From an uncultured Planctomycetota bacterium (GTDB lineage: Bacteria; Planctomycetota; Planctomycetia; Isosphaerales; Isosphaeraceae), in contig CAWJTV010000026.1 of NCBI GenBank assembly GCA_963845755.1, positions 1-64,000 on the forward strand: a DNA stretch of 64,000 bases. The letters run 5' to 3'. Within the stretch, counting starts at the first letter, position 1. Each line of letters begins with the position of its first letter. Made by a program: the position numbers and the translations under genes. Positions 1 to 64,000 of the stretch are shown here, one piece after another. The notes beneath the pieces were generated by a model, which saw only the letters and a program-made list of their open reading frames with translations, searched no databases and was not told the origin of the DNA.

Positions 1-1856
1 CTGGGTCCGCCGTTTATCCAGATGTCATCGTCGAAACCCAGAACGGTCTCAGTGTTCACCGGGGGCTCGGAGACCGTGGCAATGACCGTCGCTGAGACTG
101 GATCAAACTCGATAAGCTCCGATCCATCAGCCAGTATCTGGCATAGCCACAGATCCCCGGTCGAGCCGATGGCAATGGCTCCAGTCCCAGAATAATCCGC
201 GATCCGGTACTGCGACAATTTGGACGTCGTCGGGTTATACTCCCCCAGATATCCCGTTCCATTCTCGGAGAACCAGAGATTTCCATTATTGTCGGCAACG
301 ATGCTGATCGGGTCGGCACCCGCCGGCAACGCGATATTCTCGGTAACCGCGCCGGTCGCGGGGTTCACAAAGCCGACGTAGCTATTGTCATCCCCCGCAT
401 CGGTGAACCAGAAGTACCCATCCAGGGAATCGTAGGTGATCGCTGTGGGATTGGGGTACGTGTTGGGAAGGGTCTGGCCGATGGTGACCTGATCCGTGGC
501 CGGATCGACGCTCCCGACCTCAACCGGTGACCCGAATCCTTCCGGAGTCGTGAGGAACCACATCACCCCCGTCAGCGGATCGAGCGCGATCGGCCCCGCT
601 CCGCCGTCGGCGGTCGGAAAGGGAAACTCCGTACTCAGGTCCGTCGCGGGATCGAACACACCCACTTGAGAGCCTGGCTGGGTAAACCAGAGGTTCCCAT
701 TCAGGTCCGGCGCGATGGCCCCCGGCGTGCTGGCGTTCGCTATCGATCCTGGGAAGGTGACGTTCGTCGCCACGCCGGCCGTCGTGAACTTTTCTACAAT
801 CAAAGTAGTGTCGTTATCGCTCGTCCAGAGATGCGTGTCGGTTCCCGGACCGGCGGTGATCGCGTTGAAGGAGTCGAAGTAATAGGAAGCACCGGCGTAG
901 ATCGAGACCTTGCCGGTAGACAACTTGTAAACGGCGACTCCCGCTGTCAGGTTATCATCTACAGTCACCCAGATGTTTCCGTCGGGGCCCGTCGTGATTC
1001 CCGTGGGATTCGTGCCAGGTTCAGTGCCAGGTGAAGCCACCTTGATCGCCGGGCCGAAGGCCTGGGTCGTCAAATTGAACATCCCGATGGCATCGGCCGC
1101 CGTTTCGCTGAACCAGATATTCTGGTCAGGACCAACCGTGATGCCTTCGACCCGGAGAGTGCTCGTTCCCCCGATCGCGTGAACCTGAGCGACGTGCGTC
1201 GTCGCGTTGAACGACACAATCTGATTGGCCCCCGCGTCCGCAACCCATAGATTTCCGTCTGGCCCGTACGTGATCCCTTCCGGCTCGGTTCCGACTCCCG
1301 GCAAGGAGAACTCGCTGATCGCACCCGTCTGCGTATTGATCATGCCGATCTTGTTCGTGTTGGATTCCGTGAACCAAACCTCGTCACCCGGCCCGGCCGT
1401 GATCCCCGAAAGCCCAGCATTCGGTGTATCCAGTAACGGAAACTCACTGATCGCATCCGTCGTGAGATTGATCTCTCCGATCTGATTCGCCGTCGTCTCC
1501 AGGAACCACATCGAGTTCTTGTCCGGCCCGTAGGCGATCGCCGTCGGACCGCTGTTGGGCGTCGGGATGTTATATTGCGTCGAATGCCCCGTTGTTGGAT
1601 TGATCGAGGCCAGAGAACCGGATTGTTCCGTTACCCAGATCTCACTGGAAGAGGCGGCGACCCCCTCAGTCATTCCTCCCTCATATCGCACGGGATACAC
1701 TGCGACGACCGGCGCCAGCAACCGCCGATTCTCCAACCAGTCGAACCGCGGCCTCCTCCGCCTTCGTTGCACCATACTGGACCGCTGTACCAACCAATCA
1801 GGAACTCGCCGGCTCGCGGAATTCCAGGAGCGAAAGCTCGCGTTGCTAATCGTCAT
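1..1856 (-). CDS. Secreted Vgb (virginiamycin B lyase)-like beta-propeller repeat protein with planctomycete LE.R.LL leader; partial, runs off window start
   Basis: Manual translation from ATG 1856 (GAGGG RBS upstream): MTISNAS...RRRRRPRFDWLENRRLLA, then repeats such as GPTAIAYGPDKNSMWF and ISIVADNNGNLWFSE. The frame is still open at position 1, so the ORF is absent from the ORF track. Confidence 0.8.
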   Translation of the reverse strand, partial: MTISNASFRSWNSASRRVPDWLVQRSSMVQRRRRRPRFDWLENRRLLAPVVAVYPVRYEGGMTEGVAASSSEIWVTEQSGSLASINPTTGHSTQYNIPTPNSGPTAIAYGPDKNSMWFLETTANQIGEINLTTDAISEFPLLDTPNAGLSGITAGPGDEVWFTESNTNKIGMINTQTGAISEFSLPGVGTEPEGITYGPDGNLWVADAGANQIVSFNATTHVAQVHAIGGTSTLRVEGITVGPDQNIWFSETAADAIGMFNLTTQAFGPAIKVASPGTEPGTNPTGITTGPDGNIWVTVDDNLTAGVAVYKLSTGKVSIYAGASYYFDSFNAITAGPGTDTHLWTSDNDTTLIVEKFTTAGVATNVTFPGSIANASTPGAIAPDLNGNLWFTQPGSQVGVFDPATDLSTEFPFPTADGGAGPIALDPLTGVMWFLTTPEGFGSPVEVGSVDPATDQVTIGQTLPNTYPNPTAITYDSLDGYFWFTDAGDDNSYVGFVNPATGAVTENIALPAGADPISIVADNNGNLWFSENGTGYLGEYNPTTSKLSQYRIADYSGTGAIAIGSTGDLWLCQILADGSELIEFDPVSATVIATVSEPPVNTETVLGFDDDIWINGGP

Positions 1857-3123
1857 GGCATACCCTCGGACTGACAGAAACGAGGTGCGCGGCGAGTTTT
1901 TTCATCCTGATCGGCCAGGCCGCCGGGAGACGCTCACGAGTGTGCCCAGTCTCAACGGAAATCCGCAGCCAGACGGAAAATGTCAGCATGCAGTTATCCG
2001 AATGACCAGTACTCTCCATGAAGTCATACGAACGGCATTGACACGACGAGTGACGCCCGTGGTCGGATCAACCCATTCGACCGGAATTTACTCCGCTGGT
2101 CATCTATACCCCTGTTCCCTTATTCGCACAGGAGCCCTTCACGCCATGGGTGCCCCGCGAATCCAGGGCGCCGATGAAAGTCGTGTCCTCATAGAGATTT
2201 ACGGGAACGCGCCCCCCATCCCCGCCGGGAGACTCCGAAACGGGGGACGGTGGTGGAAACGGGTGCGCAGTTAGTTTCCCGTTCGCCCGGCGGCGTCTCT
2301 CGCGACGCCCGCCGTCGCCGATGGCGCCGCTGACGGCCCTGGCCGCCGCCGGACGAAACCCCACCGACCTCACACTCCCCACCGTCGGCAGCCAGGCCGG
2401 CGGCTCCGGCGGCGGCGACAGCCCGGACATCGCCGGGACGATCACCACCGCCGTGCCCGGCGGCATCACGGCCAACGGCACGGGCAGCGACGGAAGTCGT
2501 GGTGGCTCCGGCGACGGAGAAATCCGCGAATGGCGGACACGAGCCACCCTGGTACTAATGATACCTGGTGCAACGAAAGGCCGGTCTTGCCGAGCAGTTT
2601 GTGGCGCATGTCACTACTTCGCACGTCAGGCTGTCGATCATGGTTCCCGCCACCAGCTTGGTCGTTCGTTGCGCGCTTCGGTCTGATCGACCGGTCCAGC
2701 GGACGTCTCGGTGCGCCAGGCGCTCGGTCGCTATCGAATGCGGACCGGGCCGGACCTTCGGCCTTCGGCCGGGGCACTGGCCCGGATCGGCCCATAGCAG
2801 CGACGGAACCCGCGCGACGGGCGAGAATGAGCTCGAGCGGGCCGGCACAGACCACAGTCACGCTCACGGACGCCAGCCGCGCGGATTTCCCCCGGGTCAT
2901 TCGGTGATGCGGAGTGTCCGGCACCGGGCGGGGCACGCCGCGTTCCGGTGGCTCGGCAGCGTGAGGGATGACGGCCGGCAGGAGCCCGGACGGGCGACTT
3001 CGGGTGGTGGGTCGACGAACCGCGGCGCACTGGCTAGGCTGTGACATAGGGGCTACGGCCACGTAGGACTCCGTTGGCTCTCAGCCCCGGGAGCGTCCGT
3101 TCACACCGAAGCACCCCAGGTCC

Positions 3124-4645
3124 ATGGTGAGCAGCGATATGAAACCGATCCCACGCCGGAGCTTTCTGAGAGGTTCCATGACGGCCGGACTGGCACTCGG
3201 GATGCCGCGGCTGATGCTCGGCGCCGGGCCCCGGGCGGGCGGCCCCAACGACGCGGTGAATGTCGCGGTCATCGGGCTGGGGTCGACCACGGCCGTCGGG
3301 GGTGTGGGCGGGCGTGGCCACCAGCTCATCGGCCGGCTCCGCGAGATCCCCGGCGTCAAGATCGTCGCGCTCTGCGACGCCGACCAGGCGCACCTCGATC
3401 GCGAAGTCGCGGCGGCCCGTGACCATGGGGGGAAGGTCGCCGCGTATCACGACCCTCGCGAAGTCTTCGATGACAAGGGCGTCGACGCGGTGATCATCGC
3501 CCTGCCGAACCACTGGCATGCCCTGGCGACGGTCTGGGCCTGCCAGGCGGGCAAGGACGTCTACGTCGAGAAGCCGTTCTCGTACGACCTGTGGGAAGGG
3601 CAGCAGATGGTGGCGGCGGCCCGCAAGAACGGCCGCATGGTCCAGGTCGGCACCCAGAACCGGTCGAGCGCGTTCCTCCGCCGGGTGTTCGACCGCCTGC
3701 GCGGCGGCGAGTTCGGGGCCATCCGCTTCGCCCACGCGCTGGTGTACCGGGCTCGCGACGGTATCGGGTCGGTCGAACGCGCCCACGCCGCCACCGCGCA
3801 CCGTGGATTACGACCTCTGGTGCGGCCCGGCCCCGAAGAAGCCGCTGATGCGCAAGCAGTTGCACTACGAGTGGCACTGGTTCTGGGACACGGGCAACGG
3901 CGAGATGGGGAACAACGGCATCCACGTCATCGATGTGTGCCGCTGGGCCCTGGGACAGGACCGGACGCCCCCGCGCGCCATGAGCATCGGCGGCCGACTC
4001 GGTTTCCACGACTGCGGCGAGACGGCCAACACCCACATCGCACTGCTGGACTTCCAGCCGGCCCCGCTCATTTGCGAGGTCCGCAACGTGAGCGCCGGCA
4101 AGGGCTCGGCCGCGATGGGGAAGTTCCGGGGTCGGAACAGCGGCGTCGTGATCGACTGCGAAGGGGGCTACTTCGCGGGCGACGCCTCCGGCGGGGCGAT
4201 CTTCGATCGTCAGGGGAAGAAGGTCCACGACCTCGGGAAGGGCGACAGCCCCAAGGCGCTGGAGCTGGCCCACATCTCCGCCTTCCTCGCCGGTGTCCGC
4301 AGTCGGAAGGCCAGTGACCTGGCGGCCGAGGCGCTCGAGGGACATCGCTCGACGGCCTGCTGCCACATGGCGAATGTGTCTCACCGGCTCGGGAAACAAT
4401 CATCCCCCGAGGCCATCCGAGCCGCGATCACGGGCAACGCTGAAATGGCCGATGCCTTCGAGCGCTGCCGCGAGTATCTGCGCGGGAACGGCGTGGACCT
4501 CGACGCCAACCTGGCCACGCTCGGCCCCTGGGTGAACTTCGACGAGAAGCAGGGCCGGTTCGTCGGCGACTTCGCCGACGCCGCCAATGAGCTGTCGCGG
4601 CGTGACTACCGCGCGCCGTTCGTGGTGCCCGACCTCAACACTTGA
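3124..4645 (+). CDS. Tat-exported Gfo/Idh/MocA family oxidoreductase (frameshift near 3780)
   Basis: RRSFL Tat motif, VAVIGLG, DAVIIALPNHWH, GKDVYVEKP, VQVGTQNRS in ORF 3124; continues as DYDLWCGPAP...HYEWHWFWDTGNGEMGNNGIH in ORF 3518..4645. Confidence 0.88.
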
Positions 4646-5058
4646 CGATCGACCACAACGTCTCGGAATGGACGGTGTTGTTCACGATCCTGGCGGGAGC
4701 CAAGCGTCATCGCCTGGAGCCGTGGGCCTATCTTTGGGACGTGGTACTGCGGCTGTGCGCGGTCGAGACGGACCTGGAGTCGTTGCTCCCGGACCGCTGG
4801 GCCGCGAGCCACCCGGAGCATGTGTTGCAATACCGTCTCGACTAGTCGCGGCGCAAGGCGACTCGACGGAAGGGAGCGCGGCAGGAACGTCGGGCGGCGG
4901 CGAGAAAGACCGAGTGAGGGTCACCGACGTCGAGGTCGAAAATCGCCGGGAATCGGACCGCGTCTCGGGCGGCTCCGTGCCCGTGTCACAGAAAGGCCGG
5001 CGGGCCGCCCAGTCGCCGGCCCGTCGGCCGCTCCCTACTGGGAGGACCGTGCGATTAC
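4642..5058 (+). pseudogene. IS66-family transposase C-terminal remnant with right-end terminal repeat
   Basis: TIDHNVSE / AKRHRLEPWAYL / LESLLPDRWAASHPEH match the IS66 TnpC C-terminus, with an internal deletion and a premature TAG at 4843. CCGTGCGATTAC ending at 5058 resembles an IS66 end. Confidence 0.7.
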
Positions 5059-5687
5059 CTGCTTCGGCACCGCCTTACCGGGCTTTCGAAACGCGCCCAC
5101 TCTTGCCCCACTTCCAGCCGATATACCTTTCGCCGCCCATTCACTCCACCACCGGCGAACAACTCAGAGGTGGACTCCGATACCGGCTCGCTTTCACTCA
5201 TGCGACAGAGTCGATGGTGGCGGAGGTTGGCCAGGGCTACGAGATAGAGGATCAGGCACTTCTGCCACAAGCCGTAGCTATGGCATCCGCTCAGCAACAC
5301 CAGGGCGAAGGGCACCAACACATGGAAGATGATCCAGGGGCTTCCCGAGTCGCGGAGCAACCGCCAGTAATGTCCGAACAAGAGCAGCATCAGGAGGAAG
5401 GAACTCAAGCTGTGGAAACCCTCTAACGACGGCGTCACGGCCACGATGAACAGCAGCAAGGCGGCCAGCCCCGCTATCACCGCCTCTTCCTCTTCCCCGG
5501 CCCGGATCATATCACGCATATACCAAATGCTTACCAGCAGCAGCGTCGCAAACAGCACGTAGCCTAGCCACGCCTGCTCGCCGTCACGAAACATGCTCAG
5601 CGGTTCGGCCAGGCGCCGGCTGAAGTCACCCACCCCGTGGGCCCGGAGGAGCAACAAGACAAAGGCAGCAGACGCCGACTTCACCAT
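5055..5687 (-). CDS. Hypothetical multi-pass membrane protein
   Basis: ATG 5687 with GAGG RBS; several hydrophobic segments; basic C-terminus; stop codon overlaps the IS66-like end. Confidence 0.65.
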   Translation of the reverse strand: MVKSASAAFVLLLLRAHGVGDFSRRLAEPLSMFRDGEQAWLGYVLFATLLLVSIWYMRDMIRAGEEEEAVIAGLAALLLFIVAVTPSLEGFHSLSSFLLMLLLFGHYWRLLRDSGSPWIIFHVLVPFALVLLSGCHSYGLWQKCLILYLVALANLRHHRLCRMSESEPVSESTSELFAGGGVNGRRKVYRLEVGQEWARFESPVRRCRSR

Positions 5688-5943
5688 GATATTCCTCGTC
5701 TTGCCGAACTTGAGATCATCCAACAAAGTCCCGTCGATCCTTGGGGAGCCGGGATCGGCTGGTCAAAAGACAGGCTACCATGAATCAACATCTTGGGGCG
5801 AACTTGGTCGCGCAGATCGTCGTAGCGATTCTCGGGCCGGAGGACGGCAGCTCGTCGCGGCTTGAGATAGGAAAAGGCGAGACAACTGGCCCAGATGCTG
5901 GCGCCAGCATTCGCTCCAGCCCCGCGCGTGGCGACCTGGGAAT

Positions 5944-5956
5944 CCCGGACGCTTAC
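5944..5956 (+). repeat. Isolated IS66-type terminal inverted repeat
   Basis: CCCGGACGCTTAC; reverse complement GTAAGCGTCCGGG is the typical IS66 terminus. Confidence 0.55.
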
Positions 5957-6282
5957 CACCGGGATCTCATTCATCGAGCCACGGAAACGGGCGCAGGCCG
6001 ACGGAAAGGGGCTCGCCCTCCCGCGATCCGGTCGGGATCTCGGCGGCCTTCTCCATCCTGCCGATCTCCTTGGCGTCGGTGGCGTGCAACAAACTCGGGT
6101 TCCCAGCCGGCGGAAGGTCGCTATACTCACGCCCTCGTCATCGACTCGCGGGTTCGGGAGTGGACCGACGGCGATCGGGCCGCGGCTCGCGGAGAGGCTT
6201 CGAGATCGGCCCTGGCGAGGCGGGCGCCGAGCCCGGCGGATCTCGGCCCCCGACTGTGATCGCCGTCTCGCAGGATGATCCC

Positions 6283-7089
6283 ATGGACAAGAGACGATCG
6301 CGTTTCGTGCCAGGCGCGGCCTTCGTCGAGGGATGCCTGGAGAGTCGCGTGGTCCTTTCCGCTATCGGCTCCGCCGACGCGGCCGCGGTCTCCTCGCAAT
6401 CCGCCGGGCCTGTGCCAACGAAGACCTCGCTGACGATCCGCGCCGGGACGCTCGCCCAGCCAGTCACCCTCACCGTGACCGTACGGGCCGACGACGCGGC
6501 GGCGGGATCGCCGACGGGGACGGTGGACATCCTCTATGGGGGTGCGGTGATCGCAACGCTCCCGCTGTCGCCGACGACCGCGACGGCCGGCAAGCACGCA
6601 GTCAGCGCGGCGACGGGGACCTTCGCGGCACCGTCCGGTGGCCCGGCGTTTTATTTCGGGAAACACAGGCTCACCGCCGTGTTCGTCCCCAGCGGCGAGT
6701 TCGCGACGAGCGCCGTCAACAAGACCTTCACCACACGACAGCCCACATACGTCACGCTGCCCGACGGCGTGAAATTCGCCAACATCGCCCGGGGGTCGGG
6801 CGCCGAGATCCAGATCGGTCAGACCGCCTCCGTGCTGTATACCGGCTATCTCGCGAAGACCGGACAGATCTTTGACGACTCGATCAACGATGGCGGGTCG
6901 CCACTCAGCTTCACGATGGGCTCGGAGGGTATGATCCTGGGGTTCGAACAGGGGACGGCCGACATGGCGGTCGGAGAGACGCGGGTCATCTCGATCCCAC
7001 CGAAAGAGGGCTACGGGAACGCGACGGTCGGCGACATCCCGCCGAACTCGACGATGATCTTCGTTGTGACGCTCGAGTCGATTTCTTGA
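6283..7089 (+). CDS. FKBP-type peptidyl-prolyl isomerase with LE.R.LL-type leader and Ig-like domain
   Basis: MDKRRSRF...LESRVVLS leader; PVTLTVTV...SPTGTVDI...HRLTAVF Ig-like segment; FKBP motifs VLYTGYL, FDDS, MILGFEQG, ETRVISIPPKEGYG, IPPNSTMIFVVTL. Confidence 0.88.
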   Translation: MDKRRSRFVPGAAFVEGCLESRVVLSAIGSADAAAVSSQSAGPVPTKTSLTIRAGTLAQPVTLTVTVRADDAAAGSPTGTVDILYGGAVIATLPLSPTTATAGKHAVSAATGTFAAPSGGPAFYFGKHRLTAVFVPSGEFATSAVNKTFTTRQPTYVTLPDGVKFANIARGSGAEIQIGQTASVLYTGYLAKTGQIFDDSINDGGSPLSFTMGSEGMILGFEQGTADMAVGETRVISIPPKEGYGNATVGDIPPNSTMIFVVTLESIS

Positions 7090-7153
7090 GGAATGTTCGC
7101 GGCACGGAAACCTCGGCGCGGATTCCGTTCGTGGAAGACGGGAACATCGCGAT

Positions 7154-9022
7154 CTAATTCACCGACCAGGCGTAGCCATCGAACTGGTAGCCTCGGGAGG
7201 TGAAGAACTGCACATCCGCGTCGGCTGCGGAATAGGCATAGGCGCCGGTTGTTGGATTGAAGAATTGTCGATAGTTGGTGGATCCTGCGTTGGGAGCGAG
7301 GGCATTGAAGACGATGCCCTCGGCGGAGTATTGCGGATTTGCCGACATGACGGCGGCTTCCTGCGGGTTGGTTGTGTAGAACTGAGTGCGGGTGGCGGTA
7401 TTCAGGAAGCCGTAGACCGGTTTGGAGTGGGCGTGGGCGGGTTGTTTGAAGCTGGCGCCCAGGAACACGTACGTGGAAGGGTTGTTGGCGAGGATGATGG
7501 CCTGGGTCAGGTTGGTGGTGTAGTAAGTGTCGAGGGTGTTGAGATTGTCGAGCCTGTAGACGAGTCGATTGCTGGTCGGCGGCTTGGCGAGCGCCGAGGA
7601 CGTCGTCCCCTTCGAAGTGCGAATCGACCTGTCCGCTCGCACGTTCGGGACATAGCCAAAGCGTGCCCCACCCTGAGTGTCGGTTTGCCCGAGGTTTTGT
7701 CCGTAGGGACTTGAGGTTCCGGTTGCGGTGAGCCAAAGTTGGTACGTTTGGGCGTTGGCGATTCCGCCGTGAACCTTGACGAACGCCGAGAGATTGCGGG
7801 GGTTGACCACGCCGGGCGGGGGGGCGGCGACGGTATCGGTGTACTCGACGGCGTTGCCGCCCTGGTCATAAGTAAGCCACGGTGAGGGTGTGCGATCTTT
7901 CCCCACGTTGACGACATTGGCATCGTTATCGGCCGGAAGGGGGTCATAGGGCGGCTGCCAGTTGACCGACTGGTTGTAGTTGGAGTAGGCCACGCCTGGC
8001 ACCAGGTTCGCCGGGATGACATTGCCGACGTTGTTCACGGTCGGTTTCGGATTGGCCGTCGAGAGCGCGGTGGGGGGCGTGTTGCTGACTGTGGGGTAAT
8101 AGTAATAGTGGGTGCCGTTGCCGGCCGCCCGTGGAGAATAGTAAGCGGCCTTTACCCATTCGTTCTCGCTTGGAATCACGTAGCCGGTGGTATCGAGACG
8201 CTGGAAGAACTGGTAGCTGGAGTCTTGGAGATCATACATGCCGGTCGAGATATTTGTTGATAATTTTACATATCTCGTTTGCAAGTGGACGCGAAAGCCG
8301 AGCGGGCTCCTGGCTTGGCTGTTGTCGATCGCCACGGTGGAACCGTTGTACATGCTGTTGACGAAATAGGCGAAGTCGAACATATTGCCATTCACGAGCG
8401 GCTTGTTCGCCCAATACCTGGCAGCCAATCGGTAATGGGTGCCGGGTGCCGCGTTTTGCACCAGGTTGATCTCGCCGGAGAATGGATTGGTTACCGGTGA
8501 AAACGCGTTTGTCCATAACTGAATCCCGGTGACGGGTTGGACGGGATTGGCGCCTGTGGGGTCTACCTTGTTCAGGAATGTGACATATTGCCCGGCGGTG
8601 ATTTCGGTCTGTCCGATGGCGTAGATGTACGGCACGCCACCGATCTCTTGATAGCCCCCACCGGGACCGTTGGCAGACTTGGCGGGCACGGTGGCCCGTG
8701 ACGGTGGCACAAATCCATTGATTCCAATGGATTTGTTGCCAGGTGCCCCGACATAAGAAAAGTGAACGGTGATGTCGTATGCAGGGCGCTGGGGCCCATG
8801 CTGGATTTCCGGCGTGGCTCTTGTCGTTGAGTTCTTGACGACGTTCGATGTTTTCACTTCGCCGAGCCGAGGTGCGAGTTCCATCGCAGGCTGGCGCAGG
8901 GCCTGGTTTTCCGCATGGCCCATTCCGTGGACTGGCAGAACGGTGAGGAGGTTCCGGGCTTCGAGGGATTCAGTGGTCGGTCCGAACCGGCGGATTCTTC
9001 GGGATTTAACCTTGGTGATCAT
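7154..9022 (-). CDS. Secreted SUMF1/FGE-sulfatase-like domain protein with C-terminal DUF5648-like repeats
   Basis: LEARNLL leader; IGQTEITAGQYVTFLN, IPSENEWVKAAYY, YDQGGNAVE; C-terminal VYRLDN..YYTTN, VYGFLN..FYTTN..E, YRQFFNP repeats. Confidence 0.75.
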   Translation of the reverse strand: MITKVKSRRIRRFGPTTESLEARNLLTVLPVHGMGHAENQALRQPAMELAPRLGEVKTSNVVKNSTTRATPEIQHGPQRPAYDITVHFSYVGAPGNKSIGINGFVPPSRATVPAKSANGPGGGYQEIGGVPYIYAIGQTEITAGQYVTFLNKVDPTGANPVQPVTGIQLWTNAFSPVTNPFSGEINLVQNAAPGTHYRLAARYWANKPLVNGNMFDFAYFVNSMYNGSTVAIDNSQARSPLGFRVHLQTRYVKLSTNISTGMYDLQDSSYQFFQRLDTTGYVIPSENEWVKAAYYSPRAAGNGTHYYYYPTVSNTPPTALSTANPKPTVNNVGNVIPANLVPGVAYSNYNQSVNWQPPYDPLPADNDANVVNVGKDRTPSPWLTYDQGGNAVEYTDTVAAPPPGVVNPRNLSAFVKVHGGIANAQTYQLWLTATGTSSPYGQNLGQTDTQGGARFGYVPNVRADRSIRTSKGTTSSALAKPPTSNRLVYRLDNLNTLDTYYTTNLTQAIILANNPSTYVFLGASFKQPAHAHSKPVYGFLNTATRTQFYTTNPQEAAVMSANPQYSAEGIVFNALAPNAGSTNYRQFFNPTTGAYAYSAADADVQFFTSRGYQFDGYAWSVN

Positions 9023-9365
9023 CGAGCTTCACTCTCTTGTACGTCACCGACCAGAATGGAACAATGACCTGAGTCGCCTCAGTGGCTGCGCTCCGCAGTG
9101 AATGGTAGTCTAAGAGATTTCGGCGATGATGAGATGTGTTTTCGTGAATTGGAGGCAGTTCGTGATCGGAAATTCCGAGGAGGATGCGAAGTTCTCGCTT
9201 CACGATCGTGCGATGAAAGGGCGATTCTTGCAGCGGTCGATTGCTGTTTGCATGCGTGCAATTGTGTCCGACGCCGGTCTTGTGGCGGATCACGTTCGTT
9301 GTCGAGGGGATCGGTGCCCCGCAGGGTTTCAATGAAGGGTTTCACATTTTGATTGGCCGTCGTCC

Positions 9366-12300
9366 TCAGTCGGCGCGGGCAAACGGCTCCTCCGGCATGG
9401 CCAGGTCCATCATCATCAGCCGGAAGTCGGACAGGTCGCGGAGCGGGTCGAGGGCATCCTCGGTGCGGTAGGCGTCGGTGTTGCGGAATCCCAGGGCCGC
9501 GGCCTTGTGCAACAGGGCCATCGCCGCGTCGGCCTCCGACGCCGCCTGATCGGCCGAGATCCCCGACCCGGCCAGTCCGGCCAGTCCGGCTAGCTCGGCA
9601 TGGCAGCAAGCGGTCTCGTACCACGCCTCGCGCGACCGCGACGCCAGCCCGTCGAACAGCCCCAGCGCCCGCCGGACGTCGGCCGCCGCCCCGGCGGGAT
9701 CGCCCAGGTCGCGGCGGGCCAGCCCGCGCCGACGCAACGAGCCCGCCAGGTTGCCGCGGTACGTCGGGGCCTTCGGGTGCTCCGCGACCAGCCGCTCGCG
9801 GAGGGCGATCGCCTGGTCGTAGGCGTCGCGGGTCTCGGCCATCCGTCCGCGGGGGCGGAGGACATCGCCGAGGTTGGTCAGCGCCGTGGCGAGGCCGTCG
9901 CCATAGTCGGGGACCTTGGGGTTGTGGTCGGCCAGGTCCCGATAGATCGCCGCCGCGGCGCGGTCTTCGGACTCCGCCTCCGACAGCCGGCCGGCCTGCG
10001 ACAGCAGGAGGCCGCGGCGGATCTGGGTGTATGCCAGGCCGAAGCGGTAGTAGGTGACGGCGGGGTTGGCCTCGGCCATCCCTCGGAAGATCGCCTGCGC
10101 CGCGCGGTACTCCGGCTCCGCCTCCGACGGCCGGCCCGTCTCGGAGAGCAATTCGCCGAGGTTGACGTGGCCGGTCGCCAGGCGGTCGCGGAACTCGGTG
10201 ACGGTGGGGTTGGCTTCGACCACCTCCCGGTCGTTCGCCAGCCCCGCACGGAACTCGGCCTCCGCCTCCCGCGACCGGCCCGACTCCGCCAGCAGGACGC
10301 CGAGGTCCGTGTAGACGGACCCCAGGTCGCTGCGGAATGTCGTGAGGGCGGGGTTGGACTCGGCGGTCTCCCGGAGGATCGCCAGGGCCGCGCGGTACTC
10401 GGGCTCGGCCTCCCGGGGCCGGCCCGTTTCCTTCAGCACGATCCCGAGATAGTGATGGTTGAGCGCCAGGAGCCTGCGGAATTCGGGTACGGCGGGGTTG
10501 TCCTCGGCCAGCTCCTGCTGGATCGACACGGCCAGGCGGAACAGGGACTCCGCCTCCGGGGATCGGCCAGTCTGCCTGAGCAGGTTGCCGAGGTTAAAGT
10601 GGCTGGCCTGCAGTTGCTTGCGGAAGTCGGTGACGGCGGGGTTGTCGTCGGCCAGCTTCTTGCGGATCGCCAGGGCCGTGCGGTACTCGGCCTCGGCCTC
10701 CTTCGGCCGGCCCGTCTTCGACAGCAGGATGCCGAGGTTGTTGTGGGTCGCCGCCAGGCTGTTCCGGAAGTCGGTGACGGCGGGGTCCTCGTCGGCCAGC
10801 TTCTTGCGGATCGCCAGGGCCGCGTGATACTCGGCCTCGGCCTCCTTCGGCCGGCCGGTGTTCGCCAGCAGGCGGCCGATGCGGTTGACCGTATCCCCCA
10901 GGTCGCGTCGGGCCTCCGGCGATGCCCCGGGGGCCACGGCCAGCGCCTCCTGGTCGGCCCGTGCCTGACGGTAGGCGGCCAGCGCCTGGTCATCCTTGCC
11001 GATGGTGGTCAGGAAGAAGCCCATCCGCGATCGGCAGTCGGCCAGGGCGGCGTGGGCCTGTTGCGACTCCGCCGTCGGCCCGGACAGCACGGCTTCGGCC
11101 TCGCGGTAGGCGGCCAGCGCCTCGTCGGTCTTGCCCATCGACTCGAGGAGTCCGGCGACTTCCGTCAGGCTGCGGCCGACGTCGGCCTGGGCCGCCCCGC
11201 CGACTCCCGGGTCGGCTGCCAGCGCCCGCCGCGCCGCCAGGACCGACCGGTGCGCCGCCAGCGCGTCCGCGTTCCGGCCCACCTTCGCCGTCAGCCCCGC
11301 CAGCTCGAAGTTCGCCCCCGCCAGCGCCCGCCGCGAGGCCACGTCCGTCTCCTTCCCCAGCAGGCCGCCGAGCTTGCCGTAGAAGTCGGAGGCCGACTTG
11401 AGCAGCCGGTCGCGCAGCTCCTTGAACTTCTCCTCCCTGAGCAGGAAGTCCTCGCTGACACCGGTGTGGAACGTCTTGATCGCCTCCACGGCCAGCTCGT
11501 AACGCGCTGGACGGCAGACTTCGAGCGGGCCAGGTCGAGATTCGCCCGGGTCTCGCGGTCCAGTGCCCGCGCGATGTCGGCTTTGGCCCGGGTCTGCACG
11601 ACCAGGACCGCGGAGAGCCCCACCATCCCGGCCAGCAGCGCCACGGCCGCGGCGGTGACCGCCGTCCGGTTCCGCTTCGCCCACCGCCGGGCGCGGCGCG
11701 ACAGCGGCTCGCGCCACGCCGACACCGGCTCATCGGCCATCCACCGCTCCACGTCCTCGGCCAGGGCCTTCGGCGTCGCGTACCGATCCGCGGGCCGCAG
11801 CGCCATCGCCTTGAGGCAGACGGCCTCCAGCGCCCGTTCGATCGTCGCGTCGACCCGCCGCGGTGGCGTGAGTTCACCCCGCTTCACGGCGCGGAGCACG
11901 GCGTTGAGGTCCCCGACCACCGGCGGCTGGCCGGTCAGCAGGTAGTACAACGTCGCGCCCAGGCTGTAGACATCGGACCGTGGCCCCAGGTTCTCGATGT
12001 CCCCCTCGGCCTGCTCCGGGCTCATGAACGCCGGCGTCCCCAGGGACCTGCCGGGTAGCGTCTCGGCCGAGCCGCTGGCCGAGTTGGGTATCAAGGTCGG
12101 CTCGTCCGCGTCCGCCCCTGGCTCGACCCGGCCGAGCAACTTGGCCAGTCCCCAGTCAACCACCAGGGTCTCGCCGTGCTTGCCGACGATCACGTTGGCC
12201 GGCTTGATGTCGCGGTGGAGGACGCCCCGGCTGTGGGCGTACTCGATGGCATTGCAGACGTCCGTGAACCGCCGCAGGAGCTGGCGGAGCTCGAGCGAGC

Positions 12301-13015
12301 GGCGACCCGGGTCGGCCTTCAGGGCAGGGTCGGCGTGGAAGCGGTCGATGGCCTCCTTGAGGCTGTCCCCTCTGACGAACCGCATGGCGTAATAGGGTCG
12401 TCCGTCGGCGTCAATGCCCAGGCCGTAGACCGGGACGATCCCGGGATGCTCCAACCCGCCGGTGACCTCGGCCTCGAGCAGGAACCGGGCGCGGCTGACC
12501 GGGTCGTCGGCGTGCTTCTCGAGGATCTGCTTGAGGGCCACCTCGCGATTGAGCTCGGCGTCGAGTGCGACGAAGACGGCGCCCAGTCCGCCGCGCGCGT
12601 GGAGGCGGAGGACGCGGAACCGCTGTCCGTCGGTCGTGGCCGGGCCGATCGAATAGGAGGCTGTGCCGTCGGCGTCGGCCTGGGTCGCGTCGTAGCCGGA
12701 GGCGACGTGGCCGAGCGTCTCGGCGATGTCCGGGTCGGCGAGTTCCGTCAGACCCGCGTGGGTGGACCGGTCGGCGGGGAAGGCGGTAAGGCTCTTCGTG
12801 ACGTCGCCGTCGTGGGCCTGGAGGAGGAGCTCGCCCATGCCCTCAACGACCGGGCGATGGCCCGGCGCGAGGTGGCCCATCGCGACGAGGTGATCGAGCA
12901 GGGGTCGGGACTTGTCGCCGGTCCAGGCCCGGACGGCGGCGACGAGCTGGGCCTGCTGGATCAGGCCGTTTTGCAGGGCGAGTAGGCCGAAGAGGAAGTC
13001 GCGGTCGGCGGCCAT
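9366..13015 (-). CDS. Ser/Thr protein kinase with transmembrane segment and TPR repeats (frameshift near 11505)
   Basis: Start MAADRDFLFGLLALQNG; ARGGLGAV, VALKQI, HRDIKPAN, DWGLAK, GTPAFMSPEQ, SDVYSLG; about 48-aa TPR-like repeats (GRPKEAEAEY...ALAIRKKLA) in ORF 9366..11717. Confidence 0.9.
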
Positions 13016-13854
13016 GGGCGGACTCCGGTGTCGGGCGTGGGACGGGGCGGCCGGCCGATATCCCGGGGGCCGCAGGTCGTCCGATGGCACGGGCAGTATT
13101 ATTCTATGCCACAGGGTGTCCGGCGTCAGCATCGGCGATGACGGTCGCGCGCCCAGGTCCCGACGCCGGCGGATGCGCCTTGGGTTGGGAAAACTTTGAC
13201 GGATTCTTCGCATGAACGAAACTCGCTGCAACGGCCCCGTCGCCTCCGCAGTCTGGATGCTTCCCCTGGGCGGCGGCTGGACACTGGCTCGGATCCACGC
13301 CTTTTTCGTCGAGAGCGATCGCGGCAACTCTCCTATTTGGAAGCCGGGCTTGGTATCATTAAGCTCGAGGAACTCCTCGGTCACCGGCATGTGACCACCA
13401 CTCAGGTTTCGATGAGCTCCCGGCCTTTCAAGTGGATCATTCCCAACAAAGACACGCAAAGTCACGCGGAACTTGTCAAGCGTCGTCGGTCCGGTACTCC
13501 GTATATCATAATCGATCTGCTGTGGAAGGCTCGATAAGCGACGTATTTCCCGTGAGTATCCTGTATCTCAACCCGTGGTCCAACTCCATTTATGTCGGAC
13601 CTCGATGATTCCATGGTGCGCCACCGCAACCGGGCCTAGCCTCTCTTCCCGGTGCATCTCTTGAAGGGGACTCGGCCCGAAGTCGTCCGAGATGACGGTG
13701 AACCTGTCAAACCGCCGTCTCAGAGCGGTTTCCGCGAACAGCACGGAACTTTACGTAACTTTGTTGGTTTTTGCCCCATTCCCAGGATGACCACCATCGC
13801 CGCTGCCCCAGGCCACGCGAGAGGGTGGGACCGACGCCGTGAGATTCCCTGAAG

Positions 13855-16121
13855 ATGGATCGGCTCATCTCCCAGTTCGGGCTCCCCGTGCAGTTGAACC
13901 CGGCTTCGCTGCCGTTCTTCCTGGCCGCGGCCTTGTCGGCCTGGTTGGTCGTGCTCGCCTGGGAGCGTCGCAACGAGCCTTCGGCGCCTCCCCTCATCTC
14001 GCTGCTCCTGTTCGAGGGGCTCTGGGCCTTGTGCGAGGCGATCGATGCGGTCCTGCTCGACCCGTCCGCACAGGCCGTGATCTACGGCCTGAAGCTCTCA
14101 TCCGTGGCCCTCGTGCCGCCTTCACTCCTGTTCTTCGTCCTCGAGTACACGGGCCGAACGGGGGCCGCGCCCGCGCGCTTCAAGGTGCTGATGCTCGTGG
14201 TGCCGGCGATCTCCATCAGCCTCATCGCCACCTCGGGTGAACACCGGCTGTTCCTGACGGGCATGGAACAGGTCGAGATCCAGGGCTACCGATTGCTGAG
14301 TCCCAGGTACGGCCCTGCATTCTGGATCCACACCAGCTATTGCTATGCAATCTTGTGCCTGTCTGCATGGCTGCTCGCCCGCGCCGCCTTGGCTCTGGGC
14401 GGGGTCTTGAGGAAGCAGATGCTGTTCTTGTCCGCATGTCTGCTCATCCCCCTGGTCATCAACGTGGCGGACCTGCTGAGGATCATCCCGGACCCCTATA
14501 GAGAATATGACCTTACCGCCGCCACGTTCGTGGTGACGGGCGTGCTTGGCCTGGTGTTGTTGCGGCGGTTCCAGCTCATCAACGTCGCTCCGGTCAGCTA
14601 TTCCCTGGTCGTGCACGAGATGCTCGACGCGATCATCGTGCTCGACGCCCGAGGGCGGATCGCCGGCGTGAACCAGGCGGCCCTTCGCCTCATGGGGCAC
14701 CCCGATAAGGACATCATCGGCCTCCACGGCGATATGATCCCCGGCTGGCTGCGGATTCCCGAGCACCTCAGGCGGCTGGAAAGCAGCTTCGGAGCTGTCG
14801 TATCGCCTCGGTACGGACTCGCGGGATCATGGGTCCACCTACGATGTCCGCATCTCTCGCTTCCCGCACGGCCGCGAACCGGGATGGCTGGTCATCATCC
14901 GCGACATCTCCGCCCAATCGCGCGGAGGCGGAGCGGACGGCCCGGATCGCCGCCGAGCAGGCCAATCGGGCCAAGGACGCATTCCTGGCCAAGTTGAGCC
15001 ACGAGCTGCGGACGCCGCTGACGCCCGTGCTCGCGATCGTCTCCGCGACCCTCGATCAACCCTCGATCCCCCCGGAATTGCGATCCTCCCTCGAGATCGT
15101 GCAGAGGAATGTTCACATTGAGGCCCGTTTGATCGATGATCTTCTCGACCAGAGCCTGGTCACTCTGGGGAAGCTGCGCCTGCGGAAGGAGCTCGTCGAC
15201 GCACATGGGCTCCTGCGACAGAGCTTGGAGAATTGCGCCGAATTCCTCCGGGATGCCGGCCTGATCGCCCGCCTCGATCTCTCCGCGACGAACAGCAGGA
15301 TCGACGCCGATCCGGGCCGGCTCCAGCAAGTTTTCTGGAACCTCATCATCAATGCCGCGAGGAACTCGCCCGCTCGCAGTCACCTCACGATCCGAACGGG
15401 GAATATCGCGGCCGATACCCTCGCGATCGAATTTCAGGACGAAGGTCGCGGCCTCGAGGCGTCGCAGTTGGAACGGATCTTCGAGCCTTTTATCCAAGGG
15501 ACATCCGAGGGTGTCGAACGAGGTCCGGGTCTGGGCCTGGGCCTGTCGATCGGCCGTTGGATCGTCGAAGCCCACGCGGGAACTTTCGTCGCGGAGAGTT
15601 CGGGCCCCGGGAGAGGGGCGACATTCCGAGTCGTCCTCCGCACCGCGGACCCCGCGGAGGTCGCGACGGTCGATCGGCCGAGGGCGAGGGACGCGACCGT
15701 CGAGCAGCCCGCCGCCGAGGAGCCCGACGGAGACCGCCAGTCCGGCAGGCCGACGACGATCCTCCTCGTCGAGGACAATCCGGACTCCCTGCGCACCCTC
15801 GGGATGTCGTTGTCCCGGCTCGGCTATGAGGTCCGGCCCGCGAACAGCCTCCGGGCGGCCCTGGCCGCCGCCGAAGACGGGGGATATGATCTGATCCTCA
15901 GCGACCTTGAATTGGGCGACGGGACCGGCCTGGACCTGCTGCGTTCGTTGGGCTCGTCGCGTTCGGTTCCGGCGATCGCCCTCACCGGTTACGGGTCCGA
16001 CGAAGACCGGCAGATGTGCCTGGAGGCGGGCTTCGAGATGCACCTCATCAAGCCGGTCGAGTCGAGGCAACTCGGCGAGGCGATCCGGAGTATCATTCAG
16101 AAACAATCAATCAATTCTTAA
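13855..16121 (+). CDS. Hybrid sensor histidine kinase: HisKA_7TM-like N-terminus, PAS, HisKA, HATPase, receiver (frameshift near 14800-14910)
   Basis: Seven-TM-like region with YGPAFWIHTSYCY; MLDAIIVLDARGRI PAS; LSHELRTPL; LQQVFWNLIINA; GLGLGLSI; ILLVEDN...DLILSDLEL...HLIKPV. Confidence 0.88.
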
Positions 16122-16272
16122 TGTAAAGGCTCGTCGGAATCCCGATCCGCGCGACGGGAGGTCGGGCCCGGCGAGACCGGGATGCATCGGACTCCGGACG
16201 GATCGGCAGAGATCACGAACGACCAATCGAAGGAATGCCGAGGACTCGAGGGGCGACTGCAAGGGCATCGAC

Positions 16273-17693
16273 TCACGCGAGCCGCACGCCGAGCTCTTCG
16301 AGCTTGCGATAGAGGGAGGAGAGGCCCAGGCCGAGGCGGCGGGCCGTCTCGCGCTTGTCGTCGTTGCAATCGCGGAGGACGCGCTGGATGTGCTGGCGCT
16401 CGTAGTCTCGCAGCGCGGCGCGGAGGTTATCGCCGGAGCCGGAGCCGTCCGGCTCGTTGTCGACGATCAGGCCGGGGGGGAAATCGTCGGGCGTGAGGAT
16501 GGGGCCCTCGCTGAGGATGACGGCGCGTTCCAGGGCGTTGTCGAGCTCGCGGACGTTGCCGGTCCAGGTGGCCGCCATCAGGCCCCGGACGGTCGCATTG
16601 TCAACGCCGTCGAACGCGACGGCCCAGGCTGCGCCGCGTGCTTGGCGAGCAGGGTGGCGACCAGCTCGGGGATATCCTCGCGACGGTCGCGCAGGGTGGG
16701 CAAGTGGATGGTGACCACGTTGAGGCGATAATACAGGTCGGCGCGGAAGCGGTCGGCGGCGACCTCGGCGGTGAGGTCCTTGTTGGTCGCCGTCAGCAGC
16801 CGCGCGTGGAACGAGACCGGGCGCATCGCGCCGACCGGCAGGACCTCCTTGTTCTCGATGGCGCGGAGCAGCTTGGCCTGGGTCGACCGCGAGAGCTCGC
16901 CGATCTCGTCGAGGAACACGGTGCCCCGGCCGGCGGCCACGAACAGCCCGGCATGGTCCCGGTCGGCGCCGGTGAAGGCGCCCCGAACGTGGCCGAAGAG
17001 CTGGTTCTCCAGCAGGTCGTGCGGGATCGCGGCGCAGTTCACGGCCAGGAACACGTCGCCGGGGGCCGGCCCGACGGCGTGCAGCGCACGCGCGACCAGC
17101 TCCTTGCCCGTGCCCGACTCGCCGGTGATCAGCACGGTGCTCCGGGTGGGGCCGACCTTGCGGATCAAGGTCTTGACCGCCTTCATGGGCGGGCTCTCGC
17201 CGACCAAGGCCTCGATGTCTCCCTGGCCATGGAGCTGCCGCCGCAGCGCCTGGTTCTCCAGCAACAGACGTCGGTAGCCGATCAGGCGGTCGATCTTGGC
17301 CAGCAGGTCGTCGAAGAGGACCGGCTTCATCAGGTAGTCCTGGGCGCCGCGGCGGAACGCGGCCACCGCGTTCTCGACCGTCGCATACGCCGTGATCATG
17401 ATGAACATCGTCTCCGGGCGGATCCGGAGCGTCCGGTTCAGGACGGCCAAGCCGTCGCCGCCGGGCAGTTGGACGTCGCACAGGACGACGTCCGGCTCGA
17501 AGGTTTCGACCAGCGCCAGGGCTTGGGGCATGTCCGCGGCCGTCGCCGCTTCGAAACTCTCGCCCTGGAGGAACTCCTTGAGCGTCGCGGCGATCACATC
17601 CTCGTCGTCAACGATCAGGACCCGTCCCCGCGGAGCCGAGGGCTCCGGTGCCTTGGCTTCTCCATTCCGCTTCTCGACCGCGACCGACTTCAT
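16273..17693 (-). CDS. Sigma54-dependent response regulator, NtrC/AtoC family (frameshift near 16625)
   Basis: VLIVDDE receiver; GESGTGKE; GAFTGA; FLDEIG; FRADLYYRLNV; WTGNVRELDN; C-terminal Fis-type HTH. Confidence 0.92.
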
Positions 17694-17722
17694 CAGGTAG
17701 GCCCTACGCCGTGAAGAAACTC

Positions 17723-17784
17723 ACGTAGGTCAGGCTTTCGAGCCTGACTCTCCAGAACGTCAGGCTCGAAAGCCTGATCTACGT
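17723..17784. repeat. GTAG-type REP doublet (REPIN-like)
   Basis: ACGTAGGTCAGGCTTTCGAGCCTGAC ... GTCAGGCTCGAAAGCCTGATCTACGT inverted pair, each half palindromic; related copy at 57195-57241. Confidence 0.75.
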
Positions 17785-19154
17785 TCCGCTGGAGCAACCG
17801 CCTCTCCGACCTCGCCGGCGCATGCGGTGCCTGGGACTGAGAGTCCCAGATCGGTCGGAGGCCGTTCCGGCTCCAGCGGGAGCCGGACGATGAACGTGGA
17901 ACCCCGGCCCAGCTCCGATCGATAGTCCAGCCGGCCCGAGTAATCTTCGAGGATCTGCCGGCTGACGAACAAGCCCAGCCCGGTGCCATGCGGCTTGGTG
18001 GTGAAGAAGGGCTGGAACAGCCGGCAGCGGTCGGCCAGCGAGATCCCCCGCCCGTCGTCGTCGACGCTCAGGACGATCCCGCCGTCCTCGACGTGCGCCT
18101 CGACGTGAATGCGCCCCTGCTCCGCCGTCGCGTCGATGGCGTTCAGCACGAGGTTCAGGACGACCTGGGTGAGGTAGTCGCGCACGATGGCGATCGTCGG
18201 CAGGTCGGGCGGGACCACCGTCGTGATCGATCGCTGCTTGGTCCGTTGATAATACTTGGCGATGCCGAGGGCCTCGTCGACGACCTCGCCGATCCGCACC
18301 CGGGTCACCGCGGTGGAGGCCGGCCGCGAGAAATCGACCAGCTCGCGGATGGTGCGCTCGATCCGCTGCAACTGGCGGCCGGCAAGGTCGAGCTTCTCGG
18401 AAGTATACGGATCGGGCCCCCGGCGCTGGAGCATCTGGACGAGCGAGCTGAGCGCGGCCAGGGGATTGCCGACCTCGTGGGCGATCCCGGCCGCGAGCAG
18501 CCCGAAGGCGGCCATCTTCTCCTGCTGGATCACCCGGGCCTGCGAGGCACGCAGGGCGTCGGTGCGCTCTTCCACGCGCTGTTCCAGTTCTTCACGGGCC
18601 CGGGCGAGCTCCGCATTGAGGCGCGCGAACTCCTCGCCGGCCGCCCGCAGCGAGCCCGCCAGCGAGGAGCTGGCCCAGGTCACCCAGGCCATGATGGTCA
18701 ACGTCAAGAGCAGGCTCGATTCAGGACGGGGCGAGGTGCCCAGGATCCCCGCCAGGCCGAGGAACGTCAGGCCGTGGAACGCCAGCGTCCACCAGGCGAC
18801 CTCCGCCCGGTTCCGGATCGAGCAGCAGATCAAGGAGAGCAGGTAATACCAGCGGAACGGGCTGTTGAGCCCCGTATCATGGTAGCACAACAGCGCGATG
18901 AACACCGACTCCATCATCGAGACGAGCAGCGGCCAGCCCTTGAGGATGACCTCGCCCATCCGCCAGAAGGCCAGGTCCAGCGCGGCATAGCCGGCGCCCA
19001 GGGCCAGGAAGGCGCGGACCGCCCAGGGGTCGTGCAGCCCGGTCCGGGTCTGGACCAGGATGTACCCCATCACGATGCCGAACCAGCGGAGCTTCACCAC
19101 CGTCGACTCGGCCGCCAGCTCCCACCGCGACCGTTCGATGCCCGACGTCGTCAT
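17760..19154 (-). CDS. Membrane sensor histidine kinase, probable partner of the sigma54 regulator
   Basis: TM helices; QQEKMAAFGLLAAGIAHEVGNPL; QVVLNLVLNAIDA; DDGRGI; FQPFFTTKPHGTGLGL. Confidence 0.9.
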   Translation of the reverse strand: MTTSGIERSRWELAAESTVVKLRWFGIVMGYILVQTRTGLHDPWAVRAFLALGAGYAALDLAFWRMGEVILKGWPLLVSMMESVFIALLCYHDTGLNSPFRWYYLLSLICCSIRNRAEVAWWTLAFHGLTFLGLAGILGTSPRPESSLLLTLTIMAWVTWASSSLAGSLRAAGEEFARLNAELARAREELEQRVEERTDALRASQARVIQQEKMAAFGLLAAGIAHEVGNPLAALSSLVQMLQRRGPDPYTSEKLDLAGRQLQRIERTIRELVDFSRPASTAVTRVRIGEVVDEALGIAKYYQRTKQRSITTVVPPDLPTIAIVRDYLTQVVLNLVLNAIDATAEQGRIHVEAHVEDGGIVLSVDDDGRGISLADRCRLFQPFFTTKPHGTGLGLFVSRQILEDYSGRLDYRSELGRGSTFIVRLPLEPERPPTDLGLSVPGTACAGEVGEAVAPAERRSGFRA

Positions 19155-19512
19155 CCGATTGCGTGCTCCCGCGGGCCGACTGTCCCGATCACGACCGGAT
19201 CGTCTCGATCCGCACGGAGTATTATAAGCCGGACGGACCTCTGGACTGCGAGGAACGTCCAAGAAACGGTTCCACCGAGACTTATGGCCGTATCGATCCT
19301 CCGAGCGGCCTATTGCCATCAGACTTCTGGCACACTCGTTTGCCAGTCACGTTGGGGGCGGCCCCGTGAAGTCGATCAGGGTGTTCCCGGCGCGCTACGG
19401 ACGTCAACCTCAAACCGACCTTTGGAGCTGTCAGCCGCAAAGGGGCACGGGTCTGCTGACGCCACCCGGGTGCTGGCGGACGACTCCTGAAAAGCTCCTG
19501 CGGGCACGCGCC

Positions 19513-20568
19513 ATGGCGAAACGGAAACCACGATCGGGAAAGATCGGCCAGCGTAGGGGGTCCCCAAGATCCAGAACCGATTATGATAGTTTCTGGAAGG
19601 AGGCACTGGATCGCTACTTCGAGCAGTTTCATGGCCTTCGTCTTTCCCCGGGCTCATGCCGAGATCGACTGGACGCGCGGTTATGAGATGCTGGACAAGG
19701 AGCTCCAGCCGATCGTTCGACAGGCCAAACGCGGTCGGCGCTATGTGGACAAGCTGGTCAAGGTCTGGCTCGAGAGCGGCCAGGAGCGTTGGATCCTGAT
19801 CCACGTAGAAGTGCAGACCGGGAAGGAGGGTGAGTTCCCCAGGCGAATGGTCGTCTACAATCACCGCCTCTTCGACCGTTATGATCGCGAGGTGATCAGC
19901 CTGGCGATCCTGGCCGATGACGATCCCGACTGGCGGCCCAACCAGTTTGGCTACAGCCGGTGGGGCTTCCGCACGATCACGGAGTTTCCGATCGTCAAGC
20001 TGCTGGACTATGCGTCGCGCGACCCGGAGCTGGAGGCCGATCCCAACCCGGTCGCCCTGGTGGTGCTGGCCCACCTCAAGACCCTGGAGACCCGGCGGTC
20101 ACCGGCGGACCGGTACGCATGGAAACTGCGGCTAGTCAAGGGTCTGTATCGAGCGCGGGCTGGATGCGGAGGAGATCCGGCAGTTGTTCCGGTTCATCGA
20201 CTGGATCATGGAGTTGCCGGAGGAACGCGACCAGCAGTTCTGGCAAGAAATCACCGCGTATCAGCAGGAGAAGGTTATGCCGTTCGTCACGATCGCGGAG
20301 CGGGTTGGGAGGGAGAAGGGCCTTGAAGAGGGCAAGACGATGGGAAAGAGGAGAGGGCTTGCTTGAAGGCACTCTCAAAGGCATCGAAGCCTGCCTGGAA
20401 CTGAAGTTCGGCGTCGCGGGACTGGAGCTGATGCCGGAACTCCGTGAGATTCACGACCAAGTCTTGCTGGATAAGATTCTTCATACGATTCGGAGGTACG
20501 GCCAGCCCGGAGGATCTGCGCCGGCTGTGGACGCGCAAGCGCCAGTCGAAGCGAGAGAAACCGGCTAG
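19513..20568 (+). CDS. Rpn/YhgA-like (recombination-promoting nuclease / putative transposase) PD-(D/E)xK protein, several frameshifts
   Basis: DYDSFWKEALDRYF, LDKEL, YVDKLVKV, ILIHVEVQ, FPRRMVVYNHRLFDRY, LFRFIDWIMELP, MPFVTIAERVGREKGLEEG, LELKFG. Confidence 0.8.
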
Positions 20569-20711
20569 ATGATCGCTCGGACGCCCGATCGTGCTTGCCC
20601 GTGCGGTTGCGACCCATAAGATGAAGTGGCGAACCGAGCGAATATCCGCTACCTCCCGGTCGTCACCCCGATGAGGAGACCCTCCGGCTGGGTTCAGACA
20701 GGTGCACGAGC

Positions 20712-22835
20712 ATGATCCGCGTACGAACGAAGATCTGCCTGCTGATACTCGTCGCCATTTCCGGGCAACCGGTCCGGGCCGACGAGCCGAACGTGCTCTG
20801 GGGCAGGACGCTTGACGGCTGGATCGCGGCGTTGCGCGACAAGACTGGGAAGGATCGTCGTGCGGCGGTCATCGCGCTCGGCTACTTCGGGCCGGCGGCC
20901 AGGGCCGCGGTGCCGGATCTGATCGATGCTGTCCGTCAGGGACCATTCAAAGACGAAGCCGTAGAAGCGGGGTTGGATCGGCTCGACATCGTCCCGTTTT
21001 TTATTCGCTACCGACCATTCAAGGATCAAGCCGTTGAAGCCCTCGTCCAGATCGGGGCGGGTACGAGGTGACGGTTCCGATCCTGATGGAGCGATTCGTC
21101 GGGAGGGATGTCAACGCCTCACTGGGAAGGGCACGTTCATGGCTTCGGCCGTGCGAAGAATTCGCTGGTCCAGATCGGTGGTCCGGCCGTACGGTCGCTG
21201 ATCGGCGTCCTGACCGGCCCAAATGCCGACATGCGCGTCTGTGCGGCGGAGGCCCTTGGTGAAATCGGCCCGGCGGCGAGAGCCGCGGTCCCCACTCTGA
21301 TTCGCGCTCTCGCCGCGGATCGACCGGATTCCGATCCCCCAATGCTGCGCAGACATGCTGTCAAGGCTCTGGTTGCGATCGGAGTCGATGCGAAGGTTGC
21401 CGTCCCGATATTGAACGGCTTGCTCGACAAGGTATGGGAGAACGACAAGGATCGGGGAAGCGACATGTTTCTTCCGGGCGAGCTCCTCAAGGCCCTCGAT
21501 AAGCTCGGGCACCCCCCTGTGGACAGGTTACTCAAGGACTTCCTGAATGACGGGGGCCCCTCCGACGAGTTGGCCCGTCTTGGGCCGAGGGCCAAGTCGG
21601 CAGTACCTGGGCTTCGGTCGGCGCTGAAGGATGGGCGGGTCCAGGTCCGTATCTACGCAGCCGTTGCCCTGGCCCGGATTGATCCGTCAGGCGGCGGCGC
21701 GATCCCGGTCCTGATCGACGCGCTGGATCATCCCCTGGACAATATCGACTACGATGACGTTCCATCGGCTTTGAGCCAACTCGGCCCGGCGGCGAGGACC
21801 GCGATCCCCACGCTGAAGCACCTGATGGGAAAGCGTGAAGACGTCTTCATCAGATTTCAAATCCTCAAGACCTTGGTGCAAGTCGATCCCGAGGGTGGGG
21901 AAAGTATCCCTGCGCTCATCTCCGCATTGCGTGATGAAGATGCCAACGTCGTTCAGGCCGCGATCGAGAGTCTCGGCCTGTTCGGCCCCCGAGCAAAGTC
22001 TGCCGCCCCGCCCCTTGCGGCCTTGATCCTTCGCAACCTCACGGACCCGAACCCAGGAGGATTACGAGGTGCACTATGCGATCAAGGCCCTGCGCCGGAT
22101 TGACACGGCCGGCAAGTCCGCGATGCCGGCCTTGATCGCGGTTCTGAGACATCGAGACGGAAAGCAGAAAATCGAAGACAAAGCGGCACTGGACATCGAC
22201 GATGGCGACCCTGCCGAAACGGCCGCATTCCTTCTCGGATCCTACGGTCCCGAGGCCAAGGCGGCCATCCCCGCGTTGGTCGAGTCGTTGAAGACTCGAG
22301 AGAAGGATGACGCGAATTGGACCGTCCGCCGCGCCGCTGCATTGGCCTTGGGCCAGACCGGACCCGTTGCGAAGGCAGGCCATCCCCGTGCTGCGTGAAG
22401 CCCTGAAAGAGAAGCCCTGCTCAATCTGGGACGGGGTCGTGATCGCGCTCTATCAGTTGGACCCGGAAGGGAAGGTCGTGGCTCAGAAGTGGGTCGAGTC
22501 GCCGAGAGATTCCTGGGAGATTATCCAGTCCACGGGTATGAAGCCCGCCGCGAGATCGTGCTCGGCGCATGGGACGGACAAGCCTGGAGGCCGACGTTCT
22601 GACAGGACGGTGGCTGAAAAGTTTGAACCGTAATCTGGCAATAGGCTCGGGAGAGGGAGAGGAAGATTGGGAACTCCCGAGATTCATCGAGGAATACTTC
22701 GAAGCCATCGGCCGGCTCGGGGTTGGTGCTCGAGTGGCCATCCCGCGGTTGGAAGAGCTTCGCAAGCACCAGAATGCCTGGGTCCGCCTCTGGGCGATCG
22801 AGACCCTGGAGAAGGTCCGGCCGGCCAGGTCGTGA
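20712..22835 (+). CDS. Secreted HEAT-repeat protein (multiple frameshifts)
   Basis: Signal peptide; GPAARAAVP.L repeats distributed across ORFs 20712, 21108, 22069, 22307 and 22569. Confidence 0.78.
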
Positions 22836-22988
22836 GCCGACTTCCAGAAACCCGCTTCCAGCGGTGACGATGGTGAACGGTCCCAAGGCATCGCCGCCGG
22901 TTTACAACCCGGCGATCGAGGAGTCCATACATCCATCGTCGGGGAATGATGATGAGGATTCTCGGTCCAGGCGCACAAGGATGGTGCT

Positions 22989-23399
22989 ATGGGAACGAGA
23001 GGTGCCGGAGCGAATGTCCCAAGGCCTCGAATCGGCCGGGAACTGGGACGCGGTGCTGAAGGGGTCGTGTTCGAAAACCTCGATCAGCCTGGTACGGTGG
23101 TCAAGGAGTTCCACCCAGGCGGCACGTCTCCATCGCAGGCCCAAAATGAGTTCCTGAATCTGGATACGGCACGGGCGATTCACCCAGACAACGTGGTCCA
23201 GGTCCAGACCCCGACTAATCCCCGACAGGGCTTCCTCGTCAAAGAGCATGTAATCCGAGATGCGCCCCCAGCGGACCCAACCGAACTCATTCGCATTGTC
23301 CAGGATTTTGATAATGCCGGAGTGCAGGATGCTGGTGGCAACATGATATTCGGTCACACGGCGGGCAATCCGACTCCCCGCTGGATTCTTGTGGAATAG
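22989..23399 (+). CDS. Minimal protein-kinase-like domain, candidate orphan polymorphic toxin tip
   Basis: ELGRGAEGVVF G-loop, VVKEF lysine, QNEF alphaC Glu, QDAGGN catalytic-loop-like, WILVE; an upstream in-frame stop lies at 22953. Confidence 0.55.
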   Translation: MGTRGAGANVPRPRIGRELGRGAEGVVFENLDQPGTVVKEFHPGGTSPSQAQNEFLNLDTARAIHPDNVVQVQTPTNPRQGFLVKEHVIRDAPPADPTELIRIVQDFDNAGVQDAGGNMIFGHTAGNPTPRWILVE

Positions 23400-23499
23400 G
23401 GTTCCTGCCGGATTGACATTAGTGTTATTCCGAAGATAGGGTGATGTGATTAAAATCGAATTATGATCTTATTTTATGTCATTGCCGGAGGTAGAAACC

Positions 23500-23847
23500 G
23501 TGAATCACGTTGAATCAATGCAGGCGACTTCGCGGGAACTGATCTCCCTGGCCCAGCAACAGGGAGTCAATATCAGCTCGATGCATAACAGCGGCACTTT
23601 TTTTCACAATGCGAGAATCATCTGGTTCTGGCGAAAGAGTGGTGTCATCCATTACAGTTTGCAAGGAAAAATTGAGGACGTGCCGAAGGAGTATGAGGCA
23701 TCTGCGAGTGCATTTCGGGGTATGTGGGACGAGGCAGGTTCTGTCGCGGACAAAGAGCGGGCATTGGAACTTCTCAACGCTTGGTTGCTCGATACAAGAG
23801 GGGTAGACGAGTTGCCCAGCCGATCCGTTAGACGTTGCGGAATTTGA
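23500..23847 (+). CDS. Small hypothetical protein, candidate immunity protein
   Basis: GGAGGT RBS before GTG 23500 (alternative ATG 23476); AT-richer than its surroundings; follows the kinase-like ORF. Confidence 0.5.
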   Translation: MNHVESMQATSRELISLAQQQGVNISSMHNSGTFFHNARIIWFWRKSGVIHYSLQGKIEDVPKEYEASASAFRGMWDEAGSVADKERALELLNAWLLDTRGVDELPSRSVRRCGI

Positions 23848-23959
23848 GGCATATGTCGTAAAGGCCGGGGCAGCCTGTTGTGACCCTTGATGAAATGTCG
23901 AACCGAGCGAATACCCGCACCCTCCCCGCCGTCACCTTGATGAGGAGACTCTCCGCCTG

Positions 23960-24110
23960 GATTCCAGACGGGGCACCAGCAAGGTGGGAGACGCGATCAA
24001 GTCCTCGTAGCCTGTGACGAGGCAATCACGGACAGCCTCGTTCATCAGGGTTCGGGTGCGCGCGGCGCTCGGGTGAAAGCCGCGGATTGTTCTTAAGGAC
24101 TCGGAAAGGA
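23960..24110 (-). pseudogene. PIN-domain protein fragment
   Basis: VLKNNPRLSPER / ARTRTLMNEAVRDCLVTGYEDLIAS resembles the middle of PIN (VapC-like) proteins; frameshifted and truncated at both ends. Confidence 0.55.
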
Positions 24111-24474
24111 ATCGATCGCGAGACGTCATCCAGCGCCTCGGCCTCCTCGATCGGGACGTTCACGGGATGCATGATCGTGCCGGAATGATACCGGACGACG
24201 GTGACCGCGAAGCCCATCGATATCTGGAAGACGAAGTAGGTGGAATTCATCGCCGATCGCGTCGGCGTCGGCACGACACAAATCACCGTATCATCGAAAC
24301 GTTCGGGCCAAAGGACGGTAAAACCTTCCTCCTTCGCCTTACGCCAGGCCGGGGTCAGAGTTTGTGAAACAATCGGATAGCGGATTCCAAATTACGAATC
24401 GCGAATTCGTAAATGCTTTTGAAATTAGGCTTTATTCCATCCGCAATTCGTAATTCGTCATCTGGAATCGATTT

Positions 24475-25105
24475 TCACGCCTTCAGCCCACGCCGGTCCA
24501 CGGCGATCGGGACCGTTTCGAGCGATCCGAGGAACCTGGCGACATCGGCCGATGTGGAACACGTCTCGGGCATGACCGCGATGGCGTGATAGACGAACCC
24601 CTGCCGCACCATCCACCGACGCCGAGCGATCCACTTCACGCCGCCCTTGCGCGACGGTAGTGCAAAATCCTCCTCACGCGGTTCCCCGCGTTCCTGCCCG
24701 ATCAGGAGACGCTCGCCGAGCGATCTCCGTCGTCCCGCGCCGGGGATCCAATGGTCGAGCGGCGCGTCGCGGCAGCTTGACGTACTCGAGCATATCCAGC
24801 CGAGCGTGGCATTCCGAATAGGCCGCCAGGTAGACGACCCCGTCGTGCTTGGAGCGAAAGCCGTGGACCTTCACGGGACCGACGCCGGTCCTCAGCGTCG
24901 TCTTCAGCTCGGTCGGGTCGGACGGCAGATCAACCTTGAGACCACCCTCGCTCGCGATGAATCGCCTCCGGGAGAATCCCTCCGCTTCCTTAACGTACGT
25001 CTCGTGCACCATGGTCATCAACTCCGATGGAGTTGCCAGGCCGCGAGCGGCTACGGGCCAAGAGTCGCAGTCCTCCTGACTCACCGACGACTCGGCCGCC
25101 ATCAC
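24475..25105 (-). CDS. Hypothetical protein (frameshift near 24770)
   Basis: ORF 24674..25105 appears to continue in another frame as ...WMVRQGFVYHAIAVMP...ARFLGSLE to TGA 24475; directly downstream of rluD. Confidence 0.5.
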
Positions 25106-25143
25106 TCACCGCGACCGTTCGTTGCCCGACGTCGTCATCCGAG

Positions 25144-26157
25144 CTAGGTTCTTCTATAATTCCGCAAGGTTTCCAGGGTTCTTTCCATGTCCGCCGGCAG
25201 CGGAGCGGTGAGGTCCAGCTCCTTGCCGGTCAAGGGGTGGGTGAACCGCAGCCGATGGGCGTGGAGTGCCTGACGATCGATGAGCGTCGCCTCGGTCGCT
25301 TCCGTCGGCAGGACGCGACTCTTCTCGTGACCCATCACGTCACCGACCGTGATGCGATCCCGGCCCGAGTAGAGCTTGTCGGCCAGGATGGGATGGCCGA
25401 CGTGCGTGAGGTGGATGCGAATCTGGTGCGTGCGGCCGGTCCGCGGCTGGCACCGGACCATCGCGAAATCCCGGAACCGTTCGGCCACTTCGTAGAACGT
25501 CACCGCGGGCTTGCCGCCGTCCTCGGGGGTGCGAATGGCCATCTTCTCGCGGACCGTCGGATGGAACCCGATCGGACGCTCGATGTAATCCCGGTCGCGC
25601 TGCGGGGCGCCGTGGACCAGCGCGAGATACTCCTTGTGCACCTCGCGCAGCTCGAACTGGAGACCCAGCCGGCGATGGGCTAACTCATCCTTGACCACGA
25701 CGAGCAGGCCGGTCGTGTCGCGATCGAGCCGGTGGACGATCCCCGGCCGATGCTCGCCGGCCAGGGTCGAGAGCGTGTCATAATGGAATTGCAGCGCGTT
25801 GACCAGCGTGCCGCGCCAGTTCCCCTTGGCCGGGTGGGTGACCATGCCCGGCGGCTTGTTCACCACGGTCAGGGCCTCGTCCTCGTAGACGACCTCGATC
25901 GGGATCTCTTCCGGCTCCGGGGTCGTATCGGGCAGCTCGGGCAGCCGGATGCAGACCCGGTCGCCGGCCCGCACCCGATACGAGGCTTTCACCGGCCGGC
26001 CGTTGACCTGCACCGCCTCGGCGTCGATCACCTTCTGGATCACGCACCGGGAATAGTCCGTGAACCGGCTCGCCAGGTAGGCGTCGATCCGCTTGCCGTC
26101 CGTCCGAGGCTTGACCTCGAATTCCTGGGGGATTTCCGACAACGGTGGGGGCCACAT
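25144..26157 (-). CDS. rluD: RluA-family 23S rRNA pseudouridine synthase with S4 domain
   Basis: RIDAYLA S4 domain; VVNKPPGMVTHP; RPGIVHRLDRDTTG; TGRTHQIRIH; RQALHA. Confidence 0.92.
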   Translation of the reverse strand: MWPPPLSEIPQEFEVKPRTDGKRIDAYLASRFTDYSRCVIQKVIDAEAVQVNGRPVKASYRVRAGDRVCIRLPELPDTTPEPEEIPIEVVYEDEALTVVNKPPGMVTHPAKGNWRGTLVNALQFHYDTLSTLAGEHRPGIVHRLDRDTTGLLVVVKDELAHRRLGLQFELREVHKEYLALVHGAPQRDRDYIERPIGFHPTVREKMAIRTPEDGGKPAVTFYEVAERFRDFAMVRCQPRTGRTHQIRIHLTHVGHPILADKLYSGRDRITVGDVMGHEKSRVLPTEATEATLIDRQALHAHRLRFTHPLTGKELDLTAPLPADMERTLETLRNYRRT

Positions 26158-26253
26158 GGTGGTCAGTCGTCAGAGGTCAGTGGCCGGTGGTCAGAAAAGA
26201 GACGAGGAATCCGCATTTCGCGATGTCCGGTGAACGATGATCGCTCGGGTCGA

Positions 26254-27260
26254 TCATCGCGGTGCCTTCTCCTTGGCGGTATCGGGCTTCGAGGAGAAGA
26301 CATCCACCGGGAGATCCTTCAGACTCGCGGCCGGCTTGGCGGGTTCGGCCTTGTCCTTGGCCGATTTGTCCGGGGAGGTGCCCGGGGCCTTGGAGGTGGT
26401 CGGTTGCGTCCTGGCTTCGCCCCGAATATCCAGGAGGTTCGGAAGACGTACGTCGGGGAGACTGGCCTCGGGTTTCAAGGGACCGAAGGGCGCGGACTTC
26501 GTCGGTGCTCCCACTCCCCGGGATCGAAGGACCCAGGAGCGAAGAGGGCAGGCTCTCGGTCCCGAGCGGCGGCAGGGTCATCTTCGTGGGCGAGAAGGCA
26601 TACAGCTCCTTGTAGAACGTGGTGGCCTGCGGGTCCTTGAGGGCTTCCACAAGGCGCTTGGCGTCCTTGGCCTCCGGAGCTCTCCGGCCATTCCTTGACC
26701 ACATGCTGGTACTGTTCCAGGGCCTGGGAGAGGTCGTTGCGCATCTCGAGGGTCCGGGCCTTGCCGAGCGCGGCGGAACGCGCCTGCGGCGAGTCATGCG
26801 GGGCTTCGCGTTCCACCTGCTCGAAGAGGTCCAGCGCCTTCCGTGCGGTGGGCAAGGCGACGTCGCGGTTCTGGGGCAGGTCGCTGAGGGCCAGGTTGTA
26901 GTACTCCGTCGCCGCCTGCAACAGCGCCCAGGTCGCGACCGGCGAGGTCGGAAACTCCTTGGCCAGGTCCACCCGTTCCTCGGCGGACTTGGCGGTCTCG
27001 AGCTTGGCCCAGGCGTCCTCGTCCGGCGAACGCCCGCCCGTCGCCAGTTTCCAGACCACCACCGCGAGGAATACGCACGCGATGATCGCGGCAGGCCAAC
27101 CCAGGTACCGGCGCGGCTCCTTCACCGCGTGGTGCGTGAACCGCCCCAGCGCCGTCATCTTCTCCTCGGGATCGTGGATGACGGTGGGCACAACGTGTTC
27201 GAGCTGGTGGCGCAACGGAGGGGAAGACCGGGTCTGTGCGCGCCGCGACTGCTTCTTCAT
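26254..27260 (-). CDS. YfgM-like membrane-anchored TPR protein (frameshifts)
   Basis: Single TM; TPR-like helices (ALGKARTLEMRNDLSQALEQYQ); continuation in ORFs 26177 and 26254 with a Pro/Lys-rich tail. Confidence 0.6.
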
Positions 27261-27564
27261 CTAAGAGACCCCTCGCCGTCCCGCCGGGTCGAATCGCGTG
27301 GGACGATGGACTATCCTTCGGTTAACTCAACTTCTCAGGAATCTTATACTTTGGCGCAGGAAACGGTCAAGGTTCAGTGGTCAGGGCCAGCCCTGAGAAA
27401 TCCGCCCCTCGGGCGGTAGGCCGGCACGCGGAAGCCGCGTGGATGGCGACCGAGGGCCGGCAAAGGCCGTAAGGGGACGGGCTCGAAGGCGGCTTCGAGT
27501 GCGACCGCTATCAGACCCTGAAGAACCCGGCTGAACCTGGAACACGCCCACCCGCCACCGGCGG

Positions 27565-28930
27565 CTAACTGCTGTCCAGTCGGATCTGGATCGGCCCGGC
27601 TCCGGCCGGCTCGAAGACCTCGTCCGGCCAGTGTCGAAACCGCAGGCTCTCCAACAATCGTTGTGCCATGTTCTTCAACGAGCCGAACAGCTCCACGGCC
27701 GTTCGCTTCCCCTGCTCTTGGGCCAGGTGCCGCAACAGGCTCCCCTTCTCCACCAGTTGCAACAGCAGATGGGCGATCTGCAACAGGAAATAGTAGGCCG
27801 GCCAGCATCTGTGGCTGTAGGCATGTTCCAGGTTCAGGCCACTGTTCTTCTGGGTGTTAAATCCCTCGTTCTCCTCGCGCCAGCGTGCCCTCCCTCCGTT
27901 GGTCGCTACTTCCACCACAGTCTCGTGGCTCAAATCCAGAGAGGTCACCCACGACCATTCCGTCTGCTTTCCCTCCTTGCCCGTCTCGGTGCACTCCAGA
28001 GCGTTGATGGTCCAGTCCCGACCATCACTGTCCCTGTAGTGCAGGCCGTTGATCCAGCGATAGACCTGCCGGACCCCTTGCGGCGTCATCCGTTCCACGC
28101 GCTGGTCGGGACACAACCGCAGCAACCCCTGGAAATCCTCCCAGAGGGCGGGAAGTCGTCCAGGCTGAAACGTGTAAATGTAGTCGCATCGATAATCTTT
28201 GGCGACCTGGAATCCTTCTCCGCAGGCATACAGGCCGTCACCGCCGAGGCAAATCCGCAACTGCGGGAACTCGATCCGCAACTTCTCCACCAGGCGTCGC
28301 AAGGCCTTCAACTCGCAATCCTGCTTGATCCGTTCCTGCGCTGGCACCCGCTGGGGCACTGGCGACGTCGTGGTTGTCGATGAACTCACTGGCGATCGAG
28401 ATGACCGTGCCGGCCGGCCCCAGCACCTTGGCCTCCAGCACCTGGTGCATATATAGCGTCGTCTCACCGTGCCGCTGGGTCAGGCAATCGTCGCAATGCC
28501 GGGAGTGAAACACCAGATAGCCCGAGCCGTCAATCAAGACGACGAACCGCCCCTGCAGCCGCGCCGCGTCCAGAGCCTTCATGCGGATCAACCGCTGGAC
28601 CATCCGCTGCCGCAACCCGGCGATGGGGTCGGGGCCGATTTTCCCCAGGAAGTACTCCAAGGTCTGGTTCACCGGCCGGCTCTCTTGCGCCGTACCCGCC
28701 AGACGATTGAGATTGGGCAGGACCTCCGGGCCGTCGGTGTTCAACTGGTAGTCCAGTTGGCGCCGGCTGCTCAACTTGCACAGGAACAAACTCAGCCCCC
28801 ACCACAGCAGGAACCGCTTGTGGTAGATCACCAAGGGGGCAAACCGCGGGTCATCGATCGCATCGATCCAGGTGTTGAGATCGGGGAAGAAGTGACCCAG
28901 GGTTCGCACCAGGATAGGTCCGATGTTCAG
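27565..28930 (-). CDS. DDE transposase (frameshift near 28345; start uncertain)
   Basis: IDDPR; VLIDGSG; QDCELKA; GDGLYA; RARWREENEGFNTQKNSGLNLEHAYSH. Confidence 0.85.
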
Positions 28931-29283
28931 CGTCGTCCCCGCCGCCGCTTTCGGTGCGAGACGTGGCCCTGGATCAAGGCCAGGGTCAACTGGCTGATTT
29001 CGTGGATCAGGCCTTTGAGACGTTGGTGTTCTTGCACCCATTCTTGGACCTCCGTGAGCAGGTCCTGGGGCACATACACCGTGCGAGTCTTACCCCCCTC
29101 CGAGAAGGTGAGGTGGTGGGCGGAGTGCAACGGGCCACCGTGGTGGCAGGCGCAGGAGGGCTGGCCGCAACGTTTCTGCACCTGGGCCAGGCTGGCCGCC
29201 AGGAGCGGCCCAGCCGGAGCCAGTTGCTTGAGGCGGCGGTCGAGCATCCGACGGACCAGCGTGGGGTGGCTCGGCACATGCAT
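28927..29283 (-). CDS. DUF6788-like small Cys/His protein (IS accessory)
   Basis: LLAASL...CGQPSCACHHGGPLH...GKTRTVYVP. Confidence 0.75.
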   Translation of the reverse strand: MHVPSHPTLVRRMLDRRLKQLAPAGPLLAASLAQVQKRCGQPSCACHHGGPLHSAHHLTFSEGGKTRTVYVPQDLLTEVQEWVQEHQRLKGLIHEISQLTLALIQGHVSHRKRRRGRR

Positions 29284-29519
29284 CGATGGGCCCCTGGAAC
29301 TTCCGGTAAGTGGACCTTATACCGGGAAAGGCCCGAAAAGTCATGAGGTGCGAAGAAAAAAATTGAGGGCCTAGGATGGTCGGGCACTTCAACAGAGGTT
29401 CTACTCGGGACTTACGCTGCCGTCAAGGTGCGACAAATTCCCCAATTCCTCAGAGCTGGGTCAGGGCGCAGTAGTCAGTGGTCAGTAGTCAACTTCATGC
29501 CGAGGATCGGGTCTTGTCT

Positions 29520-29645
29520 TTAGAGTCTGTCCCGGAAGCCTCATCGGCCGTCTTGTAGGGTGCTCTGTGAGCACCGAATTCGGCAAAGTACACCGTCTCG
29601 GTGCTCACAGAACACCCTACAAACACCTTCCGAGACAGACTCTTA
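29520..29645. repeat. MITE-like inverted repeat enclosing a GTAG REP doublet
   Basis: Outer TTAGAGTCTGTCCCGGAAG / CTTCCGAGACAGACTCTTA; inner TTGTAGGGTGCTCTGTGAGCACCGA (29553-29577) / TCGGTGCTCACAGAACACCCTACAA (29598-29622). Confidence 0.8.
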
Positions 29646-29670
29646 GTCTTTCCTGACTACTGACCACTGA

Positions 29671-32001
29671 CTACTGACCACTCCTATAGGAACCCGCTCC
29701 CTCGGTGATCTCGATCCTCTGGTCGGCCGCGATGTCGCGGAAGATCTGGGTGGTTCGACTGGCCGGCCAGGAGACGGTGATCGCGGCGGCCCGGGACGCG
29801 TCCCCCAGGCCGATCAATTCGACGAGGCGATTGCCGCCGTAACTGGAGTTGTTGCCGATGGTCCGGTAGATCGAGCGCGCCGTGCCGTCGGCCGCGGTGA
29901 GGTTGACCCGGATCCTGGCTCCGATCGCGGCGCGGTTGGTCCGGGTCCCGACCAGTTTGACTTCGAGCCAGCGACGGCCATGGCCCGGGTTGCGAAACAG
30001 GAGGTTGTCCGACGGATCCCCGGGGACCGCCCCTCCGGTCTGGACGAAGAGGTCCAGGTCGCCGTCACCGTCGTAGTCGGCGAAGGAGACGCCGTTGCCG
30101 GTCCGGAGGCTTCCCGTGCCCGACGAGATCGTCACGTCCTCGAACTGGCGACCGGCCACGTTCTTGAACATCCGGTTGGGGACCAGGCTGGAGAAGGACC
30201 GCCAGCCGTTCCCCAGGTAGATGTCGAGATAGCCGTCGTTATCGATGTCGCCGAAGTTGCAGCCCATCGCGGCCATCGGGCGGTCGAGCCCGACCGCGCG
30301 GGCGACCTCCTGGAAGCCCTCGGCGCCGCGGTTGGAGTAGAGCCAGGGGCGGCCGGCCTTCTCGAACGGCCGGCCCAGGGCGTCCGCCGCGATGTCGGCC
30401 AGGCTCGCCGGACTCCCGTTGACGTAGAGATCCGGCCGGCCGTCGTTGTTGAAGTCCCAGAACCAGCACGCGAACCCGGCGTCGGGGCCGGTCACGCCGA
30501 GCGAAGGGGCCACGTCCAGGAACGTGCCATCGCCCTGATTGTGGTAGAGGCGGCCGGGCCCATCCTGGTTCGAGACGTAGAGGTCCAGGTGACCGTCGCC
30601 GTCGTAATCCTCCCAGGCCGCCCCCTTGGCACACCGATCATTGGTGACTCCGGCCGCCGCGGCCACGTTGACGAAGCGGCCATCGCCCCGGTTATGATAC
30701 AGCCGGCACCGGTTGCGCGGGTCGGGCGGGGAGCTGCTCGCATCGCCCGGTCGCGATCGGTACTCGCCGCACACGAACAGGTTGACTCGGCCGTCGTTGT
30801 CGTAATCGCCCCAGGCGGCCGACCCCGTCGCGATCGGGTCGCCCAGTCCCGCCGCGACGGTCACATCCTCGAAGGCGCCGTATCCCCAATTCCTCAAGAG
30901 CGAGAGCCGCAACGGGAGTTCCTCGGCTCCGCGCAGGAGGAGCACGTCCAGGTCGCCGTCGTTGTCGAAGTCGGCGTGAGCCGCGTTGACGGCGTAGACC
31001 TGTTCGGCGAGCCCGGCGCCGGCCGATCGGTCGTCGAACCACTCATCGCCGCGGTTGACGAACAGGGAAGCGCCCCGCTCGACGTCCAGCGAGCAGGCGA
31101 ACACGTCGGGCCGGCCGTCGCCGTTGAAATCATCGAAGAGGCTCCCACCGGCCAGGTTGGGGCCCCGCGCGGTCAGGCCGACCCCTGGCGCCACGTTCTC
31201 GAACCAGCCCACGTTGACCGTCGAGCGGAATCGATCGAGCGGGATGACGTACGGGCTCGGGACCTGGTCGGGGTACTCGCCCAGCGTCATGTACGCGAGG
31301 TTCAGGAGCCAGCGGGCGCGGAGGTCGTCAGGCCAGATCTTCAGGCATTCGGTGAATCGCTTGACCGCCTCGCGCGCGCCCGCCTGGCGAAGGAGGACGG
31401 CCGGGGGCGCGATCGGGAAAATGCGGCTCGTCGAGCCGGGAAATTGGCGATCGTTCTCCCGGTCGCCCCCGCGCAGGGCGATCACGCCGAGCAGGGCCAT
31501 TCGCTGGGCCCGCTCCCGCTCGGGGATATCTCGGGGTGAGCCGAATGGCAGGGCTTCCTTGAAGCAGGCGGCCGCCTCGGGATATCGGCCCTCGTACAGG
31601 TTGAGCAGGCCGATCTGGTGCCGGAGCCGTGCCGCGGCGGCGACGTCCTCCCGCGGGGGTCGAAAGCCGAGGCGGACCTGGTCGGACTCCGCCTCCAGCA
31701 CGGCCATCGCGAGCCGGCCTCGCACCCGGATCGCCGCCCGCAACTCTTGGAGAGAGGCCGGGTCGTGGATCGGGGCCGTGAACTGGCCGGCCAGGCCGAA
31801 GCCCTGGTCGTCGATCGACTCCTGCGGGTCGAGAAGCTCGCCCGGGGGCGGCTTCCATTGCGAGACGGAGGCCGGCACCGGCCGTCGCGCCGCCTGGTCG
31901 TCGGAGGCGCCGGACACCAGGACCAGCCAGGCCAACGTCCCGGCGACCAGGCCCAACAGACACCATAACGCGGTGAATCCGACCCGTACCTGTATGTTCA
32001 T
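29671..32001 (-). CDS. CRTAC1/ASPIC-UnbV family FG-GAP repeat protein with N-terminal TM and TPR-like helix
   Basis: Repeated DFNGDG, DFDNDGDLD, DIDNDGYLDIY motifs; C-terminal WLEVKLVG...NRAAIGARI...GLG...VSWP ASPIC/UnbV domain. Confidence 0.88.
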   Translation of the reverse strand: MNIQVRVGFTALWCLLGLVAGTLAWLVLVSGASDDQAARRPVPASVSQWKPPPGELLDPQESIDDQGFGLAGQFTAPIHDPASLQELRAAIRVRGRLAMAVLEAESDQVRLGFRPPREDVAAAARLRHQIGLLNLYEGRYPEAAACFKEALPFGSPRDIPERERAQRMALLGVIALRGGDRENDRQFPGSTSRIFPIAPPAVLLRQAGAREAVKRFTECLKIWPDDLRARWLLNLAYMTLGEYPDQVPSPYVIPLDRFRSTVNVGWFENVAPGVGLTARGPNLAGGSLFDDFNGDGRPDVFACSLDVERGASLFVNRGDEWFDDRSAGAGLAEQVYAVNAAHADFDNDGDLDVLLLRGAEELPLRLSLLRNWGYGAFEDVTVAAGLGDPIATGSAAWGDYDNDGRVNLFVCGEYRSRPGDASSSPPDPRNRCRLYHNRGDGRFVNVAAAAGVTNDRCAKGAAWEDYDGDGHLDLYVSNQDGPGRLYHNQGDGTFLDVAPSLGVTGPDAGFACWFWDFNNDGRPDLYVNGSPASLADIAADALGRPFEKAGRPWLYSNRGAEGFQEVARAVGLDRPMAAMGCNFGDIDNDGYLDIYLGNGWRSFSSLVPNRMFKNVAGRQFEDVTISSGTGSLRTGNGVSFADYDGDGDLDLFVQTGGAVPGDPSDNLLFRNPGHGRRWLEVKLVGTRTNRAAIGARIRVNLTAADGTARSIYRTIGNNSSYGGNRLVELIGLGDASRAAAITVSWPASRTTQIFRDIAADQRIEITEGAGSYRSGQ

Positions 32002-32023
32002 CAAACGTGCCTTCGTCTCGGCC

Positions 32024-32081
32024 TGTTTGAAAAGGGGACTGGCTCCGAGCCTTCGGAGGCGCCTGTCTCCTTCTTCAAACA
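32024..32081. repeat. Palindromic intergenic repeat (AAAGGGGACTGGCTC...GCCTGTCYCCTT family)
   Basis: Near-identical copy at 53329-53392. Confidence 0.75.
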
Positions 32082-32086
32082 ACTTG

Positions 32087-33730
32087 TCAACGACGGAGTT
32101 TCAGACGGCGGTAGCCGATCCGGTAATTGTCGGCGAGGATATCCGGCCAATCGCGGTCGTAGAGGTTCGCATTCTGGCCATCCACGGGGACCGCGGGCAG
32201 CCACAGGTCGGGTATCGGGTCGCCGAGCCCGTAGACGGACATCAGGTAATCGAGCGCGACGTCTCGCGACGTCGAGATCTCCGCGAACAGATCGGCATCC
32301 GTCCGCGGGTTGTACTTGATGGGAATGCGCCGGAGAACAGCACGGTCTTGCCGGCCCATCGCAGGCGATAGGCGATCGGTGCCGCGCCCCGCCCTCGCAT
32401 CGGGATCGGCGTGATTTGGAACCCCGCGAGAGCCGGCCATTCGTCCGCCGCGCGGATGACCGTCCCGGCCGGACACGCGGCTCTCGAGAGTCCGGAGGCC
32501 GGCGGAAGAGACGACTACCTCGGGATGGCAGCCGTCGATCAGCTCTCCCAGGCCGGCCCTCTGGCTCGCGTCGCAGGACGTCAGCAGCACGACCTGCGGC
32601 TCCTCCGGCTTGCGGCCCAGCCCTCGGAGACGGCCCTTGACGAAGGAGAATAGCCCCGGACCTCCTGGGGCATCCACCAGGAACCGCTTCGAACCGACCG
32701 CGAAGCTGTAGACCGCGGCGCCCTGGAAATCCCCCAGATAATCCAGGCCGGGCAAGAGCGACTTCGGGTCGCCGTCCAGGAAGTTTCTTCCATCCCGTTC
32801 ATAGTGGGCCTGAAGCGTGGTCATCTCGGCGATGCCCTGGTCGAGCATGTCCTCCCATTGCTTCCGGGAAAGCCGAGGGTTCTGAGGGATCCGGTCGGCG
32901 CGGGGATGGCCGGGCAGCACGAGATCGGGGACCGGCAGCGCCCGCAGCGAGCGGAGAGAAGCCGCGTAGGTCTGGGCGTCGCCCCGATAGCGCGGCGGCA
33001 TATAGGCCGAGTAGGTCCCCAGCGGCCGCCAGATCCGTTCGTGGGACTTCTCGTCACCGCGCAGCATCGAGATGACATCGCCCCCGAACAGGACGCGAAG
33101 GTCCGCGCGCTCCATGAGGTAACAGAGGCTCCCCGGCGTATGGCCGGGCGTCGCCAGGACCCGGAATCGGACGTCGCCGAAGGCGAGCGACTCGCCCCCT
33201 TTCAGCGCGACGTCCACCGTGGTCCGGTGGAGCTGCCCGCCCGGTAGCTCGAACGCGCTGAAAAACGCCTCGGCGGGCCCGCCGGCCCTCAGGACCGCCG
33301 CATCCCCTTCCCCGGCATAAACCCGGGCGCCCGCGGCGGTCCGCAAGTGCTCGGCGCCCCCGGAATGGTCCGCATGGGCGTGCGTCAGCAGGACGGCACG
33401 GATCTGTGTCCAATCGAGGTTCAAGCTCCTCATCTGCGCCTTGACCCCGCTCGCGTCGCTCAACAGGCCCGAGTCAACAAGCACCAGCCCCTCGCCCGTC
33501 GCGACGACGTACACCGCCGACGGTGCCAGGTTGCCCAGGAGGTAGATCCCCGGCAGGAGGGTCGTCGGGAATGGGACCAGCTCCGGCACCCGCTCGAGCG
33601 ATCGATCCGGCGCAGCGACCGGCCCATCCCGGATGTCCGCCGCGAACAGCCGGAGGGCCGCGAACAGCAAGACCAGACATCCCGTGTACCCTCCGCAACC
33701 CGACGGCCGGCGGAATGTGGATCGCCGCAT
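32087..33730 (-). CDS. Secreted metallo-beta-lactamase-fold hydrolase with two MBL domains (compensating frameshifts near 32330-32480)
   Basis: LVDSG, LLTHAHADHSGG, TPGHTPGS, FGGD, LPGH in domain 1; second domain has LVDAPG, LLTSCD, WLPA. Confidence 0.8.
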   Translation of the reverse strand: MRRSTFRRPSGCGGYTGCLVLLFAALRLFAADIRDGPVAAPDRSLERVPELVPFPTTLLPGIYLLGNLAPSAVYVVATGEGLVLVDSGLLSDASGVKAQMRSLNLDWTQIRAVLLTHAHADHSGGAEHLRTAAGARVYAGEGDAAVLRAGGPAEAFFSAFELPGGQLHRTTVDVALKGGESLAFGDVRFRVLATPGHTPGSLCYLMERADLRVLFGGDVISMLRGDEKSHERIWRPLGTYSAYMPPRYRGDAQTYAASLRSLRALPVPDLVLPGHPRADRIPQNPRLSRKQWEDMLDQGIAEMTTLQAHYERDGRNFLDGDPKSLLPGLDYLGDFQGAAVYSFAVGSKRFLVDAPGGPGLFSFVKGRLRGLGRKPEEPQVVLLTSCDASQRAGLGELIDGCHPEVVVSSAGLRTLESRVSGRDGHPRGGRMAGSRGVPNHADPDARAGRGTDRLSPAMGRQDRAVLRRIPIKYNPRTDADLFAEISTSRDVALDYLMSVYGLGDPIPDLWLPAVPVDGQNANLYDRDWPDILADNYRIGYRRLKLRR

Positions 33731-34038
33731 GCTAAACCGTCCCCCTTCCAGCCGTCGTGGAGCCCGAGTTCATCCGCGAGCCCAGGACCTCGGCAATCGC
33801 CTCACTTTCGCTCAAGTTAACCGATCCGATTCCCGAGGTCGATGGCGACCGGGGCCTGACCGCGGCATCACGACCGGGGTCGCGTGGTGGAGTGCGGCGA
33901 GAAGTCTCGATTTTTCGTTGTCTCCACCGCGCCAACCTGGGAGAATGACCCCTCGCCCCGAGTGCGAAAGACGCCCCCCGGCTTGATGCCTGCTAATATC
34001 TTTGTTCCTTCAGGCACCGACAACTCGTGAGATGACTC

Positions 34039-36404
34039 ATGGAATCACCACCAGAACGCGCTGTGCCCCGTCTCGACGTGAGATTCCTGGCCGGGCTGAT
34101 CCTGGTCGCGGTGGTCGCGGTCCTGGCGATGAATGCGACCAGGCGGGTGGCCGAGCTTCCCAAGGAGACGGCGCAGGACGTCTCAGTGCATCGATCGGAA
34201 ACCGCCCCGAATGCCGCGGTGACCCCCGCTGATGCCGCTCGAAACCTCGTCGTCTCGCGGCGGGAGATCCGGAAGGGACTGGCGTATCAGCCGCGTAAAC
34301 CGATGGATACCAGCGCCTTCTACTCGGCCCTGGCGCACCTCGCCGCTGGCCGAATACCGCCTCGCTGGAAGACATCCGGGATAGTTGGAAGAAAGTTGAT
34401 GGGTGGATGGGCGTGGAGCTGGACAGGGCCCTGCCCCCTCCCGGCAAGTCGGATTCGCACCGGCTGCTGATCCTGCTGTCGAAGGCCAGTCTCCTCAACT
34501 TCCAGGGGGAACCGAAGCGCGCCTACGAATTGCTCGAAGAGACGCGGTCCTGGGTCGAGCAGAGTGACGGGCTCGCCGAGCTCGGCCTGTTCACCGTCAT
34601 CTACTTCCAGGGAGTGACCGGGCTGCGGCTGGGCGAGACCGAGAATTGCGTGAAGTGTCGGGGCGAGAGCTCGTGCATCATCCCCATCGCGCCGGCGGCC
34701 GTTCACACCATCCCCACCGGCTCCCGCCTGGCGGTCCGGCATTTCACCGAGTATCTCGAGCAGTTCCCCGACGACCTGGGAATCCGCTGGCTGCTCAACC
34801 TGGCCCACATGACCCTGGGCGAGCATCCCCAGAAGGTCGATCCGCGATTCCTGATCGCCCTGGACCATTTCGTCAAATCCGAGCTCGACATCGGCCAGTT
34901 CCGCGACATCGGCCACCTGGCGAAGGTCGACCGGCTGAACATGGCCGGCGGCGCGGTGATGGACGACTTCGACGACGACGGCCGGCTCGATCTGGCCACC
35001 ACCAATTTCGACCCGGCCGAGCCCATGGCCTATTACCACAATACCGGCGACGGGACCTTCCAGGATCGTAGCGAATCGGCCGGCCTGGCCCCGCAACTGG
35101 GGGGCAAGTATCTGGTGCAGACCGATTACAACAACGACGGCCGGCTGGATCTGTTCATCTCGCGGGGCGCGTGGTTCTTGTTGCCGATCCCGCAAAGCTT
35201 GTTGCGCAACGAGGGCGGCGGCAAGTTCACCGATGTCACGAAAGAGGCCGGGCTGGGCGCGCCGATGAATTCGACGTCCTCGCGCTGGGCCGACTACGAC
35301 AACGATGGCTGGCTGGACGTCTTCATCGTCGGGGAACGGCCGGCGGACCGCCTGTATCACAACCGGGGCGACGGGACCTTCGAAGACGTCACCGCCAAGG
35401 CCGGCCTGAGGAAGAGCGGCCCCTTCTTCGGCAAGGGGGCCGACTGGATCGACTACGACAACGACGATTATCCCGACATCTTCATGAACAACCTCACGGG
35501 GGACCCGAAGTTATATCACAACAACCGCAACGGGACGTTCACCGAGGTGACCAAGTCCATGGGGATCGACGGCCCCCGCAAAGGTTTCGCCTGCTGGGCC
35601 TGGGACTACGACAACGACGGCTGGCTCGACCTCTTCGCGACCTGCTACGACTACACGCTGGAGGACGTGGTCAACGGCCTGATCGGGAAGCCGCACAAGG
35701 CCCTTTCAAACCGGCTCTTTCGCAACGTGGGCGGCAAGCGATTCGAGGACAAGACGAAGGAAGCCGGCCTGGATCTGGTCTTCGCCACCATGGGCAGTAA
35801 CTTCGGCGACCTCGACAACGACGGCTTCCTCGATTTCTACCTGGGGACCGGCGACCCGGATTTCAGCCTGCTCGTCCCCAACCGGATGTTCAAGAACGTC
35901 GCGGGCCGGCGCTTTGCCGAGATCACCGGCTCCTCCCGGACGGGCCACCTCCAGAAAGGACACGGCGTCTCCTGCGCCGACTGGGACAACGACGGCGACG
36001 TGGACATCTTCATCGAGATGGGGGGCGCCGTCCCCGGCGACCGGTACCACAACATCCTGTTCCAGAACCCCGGCCAGGGGAACCACTGGCTGACCGTGAA
36101 GCTCGTCGGCCAGAAGACGAACCGGGCGGCCATCGGTGCCCGGATCAAGGCCGTCACGGCGGGCGAGACGCCGCTGACGATCCACCGCCACGTGTCCTCC
36201 GGCGGCAGTTGGGGAGCGAACCCGCTCCAGCAGCAACTCGGCCTGGCCAAGGCCGAGAAGGTTGCGACCCTGGAGGTCCACTGGCCGGTCAGTAAGACGA
36301 CCCAGGTCTTCCGCGACATCGCGGCCGATCAGACCATCGAGATCACCGAACTCGCCCCGGACTTCAAGAAGCTGGATCGGAAACCGATCCCGGCGCCGAA
36401 ATGA
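34039..36404 (+). CDS. CRTAC1/ASPIC-UnbV family FG-GAP repeat protein (frameshift near 34340-34400)
   Basis: N-terminal TM; ENCVKCRGESSCIIPI; many D.DNDG.LD repeats; GHLQKGHG; WLTVKLVG...NRAAIGARI. Confidence 0.9.
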
Positions 36405-36405
36405 A

Positions 36406-37428
36406 ATGAGCGACCCGGTGAAAACCATACGATGGGGCATTCTCGGCTGTGCGCGGATCGCCCGCCGCGGGCTGGTGCCGGGCATCCGCGCCTCGGCGAC
36501 CGGGACCTTGCACGCGATCGCCAGCCGGGATCCGGCGACGGCGCGGGCCTGGGCCGAAGAATTCGGAGTCCCGCGGTCCTACGGATCGTACCAGGAGCTC
36601 CTCGACGATCCCAACGTCAACGCGGTCTACATCCCCCTGCCCAACGAGCAGCATCGGCCCTGGGTCCTGGCCGCGGCGGACGCCGGCAAGCCGATCCTGT
36701 GTGAGAAGCCGCTGGCGCGCGATGCCCGGGAAGCCGCTCTCATGGTGGAGCACTGCCGGCGGCGTGGCGTCCTCCTGATGGAAGCCTTCATGTGGCGGCA
36801 CCAGCCACGGACGCGGGACCTCCGGGCGCTCGTGGCCCGCGGCACGATCGGCGAGCTGCGGCTGATCCGATCCTCGTTCTCATTCCCGATCGCGCCGGGC
36901 GACTGGCGGCTCGACCCGTCGCGCGGCGGCGGCGCGCTCTGGGACGTCGGTTGCTACGGCGTGAGCGCGGCACGGCTCTTCGCCGACAGCGAGCCGGTAG
37001 CGGCTCGAGCGATCGCCCACCTCGGCCCGGACGGCGTCAACATGAGCCTCGCCAGCGTGCTGGAATTCCCCGGCGGCGTGCTCGCCGCCATCGATTGCAG
37101 CTTCGAGCAGCCATTCGCATGCCGTTACGAGCTGGTCGGCACCCGGGGCGTCATCGAAGTCCCCGACGCCTATCTGCCCCCAGCCCAGGGTAAGCCGACC
37201 GCCCGGTTGCGGACGACCGGTACCGGATCGGACTCCGATGCCGCCTCGGATCAAATCCAGACGCTCGAATTCGAATCGGTTGACCAGTACGCGGCCATGG
37301 TCGACGCCTTCGCCGGCTCCCTCGAAGCGCAACGTCTCCTCGACCCCGCCGAGGACGGCCTCGCCCAGATGACGGTGCTCGATCGGCTCATCAGCGATGC
37401 GCAAACGGGGCAGGAATCCCGACGTTGA
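36406..37428 (+). CDS. Gfo/Idh/MocA oxidoreductase (D-xylose dehydrogenase-like)
   Basis: IRWGILGCARIA; AVYIPLPN; LCEKPL; MEAFMWRHQP; GGGALWDVGCY. Confidence 0.9.
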   Translation: MSDPVKTIRWGILGCARIARRGLVPGIRASATGTLHAIASRDPATARAWAEEFGVPRSYGSYQELLDDPNVNAVYIPLPNEQHRPWVLAAADAGKPILCEKPLARDAREAALMVEHCRRRGVLLMEAFMWRHQPRTRDLRALVARGTIGELRLIRSSFSFPIAPGDWRLDPSRGGGALWDVGCYGVSAARLFADSEPVAARAIAHLGPDGVNMSLASVLEFPGGVLAAIDCSFEQPFACRYELVGTRGVIEVPDAYLPPAQGKPTARLRTTGTGSDSDAASDQIQTLEFESVDQYAAMVDAFAGSLEAQRLLDPAEDGLAQMTVLDRLISDAQTGQESRR

Positions 37429-37585
37429 GATGGTCGCTGCTCATCTCGGGCGGAAAGGCCGAGTGTCAGGTATCCTGAGACTCAGGAGTCAGGGAACTGT
37501 CCGCCTACATCCAGTCATGGTCTGGTCCGCTTCACGAAGTGCGGTTACGAGGCGGCAGCCGCGTCGCTCTGAGGAGGTGCCTACG

Positions 37586-38800
37586 ATGAAGTCGCGGAGT
37601 TGCTGGCTGGGCGTCGTGTTGGTCGCATCAAGTGGCGGGGCAATCGTTTCCGGGCAAGTGATCGGGAATGCACCCGGATCGTTGCCGAAGGAGCCGCGAT
37701 TCATCTTGAGAGATCACAGGGACGTCGTCTGGTGCGTGGCATTCGCCCCCGACGGCAAGTCGCTCGTGACCTGCGCGGGCAATCGAGGCGCGACGGCCGG
37801 TGAGCTGCACGGGTATGACCTGACGACCGGTACGCCACTCCAGACGTTCCTGGCCCGGGAGCCTCACGGCATTCGCTGGGTTGCCTATGATCCGAGCGGC
37901 AAGCTCCTGGCGACCGCCGAATACGACGGGATGGTCCGGATCCGCCATGCTGCCACGGGCAAAGTCCAGAGTGCACTGAGCGCTCACACCGGCGGCGTGC
38001 AGTGCCTGAAGTTCGCCCGCAAGAGCCGGACCTTGGTCACGTGCGGCAAGGACAAGAAGGCCATCGTGTGGGATCTCGCCACGAGCCAGGTCAAGACGAC
38101 GATGGTTGTTGACACCGATTACGTGTATTCGCTCGACGTCTCACCCGACGAACAGACGCTCTTGACCGGGGCCAACGAGCGGAAGGCCATCTTGTGGGAC
38201 CTGGCGACCGGGGAACGAAAACGGACCGTCCCGGGCAACAAGCAAGCGATCGAGGCCGTGGGCTTCTCGCCCGACGGGAAGCTGTACGCCGCCGCCGGCT
38301 GGGACGGGATTGTGAATGTCTGGGACGCCGCGACGGGAGCACATCTCCATGCGCTCGACGGCCCCGGCCGGGGAATTCTCGCCCTGGCGTTCACCCCCGA
38401 TAGCCAGTATTTGCTGGCTGGAACCGAGATCGGTGTGCTCCGGCTCTGGGACGTGACGAGCGGCAACGTCCTGGACACGAACAAGGTCCACGCCAGCAAT
38501 ATTCGAGCGATCACGTTCTCCCCGGACGGCAAGATGATGGCGACGGCCAGCCACGATTACACGGCCAAGCTCTGGGACGCGCCCCGGGTCATGCCGCCGC
38601 CCGCAGTCGAACGGTCCGCGGTGACGCCGTACAGAACTAACAGAACATCTGCCCGTGGCCGACCGCTTCAAAGGCGTTGCGAATGTGATCGATCTGGGGC
38701 TTGCGGCGGTCGTCGGGCCAGACGATCGCCACCACGTCGAACCGGCACCGTTGTTCGAGCAAGTTGTGCTTGCGGAGGAAGTGGAGCGCCGCCAGCGTGA
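37586..38800 (+). CDS. Secreted WD40-repeat protein; true stop probably near 38620-38640
   Basis: GAGGAGG RBS; signal peptide; VAFAPDGK / FSPDGK...D.TAKLWD repeats. Confidence 0.85.
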   Translation: MKSRSCWLGVVLVASSGGAIVSGQVIGNAPGSLPKEPRFILRDHRDVVWCVAFAPDGKSLVTCAGNRGATAGELHGYDLTTGTPLQTFLAREPHGIRWVAYDPSGKLLATAEYDGMVRIRHAATGKVQSALSAHTGGVQCLKFARKSRTLVTCGKDKKAIVWDLATSQVKTTMVVDTDYVYSLDVSPDEQTLLTGANERKAILWDLATGERKRTVPGNKQAIEAVGFSPDGKLYAAAGWDGIVNVWDAATGAHLHALDGPGRGILALAFTPDSQYLLAGTEIGVLRLWDVTSGNVLDTNKVHASNIRAITFSPDGKMMATASHDYTAKLWDAPRVMPPPAVERSAVTPYRTNRTSARGRPLQRRCECDRSGACGGRRARRSPPRRTGTVVRASCACGGSGAPPA

Positions 38801-39035
38801 TCCGGCGCTGTTTCTCGGGGGTCACGGCCTCGGCTGGCACTCCCTGACGTCGCGCCTTGACTTCCACGAAGACCAGCGTGTCGCCGTCCCGCGCGATGAG
38901 GTCGATCTCACCCGACCGCGCGCGATACCCGCGCAACAGCACGCGCAGCCCCTGACGGCGAAGGAACTTGGCGGCGGCCCGTTCCCCGCGATCGCCCAGG
39001 AGCCGATTCCAGAAGGTTCGCACAATCGGTGTCAT
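38637..39035 (-). CDS. yraN: YraN (UPF0102) family endonuclease-like protein
   Basis: GDRGERAA; GEIDLIARDGDTLVFVEVKAR; EAVTPEKQRRI; RFDVVAI; HIRNAF. Confidence 0.92.
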   Translation of the reverse strand: MTPIVRTFWNRLLGDRGERAAAKFLRRQGLRVLLRGYRARSGEIDLIARDGDTLVFVEVKARRQGVPAEAVTPEKQRRITLAALHFLRKHNLLEQRCRFDVVAIVWPDDRRKPQIDHIRNAFEAVGHGQMFC

Positions 39036-39047
39036 CGCGGCTGGGGG

Positions 39048-39326
39048 TCAGTAGATCCCAAGGTCTTTCTCGACGTCCCGGGCCTCCGAGCTCCATCCCA
39101 ACGAGCTCCGGCTGTTGTTAAAGAAGGGTTTCGAGTTCTTGCCTTCCGAGTCCACTGCCTGAATCTTGGACGAGTCCGACTCGACCGCCTTGACGTCGCT
39201 GCCCCGATGCGAGAGATCGTCGTCATCGTTGTGACGGAGCCACGATCGATGGGGCTCGCAGCCCATGGAGACCAAGCAGAGCGCACCCAGGACCAGCCTG
39301 CGCCAGGGAAATTGACGGATCATCAT
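39048..39326 (-). CDS. Small lipoprotein
   Basis: RRLVLGALCLVSMGC lipobox-like signal; C-terminal WSSEARDVEKDLG. Confidence 0.65.
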   Translation of the reverse strand: MMIRQFPWRRLVLGALCLVSMGCEPHRSWLRHNDDDDLSHRGSDVKAVESDSSKIQAVDSEGKNSKPFFNNSRSSLGWSSEARDVEKDLGIY

Positions 39327-39520
39327 GATCCCACCTTGCCATAAGAGATGGAGCGTGTCCATGGTCACCCGAAAGGGAGACGGACGGTTTCCGATCGGCT
39401 CCTGCCTGTTGAACGAACGTCGCGCGCGGGCAATCAGACGTGCGCGGGGATTCTGCCATCGATCCGCGGAACCGTCCAGATCAATTTCAGCCCATCGAAT
39501 TCGGGAATCCTGTCATCCGG

Positions 39521-41037
39521 TCAGGCTTCAACGGATTCGAGCCGATCGCCCGGACTCTCGGGGTCCTTCCCCTCCCAACCCCAGAGCAAGGCAGCCAGCC
39601 CGATCAGCGGAGCCGAGCCGGCGATCATGAAGACCGGCGTGAAGCTGTGGGTCACGTCCTCGATCTTCCCGGTGAGGGGATGGAAACCGGCGACGAAGAG
39701 GTTGCCGATGGCCCCGAGGTATCCCACGACGAGCCCCGTGTGGCGCGTCGAGACCTCCTGGGTGAAGCTGAAGTAATTCGCCATGAACGCGGCCGTGCCG
39801 GCGGCCATGATCGAGATCAGGAACACGGCGGTGGGCAGGTTGGCGGCCAGACCGACGCTCAGGCCGCCGGCCACGATGAACGGGACCGCCGCGGCCATCA
39901 CGATCTGCCGCGCGCGCCGGGCACTCCGACCGCGATGCGCAATCTGGAGGGCAAGCCAGCCGCCCAGCAAGTTACCGCCGTCGGCGGCCAGGAATGGGAT
40001 CGTGCTGAGGAAATTGCCGGCCTCGAAACTCAACCCCCGGCGATTCAAGTAGGTGGGTATCCAGTTGACCAGGAAATGCCAGCAAATATTGATGCAGATC
40101 GACACGACCACCAGGATCCAGAACCGCCGATTGCGGACCATCTCACCGAGCCCCGAAGCCCAGCGCGCCCCCTTGAGGAGGTGGAGAGGAACCACGGCCG
40201 CGACCACCAGGGGGCCGAGTATCAGGAGGGCGATCGCCAGCCAGATCGACGTCAAGCCGTAGTAGAACGCGGCCAGGAGTTCCAGCAAGGCCACGATCAC
40301 GACACCGCCGAAGGCCGCGGCGACCGATCTCGGGAGCCGAGGACGAACCGGGGACGCTTCGAGGTCGTCGAGCGGGAGACTTTCTTTCTGTTCCGGCCGG
40401 GCCAGCAGCCGTCGATATTCGCCCCGGACCAGCAGCAGCCAGACGACGACCCAGACGAATCCCGCCGAGCCGATCACCGCGAACGAGGACCGCCAGCCGA
40501 ACTTCGCGGTCAGCAGCGTGACCGCCGTCGGCGTGATCACGGCGCCCAGGGCCGCCCCGGAATTGAAGATCCCGTTGCCCAGGCTTCGATCCGACGGAGG
40601 CAGGATCCGGGCCGTCACCCGCAGGCGCAGGGCCAGTTGAACGACTCCCCCACACCCAACAGCGCCCGGCAGACGATCAGCAGTCCCAGACTGGGCACCA
40701 GCGCCGTGGCCACCGCCGCCAGCGACCACCACGCCACCGCCGCCGCGTACGACCATCGCAAGTCCCATCGGTCAACCAGGTAGCCTGCCGGCACCTGGAA
40801 GAGTGCGTAAGTCAGGTAGAATGCCGCAAGGACCCAGCCAAAATCCACGTCCGCCGTGATCCCGAACGCCTGGCAGATTGGCTCGCGGAGCAACGAGATG
40901 GTCTGGCGGTCCATGTAATTCAGGACCGTCGAGGCGAACATCAGCCAGCAGAGGCCCCAGGCCCATCCGCGGGCAACGGGGACCATCGCGTCGCGTCGCG
41001 GACCGTCATCGGCTCGAGACACCAGGAACCTCCTCAT
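39521..41037 (-). CDS. MFS transporter, ExuT/ACS-like (frameshift near 40625)
   Basis: LNYMDRQT; GYLVDRW; RALLGVGESFNWP; GIFNSG; WHFLVNWIPTYL. Confidence 0.88.
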
Positions 41038-41334
41038 CGTTGCAAGATCAAGCAACCTCGGATCGATCGCCTACAATGCCAGAAGCCGCAACCAGTTGCA
41101 ACGCGCCACCCGGACCGTTCGTACCGTTCGGGATCCACGCCGGCGCGAATTCCGGCGAGCCATTTGCCGTCCCTGAGTAAAATGACCGCAATGGACGAGT
41201 GTGTTCGGGCGAATGAGTCGTCGGTAGTCAGCGAAGATCAAGCCGACACGATCCGCAAATGACGTTGTTCTAACCGCTCACCCCTGACCACTGGCTACTG
41301 ACCACTGACGACTAAACGAGATAAGCGAGGAGAC

Positions 41335-43216
41335 ATGGAATCGACCGACCGCGCCCGGGCACGTCGCCGATGGCGGATCGCGGCAATAGCGATCGTGCTC
41401 GCCATCGCCGCCGGCCTGTTCGCGGCGCTCCCCCGGGTGCTGAACACGACGGCCGGGCGGCGCCTGCTCAGATCCCGTGCCGACGCCATCCTGGCGCCCG
41501 GCTCGGTCGAGTTCGCCTCTATCCGGCTTTCGTGGTTTCGGCCGACCGAGGTGCTGGATGTCGTCCTTCGCGACAAGCGGGGGACGCAAGTCCTCGCCGC
41601 GCCTCGGGCCAACTTCGCGTTGAGCCTCTGGCAGATCCTGTTCGCCCGGCCATCGAGCGCGACGCTGGGCTTGCCCGCGGCCGAGCTCGATGTCGAACGG
41701 CTCGACGACGGGACGATCAACCTGGTCGAGACACTCGAGCCGCTCCTTCGCGAGCGACCCAAGCGCCAGCTCATCATCGTGCTCGAGCACGGCCAGTTCC
41801 GGTTCCGGGACGGCGCCTTGCCCGAGCCGGTCGTTTCCGACGAGGCGGACATCACGCTCAATATCGCGGCCGATCCTCAGCCCATCACCTGGACCATCGC
41901 GCTGGGGCACGTCTCGGCCGGCAAGGAGCCCGGCAAGTTTGCGTTGAAGGGGAGCTACAGCCGCCCGGCCGACCGCATCGAGATCGGCGAGATGACCATC
42001 GAAACCGCCTACGGCCGGTTCGGAGGCTCGGGAGCGATCGACGCGCTGAGCACGACGCCGCAGGTCAACTTCCAGGGGTCGCTCGAACCCGATTGGCCGG
42101 CGATCAGCGCGGTCCTGGCGCGCGAGGTCGAGCCGAATGCCCGGATCGCCGGCCAGGCGCGCGCCTGGAGACTGGCCGGCACGCTCCCGGCCTCCGCCGC
42201 GGGCGACGACTGGCTCGGCGGGCTGCACGGCGAGCTGGGCGTCCAGCTCGACGCCCTGGACGTCTTCGGGATGCGACTGGGCGCGACATCGCTGGTCCTC
42301 CGCGCCGAGACGGCCGGCTGACCGTCAACCCGATCGACACGCGGCTCAACGACGGCGTCCTCCACCTCGAGCCGGAGTGGGTCAAGGATCGCGAGGGGTC
42401 GCTCCGATTGAAGTTCGGGGCGTCCTCCACTCTGGAAAACGCGGTCGTCAACGACGAGGTCTCGCACCGCGTCCTCTCCTATGTGGCGCCGGTCCTGGAT
42501 GGGGCGACGCGCGTCCAGGGCGCGTGTCGGTGAGGCGCGTTGACGCCGAGTTCCCCCTCTTCGCCGCCAAGGCGTCGCCGGTGCGGGTCGAGGGCGACGT
42601 GCTCTTCGACGACGTCCGATTCCTGCCCGGCCCGCTGGCCGACGACCTGATGGGCCTGTTCCCAGACTCGGACAAGACCAGTCCGTTGCTGGTGCTGCGC
42701 GACCCGATCTCGGTCCGGATCGCCGAGGGGAAGATCCATCAACGCGGGCTGACCATCCCCCTGGCAAACGTGGGGACGGCCGCCCTGGAAGGCTCGGTCG
42801 ATTTCCAGAAGAACCTCGACCTGGTGGCCCGGTTCCGCCTGAATCCGCCCGGTCCCGACAAGCCGTTGCTGGCGGCGCTCCTGCAGACGGCCCGGTTCGA
42901 GTTGCCGATTCACGGGACGCTCGCCGATCCCCGGATCGACGTCGAGGGGATGAAGGAACGGCTCAAGTCCATGGGGTCGGACGTGCTCGAAAACTCGGTG
43001 GGTGCCGGGGTCGGCGGTCTGCTCCGGTTCCTGGAGCAGCTCCCCGCGCGGCGGCAAGCGCGCAAGGCTTCTCCGGGGCCTCCCGAGGCCGGCCCGCCCC
43101 AACGGCCGGCTCCGATGACCGCCGAGGAACGCCGGCAACTCCGCCAGGAACGCCGGCTCGAACGACAGGAAAAGAAGGCCCAGCGCCGCCGGGAGCGCGA
43201 GAAGCCTTCTGATTGA
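41335..43216 (+). CDS. AsmA-like protein (frameshifts near 42315 and 42525)
   Basis: N-terminal TM; beta-rich repeats; C-terminal LEGSVDF...LDLVA...LPIHGTLADPRID. Confidence 0.65.
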
Positions 43217-43369
43217 ACCAGGGATGGCTGCATCGCGGGCATTTCTGGGAATTGCCGATTCAACATTCCAGATTCCAGATTCCACATGGGGATGCTTCCG
43301 GTTATTGAGTCTGGAATGTCGGATCGGGAATGGCTCTTTGCTCGCGGCCGAGGTCGCGTCAGGGATTGC

Positions 43370-44665
43370 ATGAACGCAAGAAATCGATGGCGATTGTCGG
43401 TGATGATGGCCTTGGTCTATGCGGTCCAGGGCGCGTTCTGGCCGTTGCTGGCGGTGCACCTGGCAGACCTGGGGATCGGGAGCCGTGACCGCGGTTGGAT
43501 CTTCGCGACCCTGGCGATCGGGGCCACGCTGGTCCCTCTGGGGGCCGGTCACCTGGTGGACCGGTTCCTGGCCACCCAGCGCAGTCCTGGCGCTGATCTA
43601 TGCCGCGGGGACGGGCTTGCTGGCGATCCTGGCCTCGGGCTGGGTGAGGTTGCCGGGCGGGTTGTTCGGGCTATTCCTGGTCTACTGGGGGTTGACGGCG
43701 CCGGCCTACAGCCTCTGCAACGCGCTGGCGATGCGCAATCTGGACGATCCCGGCCGGGAATTCGGCGGGGTCCGGCTGTGGGGGACGGCGGGTTGGATGG
43801 TCGCCGGATGGGTCGTCTCGGTGGTGATGGCCGCGTCGGGTTCGACGCGAGCCGGTCAGGGGGCCTTCGAGGCGTTGTGGGTCGCGACCGCGGTCTCGGC
43901 CGTGACCGCGGTCTATTGCCTGACGCTGCCGCACACGCCGCCATTGGCGGTCGGCCCGCGTGGCCGGGGGGTGCTGCGTGCCGGCAGGGAACTGGTCCGC
44001 CAGCCGGACATCGCCGTGTTCCTCCTGGCCTCGCTGGGCGTGTACCTCACCCAGCCCCTGGTGTTCCAGGTCATCCCCGGGTATCTTGAACGCCGTGGCT
44101 TGCCCCGTGCCTGGGTTTCCACGGCGATGACCCTGGGCCAGACGACCGAGATTGCCGTGCTCGCCATCCTCCCCTGGCTGCTGCGCCGCCTCGGCATGAA
44201 GGCGACGTTGATGCTGGGGATCCTGGCCTGGTTCGCGCGGTTTTTGAGCCTGGCGCTGGATCCTCCGCTCTGGTTGGCCGTGGCCGGAACCTTGTTGCAA
44301 GGTGTCGGCATCGCCTGCTTCACCGTGGGGGGACAGGTTTTCCTGGATGGACGGGCCCCGAGCCATCTTCGTGCCAGGCGCAAGGCCTGCTGCTGGTCGC
44401 CACTTCCGGCTTCGCCTCGTTCCTCGGGAGTCTGCTTGCGGGCGAGATGGTGGGCCGGACCCGGCCGGATGATGTTCTGGTGTTCCTGTTCCCTTGCATG
44501 ATCGATGGGGCATTGCTACTCTATTTTTTGCGAGGCTTTCGGGCACCAGCCTTGGTCGCGGCGCGGGCCGGCGCACCCAACGACGAGCCTTCCGCGCCGT
44601 CCCCAACCGGGCGCGGGTCGGTGGCTCGTGTTAGTCATCTGGTGACGGAGTCGGCCGATGGGTGA
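43370..44665 (+). CDS. MFS nucleoside:H+ symporter-like transporter (frameshifts)
   Basis: RLSVMMALVYAVQGAFWP; GHLVDRF; FGGVRLWGTAGW; MTLGQTTEI. Confidence 0.82.
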
Positions 44666-45269
44666 CTACCTCCGCATGCTGACGATCAGTGACCGGGATA
44701 TCCCCCTGGCCACCCTCCAGCGCGCCGTCCCTTTCGTCGCCATCTGGTCGGTCGATCAGCCCGGGACCCTCGGCAACTACCTGGCCATCGGCCCGGAACT
44801 CCACGTTCTCAAGAACGTCTGGGCGACGATCGAGCGCAATCCCGTCGGGCCGAACACCTTGGGCGCCGAGGAAGTCGCCGAGTTCATCGACAGCCTCGAA
44901 TCCGGCGGCCCGCCGGCGGCGGTCCGTTGGCTCAGCGACTACCTGGAGACGATCCGCGCCATCTACGCCATCCGGATCTATCCCGAAGGCATCCTCTCCC
45001 ACCCCGAGGCCGAGGACGCCGTCTATGCCGTCCGCTCGGCGCTCCGCGAGGCCGTCGGCGGGATCGGACAGTGGGATGGACTCGGGTTCACCAATGAAGA
45101 TGATCGCCTGATCTGGTGCGACCCGCGGATGAGCCTCAATGGCAAGAAGGAGGCGGCGATCCTCGACGAGTCAACCGGCCTCTGGGTCCCCTTCGAGCTG
45201 GATCTCGATGACCCGGAGGAACTCGCCCAGTTCCTCCGCGGTGAGAACCCCAAACGGCACCGCCGTTGA
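44658..45269 (+). CDS. Hypothetical protein
   Basis: Intact 203-aa ORF with host-like codon usage, overlapping the upstream stop. Confidence 0.7.
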   Translation: MGDYLRMLTISDRDIPLATLQRAVPFVAIWSVDQPGTLGNYLAIGPELHVLKNVWATIERNPVGPNTLGAEEVAEFIDSLESGGPPAAVRWLSDYLETIRAIYAIRIYPEGILSHPEAEDAVYAVRSALREAVGGIGQWDGLGFTNEDDRLIWCDPRMSLNGKKEAAILDESTGLWVPFELDLDDPEELAQFLRGENPKRHRR

Positions 45270-45295
45270 GCTCGAGCGATTCATCGTGGACTCAC

Positions 45296-46229
45296 TCATC
45301 CGTTGAGCGAACCCAGTAGCTCATCCCAGGTCGAGACGTCGTCGATTCGATCCTGAAGGTCGTGCAGGGTGACGAGATCGGTGATGGACGCGATCCGGGC
45401 TTCGACCCGTTCTTCGGGCGGCCCTAGGTTCTTGCGACCCAGACGTAACAGGGTCGCTCTCGCCTCCTCAAGAAGGCCCTCGACGATCCCCTCGGTACGG
45501 CCCTCGGCACGGCCCTCGGCGATCCCCTGGGCGCGGCCTTTCCGGAGAATCCCCTGATAGACCGATGATTCCTCGATCCCCTCGATCCCGAACAACATGG
45601 CGGATACCCCCTCGATGATCGCGTCAACCTGCTTTTCCGCGTACCGCAACCCCATCAGGATGCGGGTCGCGTTCCACAACGTCGCTGCCTGCTCCCGGCT
45701 GGACTCCCGCGCCAGCCGATCCGACATGGCCAGGAGCACATCGGGGACCCGCTCGGCCGCGACGTCCGACACCGGCGCCAGCGGCAGGACCGGCAAGCCC
45801 GCGGCGAGGATCTCCTCCACCGGCTGCTCCCAGACTCTCACCACATTGTACCGGAACGTATCGTAAACGGCGCCGTGGCGATCCGTCTGCTCGAAGATCC
45901 CCGTCAACTCCGGGCCATCGACCACCGGTCGCAGCAAGATGACCGTCGAATGCACGGGGACCTGGAAACTGTGTCGGATGATGGTGCTGTACCAATGCAC
46001 GCGCTCGGGCAAGTCGGGGTTGCGGCCCGCCTGGAGCTCGATGTGCTCGATCCAGGGCTCGGGATCGTCCACCCAGAGGACCTTGTCGGCCTCGGCGGTG
46101 ACCGTCGAGAGGTTCGAGTCGATCACCCGGACGCGCCGGGTCGGCGACCGGGATGTGCAAGAAGCGGAGCCACGCCGCCGGCTCCATCTCGATCAGCTTC
46201 CGTAACGTCGCATCAAACGGCCGGGACAT
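45296..46229 (-). CDS. Rpn/YhgA-like PD-(D/E)xK protein (frameshift near 46130)
   Basis: MSRPFDATLRKL; NLSTVTAEADKV; HIELQ; VVRVWEQP; LPLAPV; LMGLRY; EESSVYQ...GRAEGRTEG. Confidence 0.8.
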
Positions 46230-46367
46230 CACCACCCCTCCCTGGGCCGGTCCTTCCGGAGAACGCCACCGGGCTCGCTCCGGCCCCGGCTGGCGGGGCT
46301 CCGCACACGGCTCCGCCGCACCATCGGTCAGGCCTTCGCGAGGCCGGTGGCGTTTCCCCGCTTGACC

Positions 46368-46592
46368 TCAGCGGCCAGACTCGACGAGAGCCAGGCGGAA
46401 TCCCAGGCTGACGCGCCGGTCCCCCGGCACGAGCCTGCGGCGATTCGCCGACCGGGCGAGGCGAGGGTCGAGGATCCAGCCCCCGCTGCGGATCACCCGG
46501 TTCGCAGTCTGTGCAGCGCCGGGCGGATCGTCCACCGGAGACTCCTTGTAATAATCGGCCGCATACCCGTCCGAGCACTACTCCCAGAGGAA
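46368..46592 (-). pseudogene. C-terminal relic of a SUMF1/FGE-sulfatase domain gene
   Basis: LWE*CSDGYAADYYKESPVDDPPG...RVIRSGGW...ARSANR...LGFRLALV; Trp codon replaced by TAG at 46578-46580; 5' part missing. Confidence 0.7.
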
Positions 46593-46626
46593 CCGCTGGG
46601 CGACCCGTCAATTCAAGATTGACGAA

Positions 46627-47661
46627 TCACGAACCCGAGATCCCCCAGTGCCTGTCGAGCCAGCCGTCCAGGCGTGCATCCAGCCAGCGACGGTCGCCTT
46701 GCCACGTCCGGCGGCTGAGATAGCCCAGGTGGCCGCCATACCGGACCAGCTCCAGCACGAGGTTCGGCGGCAGGACCACCCGCTCGAACGGCTCGGGCGG
46801 GATGAACGGATCGTCCATCGCGTGGACGATCAAGCCGGGGACCGCGATGCGTCCCAGCGCGGTCATGAGGCTACACCGTTGGTAATAGTCGTCCGCAGAA
46901 GCGAAGCCATTGCGGCGTGCCGTGTAACGGTCGTCGAAATCGTAGACCGTCTTCACGCCGTCCAGGTGGGTGGGGCCCAGCTCGGGGAACTGGCGATGGA
47001 GCCGTTGAATCATGGCATGGAGCCACTTGACGAAGTTCCGGTCGTAGAGTCGATTCTCCGGGAGGCCCATCCGGCGCGAGCAGGCGGTCAGGTCGATCGG
47101 CGGATTGGCCGCCAGGACGCAGTCGAGTCCCTCGACCCCGGCCGGGTCAAGGGCGGCCTCGGAAGCGAGCTTCAAGACGAGGTTGGCACCCAGGGAAAAA
47201 CCGATGAGCGCGGTCGGCCCCACCCCGTCCCGATCCTTCAGCCAGGCGAGGACTTCGCGGAGATCGTCGCTCCGACCCGCGTGGTAGATGCCCCGGGCCA
47301 GGCCGAACCCGAGGCCCGAGTTGCGGAGGTTCACCCGCACTACCCGGATCCCCCGGTTAACCAGCCGGACGCCGAGCCGGACCATGTAAGGCGCCTCGGC
47401 ACAGCCCGCCAGGCCGTGGACCAGGACGGCCGTCGGCCGCGGGCTCGCCCAGCCGGGTGGGACCGACTCCAGCACCATCAGGCGGTCGCCGTCGGCCAGG
47501 CCGACTTCTCGGGCCGTGGCGGCGAGCCGCGCCCGAGGCGCCGGCCAGTATCGCCCGACGATCGTCTGGGCGTGTCCGCTCCGGAGCCACGGATGCGGCT
47601 CGAACGGAGGAAGGCCGCTTTCTGCGAGGTCTCGATCGATGTAATTCGTCTGACTCGACAT
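46627..47661 (-). CDS. YheT-family alpha/beta hydrolase
   Basis: GHAQTI; VHGLAGC; IYHAGRSDD; GFSLG; DFDDRYTA; HAMDDPFI; GGHLGY. Confidence 0.9.
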   Translation of the reverse strand: MSSQTNYIDRDLAESGLPPFEPHPWLRSGHAQTIVGRYWPAPRARLAATAREVGLADGDRLMVLESVPPGWASPRPTAVLVHGLAGCAEAPYMVRLGVRLVNRGIRVVRVNLRNSGLGFGLARGIYHAGRSDDLREVLAWLKDRDGVGPTALIGFSLGANLVLKLASEAALDPAGVEGLDCVLAANPPIDLTACSRRMGLPENRLYDRNFVKWLHAMIQRLHRQFPELGPTHLDGVKTVYDFDDRYTARRNGFASADDYYQRCSLMTALGRIAVPGLIVHAMDDPFIPPEPFERVVLPPNLVLELVRYGGHLGYLSRRTWQGDRRWLDARLDGWLDRHWGISGS

Positions 47662-47801
47662 GATCGGAATGGATGAGAGGACGCGTTCGAGATCGGCCGT
47701 CACGGGCCGGGTTGTCCCTGTCCATGTTAACCGAAGGAATCGTTCGTGTCGCCGCGTTTCTGGGATTGCCTGACATTGACGGGCGCCCTGGTGACTCGAA
47801 C

Positions 47802-48335
47802 ATGCAGCATCCGGCGACAGGCGATGTCGTAGGTCATGGCGCCAGCCTTACGATGCAGACAACGATAGCTGGGGGTGGTACAATTCGGCCAGACAAGGAG
47901 AACGGACAACAGGGGCCGGCCTCCGGGAATTCCCGAGGAGGTGCGCAGCGGAATCCGTCATTGAAAACAAAGACACCCCTGGATGGAACTCCCTATCCGA
48001 GAGATCCCGGGAGCGCTCCCATTAGCGGCACCACCTCGGATGGCGGGTATGTCTATGTCCGAGACGCAAGTGGGACCGTCTACGTTCTACCCGATGGGCC
48101 GCATTTGCATCCGAAAGTACTTGGAGGCGCCCTGCCTGCCTCATACGCAGGCGATTTGACCATCGCAAAGGGCACAGTCGTTGATTTGACAAATCTCTCG
48201 GGGACCTTCCGATTCAGGAGTCGAGCAGGGTTGCTGGATGTAGCAAAGCAGCTCGAGAGTCAAGGCTTGACGATCCAGCCTGGTGCCGTTCGATTCTTTC
48301 CCGCGGATGGATCGCGTCCTGTCACGCTACGATGA
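47802..48335 (+). CDS. Hypothetical protein, candidate polymorphic-toxin C-terminal domain (start uncertain)
   Basis: Low-complexity linker, then YVYVRD...HLHPKVLGG...YAGDL...DLTNLSGTF; AT-richer than neighbours. Confidence 0.5.
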   Translation: MQHPATGDVVGHGASLTMQTTIAGGGTIRPDKENGQQGPASGNSRGGAQRNPSLKTKTPLDGTPYPRDPGSAPISGTTSDGGYVYVRDASGTVYVLPDGPHLHPKVLGGALPASYAGDLTIAKGTVVDLTNLSGTFRFRSRAGLLDVAKQLESQGLTIQPGAVRFFPADGSRPVTLR

Positions 48336-48371
48336 ACTCAGTCCTGACGAGGTAAATGGAGGTTGCGATCG

Positions 48372-48824
48372 ATGCCGATGAAGATCGTCATCCTCGAGGA
48401 CGACCAACGCCGTGTGGAGGCCATGCGAGACCGCCTGGCCGATCGATTCTATCAATTCGAACACGTTTTTTTCGACTCGTCAACTGAACTTAACGAATAT
48501 TTGGAAAAGCATTTAAATGAAGTGATTGTGTTATCGCTGGATCATGACCTGGAGTTGAAGGTGGACTCCACCGGAACAACGAACGATGCCGGTACGGGTC
48601 GAGAGGTGGCGGACTACCTGGCGAGACAGGGACCCAGTTGCCCCGTGATTATTCATTCGACCAATGAATTTGGTGCACTTGGCATGGAAGGGGTCCTTCG
48701 AGAAGCGGGATGGAAGACTTGCCGGGTCACGCCCTTCGACGATTTGCTGTGGGTCCATGAGGCTTGGTTTCCCGCGATCCGCCGGGCCATTGTCAGGGGA
48801 CCGGCAGCCTCCCTGGGGACATAG
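48372..48824 (+). CDS. Cyclic-phosphate-processing receiver-like domain protein
   Basis: GGAGG RBS; ILEDD..R; LSLDHDL; GTGREVADYL; VIIHSTN..GA..M. Confidence 0.78.
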   Translation: MPMKIVILEDDQRRVEAMRDRLADRFYQFEHVFFDSSTELNEYLEKHLNEVIVLSLDHDLELKVDSTGTTNDAGTGREVADYLARQGPSCPVIIHSTNEFGALGMEGVLREAGWKTCRVTPFDDLLWVHEAWFPAIRRAIVRGPAASLGT

Positions 48825-49017
48825 GTGCTTCGCGGGCGATCGGACGGCTCGTACGGGCCGCCTTCGTCGCGGGGCCTGGATACCACTTGGTCGGAATGTG
48901 ATTGAGAATCGCGGGACGTCGGCGATATCTTTGACGGTGACGGCCGGTCAGAGTCGCATGGATTCCGATGGGAATTTCATCCCGCCGATTCCTCGGCGAT
49001 GGGGGAGATCGATCAGA

Positions 49018-51525
49018 ATGTCGAGTCGGACACTTTGGGTCCTGGGCGCAGTCTGTGCCCTATCCTTGGGCCTGCTGCTGGTCTCGGGCCAGATGGGCGC
49101 GAGCCTGTGGCACCGGAGTTCGGCACCGCCGGTCGGGTCGGCCCTCCCCTCCCCCTTCGAGGCAAGGACCGAAGCCACTACGTCGCCGGACCGGCAGTCC
49201 CCGGCCGGCTCCGGCTGGGCTCCCGCGCTGGATCCGAGCGACAACCCGGACCCGAAGGCCGACCTCACGCTAGGCAAGGACCAGCGCGAATACCTCTGGC
49301 AAGTCGAGCATCATGGCCTGGTCCTGAGCCGGCTGGGTTTTTCCCGGATCGCCAAGGCGCTGAAGGACGACGATCCGAAAGCCTTCCTGTCCCTCTGCGC
49401 CGAGGGGTTCGCGGGTGAGGTGCCGGGCCATCCGCGTGAAGTCCGGTTCGAGCACGATGCGACCCGGCTCCTCCGCCAGAGGGATTCCGGCCAGCCGTCG
49501 GTCCGGCTGGACCGCCAGGCGATGATCCTGCGCCTCTTCGAGGACCGCCGCCGGTTCACCGGCCGGCCCAACGTGAAGCTCGCGCTCATGGGGCTCGCGC
49601 CGGTCGACTACAAGGACCTGGACGGGATCTGGCAAGGGACGTGCCAGCTCCGGATGTCCGGCGAGATGGGGGCGGGACGGCCCGGCGAAGTGGTCCTCTA
49701 CCTGCAATATCGCCTGCCCAGGCCGACCGAAGAGCTCCTGAAGTCCGACGGCTGGCTCCGCTCCTGCGCGATCACGCAGCGCCAGGTTGCCGAGGCCCCG
49801 CGATTCCTGATGCACGAGGTCGCCGCCCGGCGCGGGATCGACGTGAAACCGTTCCACGACAACTGGAGCACCCCCGAGGATACGCAGATCGTCTCCGGCG
49901 GCGTCAACCTCTGCGACTACAACCGCGATGGCTGTCTCGATATGCTGGTCACCGACGTGGCCACCAACGTGCTCTATCAAGGTCAACCCGACGGCACGTT
50001 CGCCGACGTCACCAGCCAGGTTCGCCTGCCGCAGATCCCCACGATGATCACCGCGACATTCGTCGACCTCGACGGCGACGGCTGGGAAGACCTGATCTAC
50101 GGCAGCCTGCTGCTTCGTAACCACGAAGGCCGATACTTCGCGCCGGTCGACACCCCGACCCTCTCCGTGCGCCCCCAGGCCAGCGTGGCCGTCGCCGACT
50201 ACGACCGGGACGGCAAGGTCAACCTGTACGTGACCTATATCGGTTTGACCAAGGCCGCGACCTGGATCAAGGGCGAGGGGGGCGGACAGGTGCACAACCG
50301 GCTGTGGAGGAACCTGGGGAATTGGAAATTCGCCGACGTTACCGAATCCAGCGGCGCCTCGGGGGGCAACCGGTTCGACCTTCACCGCGATCTGGCTCGA
50401 CGCCGACGAGGACGGCTGGCCCGATCTTTACGTGATCAACGAGTTCGGCGCGGCGTCCTCCTCGTCAATCAGGGGAATGGAACGTTCCGCGAGCAGTTGA
50501 TCGAGGACGATCCTGGCGACTTCGGCTCGATGGGGGTCACGGCCGGCGATTTCGACAACGACGGCCACATCGACATCTACGTGGCCAACATGTACTCGAA
50601 GGCTGGCAACCGGGTGATGGGTAATCTCTGGCCGGGGTCGTATCCGGATTCGATCCTCGACAAGCTCCACTCGTTCACCAAGGGGAGCCAGTTGCACCAC
50701 AACCTGGGCGGCCTGAAGTTCGAGCGGATCGGCCGGGACCTCCAGGTGGCGGACGTCGGCTGGGCGTATGGCCCGGCGATGGCCGACCTGAACAACGACG
50801 GCTGGCTCGACATCTTCGCCACTTGCGGGTTCATCAGCCGCTCCCGCGACGATCCCGACGGGTGAAACTGCGTGTGGCAGGCTGTCGTGTCACAGCCTTT
50901 CAACCGCGGAGCTTCGGTACCGGCACCCGGTGCGGTCGACTCGTCCCTCGGCGAGTTCTGGGTCACCAACCCCTGGGACATCGTCGACAAGGGCCACAAC
51001 CTGAGTGCCTACGAGCGCAAGCGCGCGTTCCTCAACGTCGGGGGTACGGGTTTCGTCGATATCAGCTACCTGACCGGCGCGGATAGCGACGGCGACGGCC
51101 GCTCGGTGGTCGCCGGCGACTTCCGCAATGACGGCCGGCTCGACCTGGTACTCCGGCAGGTGGGCGGCGGGCCGCTCCGGCTCTTCGAGAACCAGTTCCC
51201 GAAGGCCCACTATTTGACCGTCTCGCTCCGCGGCCGGGCGAGCAACCGGCTCGGGATCGGGGCGCGGGTGACCGCAACGGCCTCGGGACGCACGCAGACC
51301 CGAGAGCTTTATCCTCATAACAGCTTCCATTCCCAGATGGCCAGCCGCCTGCATTTCGGCCTGGGCGACGCCACGCAGATCGATCGGCTGACCGTCCGCT
51401 GGCCCTCCGGCGCCGTGCAGACGCTCGAGAACCTGGCCGCCGATCGCCATGTGATGATCACCGAGGGACTGGCCGGAACCTACGCCCTCGAGACGGTGAC
51501 CCCCGGCCGGCTTATCGCACCGTGA
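49018..51525 (+). CDS. FG-GAP/CRTAC1/ASPIC-UnbV protein with in-frame UGA; candidate selenoprotein (about 835 aa, UGA at codon about 616)
   Basis: ORFs 48664..50865 and 50872..51525 are in the same frame, separated only by TGA-AAC-TGC. The FG-GAP propeller continues after the UGA (DFRNDGRLDL) and ends in an ASPIC/UnbV domain. A compensating +1/-1 indel pair lies at about 50375-50452. Confidence 0.75.
50879..50898 (+). promoter_or_regulatory. Candidate bacterial SECIS element
   Basis: AGGCTGT-CGTGTC-ACAGCCT: 7-bp perfect stem starting at +14 after the UGA, loop G at +22 followed by U. Confidence 0.65.
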
Positions 51526-51633
51526 CTTTTCTCGGATTCTCTCGGTAAGATTGATGGAGAACCACTCGAAGACGGCCCAGGCTCTCGGGCCGAAGGGATC
51601 GTGCCGATTCGCGAATCCGGAGATATCGACGCC

Positions 51634-53208
51634 ATGATAGGTTTCTTCCAACGGCGCAAGGCCCTGTCGCAGGCTGCCGTCTTGCTGCTGGGAGCGATAC
51701 TGGGTCTCCTGGCTCGCGATCTGACGATGCCGACACGAGGTGACGATAGCTCCAGGACGAGCGACGATCGTGGGATGTCCCAGCCTCGGGAAGGGTCGCA
51801 CCTGGCCCCGGATACGGCCGCCGCCTATGCCCCCGACTGGGATCGCCCCTATCCTCAGTACCAACCGGTCGGCACGGTCCTCAAGCCCATGCCCCGGCTG
51901 AAGCCGGGTGAGATCTGCCCCCAGGATCTTTCCCCCTTCGGCGGGGCGGGTCATACCTCGTACAGCGCCCTCGACGACGTGGGCGACTTCGAGAGCTTCT
52001 GCCGCATGTGCAAGGAGAACAAACCCCGGCTCATGGAGGAACGCCGCAAGTACATGGAGCAGCGGTATAATTTCAGCGCCGCCGTGACCCGCGACGTGAC
52101 CATGACCCGCGGCAAGCCGCTCCCCGTCGGGCCAGTCGCGCGATTGCCGAAGGAGATTGCCAGTTGGAGCGAGCTGGCCGGGCTGGCGCCGGCAGAGATC
52201 CTGCGGCGCGACCTGTTCCCAATCGGCTTCCGGCCGCTCTCGCATCCCATGCATACGGTCGGCCACCAGCTCTTTCCAGCGATCTGGATCAAGTTTCATC
52301 CCGAACACGAGCGGTTCGACGTCGATTTCGACATCCCCGATCCCTACCTGCCCGAGTTCCCACCCCCGCTGTTCCTGACCACGCGTCCGGACCTGGGCGA
52401 CGTCTCGCGCGGGCATGAGATCACCCAGGCCAACTTCCGCGAGCTGTTCGAGGGGATCCTCACCCCGGAGCAGCTCGAGGGGCTGCGATTGCTGGTCACC
52501 AAGTTTCCCACAACCTGGTTCAATCAAACGAAGCACCGGGTGACCGAGAAGCCGATGCGGGGTACAGCCTGCTTCGATTGCCACGTTAACGGACATACCA
52601 ACGGCGCGATCGCGCTCGATCCGGGCACGCGGCCGACGCTGGCCCGAACGCGGACCGACACGCCCACTTTGCGCGGCAACCATAACATGCAACTGTTCAG
52701 CTCGCGGCGCTCGATTCGTTCGACCGACCATTTCGCCGAACTGGAGGAATACTTCGATGGCGATATCAGCCTTCAGCTCCAGCTCGGCGGCCGGCAGCTC
52801 GACAAGCCCAGCACGAACCGAATGGGCGATTTCAATTCGATCATCGCCTGGCCCCCGGCGTCGAAGCTGGATCGGTTCGGCCGCCTGATCGCGGCGAAAG
52901 CGACGCCGTCAGAGTTGCGCGGCGAGGCCCTCTTCTTCGGCAAGGCGCGCTGCGCCGCCTGCCACCCGGCCCCGACCTATACCGACGACAAGATGCACGA
53001 TCTCCGCGTCGAGGAGTTCTACCATGGCCGCGCCGAAGGCTGGATCAAGACCTTCTCGCTCCGCGGCATCAAGGACTCGCCACCGTACTTCCACGACGGC
53101 CGGCTGCCCACCCTCGAGGATACGGTCGAGTTCTTTAACCTGATCCTCGACCTCAAACTGGCCGATCCGGAGAAGACCGATCTCGTGGCGTTCCTGCGGC
53201 AGCTCTAA
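51634..53208 (+). CDS. Di-heme cytochrome c, bacterial cytochrome c peroxidase/MauG superfamily-like
   Basis: N-terminal TM/signal; CFDCH (52570) and CAACH (52951); TPTLRG; RGEALFFGKARC; KTFSLRG..DSPPYFHDGRLPTLEDTVEFF. Confidence 0.88.
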   Translation: MIGFFQRRKALSQAAVLLLGAILGLLARDLTMPTRGDDSSRTSDDRGMSQPREGSHLAPDTAAAYAPDWDRPYPQYQPVGTVLKPMPRLKPGEICPQDLSPFGGAGHTSYSALDDVGDFESFCRMCKENKPRLMEERRKYMEQRYNFSAAVTRDVTMTRGKPLPVGPVARLPKEIASWSELAGLAPAEILRRDLFPIGFRPLSHPMHTVGHQLFPAIWIKFHPEHERFDVDFDIPDPYLPEFPPPLFLTTRPDLGDVSRGHEITQANFRELFEGILTPEQLEGLRLLVTKFPTTWFNQTKHRVTEKPMRGTACFDCHVNGHTNGAIALDPGTRPTLARTRTDTPTLRGNHNMQLFSSRRSIRSTDHFAELEEYFDGDISLQLQLGGRQLDKPSTNRMGDFNSIIAWPPASKLDRFGRLIAAKATPSELRGEALFFGKARCAACHPAPTYTDDKMHDLRVEEFYHGRAEGWIKTFSLRGIKDSPPYFHDGRLPTLEDTVEFFNLILDLKLADPEKTDLVAFLRQL

Positions 53209-53328
53209 GTTCCTCTTTCCTCTTTCGGCGATCGGGGTATGATTCCCGGTCACTCGAGAAAGGGTCGGTGGCCCCCCTGCGCCGTGACGACGGCGGGAGA
53301 TCCGGGGATCGCTCGAAAGAGCCTCCCT

Positions 53329-53392
53329 GGTTGTTTCAAAAAGGGGACTGGCTCCGAGTCTTCGAGGTGCCTGTCCCCTTTTTGAAACAACC
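53329..53392. repeat. Palindromic intergenic repeat, copy 2
   Basis: GGTTGTTTCAAAAAGGGGACTGGCTC...GCCTGTCCCCTTTTTGAAACAACC. Confidence 0.78.
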
Positions 53393-53446
53393 CTTCAACG
53401 GACGACGGGCGAACGACCCCGGTACCTGATCACGGAGTGATCGACG

Positions 53447-54352
53447 ATGGCACGGATCACACTGGGCGCGGATCGATTCGACGCGGAGGCCAGCCGGGCG
53501 GAATATCGCGGGCTGGAGATGGGAGATATCCTGTATTTCCCGGTCTCGCCACCTCTGCTCTCCGAGCCGGACCGGGCGTTCCTGGTCACGCAGAAGCAGG
53601 TCAACGCCGCGTATCACAAGAACGTCAGTTATCGTCCGCTGGAGGATCGCCTCAAGGGGGTTGACCAGGACGACGCGGCGCAGCGCGAGCGGGTCCACGG
53701 GATCATGCGTGGCTACTCTCAACGGGCGATCGCCTTCATGTCAACGTTGTTGAACCGGTATGCGACGAGCTGGAAGATCGACTTCGCCAGCTTCCGGCCG
53801 ATCGAGGAGGAAGGGCGTCAGGTCTCGCTGCACTCGCGGAACGACTTGCTGCATTTCGATTCGTTCCCGACCCGGCCGTCGTACGGCGATCGCCTGCTGC
53901 GGATCTTCACGAACATCAACCCGGAGCGGCCGCGGGTCTGGCTCACCACGGACCACTTCGAGGATCTGGCCGGCCGGTTCGCCGAACGGGTCGGGCTCCA
54001 TCGCCGGCCGGGTGCGCTGGAGACTTGCAAGCACTGGACGGTCCGGGCCGCGGCGAAGCTCGGCTTGCCGGTGGTTGACCGGCCGCCGTACGATCGGTTC
54101 ATGCTCCGGATCCACCACGCGATGAAGGAGGACGCCGGCTTCCAGCAATCGTGCCGCAAGGACCGCTGGGAGTTTCCCGCCGGCTCGACCTGGATCGTCT
54201 TCACCGACAGCGCCAGCCACGCTTGCCTGAGCGGACAATATATGCTGGAACAGACCTTCATCGTCCGCAGGTCCAGCCTGACCTGCCCCGAGAAGGCCCC
54301 GATTGCGATCCTGGAGAAGCTCGCGGGCCATCCGCTGGCCCGCAGCGCGTGA
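53447..54352 (+). CDS. Kdo hydroxylase family 2OG/Fe(II) dioxygenase (KdoO-like)
   Basis: KNVSY; SFRP.EEEGR; LLHFDSFPTRPSYGDRLLRIFTNINP; YDRFMLRIHHAMKED; FPAGSTWIVFTDSASHACLSGQYMLEQTF. Confidence 0.88.
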   Translation: MARITLGADRFDAEASRAEYRGLEMGDILYFPVSPPLLSEPDRAFLVTQKQVNAAYHKNVSYRPLEDRLKGVDQDDAAQRERVHGIMRGYSQRAIAFMSTLLNRYATSWKIDFASFRPIEEEGRQVSLHSRNDLLHFDSFPTRPSYGDRLLRIFTNINPERPRVWLTTDHFEDLAGRFAERVGLHRRPGALETCKHWTVRAAAKLGLPVVDRPPYDRFMLRIHHAMKEDAGFQQSCRKDRWEFPAGSTWIVFTDSASHACLSGQYMLEQTFIVRRSSLTCPEKAPIAILEKLAGHPLARSA

Positions 54353-54394
54353 GCAACAACGACTCATCCTGAGAAACGTTCCAGGAGTTGCGCG

Positions 54395-55408
54395 ATGAGC
54401 CGGACGTCGTTCGTCGCGATCATGACCCTCTCGGCAGGACTGACCCTTTCCGCGGACGCGCCGGCCCAGCGCGTGTCGCCGGACGTGAAGGTCACGAACC
54501 CCCGAGCCTACGACGTCACCATCACCACGACGTTCGTCGTGCCCGAGCACGGAACGACGCCGACTCATCTGGGGGTCTGGCACGCGCTGCCGAACGCACG
54601 ACCCTGGGACGGGCAGGACCGGACCCTGGGTGCCTCGGCGATCGCCTACCGGCCGGAAACCGGTCATGTGGTGCACCTCGCCAGCAACGAGTCGCAGAGC
54701 GTCTTCTGGGAAACCCGCGAGCGGCTGAAGCCCGGCCAGAAACTCGAGTTCGTCAGTCGCTTTCGCGTCCGGTCGGCGGATCGCACCTTCGACCCCAGCA
54801 AATCGACCGCCCGCTGGTCCGATTATCATCGCCGGGTTGGTGAGAACCCACCCGAAGTCGGCGGCGACCTCGCCGCCCTCGTGGACGCGATCAAGAAGGA
54901 CCATCCCCCCGCCGAGGCGGCGCTCGCGTTCTGCAAGTGGATCGCCGGCCACATCGAGTACGACGCCTCGGTTCCCTATGGCCCCCGCGATCTGGCCGCG
55001 ATCCTCGCGCAGAAGAAAGGCCACTGCGGCCACCAGATGACCCTCTTCGAGGCCATGTGCGCGCGAGCCGGGATCCCGACGAGACCCGTCCTGGGATTGA
55101 ACTTGTATGCCCCCGACGGCGTCGGCTCGCTCCACAAGATCCGACCCGATTTCGAGAACCAGCACACGTGGGTGCAGATCTACCTCCCCGGCTCGGGCTG
55201 GGTCGAAATCGACCCCGGCGCCGGTCCGAAAGCCTACACGATCCCGGCGCAGCTCATCCAGAACAGCACGGATTTCCAGAACTATGTCATCTGGATCCGC
55301 GAAGACGGAACCTGGAAGCAGCCCGACTGGGAATATCGCGACGGGAAATGGTTTTCCCCGTACTCCATCGAAAACCGCAGGACGTTCCGGCGGGTCGAGA
55401 CGAGGTAA
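54395..55408 (+). CDS. Secreted transglutaminase-like domain protein
   Basis: Signal peptide; GHCGH...AMCARAGIPTR; HTWVQIYLPGSGWVEIDP (Cys-His-Asp triad). Confidence 0.85.
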   Translation: MSRTSFVAIMTLSAGLTLSADAPAQRVSPDVKVTNPRAYDVTITTTFVVPEHGTTPTHLGVWHALPNARPWDGQDRTLGASAIAYRPETGHVVHLASNESQSVFWETRERLKPGQKLEFVSRFRVRSADRTFDPSKSTARWSDYHRRVGENPPEVGGDLAALVDAIKKDHPPAEAALAFCKWIAGHIEYDASVPYGPRDLAAILAQKKGHCGHQMTLFEAMCARAGIPTRPVLGLNLYAPDGVGSLHKIRPDFENQHTWVQIYLPGSGWVEIDPGAGPKAYTIPAQLIQNSTDFQNYVIWIREDGTWKQPDWEYRDGKWFSPYSIENRRTFRRVETR

Positions 55409-55752
55409 GTCCCGAAAGCCCGCGTAGCGGGCGGTATTGCCGTAGCCTGGCGTCAGCCCCAGGACGATTCTGTTGATCCTCGTCAACGTCCCCAGCTCAA
55501 GATCCCAAGCACCCCTTGCACTTCCGATGGGGACATCCTACATTCAATCCATCGGTGGGCTCATCGCAGCAAGACAGAAGAGCCCGTCGAGGAGGCGCTC
55601 CCTCCGGACTCCCTCTTGCGCCTCATCCAGTCGCTGTCGTACTCGAGAGGCTGTGTAGAATTCAGAGAAATGCCGGCGAGACGTACAGAGAGAGGTGTAC
55701 ATGTCTTGCCCTCGCGCGCTGATGTCAATCGATTGGAGCGGAGCTTTCGTCC

Positions 55753-57149
55753 ATGAGTGACCGACTGACAGGACGCTGGCGAACCAGGTGGAGGCGGTGG
55801 ATGGCCGCCCGGAGAAGAGCCGGAGGGACGGTCCATCACAGGTCCCGGCTGCGGGTCGAAGGACTGGAGGGGCGTGCGCTGCTGGCGAGCATCACGGAAT
55901 TCCCGATCCCGTCGAACTCGGGCTCCGCGGCCAGATCGTCGCCGGACCGGACGGCAACCTCTGGTTCACCGAGAATGATGCGGTCTCCAACAGCATCGGC
56001 CGGATTACGCCCAGCGGCCAGGTCACCGAGATCAAGCTCCCGACCCCGGGCGCCAACCCGTACGGGATCACGGTCGGGCCGGACAACAACCTCTGGTTCA
56101 CCGAGGAATTCGGGGGCAACATCGGTCGGATCACCACCTCCGGACAGATCACCGAATTCCCGATCTCCAGCAATTCATCAGGACAGTTCCCCGAAGGGAT
56201 CACGACCGGTCCGGATGGCAACCTCTGGTTCACCGAGAGCCTCGGCCACGCGATCGGCAAGATGACCACGACCGGTCAGGTCACCGAGTATCCGCTCCCG
56301 GCCTTGTCGTCCCCCACGAACATCACCGTGGGGCCCGATGGCAATCTCTGGTTCACGGATCCGGGCACCGACTCGGTGGGCATGATCACGACCAGCGGGC
56401 AAGTCACCGAGTACAAGCTCCCCTCGATCACCGCCGACCCGGACGGTATCGTGACCGATCCGCAGAACCACAGCCTCTGGATCACCGAGGATTTCGACGG
56501 CAAGATCGCCGAGATCTCTCCCGACGGCCAGGTGCTCAACCAGTACACGGTCCCGGGTGACTTCCCCCAACCCAGCGGGATCACCGTCGGGCCGGACGGC
56601 AACCTCTGGTTCACCGAGAAGGGGGGCAAGAACATCGGCGTGCTCAACCTCGCCGGCGGTCAGATCACCCAATTCCCCGTCCCGGGCACAAATCCCCAGA
56701 CAGTCGGGATCGCGGTCGGACCAGGCGGCAACCTCTGGTTCACGGATCAGGGAAACAAGAGTATCGGTGAAGTCGTGATCGGCTCACCGACACCGACACC
56801 GACACCCACGCCGACACCGACACCGACACCCACGCCGACACCGACACCCACGCCGACACCGACGCCCACACCGACACCGACGCCCACGCCGACGCCCACA
56901 CCACCGCCCACACCGACGCCCACACCGACACCGACGCCCACACCGACACCGACGCCCACACCGACACCGACGCCACCGCCTACGCCGCCGCCCGCGCCGG
57001 CGCCAACACCCGGGCCCATTCGACATCGACGGCCACCGCGACCCGTCCATCGACAGCCACCGCGACCCGTACACCCACATCCAGCCCAACGCCGACATCA
57101 TGTCAAGTCCCGGCCCTTACCGCTGCGGGACGAACCAAGAAAGGCTTGA
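55753..57149 (+). CDS. Secreted Vgb-like beta-propeller protein with LE.R.LL leader and Pro-Thr tail (frameshift near 55925)
   Basis: [16 protein letters not shown]; about seven [12 protein letters not shown] repeats; (PT)n linker; basic tail. Confidence 0.88.
56787..57012 (+). repeat. Coding hexamer tandem repeat (Pro-Thr)n
   Basis: CCGACA / CCCACG units in frame. Confidence 0.9.
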
Positions 57150-57194
57150 ACCCTACAGAGCACGGCGCCCCGACCGCAGAACCGTGAATGCACC

Positions 57195-57241
57195 CAGGTT
57201 TCCAGCCTGACACGACCGGACGTCAGGCTGGAAAACCTGAC
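57195..57241. repeat. REP-like inverted repeat between convergent genes; possible bidirectional terminator
   Basis: CAGGTTTCCAGCCTGAC ... GTCAGGCTGGAAAACCTGAC; same family as 17723-17784. Confidence 0.65.
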
Positions 57242-57268
57242 CCGCGAATCCGAAATCGATGGTCCCGC

Positions 57269-59890
57269 TCACCGGCCGATGATCACGACGCCTTCATCCC
57301 CTTGCACGGTGATGCGTTGCTCGCTGTGGATGCGCTCCGTAGCCACCCCGGTGCCCAGCACTGCCGGGATCTGATACTCCCGTGCGACGATCGAGCTGTG
57401 GCTGAGCGGGCCGCCGACGTCGGTGACGACGCCGGCCGCGATCGCGAACAACGGCGTCCAGGCGGGCGTCGTGATCTTGGCGACGAGGATCTCGCCCCGA
57501 CGCATCCGGTCGAACTCCTGAGGACCCGGGATGACCCGTGCCACGCCGGAGACGCGGCCGGGACTGGCACCGATCCCGCGAATGGTGTCGCCGGTCGGCT
57601 GATCGGTCTGCGCGGGCATCCATCGGCTGAAATCGATCCCGAAGAACCGCGCGCCTCCCTTGATCGGGAACACCACCGGCGGCGTGACCGTCCGCTCGCG
57701 CTCCCACGTCGCGCGCCGCTCCACCACGAGCTGGCGATGATCGGAAGGCGTTCGATTCGCGTCGAGTGCGCGGGCCGCCGTCTCGACCTCGTCCTGCTTC
57801 AACCAGAACACATCCTCGCAACTGGCGAGACCGCCCGCCGCGACCAACCGCCGGCCGATCTCGTGGAGCATCCGGCGCAGGATCGGCCAGCCGAGCCCCA
57901 CATCGGCCAGCGCGTCTTCACGAAGAGGCGCGTATCGTTGTGCCCATCGGAGCAGTCCTCTGAACCATCGCAACCGCAGTCCTCTTAGGCGCGCCACCAG
58001 GGTTTGCGTGGCCTGCTCGCGCGCCGACGCGGTTGCCGACTGTCGCTCGTGAGGGCTCCGCATCTCACCGCGAAGAAAAAACTTCAAAGTCTCCAGCAAG
58101 GGCGCGGGCTCATCGGCCGGGAGGCCCTTGGCGAAATCCAGGTCATACACGGCGTGGCCGAATCGATCGAGATGCTCTGATAACCGATGGCAGAACTCAT
58201 GCCATGCGCCCTGATCGGCGATCGGCGATGAAGCCGATCGATAGACTGATCCGATCTCGGCGCCGGGCGTGTCGGCAAGGTACGCGGTGAGTCCCGGATG
58301 AGTGCGCGCCCACAACGCGAGGTCATACAACGACTTCTCGGCCAGGATCGGAGCGCTGTCGTAGCCGAGGAAGTACGTCAGGGCGGATGGCTCGTCCCTT
58401 CGCTTGATCAGGCGGTTATAGAAGTTGTTGAAGATCATCTCGCTACTGTACGCGGCAGGGAGGATACCGCTCTGGATCGTCAGATAGTGGTCTGCCGCCA
58501 CCTGAACGATCTCGCGCGTGCCGTCGAGGAGTTGGGACGCGGACGTTGCGCTCAGATCGCGCGCCGACCAATCGGCGACGACCGCCGCGTATCGAGGCCG
58601 TGCCTCATCGGCCCACCGCGTCTGGGCCCTCCTCATCCAATCGAGCCCGCGCGGAATCAACTTCCGCAGACCCCGCAGCATCTTCCACCCGCCGAACGGA
58701 CTGAAATCGTAATAGGCGTAATCGTTAATCGTCAGGAGGAACTCCTCGGGAAACACGCGCTCGAGTCCGATGGCCTGCGCCAGGCCACGGTAAGCCACGT
58801 TCCACCTCGGCACGGCCAGGGTTGCGAACAGCGGCGAGAGCGGATCCGGCAGCAGCTCGATGACGCTGCTGCCGCCGTACCGGCCCTTTGGCTGCGGCAG
58901 CGTCCAGTCGAGCGCCGGTCGCGGCTCGGGCAGCGCCGTGATCGGCCTCGCCTGGAGGATGAAGATCTGCCCATCGTTCAAGGCCCATTCGATGTCCATC
59001 GGCCGGCCGTATAGTTGCTCGATCCGGACGCCCAGTCGCGCCAGCTCCGCGGCTTGCCGGGGTTGGAGCGCAGCCTCCTGGCGCTTCTCGGCCGGCACGG
59101 GTTCTTCGCGCGTGCCTTCGGCCAGCCGCACCGTCATCACGTCCTTGTCGGCCAGGTCTTGCGATTTCGGCGCGCCCGTCTGCTTGTCGATCACGATCGT
59201 ATCCGGCGTGACGTGGCCGCCGACGATCGCCTCGCCCAGCCCCCACGCTGCGTTGATCATGACTTCGTCGCGCGCCCCGGTCATCGGATTCGCCGTGAAG
59301 AGGATGCCCGCCGCGTCGGCGGGCACGAGTTGCTGGACGACGACCGCGATCGCCACGTCCTCCGGGCGGATGCCCTGACGCGCACGGTAGCCGAGGGCCC
59401 GCGCCGTCCACAACGACGCCCAGCAGCGCTTCACGGCCTCGAGAACTCGTTCGCCGCCGCGCACGTTGAGATACGTGTCCTGCTGGCCCGCGAACGACAG
59501 ATCGGGCAGATCCTCGGCCGTCGCCGACGACCGCACCGCGACGGCGGGATCATCGGTGCCCAGATCGCCATACGCCCGGCGAATCGAGGCCGCGATGTCG
59601 TCGGGGATTGTTCCCTGGACGATCCGCGATCGGATTTGCTTCGAGAGTTCGTCGAGCATGGTGGGGTCATCGGCCGTCGCCCGCGACGCGATGGATACGA
59701 TCGCGTCGGCGAGGTGATTCTCGCTCACAAAGCGTCGATACGCCTGCGTCGTGATGTGGAACCCAGGCGGCACGGGTAGGCCCGCCATCGCCAGTCGCGC
59801 CAGCGACGCACCCTTGCCGCCGACCCGTTCGAGCGTAACGTCGGGGCTGTCCAATCCGAGGATCCCTGCCTCATCGCCTGGCACATTCAT
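57269..59890 (-). CDS. PEP-synthase-like phosphotransferase with rifampin phosphotransferase domain order
   Basis: GGAGG RBS; VGGKGASL, VAVRSSATAEDLPDLSFAGQQDT, DIEWA, LQARPIT; large central domain; C-terminal TDVGGPLSHSSIVAREYQIPAV His swivel domain. Confidence 0.88.
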   Translation of the reverse strand: MNVPGDEAGILGLDSPDVTLERVGGKGASLARLAMAGLPVPPGFHITTQAYRRFVSENHLADAIVSIASRATADDPTMLDELSKQIRSRIVQGTIPDDIAASIRRAYGDLGTDDPAVAVRSSATAEDLPDLSFAGQQDTYLNVRGGERVLEAVKRCWASLWTARALGYRARQGIRPEDVAIAVVVQQLVPADAAGILFTANPMTGARDEVMINAAWGLGEAIVGGHVTPDTIVIDKQTGAPKSQDLADKDVMTVRLAEGTREEPVPAEKRQEAALQPRQAAELARLGVRIEQLYGRPMDIEWALNDGQIFILQARPITALPEPRPALDWTLPQPKGRYGGSSVIELLPDPLSPLFATLAVPRWNVAYRGLAQAIGLERVFPEEFLLTINDYAYYDFSPFGGWKMLRGLRKLIPRGLDWMRRAQTRWADEARPRYAAVVADWSARDLSATSASQLLDGTREIVQVAADHYLTIQSGILPAAYSSEMIFNNFYNRLIKRRDEPSALTYFLGYDSAPILAEKSLYDLALWARTHPGLTAYLADTPGAEIGSVYRSASSPIADQGAWHEFCHRLSEHLDRFGHAVYDLDFAKGLPADEPAPLLETLKFFLRGEMRSPHERQSATASAREQATQTLVARLRGLRLRWFRGLLRWAQRYAPLREDALADVGLGWPILRRMLHEIGRRLVAAGGLASCEDVFWLKQDEVETAARALDANRTPSDHRQLVVERRATWERERTVTPPVVFPIKGGARFFGIDFSRWMPAQTDQPTGDTIRGIGASPGRVSGVARVIPGPQEFDRMRRGEILVAKITTPAWTPLFAIAAGVVTDVGGPLSHSSIVAREYQIPAVLGTGVATERIHSEQRITVQGDEGVVIIGR

Positions 59891-59928
59891 CGTGCGACCT
59901 CCAGCCGATCTTCGGTGTGAATCGAGCG

Positions 59929-59994
59929 GAGTAGCGTGCTCTGTGAGCACCGATCCTTCACCGGCCCTGCGCGGTGTTCACCGAGCACCCTGCT
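59929..59994. repeat. Degenerate GTAG REP doublet
   Basis: GTAGCGTGCTCTGTGAGCACCGA ... CGGTGTTCACCGAGCACCCTGC; same family as 29553-29622. Confidence 0.7.
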
Positions 59995-60008
59995 TGGCCG
60001 GCTCGGGC

Positions 60009-61871
60009 TCACGAAGCCCGCTTCGTCACGGTTTCCAGGATGGACTGCTCACGGGCCTGGAACAGGTTCCCGAGCAGTTCCAGCGACAACCAGTAAATCA
60101 GGACGACCACCGCGCATTCGACCAGGGACAGGACCAGGCAGATCGGGGCGGCCGCCGGCCAACCCAGGTGCCTCAGGCCCGCCTCGATTCCCAGCGGCAG
60201 CAGCGTCGGTCCCTGGGTCAACGGCAGGAGAAAGAGCGTCATCACGAGCTGCAGTAGGACGGTCGTCGTCTTCGGATTCGAGGGCTTCAGCGAACCCGCG
60301 GCGATTGGGAACGGGGCGTAGATCGAGAGCAGGTTCGTGAAGAGGCAGAAGAGCAGGAACATCGAAACATACTGCGGGACCATGGCCACGAAATGATCGA
60401 TCCGCATGGGACAGAGCACCTGCACGGCCACCAGCACGATCGCGGCCATTCCCAGGGCCACCGGGGCGAATGACAGATTCTTGCCGAGCAGGATGTCCCG
60501 CCGGGACGCGGAAGACAGCACGAACACGCGAAAGCCGTCGCGGTCGAACCCGAATTGATTGCCCATGAGCTGCATCATGCCCATGAGAACGACGCCCATC
60601 CCGCCGATGCCGACGAGCGGCCTCATCAACTCCGGCATATCGTGACGCCCTCGAAACACCGCGGAGCCGAAGATGGGGATCATGATCAGGGGTGACAACA
60701 GCATCATCTTCGCCTCGGGCGACCGGATGAGCGACCGCAAGCCCCCCAGCGCGATGGCCGAAACCGGCTCCGACACGCCAGGAAGGCGGGCCTCCAGCAG
60801 CAGGCCGCCCGGTTTCCGGGCGGTCGCCGGCGACGCGACCGCGGCCACCGGCGCCGGCCGGTCCTTCCGGTTCGAGGTCTGCCCCACATAGAGTCCGACC
60901 GTCGTGCGATACGCCCGCCAGAGACTGACGGTCCCGATCAGCGTCATGCCCAGCAGACCCAGGATCGACGGCAAGACGTGGCCCTCCGCCGCCGCCTCGA
61001 CGCCCATCGGCAGCCATCCGAAGGGGATGATCCGATTTGCGAGCCGCGCGGTGCGCTCCCAGCGCACGGTAGTGACGCGGTCGAACTCCTGCCTCTCGGT
61101 CTCGAACTTTTGCAGGATTTCCTGCGATCGACGCGAGACCTCCGCAGGATTTAACTTCTGCGATTGAGCCGTGCGTTTCAGCGTCTCCATCTCCTGCACC
61201 AGGTCCTTCGACCGATCTAAACGCTGTTGGGCTGCCCTCTGCATCCCCCCCATCGCGAAGTAATTCATCAGGTTCGGCAACTGGACGATGAGGATGAACG
61301 CCGCCGTCGTGACCACGATCACGGTCCGTCGGCGGCGGGGGTTGCTCATCAGCGCGGCCAGCCAGCCCTGGAGCTGATAGGTCAGGGCCGTGACCATCAG
61401 CAGGAGAGCCAGCAATGCCGGCAGGACGGGCAGCAGCGACCATCCCTTGACGTAGATCAGGGCCAGCGCATACGCGAGCATCACCGGCGCGAACAGGATC
61501 AGGCTCAGGCGGAACAGCGAGCTGAGATAGTTGATCAAGAACGCTCCGTTGACCGAGACGGGCAGGTGCAGGAACTTCGACAGGGACAGCGGCTCGGACC
61601 GCTGCAACTCGGTGATCAGGCCGATGCCCCAGAAGAACAGGAAGGCGACGATCATCCCGTCCCACGCATACATCAGGTGCACCGGCGCGGCCTTGGGGAT
61701 CAGATACAGGCCGAGCATCAACGAGCCGACGAATAACGGGATGACCGTGAGCAGCAAGATGAACGTGATGATCGTCAGCAGCACGGCGTTGAAGGCGCCG
61801 GCGCGGCGCCACTGGTTGATCGTCATCCGCCAGCGCAGCCAGACGAAGGCCCGCAAGTGTTGCCAGTTCAC
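60009..61871 (-). CDS. ABC exporter permease
   Basis: GTG start overlapping the upstream TGA; many TM helices; KFLHLPVS; NQFGFDRDGF; RRDILLGKN. Confidence 0.85.
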   Translation of the reverse strand: MNWQHLRAFVWLRWRMTINQWRRAGAFNAVLLTIITFILLLTVIPLFVGSLMLGLYLIPKAAPVHLMYAWDGMIVAFLFFWGIGLITELQRSEPLSLSKFLHLPVSVNGAFLINYLSSLFRLSLILFAPVMLAYALALIYVKGWSLLPVLPALLALLLMVTALTYQLQGWLAALMSNPRRRRTVIVVTTAAFILIVQLPNLMNYFAMGGMQRAAQQRLDRSKDLVQEMETLKRTAQSQKLNPAEVSRRSQEILQKFETERQEFDRVTTVRWERTARLANRIIPFGWLPMGVEAAAEGHVLPSILGLLGMTLIGTVSLWRAYRTTVGLYVGQTSNRKDRPAPVAAVASPATARKPGGLLLEARLPGVSEPVSAIALGGLRSLIRSPEAKMMLLSPLIMIPIFGSAVFRGRHDMPELMRPLVGIGGMGVVLMGMMQLMGNQFGFDRDGFRVFVLSSASRRDILLGKNLSFAPVALGMAAIVLVAVQVLCPMRIDHFVAMVPQYVSMFLLFCLFTNLLSIYAPFPIAAGSLKPSNPKTTTVLLQLVMTLFLLPLTQGPTLLPLGIEAGLRHLGWPAAAPICLVLSLVECAVVVLIYWLSLELLGNLFQAREQSILETVTKRAS

Positions 61872-62645
61872 GAGGCCGCCTCCTCGAGCCAGTTCAGCTT
61901 GGGCGCGGCCTCGAGGTCCGCGCCCGCCTTTTCCAGGAAACAATCTTCCAGCGAACCCCGCTGGCGAATCGATTCCAACGAGGCCTGTTCGACCAACTGC
62001 CCTTTGACGATGATGCCCACGTGCGTGCAGAGCCGCTCGACGATTTCCAGGATGTGCGACGTCAGGAAGACCGTCGACCCGCGCGCGACGAACCCCGCGA
62101 GGATCTCGCGGATCACCCGCGAGGTCACCGCGTCAACCCCCTCGAATGGCTCGTCCAGGAACAAGAGATCGGGATTGGGCAAGAGGGTCGCGGCCATCGC
62201 CAGCTTCTTCTTCATGCCATGCGAGTATTCCAGCGTGAGCTTCTTCTCCTCGTCCTGGAGGTCTAGGAGCGCGAGCAGCTCGTCGGAGCGGCTGCGGATG
62301 GTGTCCCGCGGCATGAGGTGGATGCGGCCGACGAACGTGAGATACTCGCGGGCCGTCAGGTTGTCGAACAGGGCCAGGTCTTCCGGAATGACCCCCATGC
62401 GGCGCTTGGCCTCCAGCGCCTCCTTGGGATCGCGCATGTTCGCGCCCCAGCACGATCATATGCCCGGTCGACGGGGCCAGGAGTCCCGTCAGCATCTTGA
62501 TGGTGGTCGACTTCCCCGCGCCGTTAGGACCCAGGAACCCGTAGAAGGTGCCGCGCTCGACGGCCAGCTCGATGGACTTCACGGCGCAAAAGTCGTTGAA
62601 GAACCGCGTCAACTTGTGCGTTTCAATCGCCAGCGTCATGGACAT
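61868..62645 (-). CDS. ABC transporter ATP-binding protein (frameshift near 62440)
   Basis: GPNGAGKST; YSHGMKKK; LFLDEPFEGVD; FLTSH. Confidence 0.92.
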
Positions 62646-63492
62646 CACTCTCTGAAGATGGTTCGTCGATGAACCACATGACGATAACACACTCCGGTGA
62701 GCCAGGCTACGACCGCATCGAGGCTGAGGACCATCCTCGCGCATCTCGGAGGTGCTTGCAAGCAGGCTCCCCGAACTTGAGCGGCGGAATTGCTTCGAGT
62801 AGAATCAAGGAATCATGAGAGCGGCCCAGGAGTTCCGTGAGTCGAAGCGGCTTCGGGGCGAGGCTGAGGAGATGAGAGATGAAGATCGGACCGTTCGAAC
62901 TCGAGTATCGCGCAGTTCATCGCGCTGAGCCAATTGTCGGAAGCCGAGCAAGCCACGATCAAAGAGCGGGTGGCAGCCCTCGCGGATCTCACGCCGAGTG
63001 AGTGACCAGCGCACATCGCCAGGCGGCCGGACGTGGTTGACCCGATGTACGTGCTACCCATCGATTCAAGCCTGAGAGTTCTGATTTCGGCATCCGCGGG
63101 CCATGTCTCGGTGGTAGAGGACATCGTCCGACGCGAGGCCTTGCTGCAGTTTGCCAATTCCATGTGAGCGGAGAAGTCGATTCATGTCCGACTTCGCCAA
63201 TCATGCGTTCGACTCTCGCGCGGCCCATGCTGAGGTTACGGAATTTCAGGCACTGCTTCTCGGCAATCCCGTCTTGAAGTAGGGCGATTTCTGCGAATTC
63301 TTCCGGGCTCGGCCTCATGCCTCAGCCCTCATCGGACATCGCATGTCCGGCGAACCCTCTCCAGCCCGAGCGGTGTCGGCATTGGCACGGGGCTTCCGAT
63401 TGCGGTAGGCTGATCGGGCGAGAGATATTCAGTGACTGTCCGAGGACCTAGAGCGATTAACAGATGGATTGCCCACAGTAACCGTCGCGGTT

Positions 63493-63689
63493 CGGCGGCC
63501 TGAAAGGCCGCAGGAGCCCAGCCCCGGGTGAAACCCGGGGTCCGCGGGGCACCCCTCAATCGCCGGCGGCCTGAAGGGCCGCAGGAGACCCCCTCCGGGC
63601 ACCCTTTCGGGGTGCATGACGAGGGCGGGTGCGACCGAGTTCCCGGGGTTTCACCCCGGGCTGGGTTCCTGCGGCCCGTAGGGCCGCCG
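63493..63689. repeat. About 200-bp palindromic MITE/REPIN-like element
   Basis: CGGCGGCCTGAAAGGCCGCAGGAGCCCAGCCCCGGGTGAAACCCGGG ... CCCGGGGTTTCACCCCGGGCTGGGTTCCTGCGGCCCGTAGGGCCGCCG, with internal hairpins. Confidence 0.8.
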
Positions 63690-64000
63690 GAGAGCGTCCC
63701 CAGCACCGGCCGCGTGCGCAACCCAATCGATCGGCGCTCGAGAGCGCCTAGCACTCGCATTGGGCAAGCGGTCGATTCGGATGGGGATCCCCTCATCCGC
63801 CCTTCGGGCCCTTCTCCCCGGCGGGGAGAGGGTTGGAGTGAGGGGGCGACCTGGGCGTAAGCCAGCCGTGAAGCGCTCTAGGAGGGTGAGTGGAACCCAC
63901 CGACAAAGCTGCCCTATACCGGTGGGTTTCACCTACCCTACAAAGGCCGGACTCCGTCCTCGGACCGTTTCCAATATGAGTGAGGCCCGATTATCGCGTC

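Follow-up and report, generated by a model that had tools for sequence, protein, structure and literature searches.

Within the 64,000-nucleotide stretch of an uncultured planctomycete contig that was analysed here (the window), two open reading frames, 48664..50865 and 50872..51525, meet at a TGA codon. This raises the question of whether the codon ends a gene or is decoded as selenocysteine (Sec) inside a longer one, as the original prediction had proposed on the grounds that the frame continues across it. Indeed, both ORFs lie in one frame, so that read-through of GAC GGG TGA AAC TGC GTG TGG CAG (TGA at 50863-50865) yields one continuous product in which this TGA is the only internal stop (Table 1). 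The orthologue in genome G015 is collinear with the window gene across 573 residues (78% identity) and retains both the start and the hydrophobic N-terminus, which is likely to be a signal peptide or a membrane anchor. Judged from the sequence, the UGA is almost certainly read as Sec and the two halves belong to one exported protein, a member of a widespread family whose genes are called in two pieces.

Table 1. Features of the proposed selenoprotein gene, in window coordinates
Feature	Position	Strand	Basis and remarks
Whole selenoprotein gene	49018..51525	+	835 codons plus terminal TGA, via UGA at 50863; single frame with one internal TGA; G015 collinear
N-terminal hydrophobic segment, MSSRTLWVLGAVCALSLGLLLVSGQ	49018..49092	+	Translation from ATG 49018; similar segment in G015 orthologue
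FG-GAP beta-propeller region, including Sec-bearing insert	49801..51252	+	Pfam FG-GAP_3, E 4.8e-35; AlphaFold2 model; 9etn_A match
Out-of-frame stretch	50374..50449	+	Extra base near 50374, missing base after 50449; DNA alignment with G015
Clade-specific insert of ~63 residues between propeller strands, carrying Sec	50827..51015	+	Paralogue alignment gaps and model
UGA read as selenocysteine, U-N-C motif	50863..50865	+	Same column in 35/37 homologues; Cys codon 50869-50871
SECIS-like hairpin	50879..50898	+	7-bp stem, 6-nt loop CGUGUC, G25 U26 (U of UGA = 1); fold and covariation
ASPIC/UnbV domain, wholly downstream of UGA	51253..51450	+	Pfam PF07593, E 2e-24, residues 864-929 of P0001

A UGA conserved at this column had been named as a check on the Sec reading, and it was found. 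TGA occupied the identical alignment column in 35 of 37 fetched and aligned loci, which share 23-89% identity around the site; like the other homologue counts given here, this one includes related, non-independent sequences and thus overstates the support. The residues flanking Sec on both sides were among the best conserved. In a 61-genome sample of relatives, all seven matches at 35-83% identity carried exactly one TGA, and nearly all weaker paralogue matches were stop-free (one row had TAG). Among the 123 matches listed from a 401-genome sample of the phylum, 109 contained an in-frame TGA; in 106 it was single and the sole stop of any kind, and 14 had none. Furthermore, 79 of 80 additional loci from named public genomes were open on both sides of the UGA, and these further TGA-bearing loci span four phyla, Planctomycetota, Verrucomicrobiota, Acidobacteriota and Armatimonadota. 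Counting against the reading, G001, a genome of the same genus, lacks the orthologue although it contains selD.

If the TGA were a true stop, the locus would be a recently broken pseudogene or two genes giving separate proteins. Gene callers do end the product there, since the best 120 database proteins include 43 gene calls that terminate exactly one residue before the Sec column; a GTG lies three codons 3' of the TGA, and the window copy contains frameshifts. However, a chance nonsense mutation would not recur at one column in this many loci and in four phyla, every locus with TGA in that column stays in frame across it, sequence conservation is high on either side of it, and the frameshifts appear artefactual, as discussed below. 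We therefore regard a true stop as very improbable. The 43 truncated gene calls also indicate that annotation pipelines treat the UGA as a gene end and thereby record a large family as fragment pairs.

The frameshifts, which the original prediction had overlooked, form a +1/-1 pair at ~50374 and ~50449 in the window copy. DNA alignment with the G015 orthologue showed that frame +1 between these positions yields the conserved STFTAIWLDADEDGWPDLYVINEFG. An independent contig (X3 record 12, 50290-50441, zero mismatches) lacks one base at 50374; this contig evidence concerns 50374, as the deletion after 50449 lies outside the informative contigs. Because rpoB, rpoC and selB are likewise frame-broken in this assembly, and because the independent contig is without the extra base, the pair is most likely an assembly artefact and not a lesion.

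In view of such demonstrable errors, the TGA might itself be a miscalled or misassembled sense codon, for instance TGG, TGC or TCA. The errors observed, however, are insertions and deletions with no substitutions among them, and the same codon is found in homologues from other assemblies. In addition, two independent contigs (X3 record 14 and X2 record 11), with coverage of 50777-50927 and 50865-51015, show no difference at the UGA site; these are Logan contigs from two public soil metagenome runs at depth 2-3, which cover the whole codon or its last base. Verification of the base in reads had been proposed, and the TGA was upheld at the level of these contigs. An erroneous TGA is thus extremely improbable. 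There was no RNA run among the runs listed as carrying this stretch.

Just 3' of the codon, arms AGGCTGT (50879-50885) and ACAGCCT (50892-50898) enclose the loop CGTGTC (50886-50891), with G at 50887 and U directly after it. This structure agrees with the 7-bp hairpin described earlier, with its start at +14 and loop G at +22 when counted from the base after the UGA. The hairpin has a fold energy of -20.1 kcal/mol (z = -2.24); as 5 of 200 shuffles were equally stable, fold energy alone is only modest evidence. An Rfam scan of 48000-52500 with E up to 10 returned chance-level matches only and no SECIS family. Comparison of homologues was more informative, in that compensatory changes keep the pairing in both of the subtypes into which the family falls, and the covariation that had been suggested as a check is thus present. 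In the subtype represented by the window gene (17 members), 88.2% of cells were paired vs 22-56% in slid controls, four of seven pairs showed changes on both sides, and the covariation score was reached by 0 of 500 shuffles. In the sister subtype, 97.9% were paired and one pair was split between AU (9) and GC (7). All six of six pairs were kept in 70 of the 80 further public-genome loci. Part of this conservation is owed to the protein, since the hairpin sits in conserved coding sequence.

The arrangement resembles recoding of E. coli fdhF, which has an in-frame UGA and, a few nucleotides 3' of this and still within the ORF, a hairpin with G-U in its apical loop, G23/U24 in fdhF and G25 U26 here. 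The distance from the UGA is about the same in both; the stem sequences differ, protein fold and cellular location are unrelated, and the SelB element of the window gene is putative. On this comparative evidence, the hairpin would recruit SelB carrying Sec-tRNA(UCA) to the UGA.

The machinery for such decoding was detected in the genome, where selA, selB, selC and selD, whose presence was to be checked, were all found. The search gave selD at 376 bits, selB at 298 bits in three frame pieces, selA at 472 bits and tRNA-Sec at 78.4 bits, and ARAGORN reported a tRNA-SeC with anticodon tca, i.e. tRNA-Sec(UCA). A selB truly split over three frames would deprive this strain of Sec decoding. Since rpoB and rpoC show breaks of the same sort, those in selB are probably assembly indels. 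Of the 66 other genomes that have a copy with the TGA, 63 contained selA, vs 288 of 401 overall; five of five relatives having orthologues contained it too. Two genomes, G282 (90% complete) and G390 (84%), carried a TGA-bearing copy but neither selA nor selD at the thresholds used.

This distribution also bears on a Sec-free alternative, for which nothing specific speaks, in which near-cognate or suppressor decoding would carry translation past the UGA and the hairpin would merely stimulate this. Such decoding would not explain why the trait tracks selA, and both the position of the hairpin and its loop G-U fit SelB-binding elements. Moreover, the window gene itself ends in TGA, as do 20 of the 37 homologues that were fetched, indicating that TGA is an ordinary stop elsewhere. 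Read-through of this kind is, in our judgement, highly unlikely. Overall, the Sec interpretation was supported, with every proposed check that was run coming out in its favour.

What protein would contain this Sec? Pfam places FG-GAP_3 repeats before the TGA and UnbV_ASPIC after it; an NCBIfam search of the window protein returned a sub-threshold XAC2610 match only. The AlphaFold2 model of the G015 orthologue (pLDDT 91.3) had murine CRTAC1 as its best fold match in the PDB (9etn_A, E 7e-25, TM 0.68/0.70). CRTAC1 has the Pfam pair FG-GAP and UnbV_ASPIC in common with the window protein; it differs in having no Sec, and sequence identity is 16%. From domain content and the predicted model, the window protein is CRTAC1-like, consisting of an FG-GAP propeller and an ASPIC/UnbV domain. 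The Sec column fell in an alignment gap in 16 of 25 own-genome paralogue matches spanning the site, showing that ordinary paralogues are without the Sec-bearing insert (the comparison covers paralogues of this genome). The two paralogues said to lie in the window are indeed present, at 34941-36350 (+) and 31155-29686 (-), both ~27% identical. In the G015 model, the insert comprises residues 343-405 (pLDDT 85-89), and helix 355-364 begins at Sec, which would thus lie at the N-terminus of a predicted helix within a clade-specific insert. An invariant Asp (D353) precedes Sec by two residues, and the Ca-binding DxDxDG loops of FG-GAP propellers are visible in the alignments.

The two subtypes differ in the surroundings of Sec. 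The U-x-C motif had been put forward for this protein, and it holds for the window subtype, with Cys at +2 in 16 of 17 members, but not for the sister subtype, in which no member has it. The sister subtype is the larger of the two; its proteins show a propeller - Sec - ASPIC - thioredoxin-like - TPR fusion and the motif DDL-U-SFFWR. With PDG-U-NC-VW instead, and with the ASPIC domain as its last, the window protein does not belong to the sister subtype. All 14 long Sec-bearing sister-subtype proteins had a CxxC 262-283 residues C-terminal of Sec, in thioredoxin-like surroundings, and nine of these 14 were matched by Pfam AhpC-TSA. The profile of this fused domain matched neither the window nor any of the 17 loci of the window subtype.

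To what extent other residues replace Sec was seen in an hmmsearch of 1.84 billion representatives, in which multi-repeat FG-GAP proteins took up part of the hit list. Of the 149 newly fetched proteins among the top 150, only 82 spanned the Sec column, the four lowest-scoring of these being poor matches. In these 82 stop-free representatives the column held Glu in 26, Ser in 13, Asp in 10 and Cys in only four. Because Cys is this rare, the usual Sec/Cys argument appears inapplicable to this family. The scarcity of Cys in the stop-free column speaks against a redox reading, and the predominance of Glu, Ser and Asp there would also be compatible with a role as a ligand or in acid/base chemistry. 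Among stop-free representatives with a C-terminal extension, CxxC was kept in 6 of 55 non-Cys vs 2 of 4 Cys forms; the non-Cys residues with which it was mostly lost were Glu, Asp, Ser, Asn, Gln and Ala.

Given the fused CxxC domain in all 14 Sec sister forms, which points to redox chemistry, the Sec family most likely consists of extracytoplasmic redox enzymes, as far as can be judged from these sequences. In the window subtype, Sec and the Cys two residues later (U-N-C) would probably form a selenenylsulfide redox couple; in the sister subtype, the fused TlpA/AhpC-like CxxC domain would stand in for the missing +2 Cys. If so, there would be two recycling arrangements, a local U-x-C couple and a fused TlpA-like CxxC domain. 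The fuller proposal, in which Sec is the catalytic redox centre on a CRTAC1/ASPIC-UnbV scaffold, the two arrangements are interchangeable, and the Glu, Asp and Ser forms are redox-dead and have lost CxxC too, is tentative, and we give it slightly less than an even chance.

Sec might instead be decoded and yet act as something other than a redox centre, its selenolate coordinating a metal or some other bound group, or behaving as an acid/base-like anion. Glu and Asp together make up 36 of the 82 column residues in stop-free representatives vs four for Cys, and both the invariant D353 and the Ca-binding loops described above would suit such a role. It leaves unexplained, however, that CxxC accompanies Sec in every long sister form and is mostly gone in the non-Cys forms, and that the +2 Cys is nearly invariant in the window subtype. 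Both observations would be expected of a thiol/selenol redox couple and thus count against the ligand reading, which we consider unlikely. As a whole, it is very probable that the locus is one exported CRTAC1-like Sec gene, decoded through the hairpin and SelB, encoding a probable redox enzyme and carrying artefactual frameshifts.

To our knowledge, no biochemical activity is known for the CRTAC1/UnbV fold. The pairing of a conserved Sec with either a neighbouring Cys or a fused CxxC would argue for redox catalysis and give it a concrete site, and the association of Sec with CxxC (14/14 vs 6/55) is a testable prediction. If the redox-centre reading is true, it provides a first handle on what CRTAC1/ASPIC-UnbV propellers do. 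Thioredoxin-fold selenoproteins offer a parallel, with Sec at a helix N-terminus, a Cys or CxxC nearby and a probable extracytoplasmic thiol/selenol redox role. The Prx-like, DsbA-like and thioredoxin-like families of bacterial selenoproteome surveys have UxxC/CxxU motifs, and Cys homologues are the rule. In the window family, by contrast, Sec lies in a beta-propeller insert, the spacing is UxC and Cys forms are rare (4/82).

The protein had been presented as a new selenoprotein; the Sec reading stands, but its newness must be softened. Table S9 of Kim et al. (2016, PLoS One, PMC4807772) already includes, as unexamined selenoprotein candidates, four FG-GAP and ASPIC/UnbV-type genes, of which three were bSECISearch positive; their closest stop-free match has Gly, a non-Cys residue. 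They resemble the window gene in domain make-up, phylum and an in-frame UGA splitting the called genes, a likeness at the level of description; they are table rows only, without column conservation, covariation, subtypes or distribution. ASPIC goes unmentioned in Text S2 of that paper and in those passages of its main text that were searched. A literature search found nothing relevant linking selenoprotein or selenocysteine to FG-GAP, ASPIC, UnbV, CRTAC1 or VCBS. The family was likewise not found in the parts of selenoprotein catalogues covered, which may not include the BSepDB family list (Table S2); within the catalogues checked, this Sec-bearing family is thus missing from selenoproteome counts.

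Several database homologues are named UnbV or 'enediyne biosynthesis protein E4', with which the window protein has the ASPIC/UnbV domain in common. The four such E4 proteins that were aligned are without the conserved Sec column, three of them having a gap there, and the scanned ORFs adjoining the window gene included no enediyne gene cluster. Of the 1.5-kb flanks examined at the other fetched loci, none held a counterpart of the downstream ORF 51601-53208, which is kept only beside the G015 orthologue (81% identity).

The in-frame UGA of the window gene is very probably a selenocysteine (Sec) codon. The gene itself is an intact representative of the U-x-C subtype within a selenoprotein family that has a CRTAC1-like fold, is widespread and has been poorly documented. 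The ORF that ends at the TGA and the next ORF share one frame, and read-through yields a single protein with one internal TGA (codons GAC GGG TGA AAC TGC GTG TGG CAG). Both the frame continuity and the FG-GAP plus ASPIC/UnbV make-up of the original prediction were borne out, with FG-GAP repeats upstream of the TGA (Pfam FG-GAP_3, E 4.8e-35) and the ASPIC/UnbV domain downstream (Pfam UnbV_ASPIC, E 2e-24). The likely start is ATG 49018, from which a hydrophobic segment opens the protein, as is also the case in the nearest orthologue.

Coordinates of the features discussed in the text
Feature	Position	Strand	Remark
ORF ending at the TGA	48664..50865
In-frame TGA	50863-50865
Next ORF	50872..51525
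Hairpin	50879-50898		AGGCUGU/ACAGCCU, loop CGUGUC
ORF	48363-48824	+	cREC_REC match, E 2e-12
ORF 76 nt downstream of window gene	51601-53208	+	N-terminal hydrophobic segment
ORF	53447-54352	+	Kdo hydroxylase match, E 4e-90
ORF	55788-57149	+	virginiamycin B lyase family match, E 2.5e-84
rpoC, window's genome	G000:C34:567489-571586		frame switched twice
rpoB, window's genome	G000:C34:79366-83015		frame switched once
selB, window's genome	G000:C29:294598-296489		frame switched twice
selD of G389	G389:C251:4352-5308		one in-frame TGA

Conservation of the UGA was traced by six-frame searches of whole genomes in which stops were translated through. Across 61 genomes (the window's own and 60 relatives), each of the seven matches at 35-83% identity held exactly one TGA; the many weaker paralogue matches were nearly all stop-free, with TAG in one row. 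A 401-genome sample of the phylum, with four candidates scored per genome so that copy numbers are lower bounds, gave matches at E <= 1e-35 in 73 genomes. An in-frame TGA was present in 109 of the 123 listed matches, and in 106 of them it was single and the only stop; the other 14 matches lacked it. Alignment of the read-through products of 37 fetched loci placed the TGA in the same column in 35, with Glu and Asp in the remaining two. Furthermore, 43 of the best 120 relatives in the protein collection were gene calls whose C-terminus lay exactly one residue before the Sec column, named 'hypothetical protein' or 'FG-GAP repeat domain-containing protein'.

DDL-UGA-SFFWR, the signature of a sister subtype, was turned into a degenerate DNA motif, which matched at least 120 stretches in one-genome-per-species contigs. 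Eighty loci were read, and in 79 the frame was open both before and after the TGA; the other, an Edaphovirga locus, was rejected as a chance match. All six pairs of the stem were kept in 70 of the 80, and five pairs in six. By record title, these loci comprised 28 Planctomycetota-type, 28 Verrucomicrobiota-type, 19 Acidobacteriota-type (including 4 Ca. Multivorans) and 1 Armatimonadota, together with two titled 'uncultured bacterium' and one real member in a bin labelled Enterobacteriaceae. The gene at this last locus (L095, labelled uncultured Enterobacteriaceae) truly belongs to the family and its hairpin is intact, pointing to a contig placed in the wrong bin. In another locus, L056, the C-terminal 50 or so residues look frameshifted. 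The distribution of the window gene is patchy: G001, from the genus of the window's genome, has selD and no orthologue, and G015, from another genus, has an 83%-identical orthologue with the same downstream neighbour.

In print the family occurs, as far as found, only as four rows in Table S9 of Kim et al. 2016 (PMC4807772). The terms ASPIC, FG-GAP, UnbV, Planctomyc-, CRTAC and propeller/VCBS are absent from the main texts of BSepDB 2026, deep-Sep 2025, the 2022 review and the 2026 review, and from the deep-Sep supplements; Planctomyc-, ASPIC and FG-GAP are absent from the main text of the 2016 ISME survey. Prior description beyond Table S9 could exist, for example in the full BSepDB supplement or the Haft papers.

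The hairpin proposed 3' of the UGA carries G25 and U26 in its loop (the U of UGA counted as 1) and folds at -20.1 kcal/mol (z = -2.24), although folding energy alone is modest support. Covariation upheld it. Over 48 nt from the UGA in 17 window-subtype sequences, columns 17-23 pair with 30-36, and 88.2% of the cells in this stem are paired, versus 22-56% with the partner slid by 1-3 columns. Four of the seven pairs show two-sided changes (e.g. U-A to C-G and A-U to U-A), one example of a stem exchange being GGCUGU/ACAGCC to GGUCGC/GCGACC, and the covariation score was reached by none of 500 shuffles. In the sister-subtype stem (16 of 18 sequences, the divergent L046 and L070 left out), 97.9% of cells are paired between columns 15-20 and columns 26-31, and one of the pairs is AU in 9 sequences and GC in 7. 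Because the stem lies in codons, paired changes appear as coupled amino-acid changes: the residues after Sec are RQVVS with A-U, and RRVTS or RRVAS with G-C (alignments A1 and A2; L076-L155). Protein constraint alone can hardly explain this coupling. Residue pairs after Sec covary as their codons build the stem, RNA structure thus shaping protein sequence.

UGA recoding here follows the usual bacterial mechanism. The window's genome, which spans 14.27 Mb in 49 contigs and is 87.9% complete, was checked for selA, selB, selC and selD. It yielded selA (472 bits), selD (376 bits), selB in three pieces, the first scoring 298 bits, and tRNA-Sec (78.4 bits; called by ARAGORN as tRNA-SeC, anticodon tca). 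The selA gene is common, occurring in 288 of the 401 phylum-sample genomes, and was present in 63 of 66 other genomes with a TGA-bearing copy and in 5/5 relatives with orthologues. G389 (67% complete), in which no selA was found, encodes a SelD that is probably itself Sec-containing. In G282 (90% complete) and G390 (84%), neither selA nor selD was found, though a TGA-bearing family member is present; contigs may be missing, the binning may be wrong, or the gene may be dead.

Two stretches, 50777-50927 and 50865-51015, are spanned without any difference by Logan contigs from public soil-metagenome runs (depth 2-3), so that the TGA and the hairpin were seen independently. Against its 78%-identical orthologue the window copy diverges in a single stretch, NRF-DLHRDLARRRRGRLARSLRDQRVRRG. 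DNA alignment with the orthologue showed one base too many near 50374 and one too few after 50449 (50449/50450), and frame +1 between 50374 and 50449 gives the conserved STFTAIWLDADEDGWPDLYVINEFG. An independent contig that matches 50290-50441 without mismatches is exactly one base shorter at 50374, so this compensating +1/-1 frameshift pair, which scrambles 26 codons of a Ca-loop blade, appears to be an assembly error. The essential rpoB and rpoC cannot be as broken as they appear, and indel errors must therefore be frequent in the assembly. Most likely, the window gene and selB are intact in the organism, and the errors probably also lower the completeness estimate.

The intact G015 orthologue was modelled (574 residues, Sec as Cys, 37-sequence alignment; pLDDT 91.3, pTM 0.92), and its predicted fold is similar to that of murine CRTAC1, the closest solved structure (9etn_A, E 7e-25, TM 0.68/0.70). 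Sec, residue 355, is predicted to start a helix (355-364) within a stretch, 343-405, between propeller strands. It lies in a clade-specific insert, because, of the 25 paralogue matches in the window's genome that span the site, 16 are gapped at this column.

The predicted UxC motif held for one subtype only. The window gene's group (17 fetched members, about 785-855 residues, ending after the ASPIC domain) has PDG-U-x-C-[VIL]-W, with Cys at +2 in 16, whereas the larger sister subtype (1000-1320 residues) has DDL-U-SFFWR without a nearby Cys. A 160-residue profile spanning the site was run on 1.84 billion representatives; 82 of the 149 newly fetched among the best 150 proteins spanned the column stop-free, with Glu in 26, Ser 13, Asp 10, Ala 8, Asn 8, Gln 4, Cys 4 and nine others; the closest hit reported by Kim et al. 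2016 (PMC4807772) has Gly. Judged from these sequences, Cys forms exist but are the exception, unusual for a selenoprotein family.

A Pfam AhpC-TSA/Redoxin domain follows ASPIC in 9 of 15 long sister-subtype proteins, often with TPR repeats next. In all 14 Sec-bearing ones a CxxC occurs within LNLW..C..C, 262-283 residues downstream of Sec, and L059, the sole Glu form among the 15, has no Cys there. Where stop-free representatives carry a C-terminal extension, such a CxxC is kept in 1/22 with Glu, 2/10 Ser, 0/6 Ala, 1/6 Asn, 1/5 Asp, 1/4 Gln, 2/4 Cys and 0/2 others, counts that include related, non-independent sequences. The fused thioredoxin-like domain had no match in the window-subtype loci or the window, where the +2 Cys is present instead. 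A redox role is the best-supported function, at roughly even chances, its main rival being that Sec serves as a ligand rather than as a redox centre. On the redox reading, the +2 Cys and the fused CxxC domain may be two ways of recycling a redox-active selenol.

Among the neighbours, the ORFs matching cREC_REC, Kdo hydroxylase and virginiamycin B lyase have no evident link to the selenoprotein. The ORF directly downstream contains two CxxCH haem-binding motifs (CFDCH and CAACH) and has a weak similarity to di-haem cytochrome c peroxidases (1iqc_A, E 2.7e-4; Pfam RoxA-like_Cyt-c, E 0.0099). Not conserved in the other fetched loci, it is kept downstream of the G015 orthologue at 81% identity.
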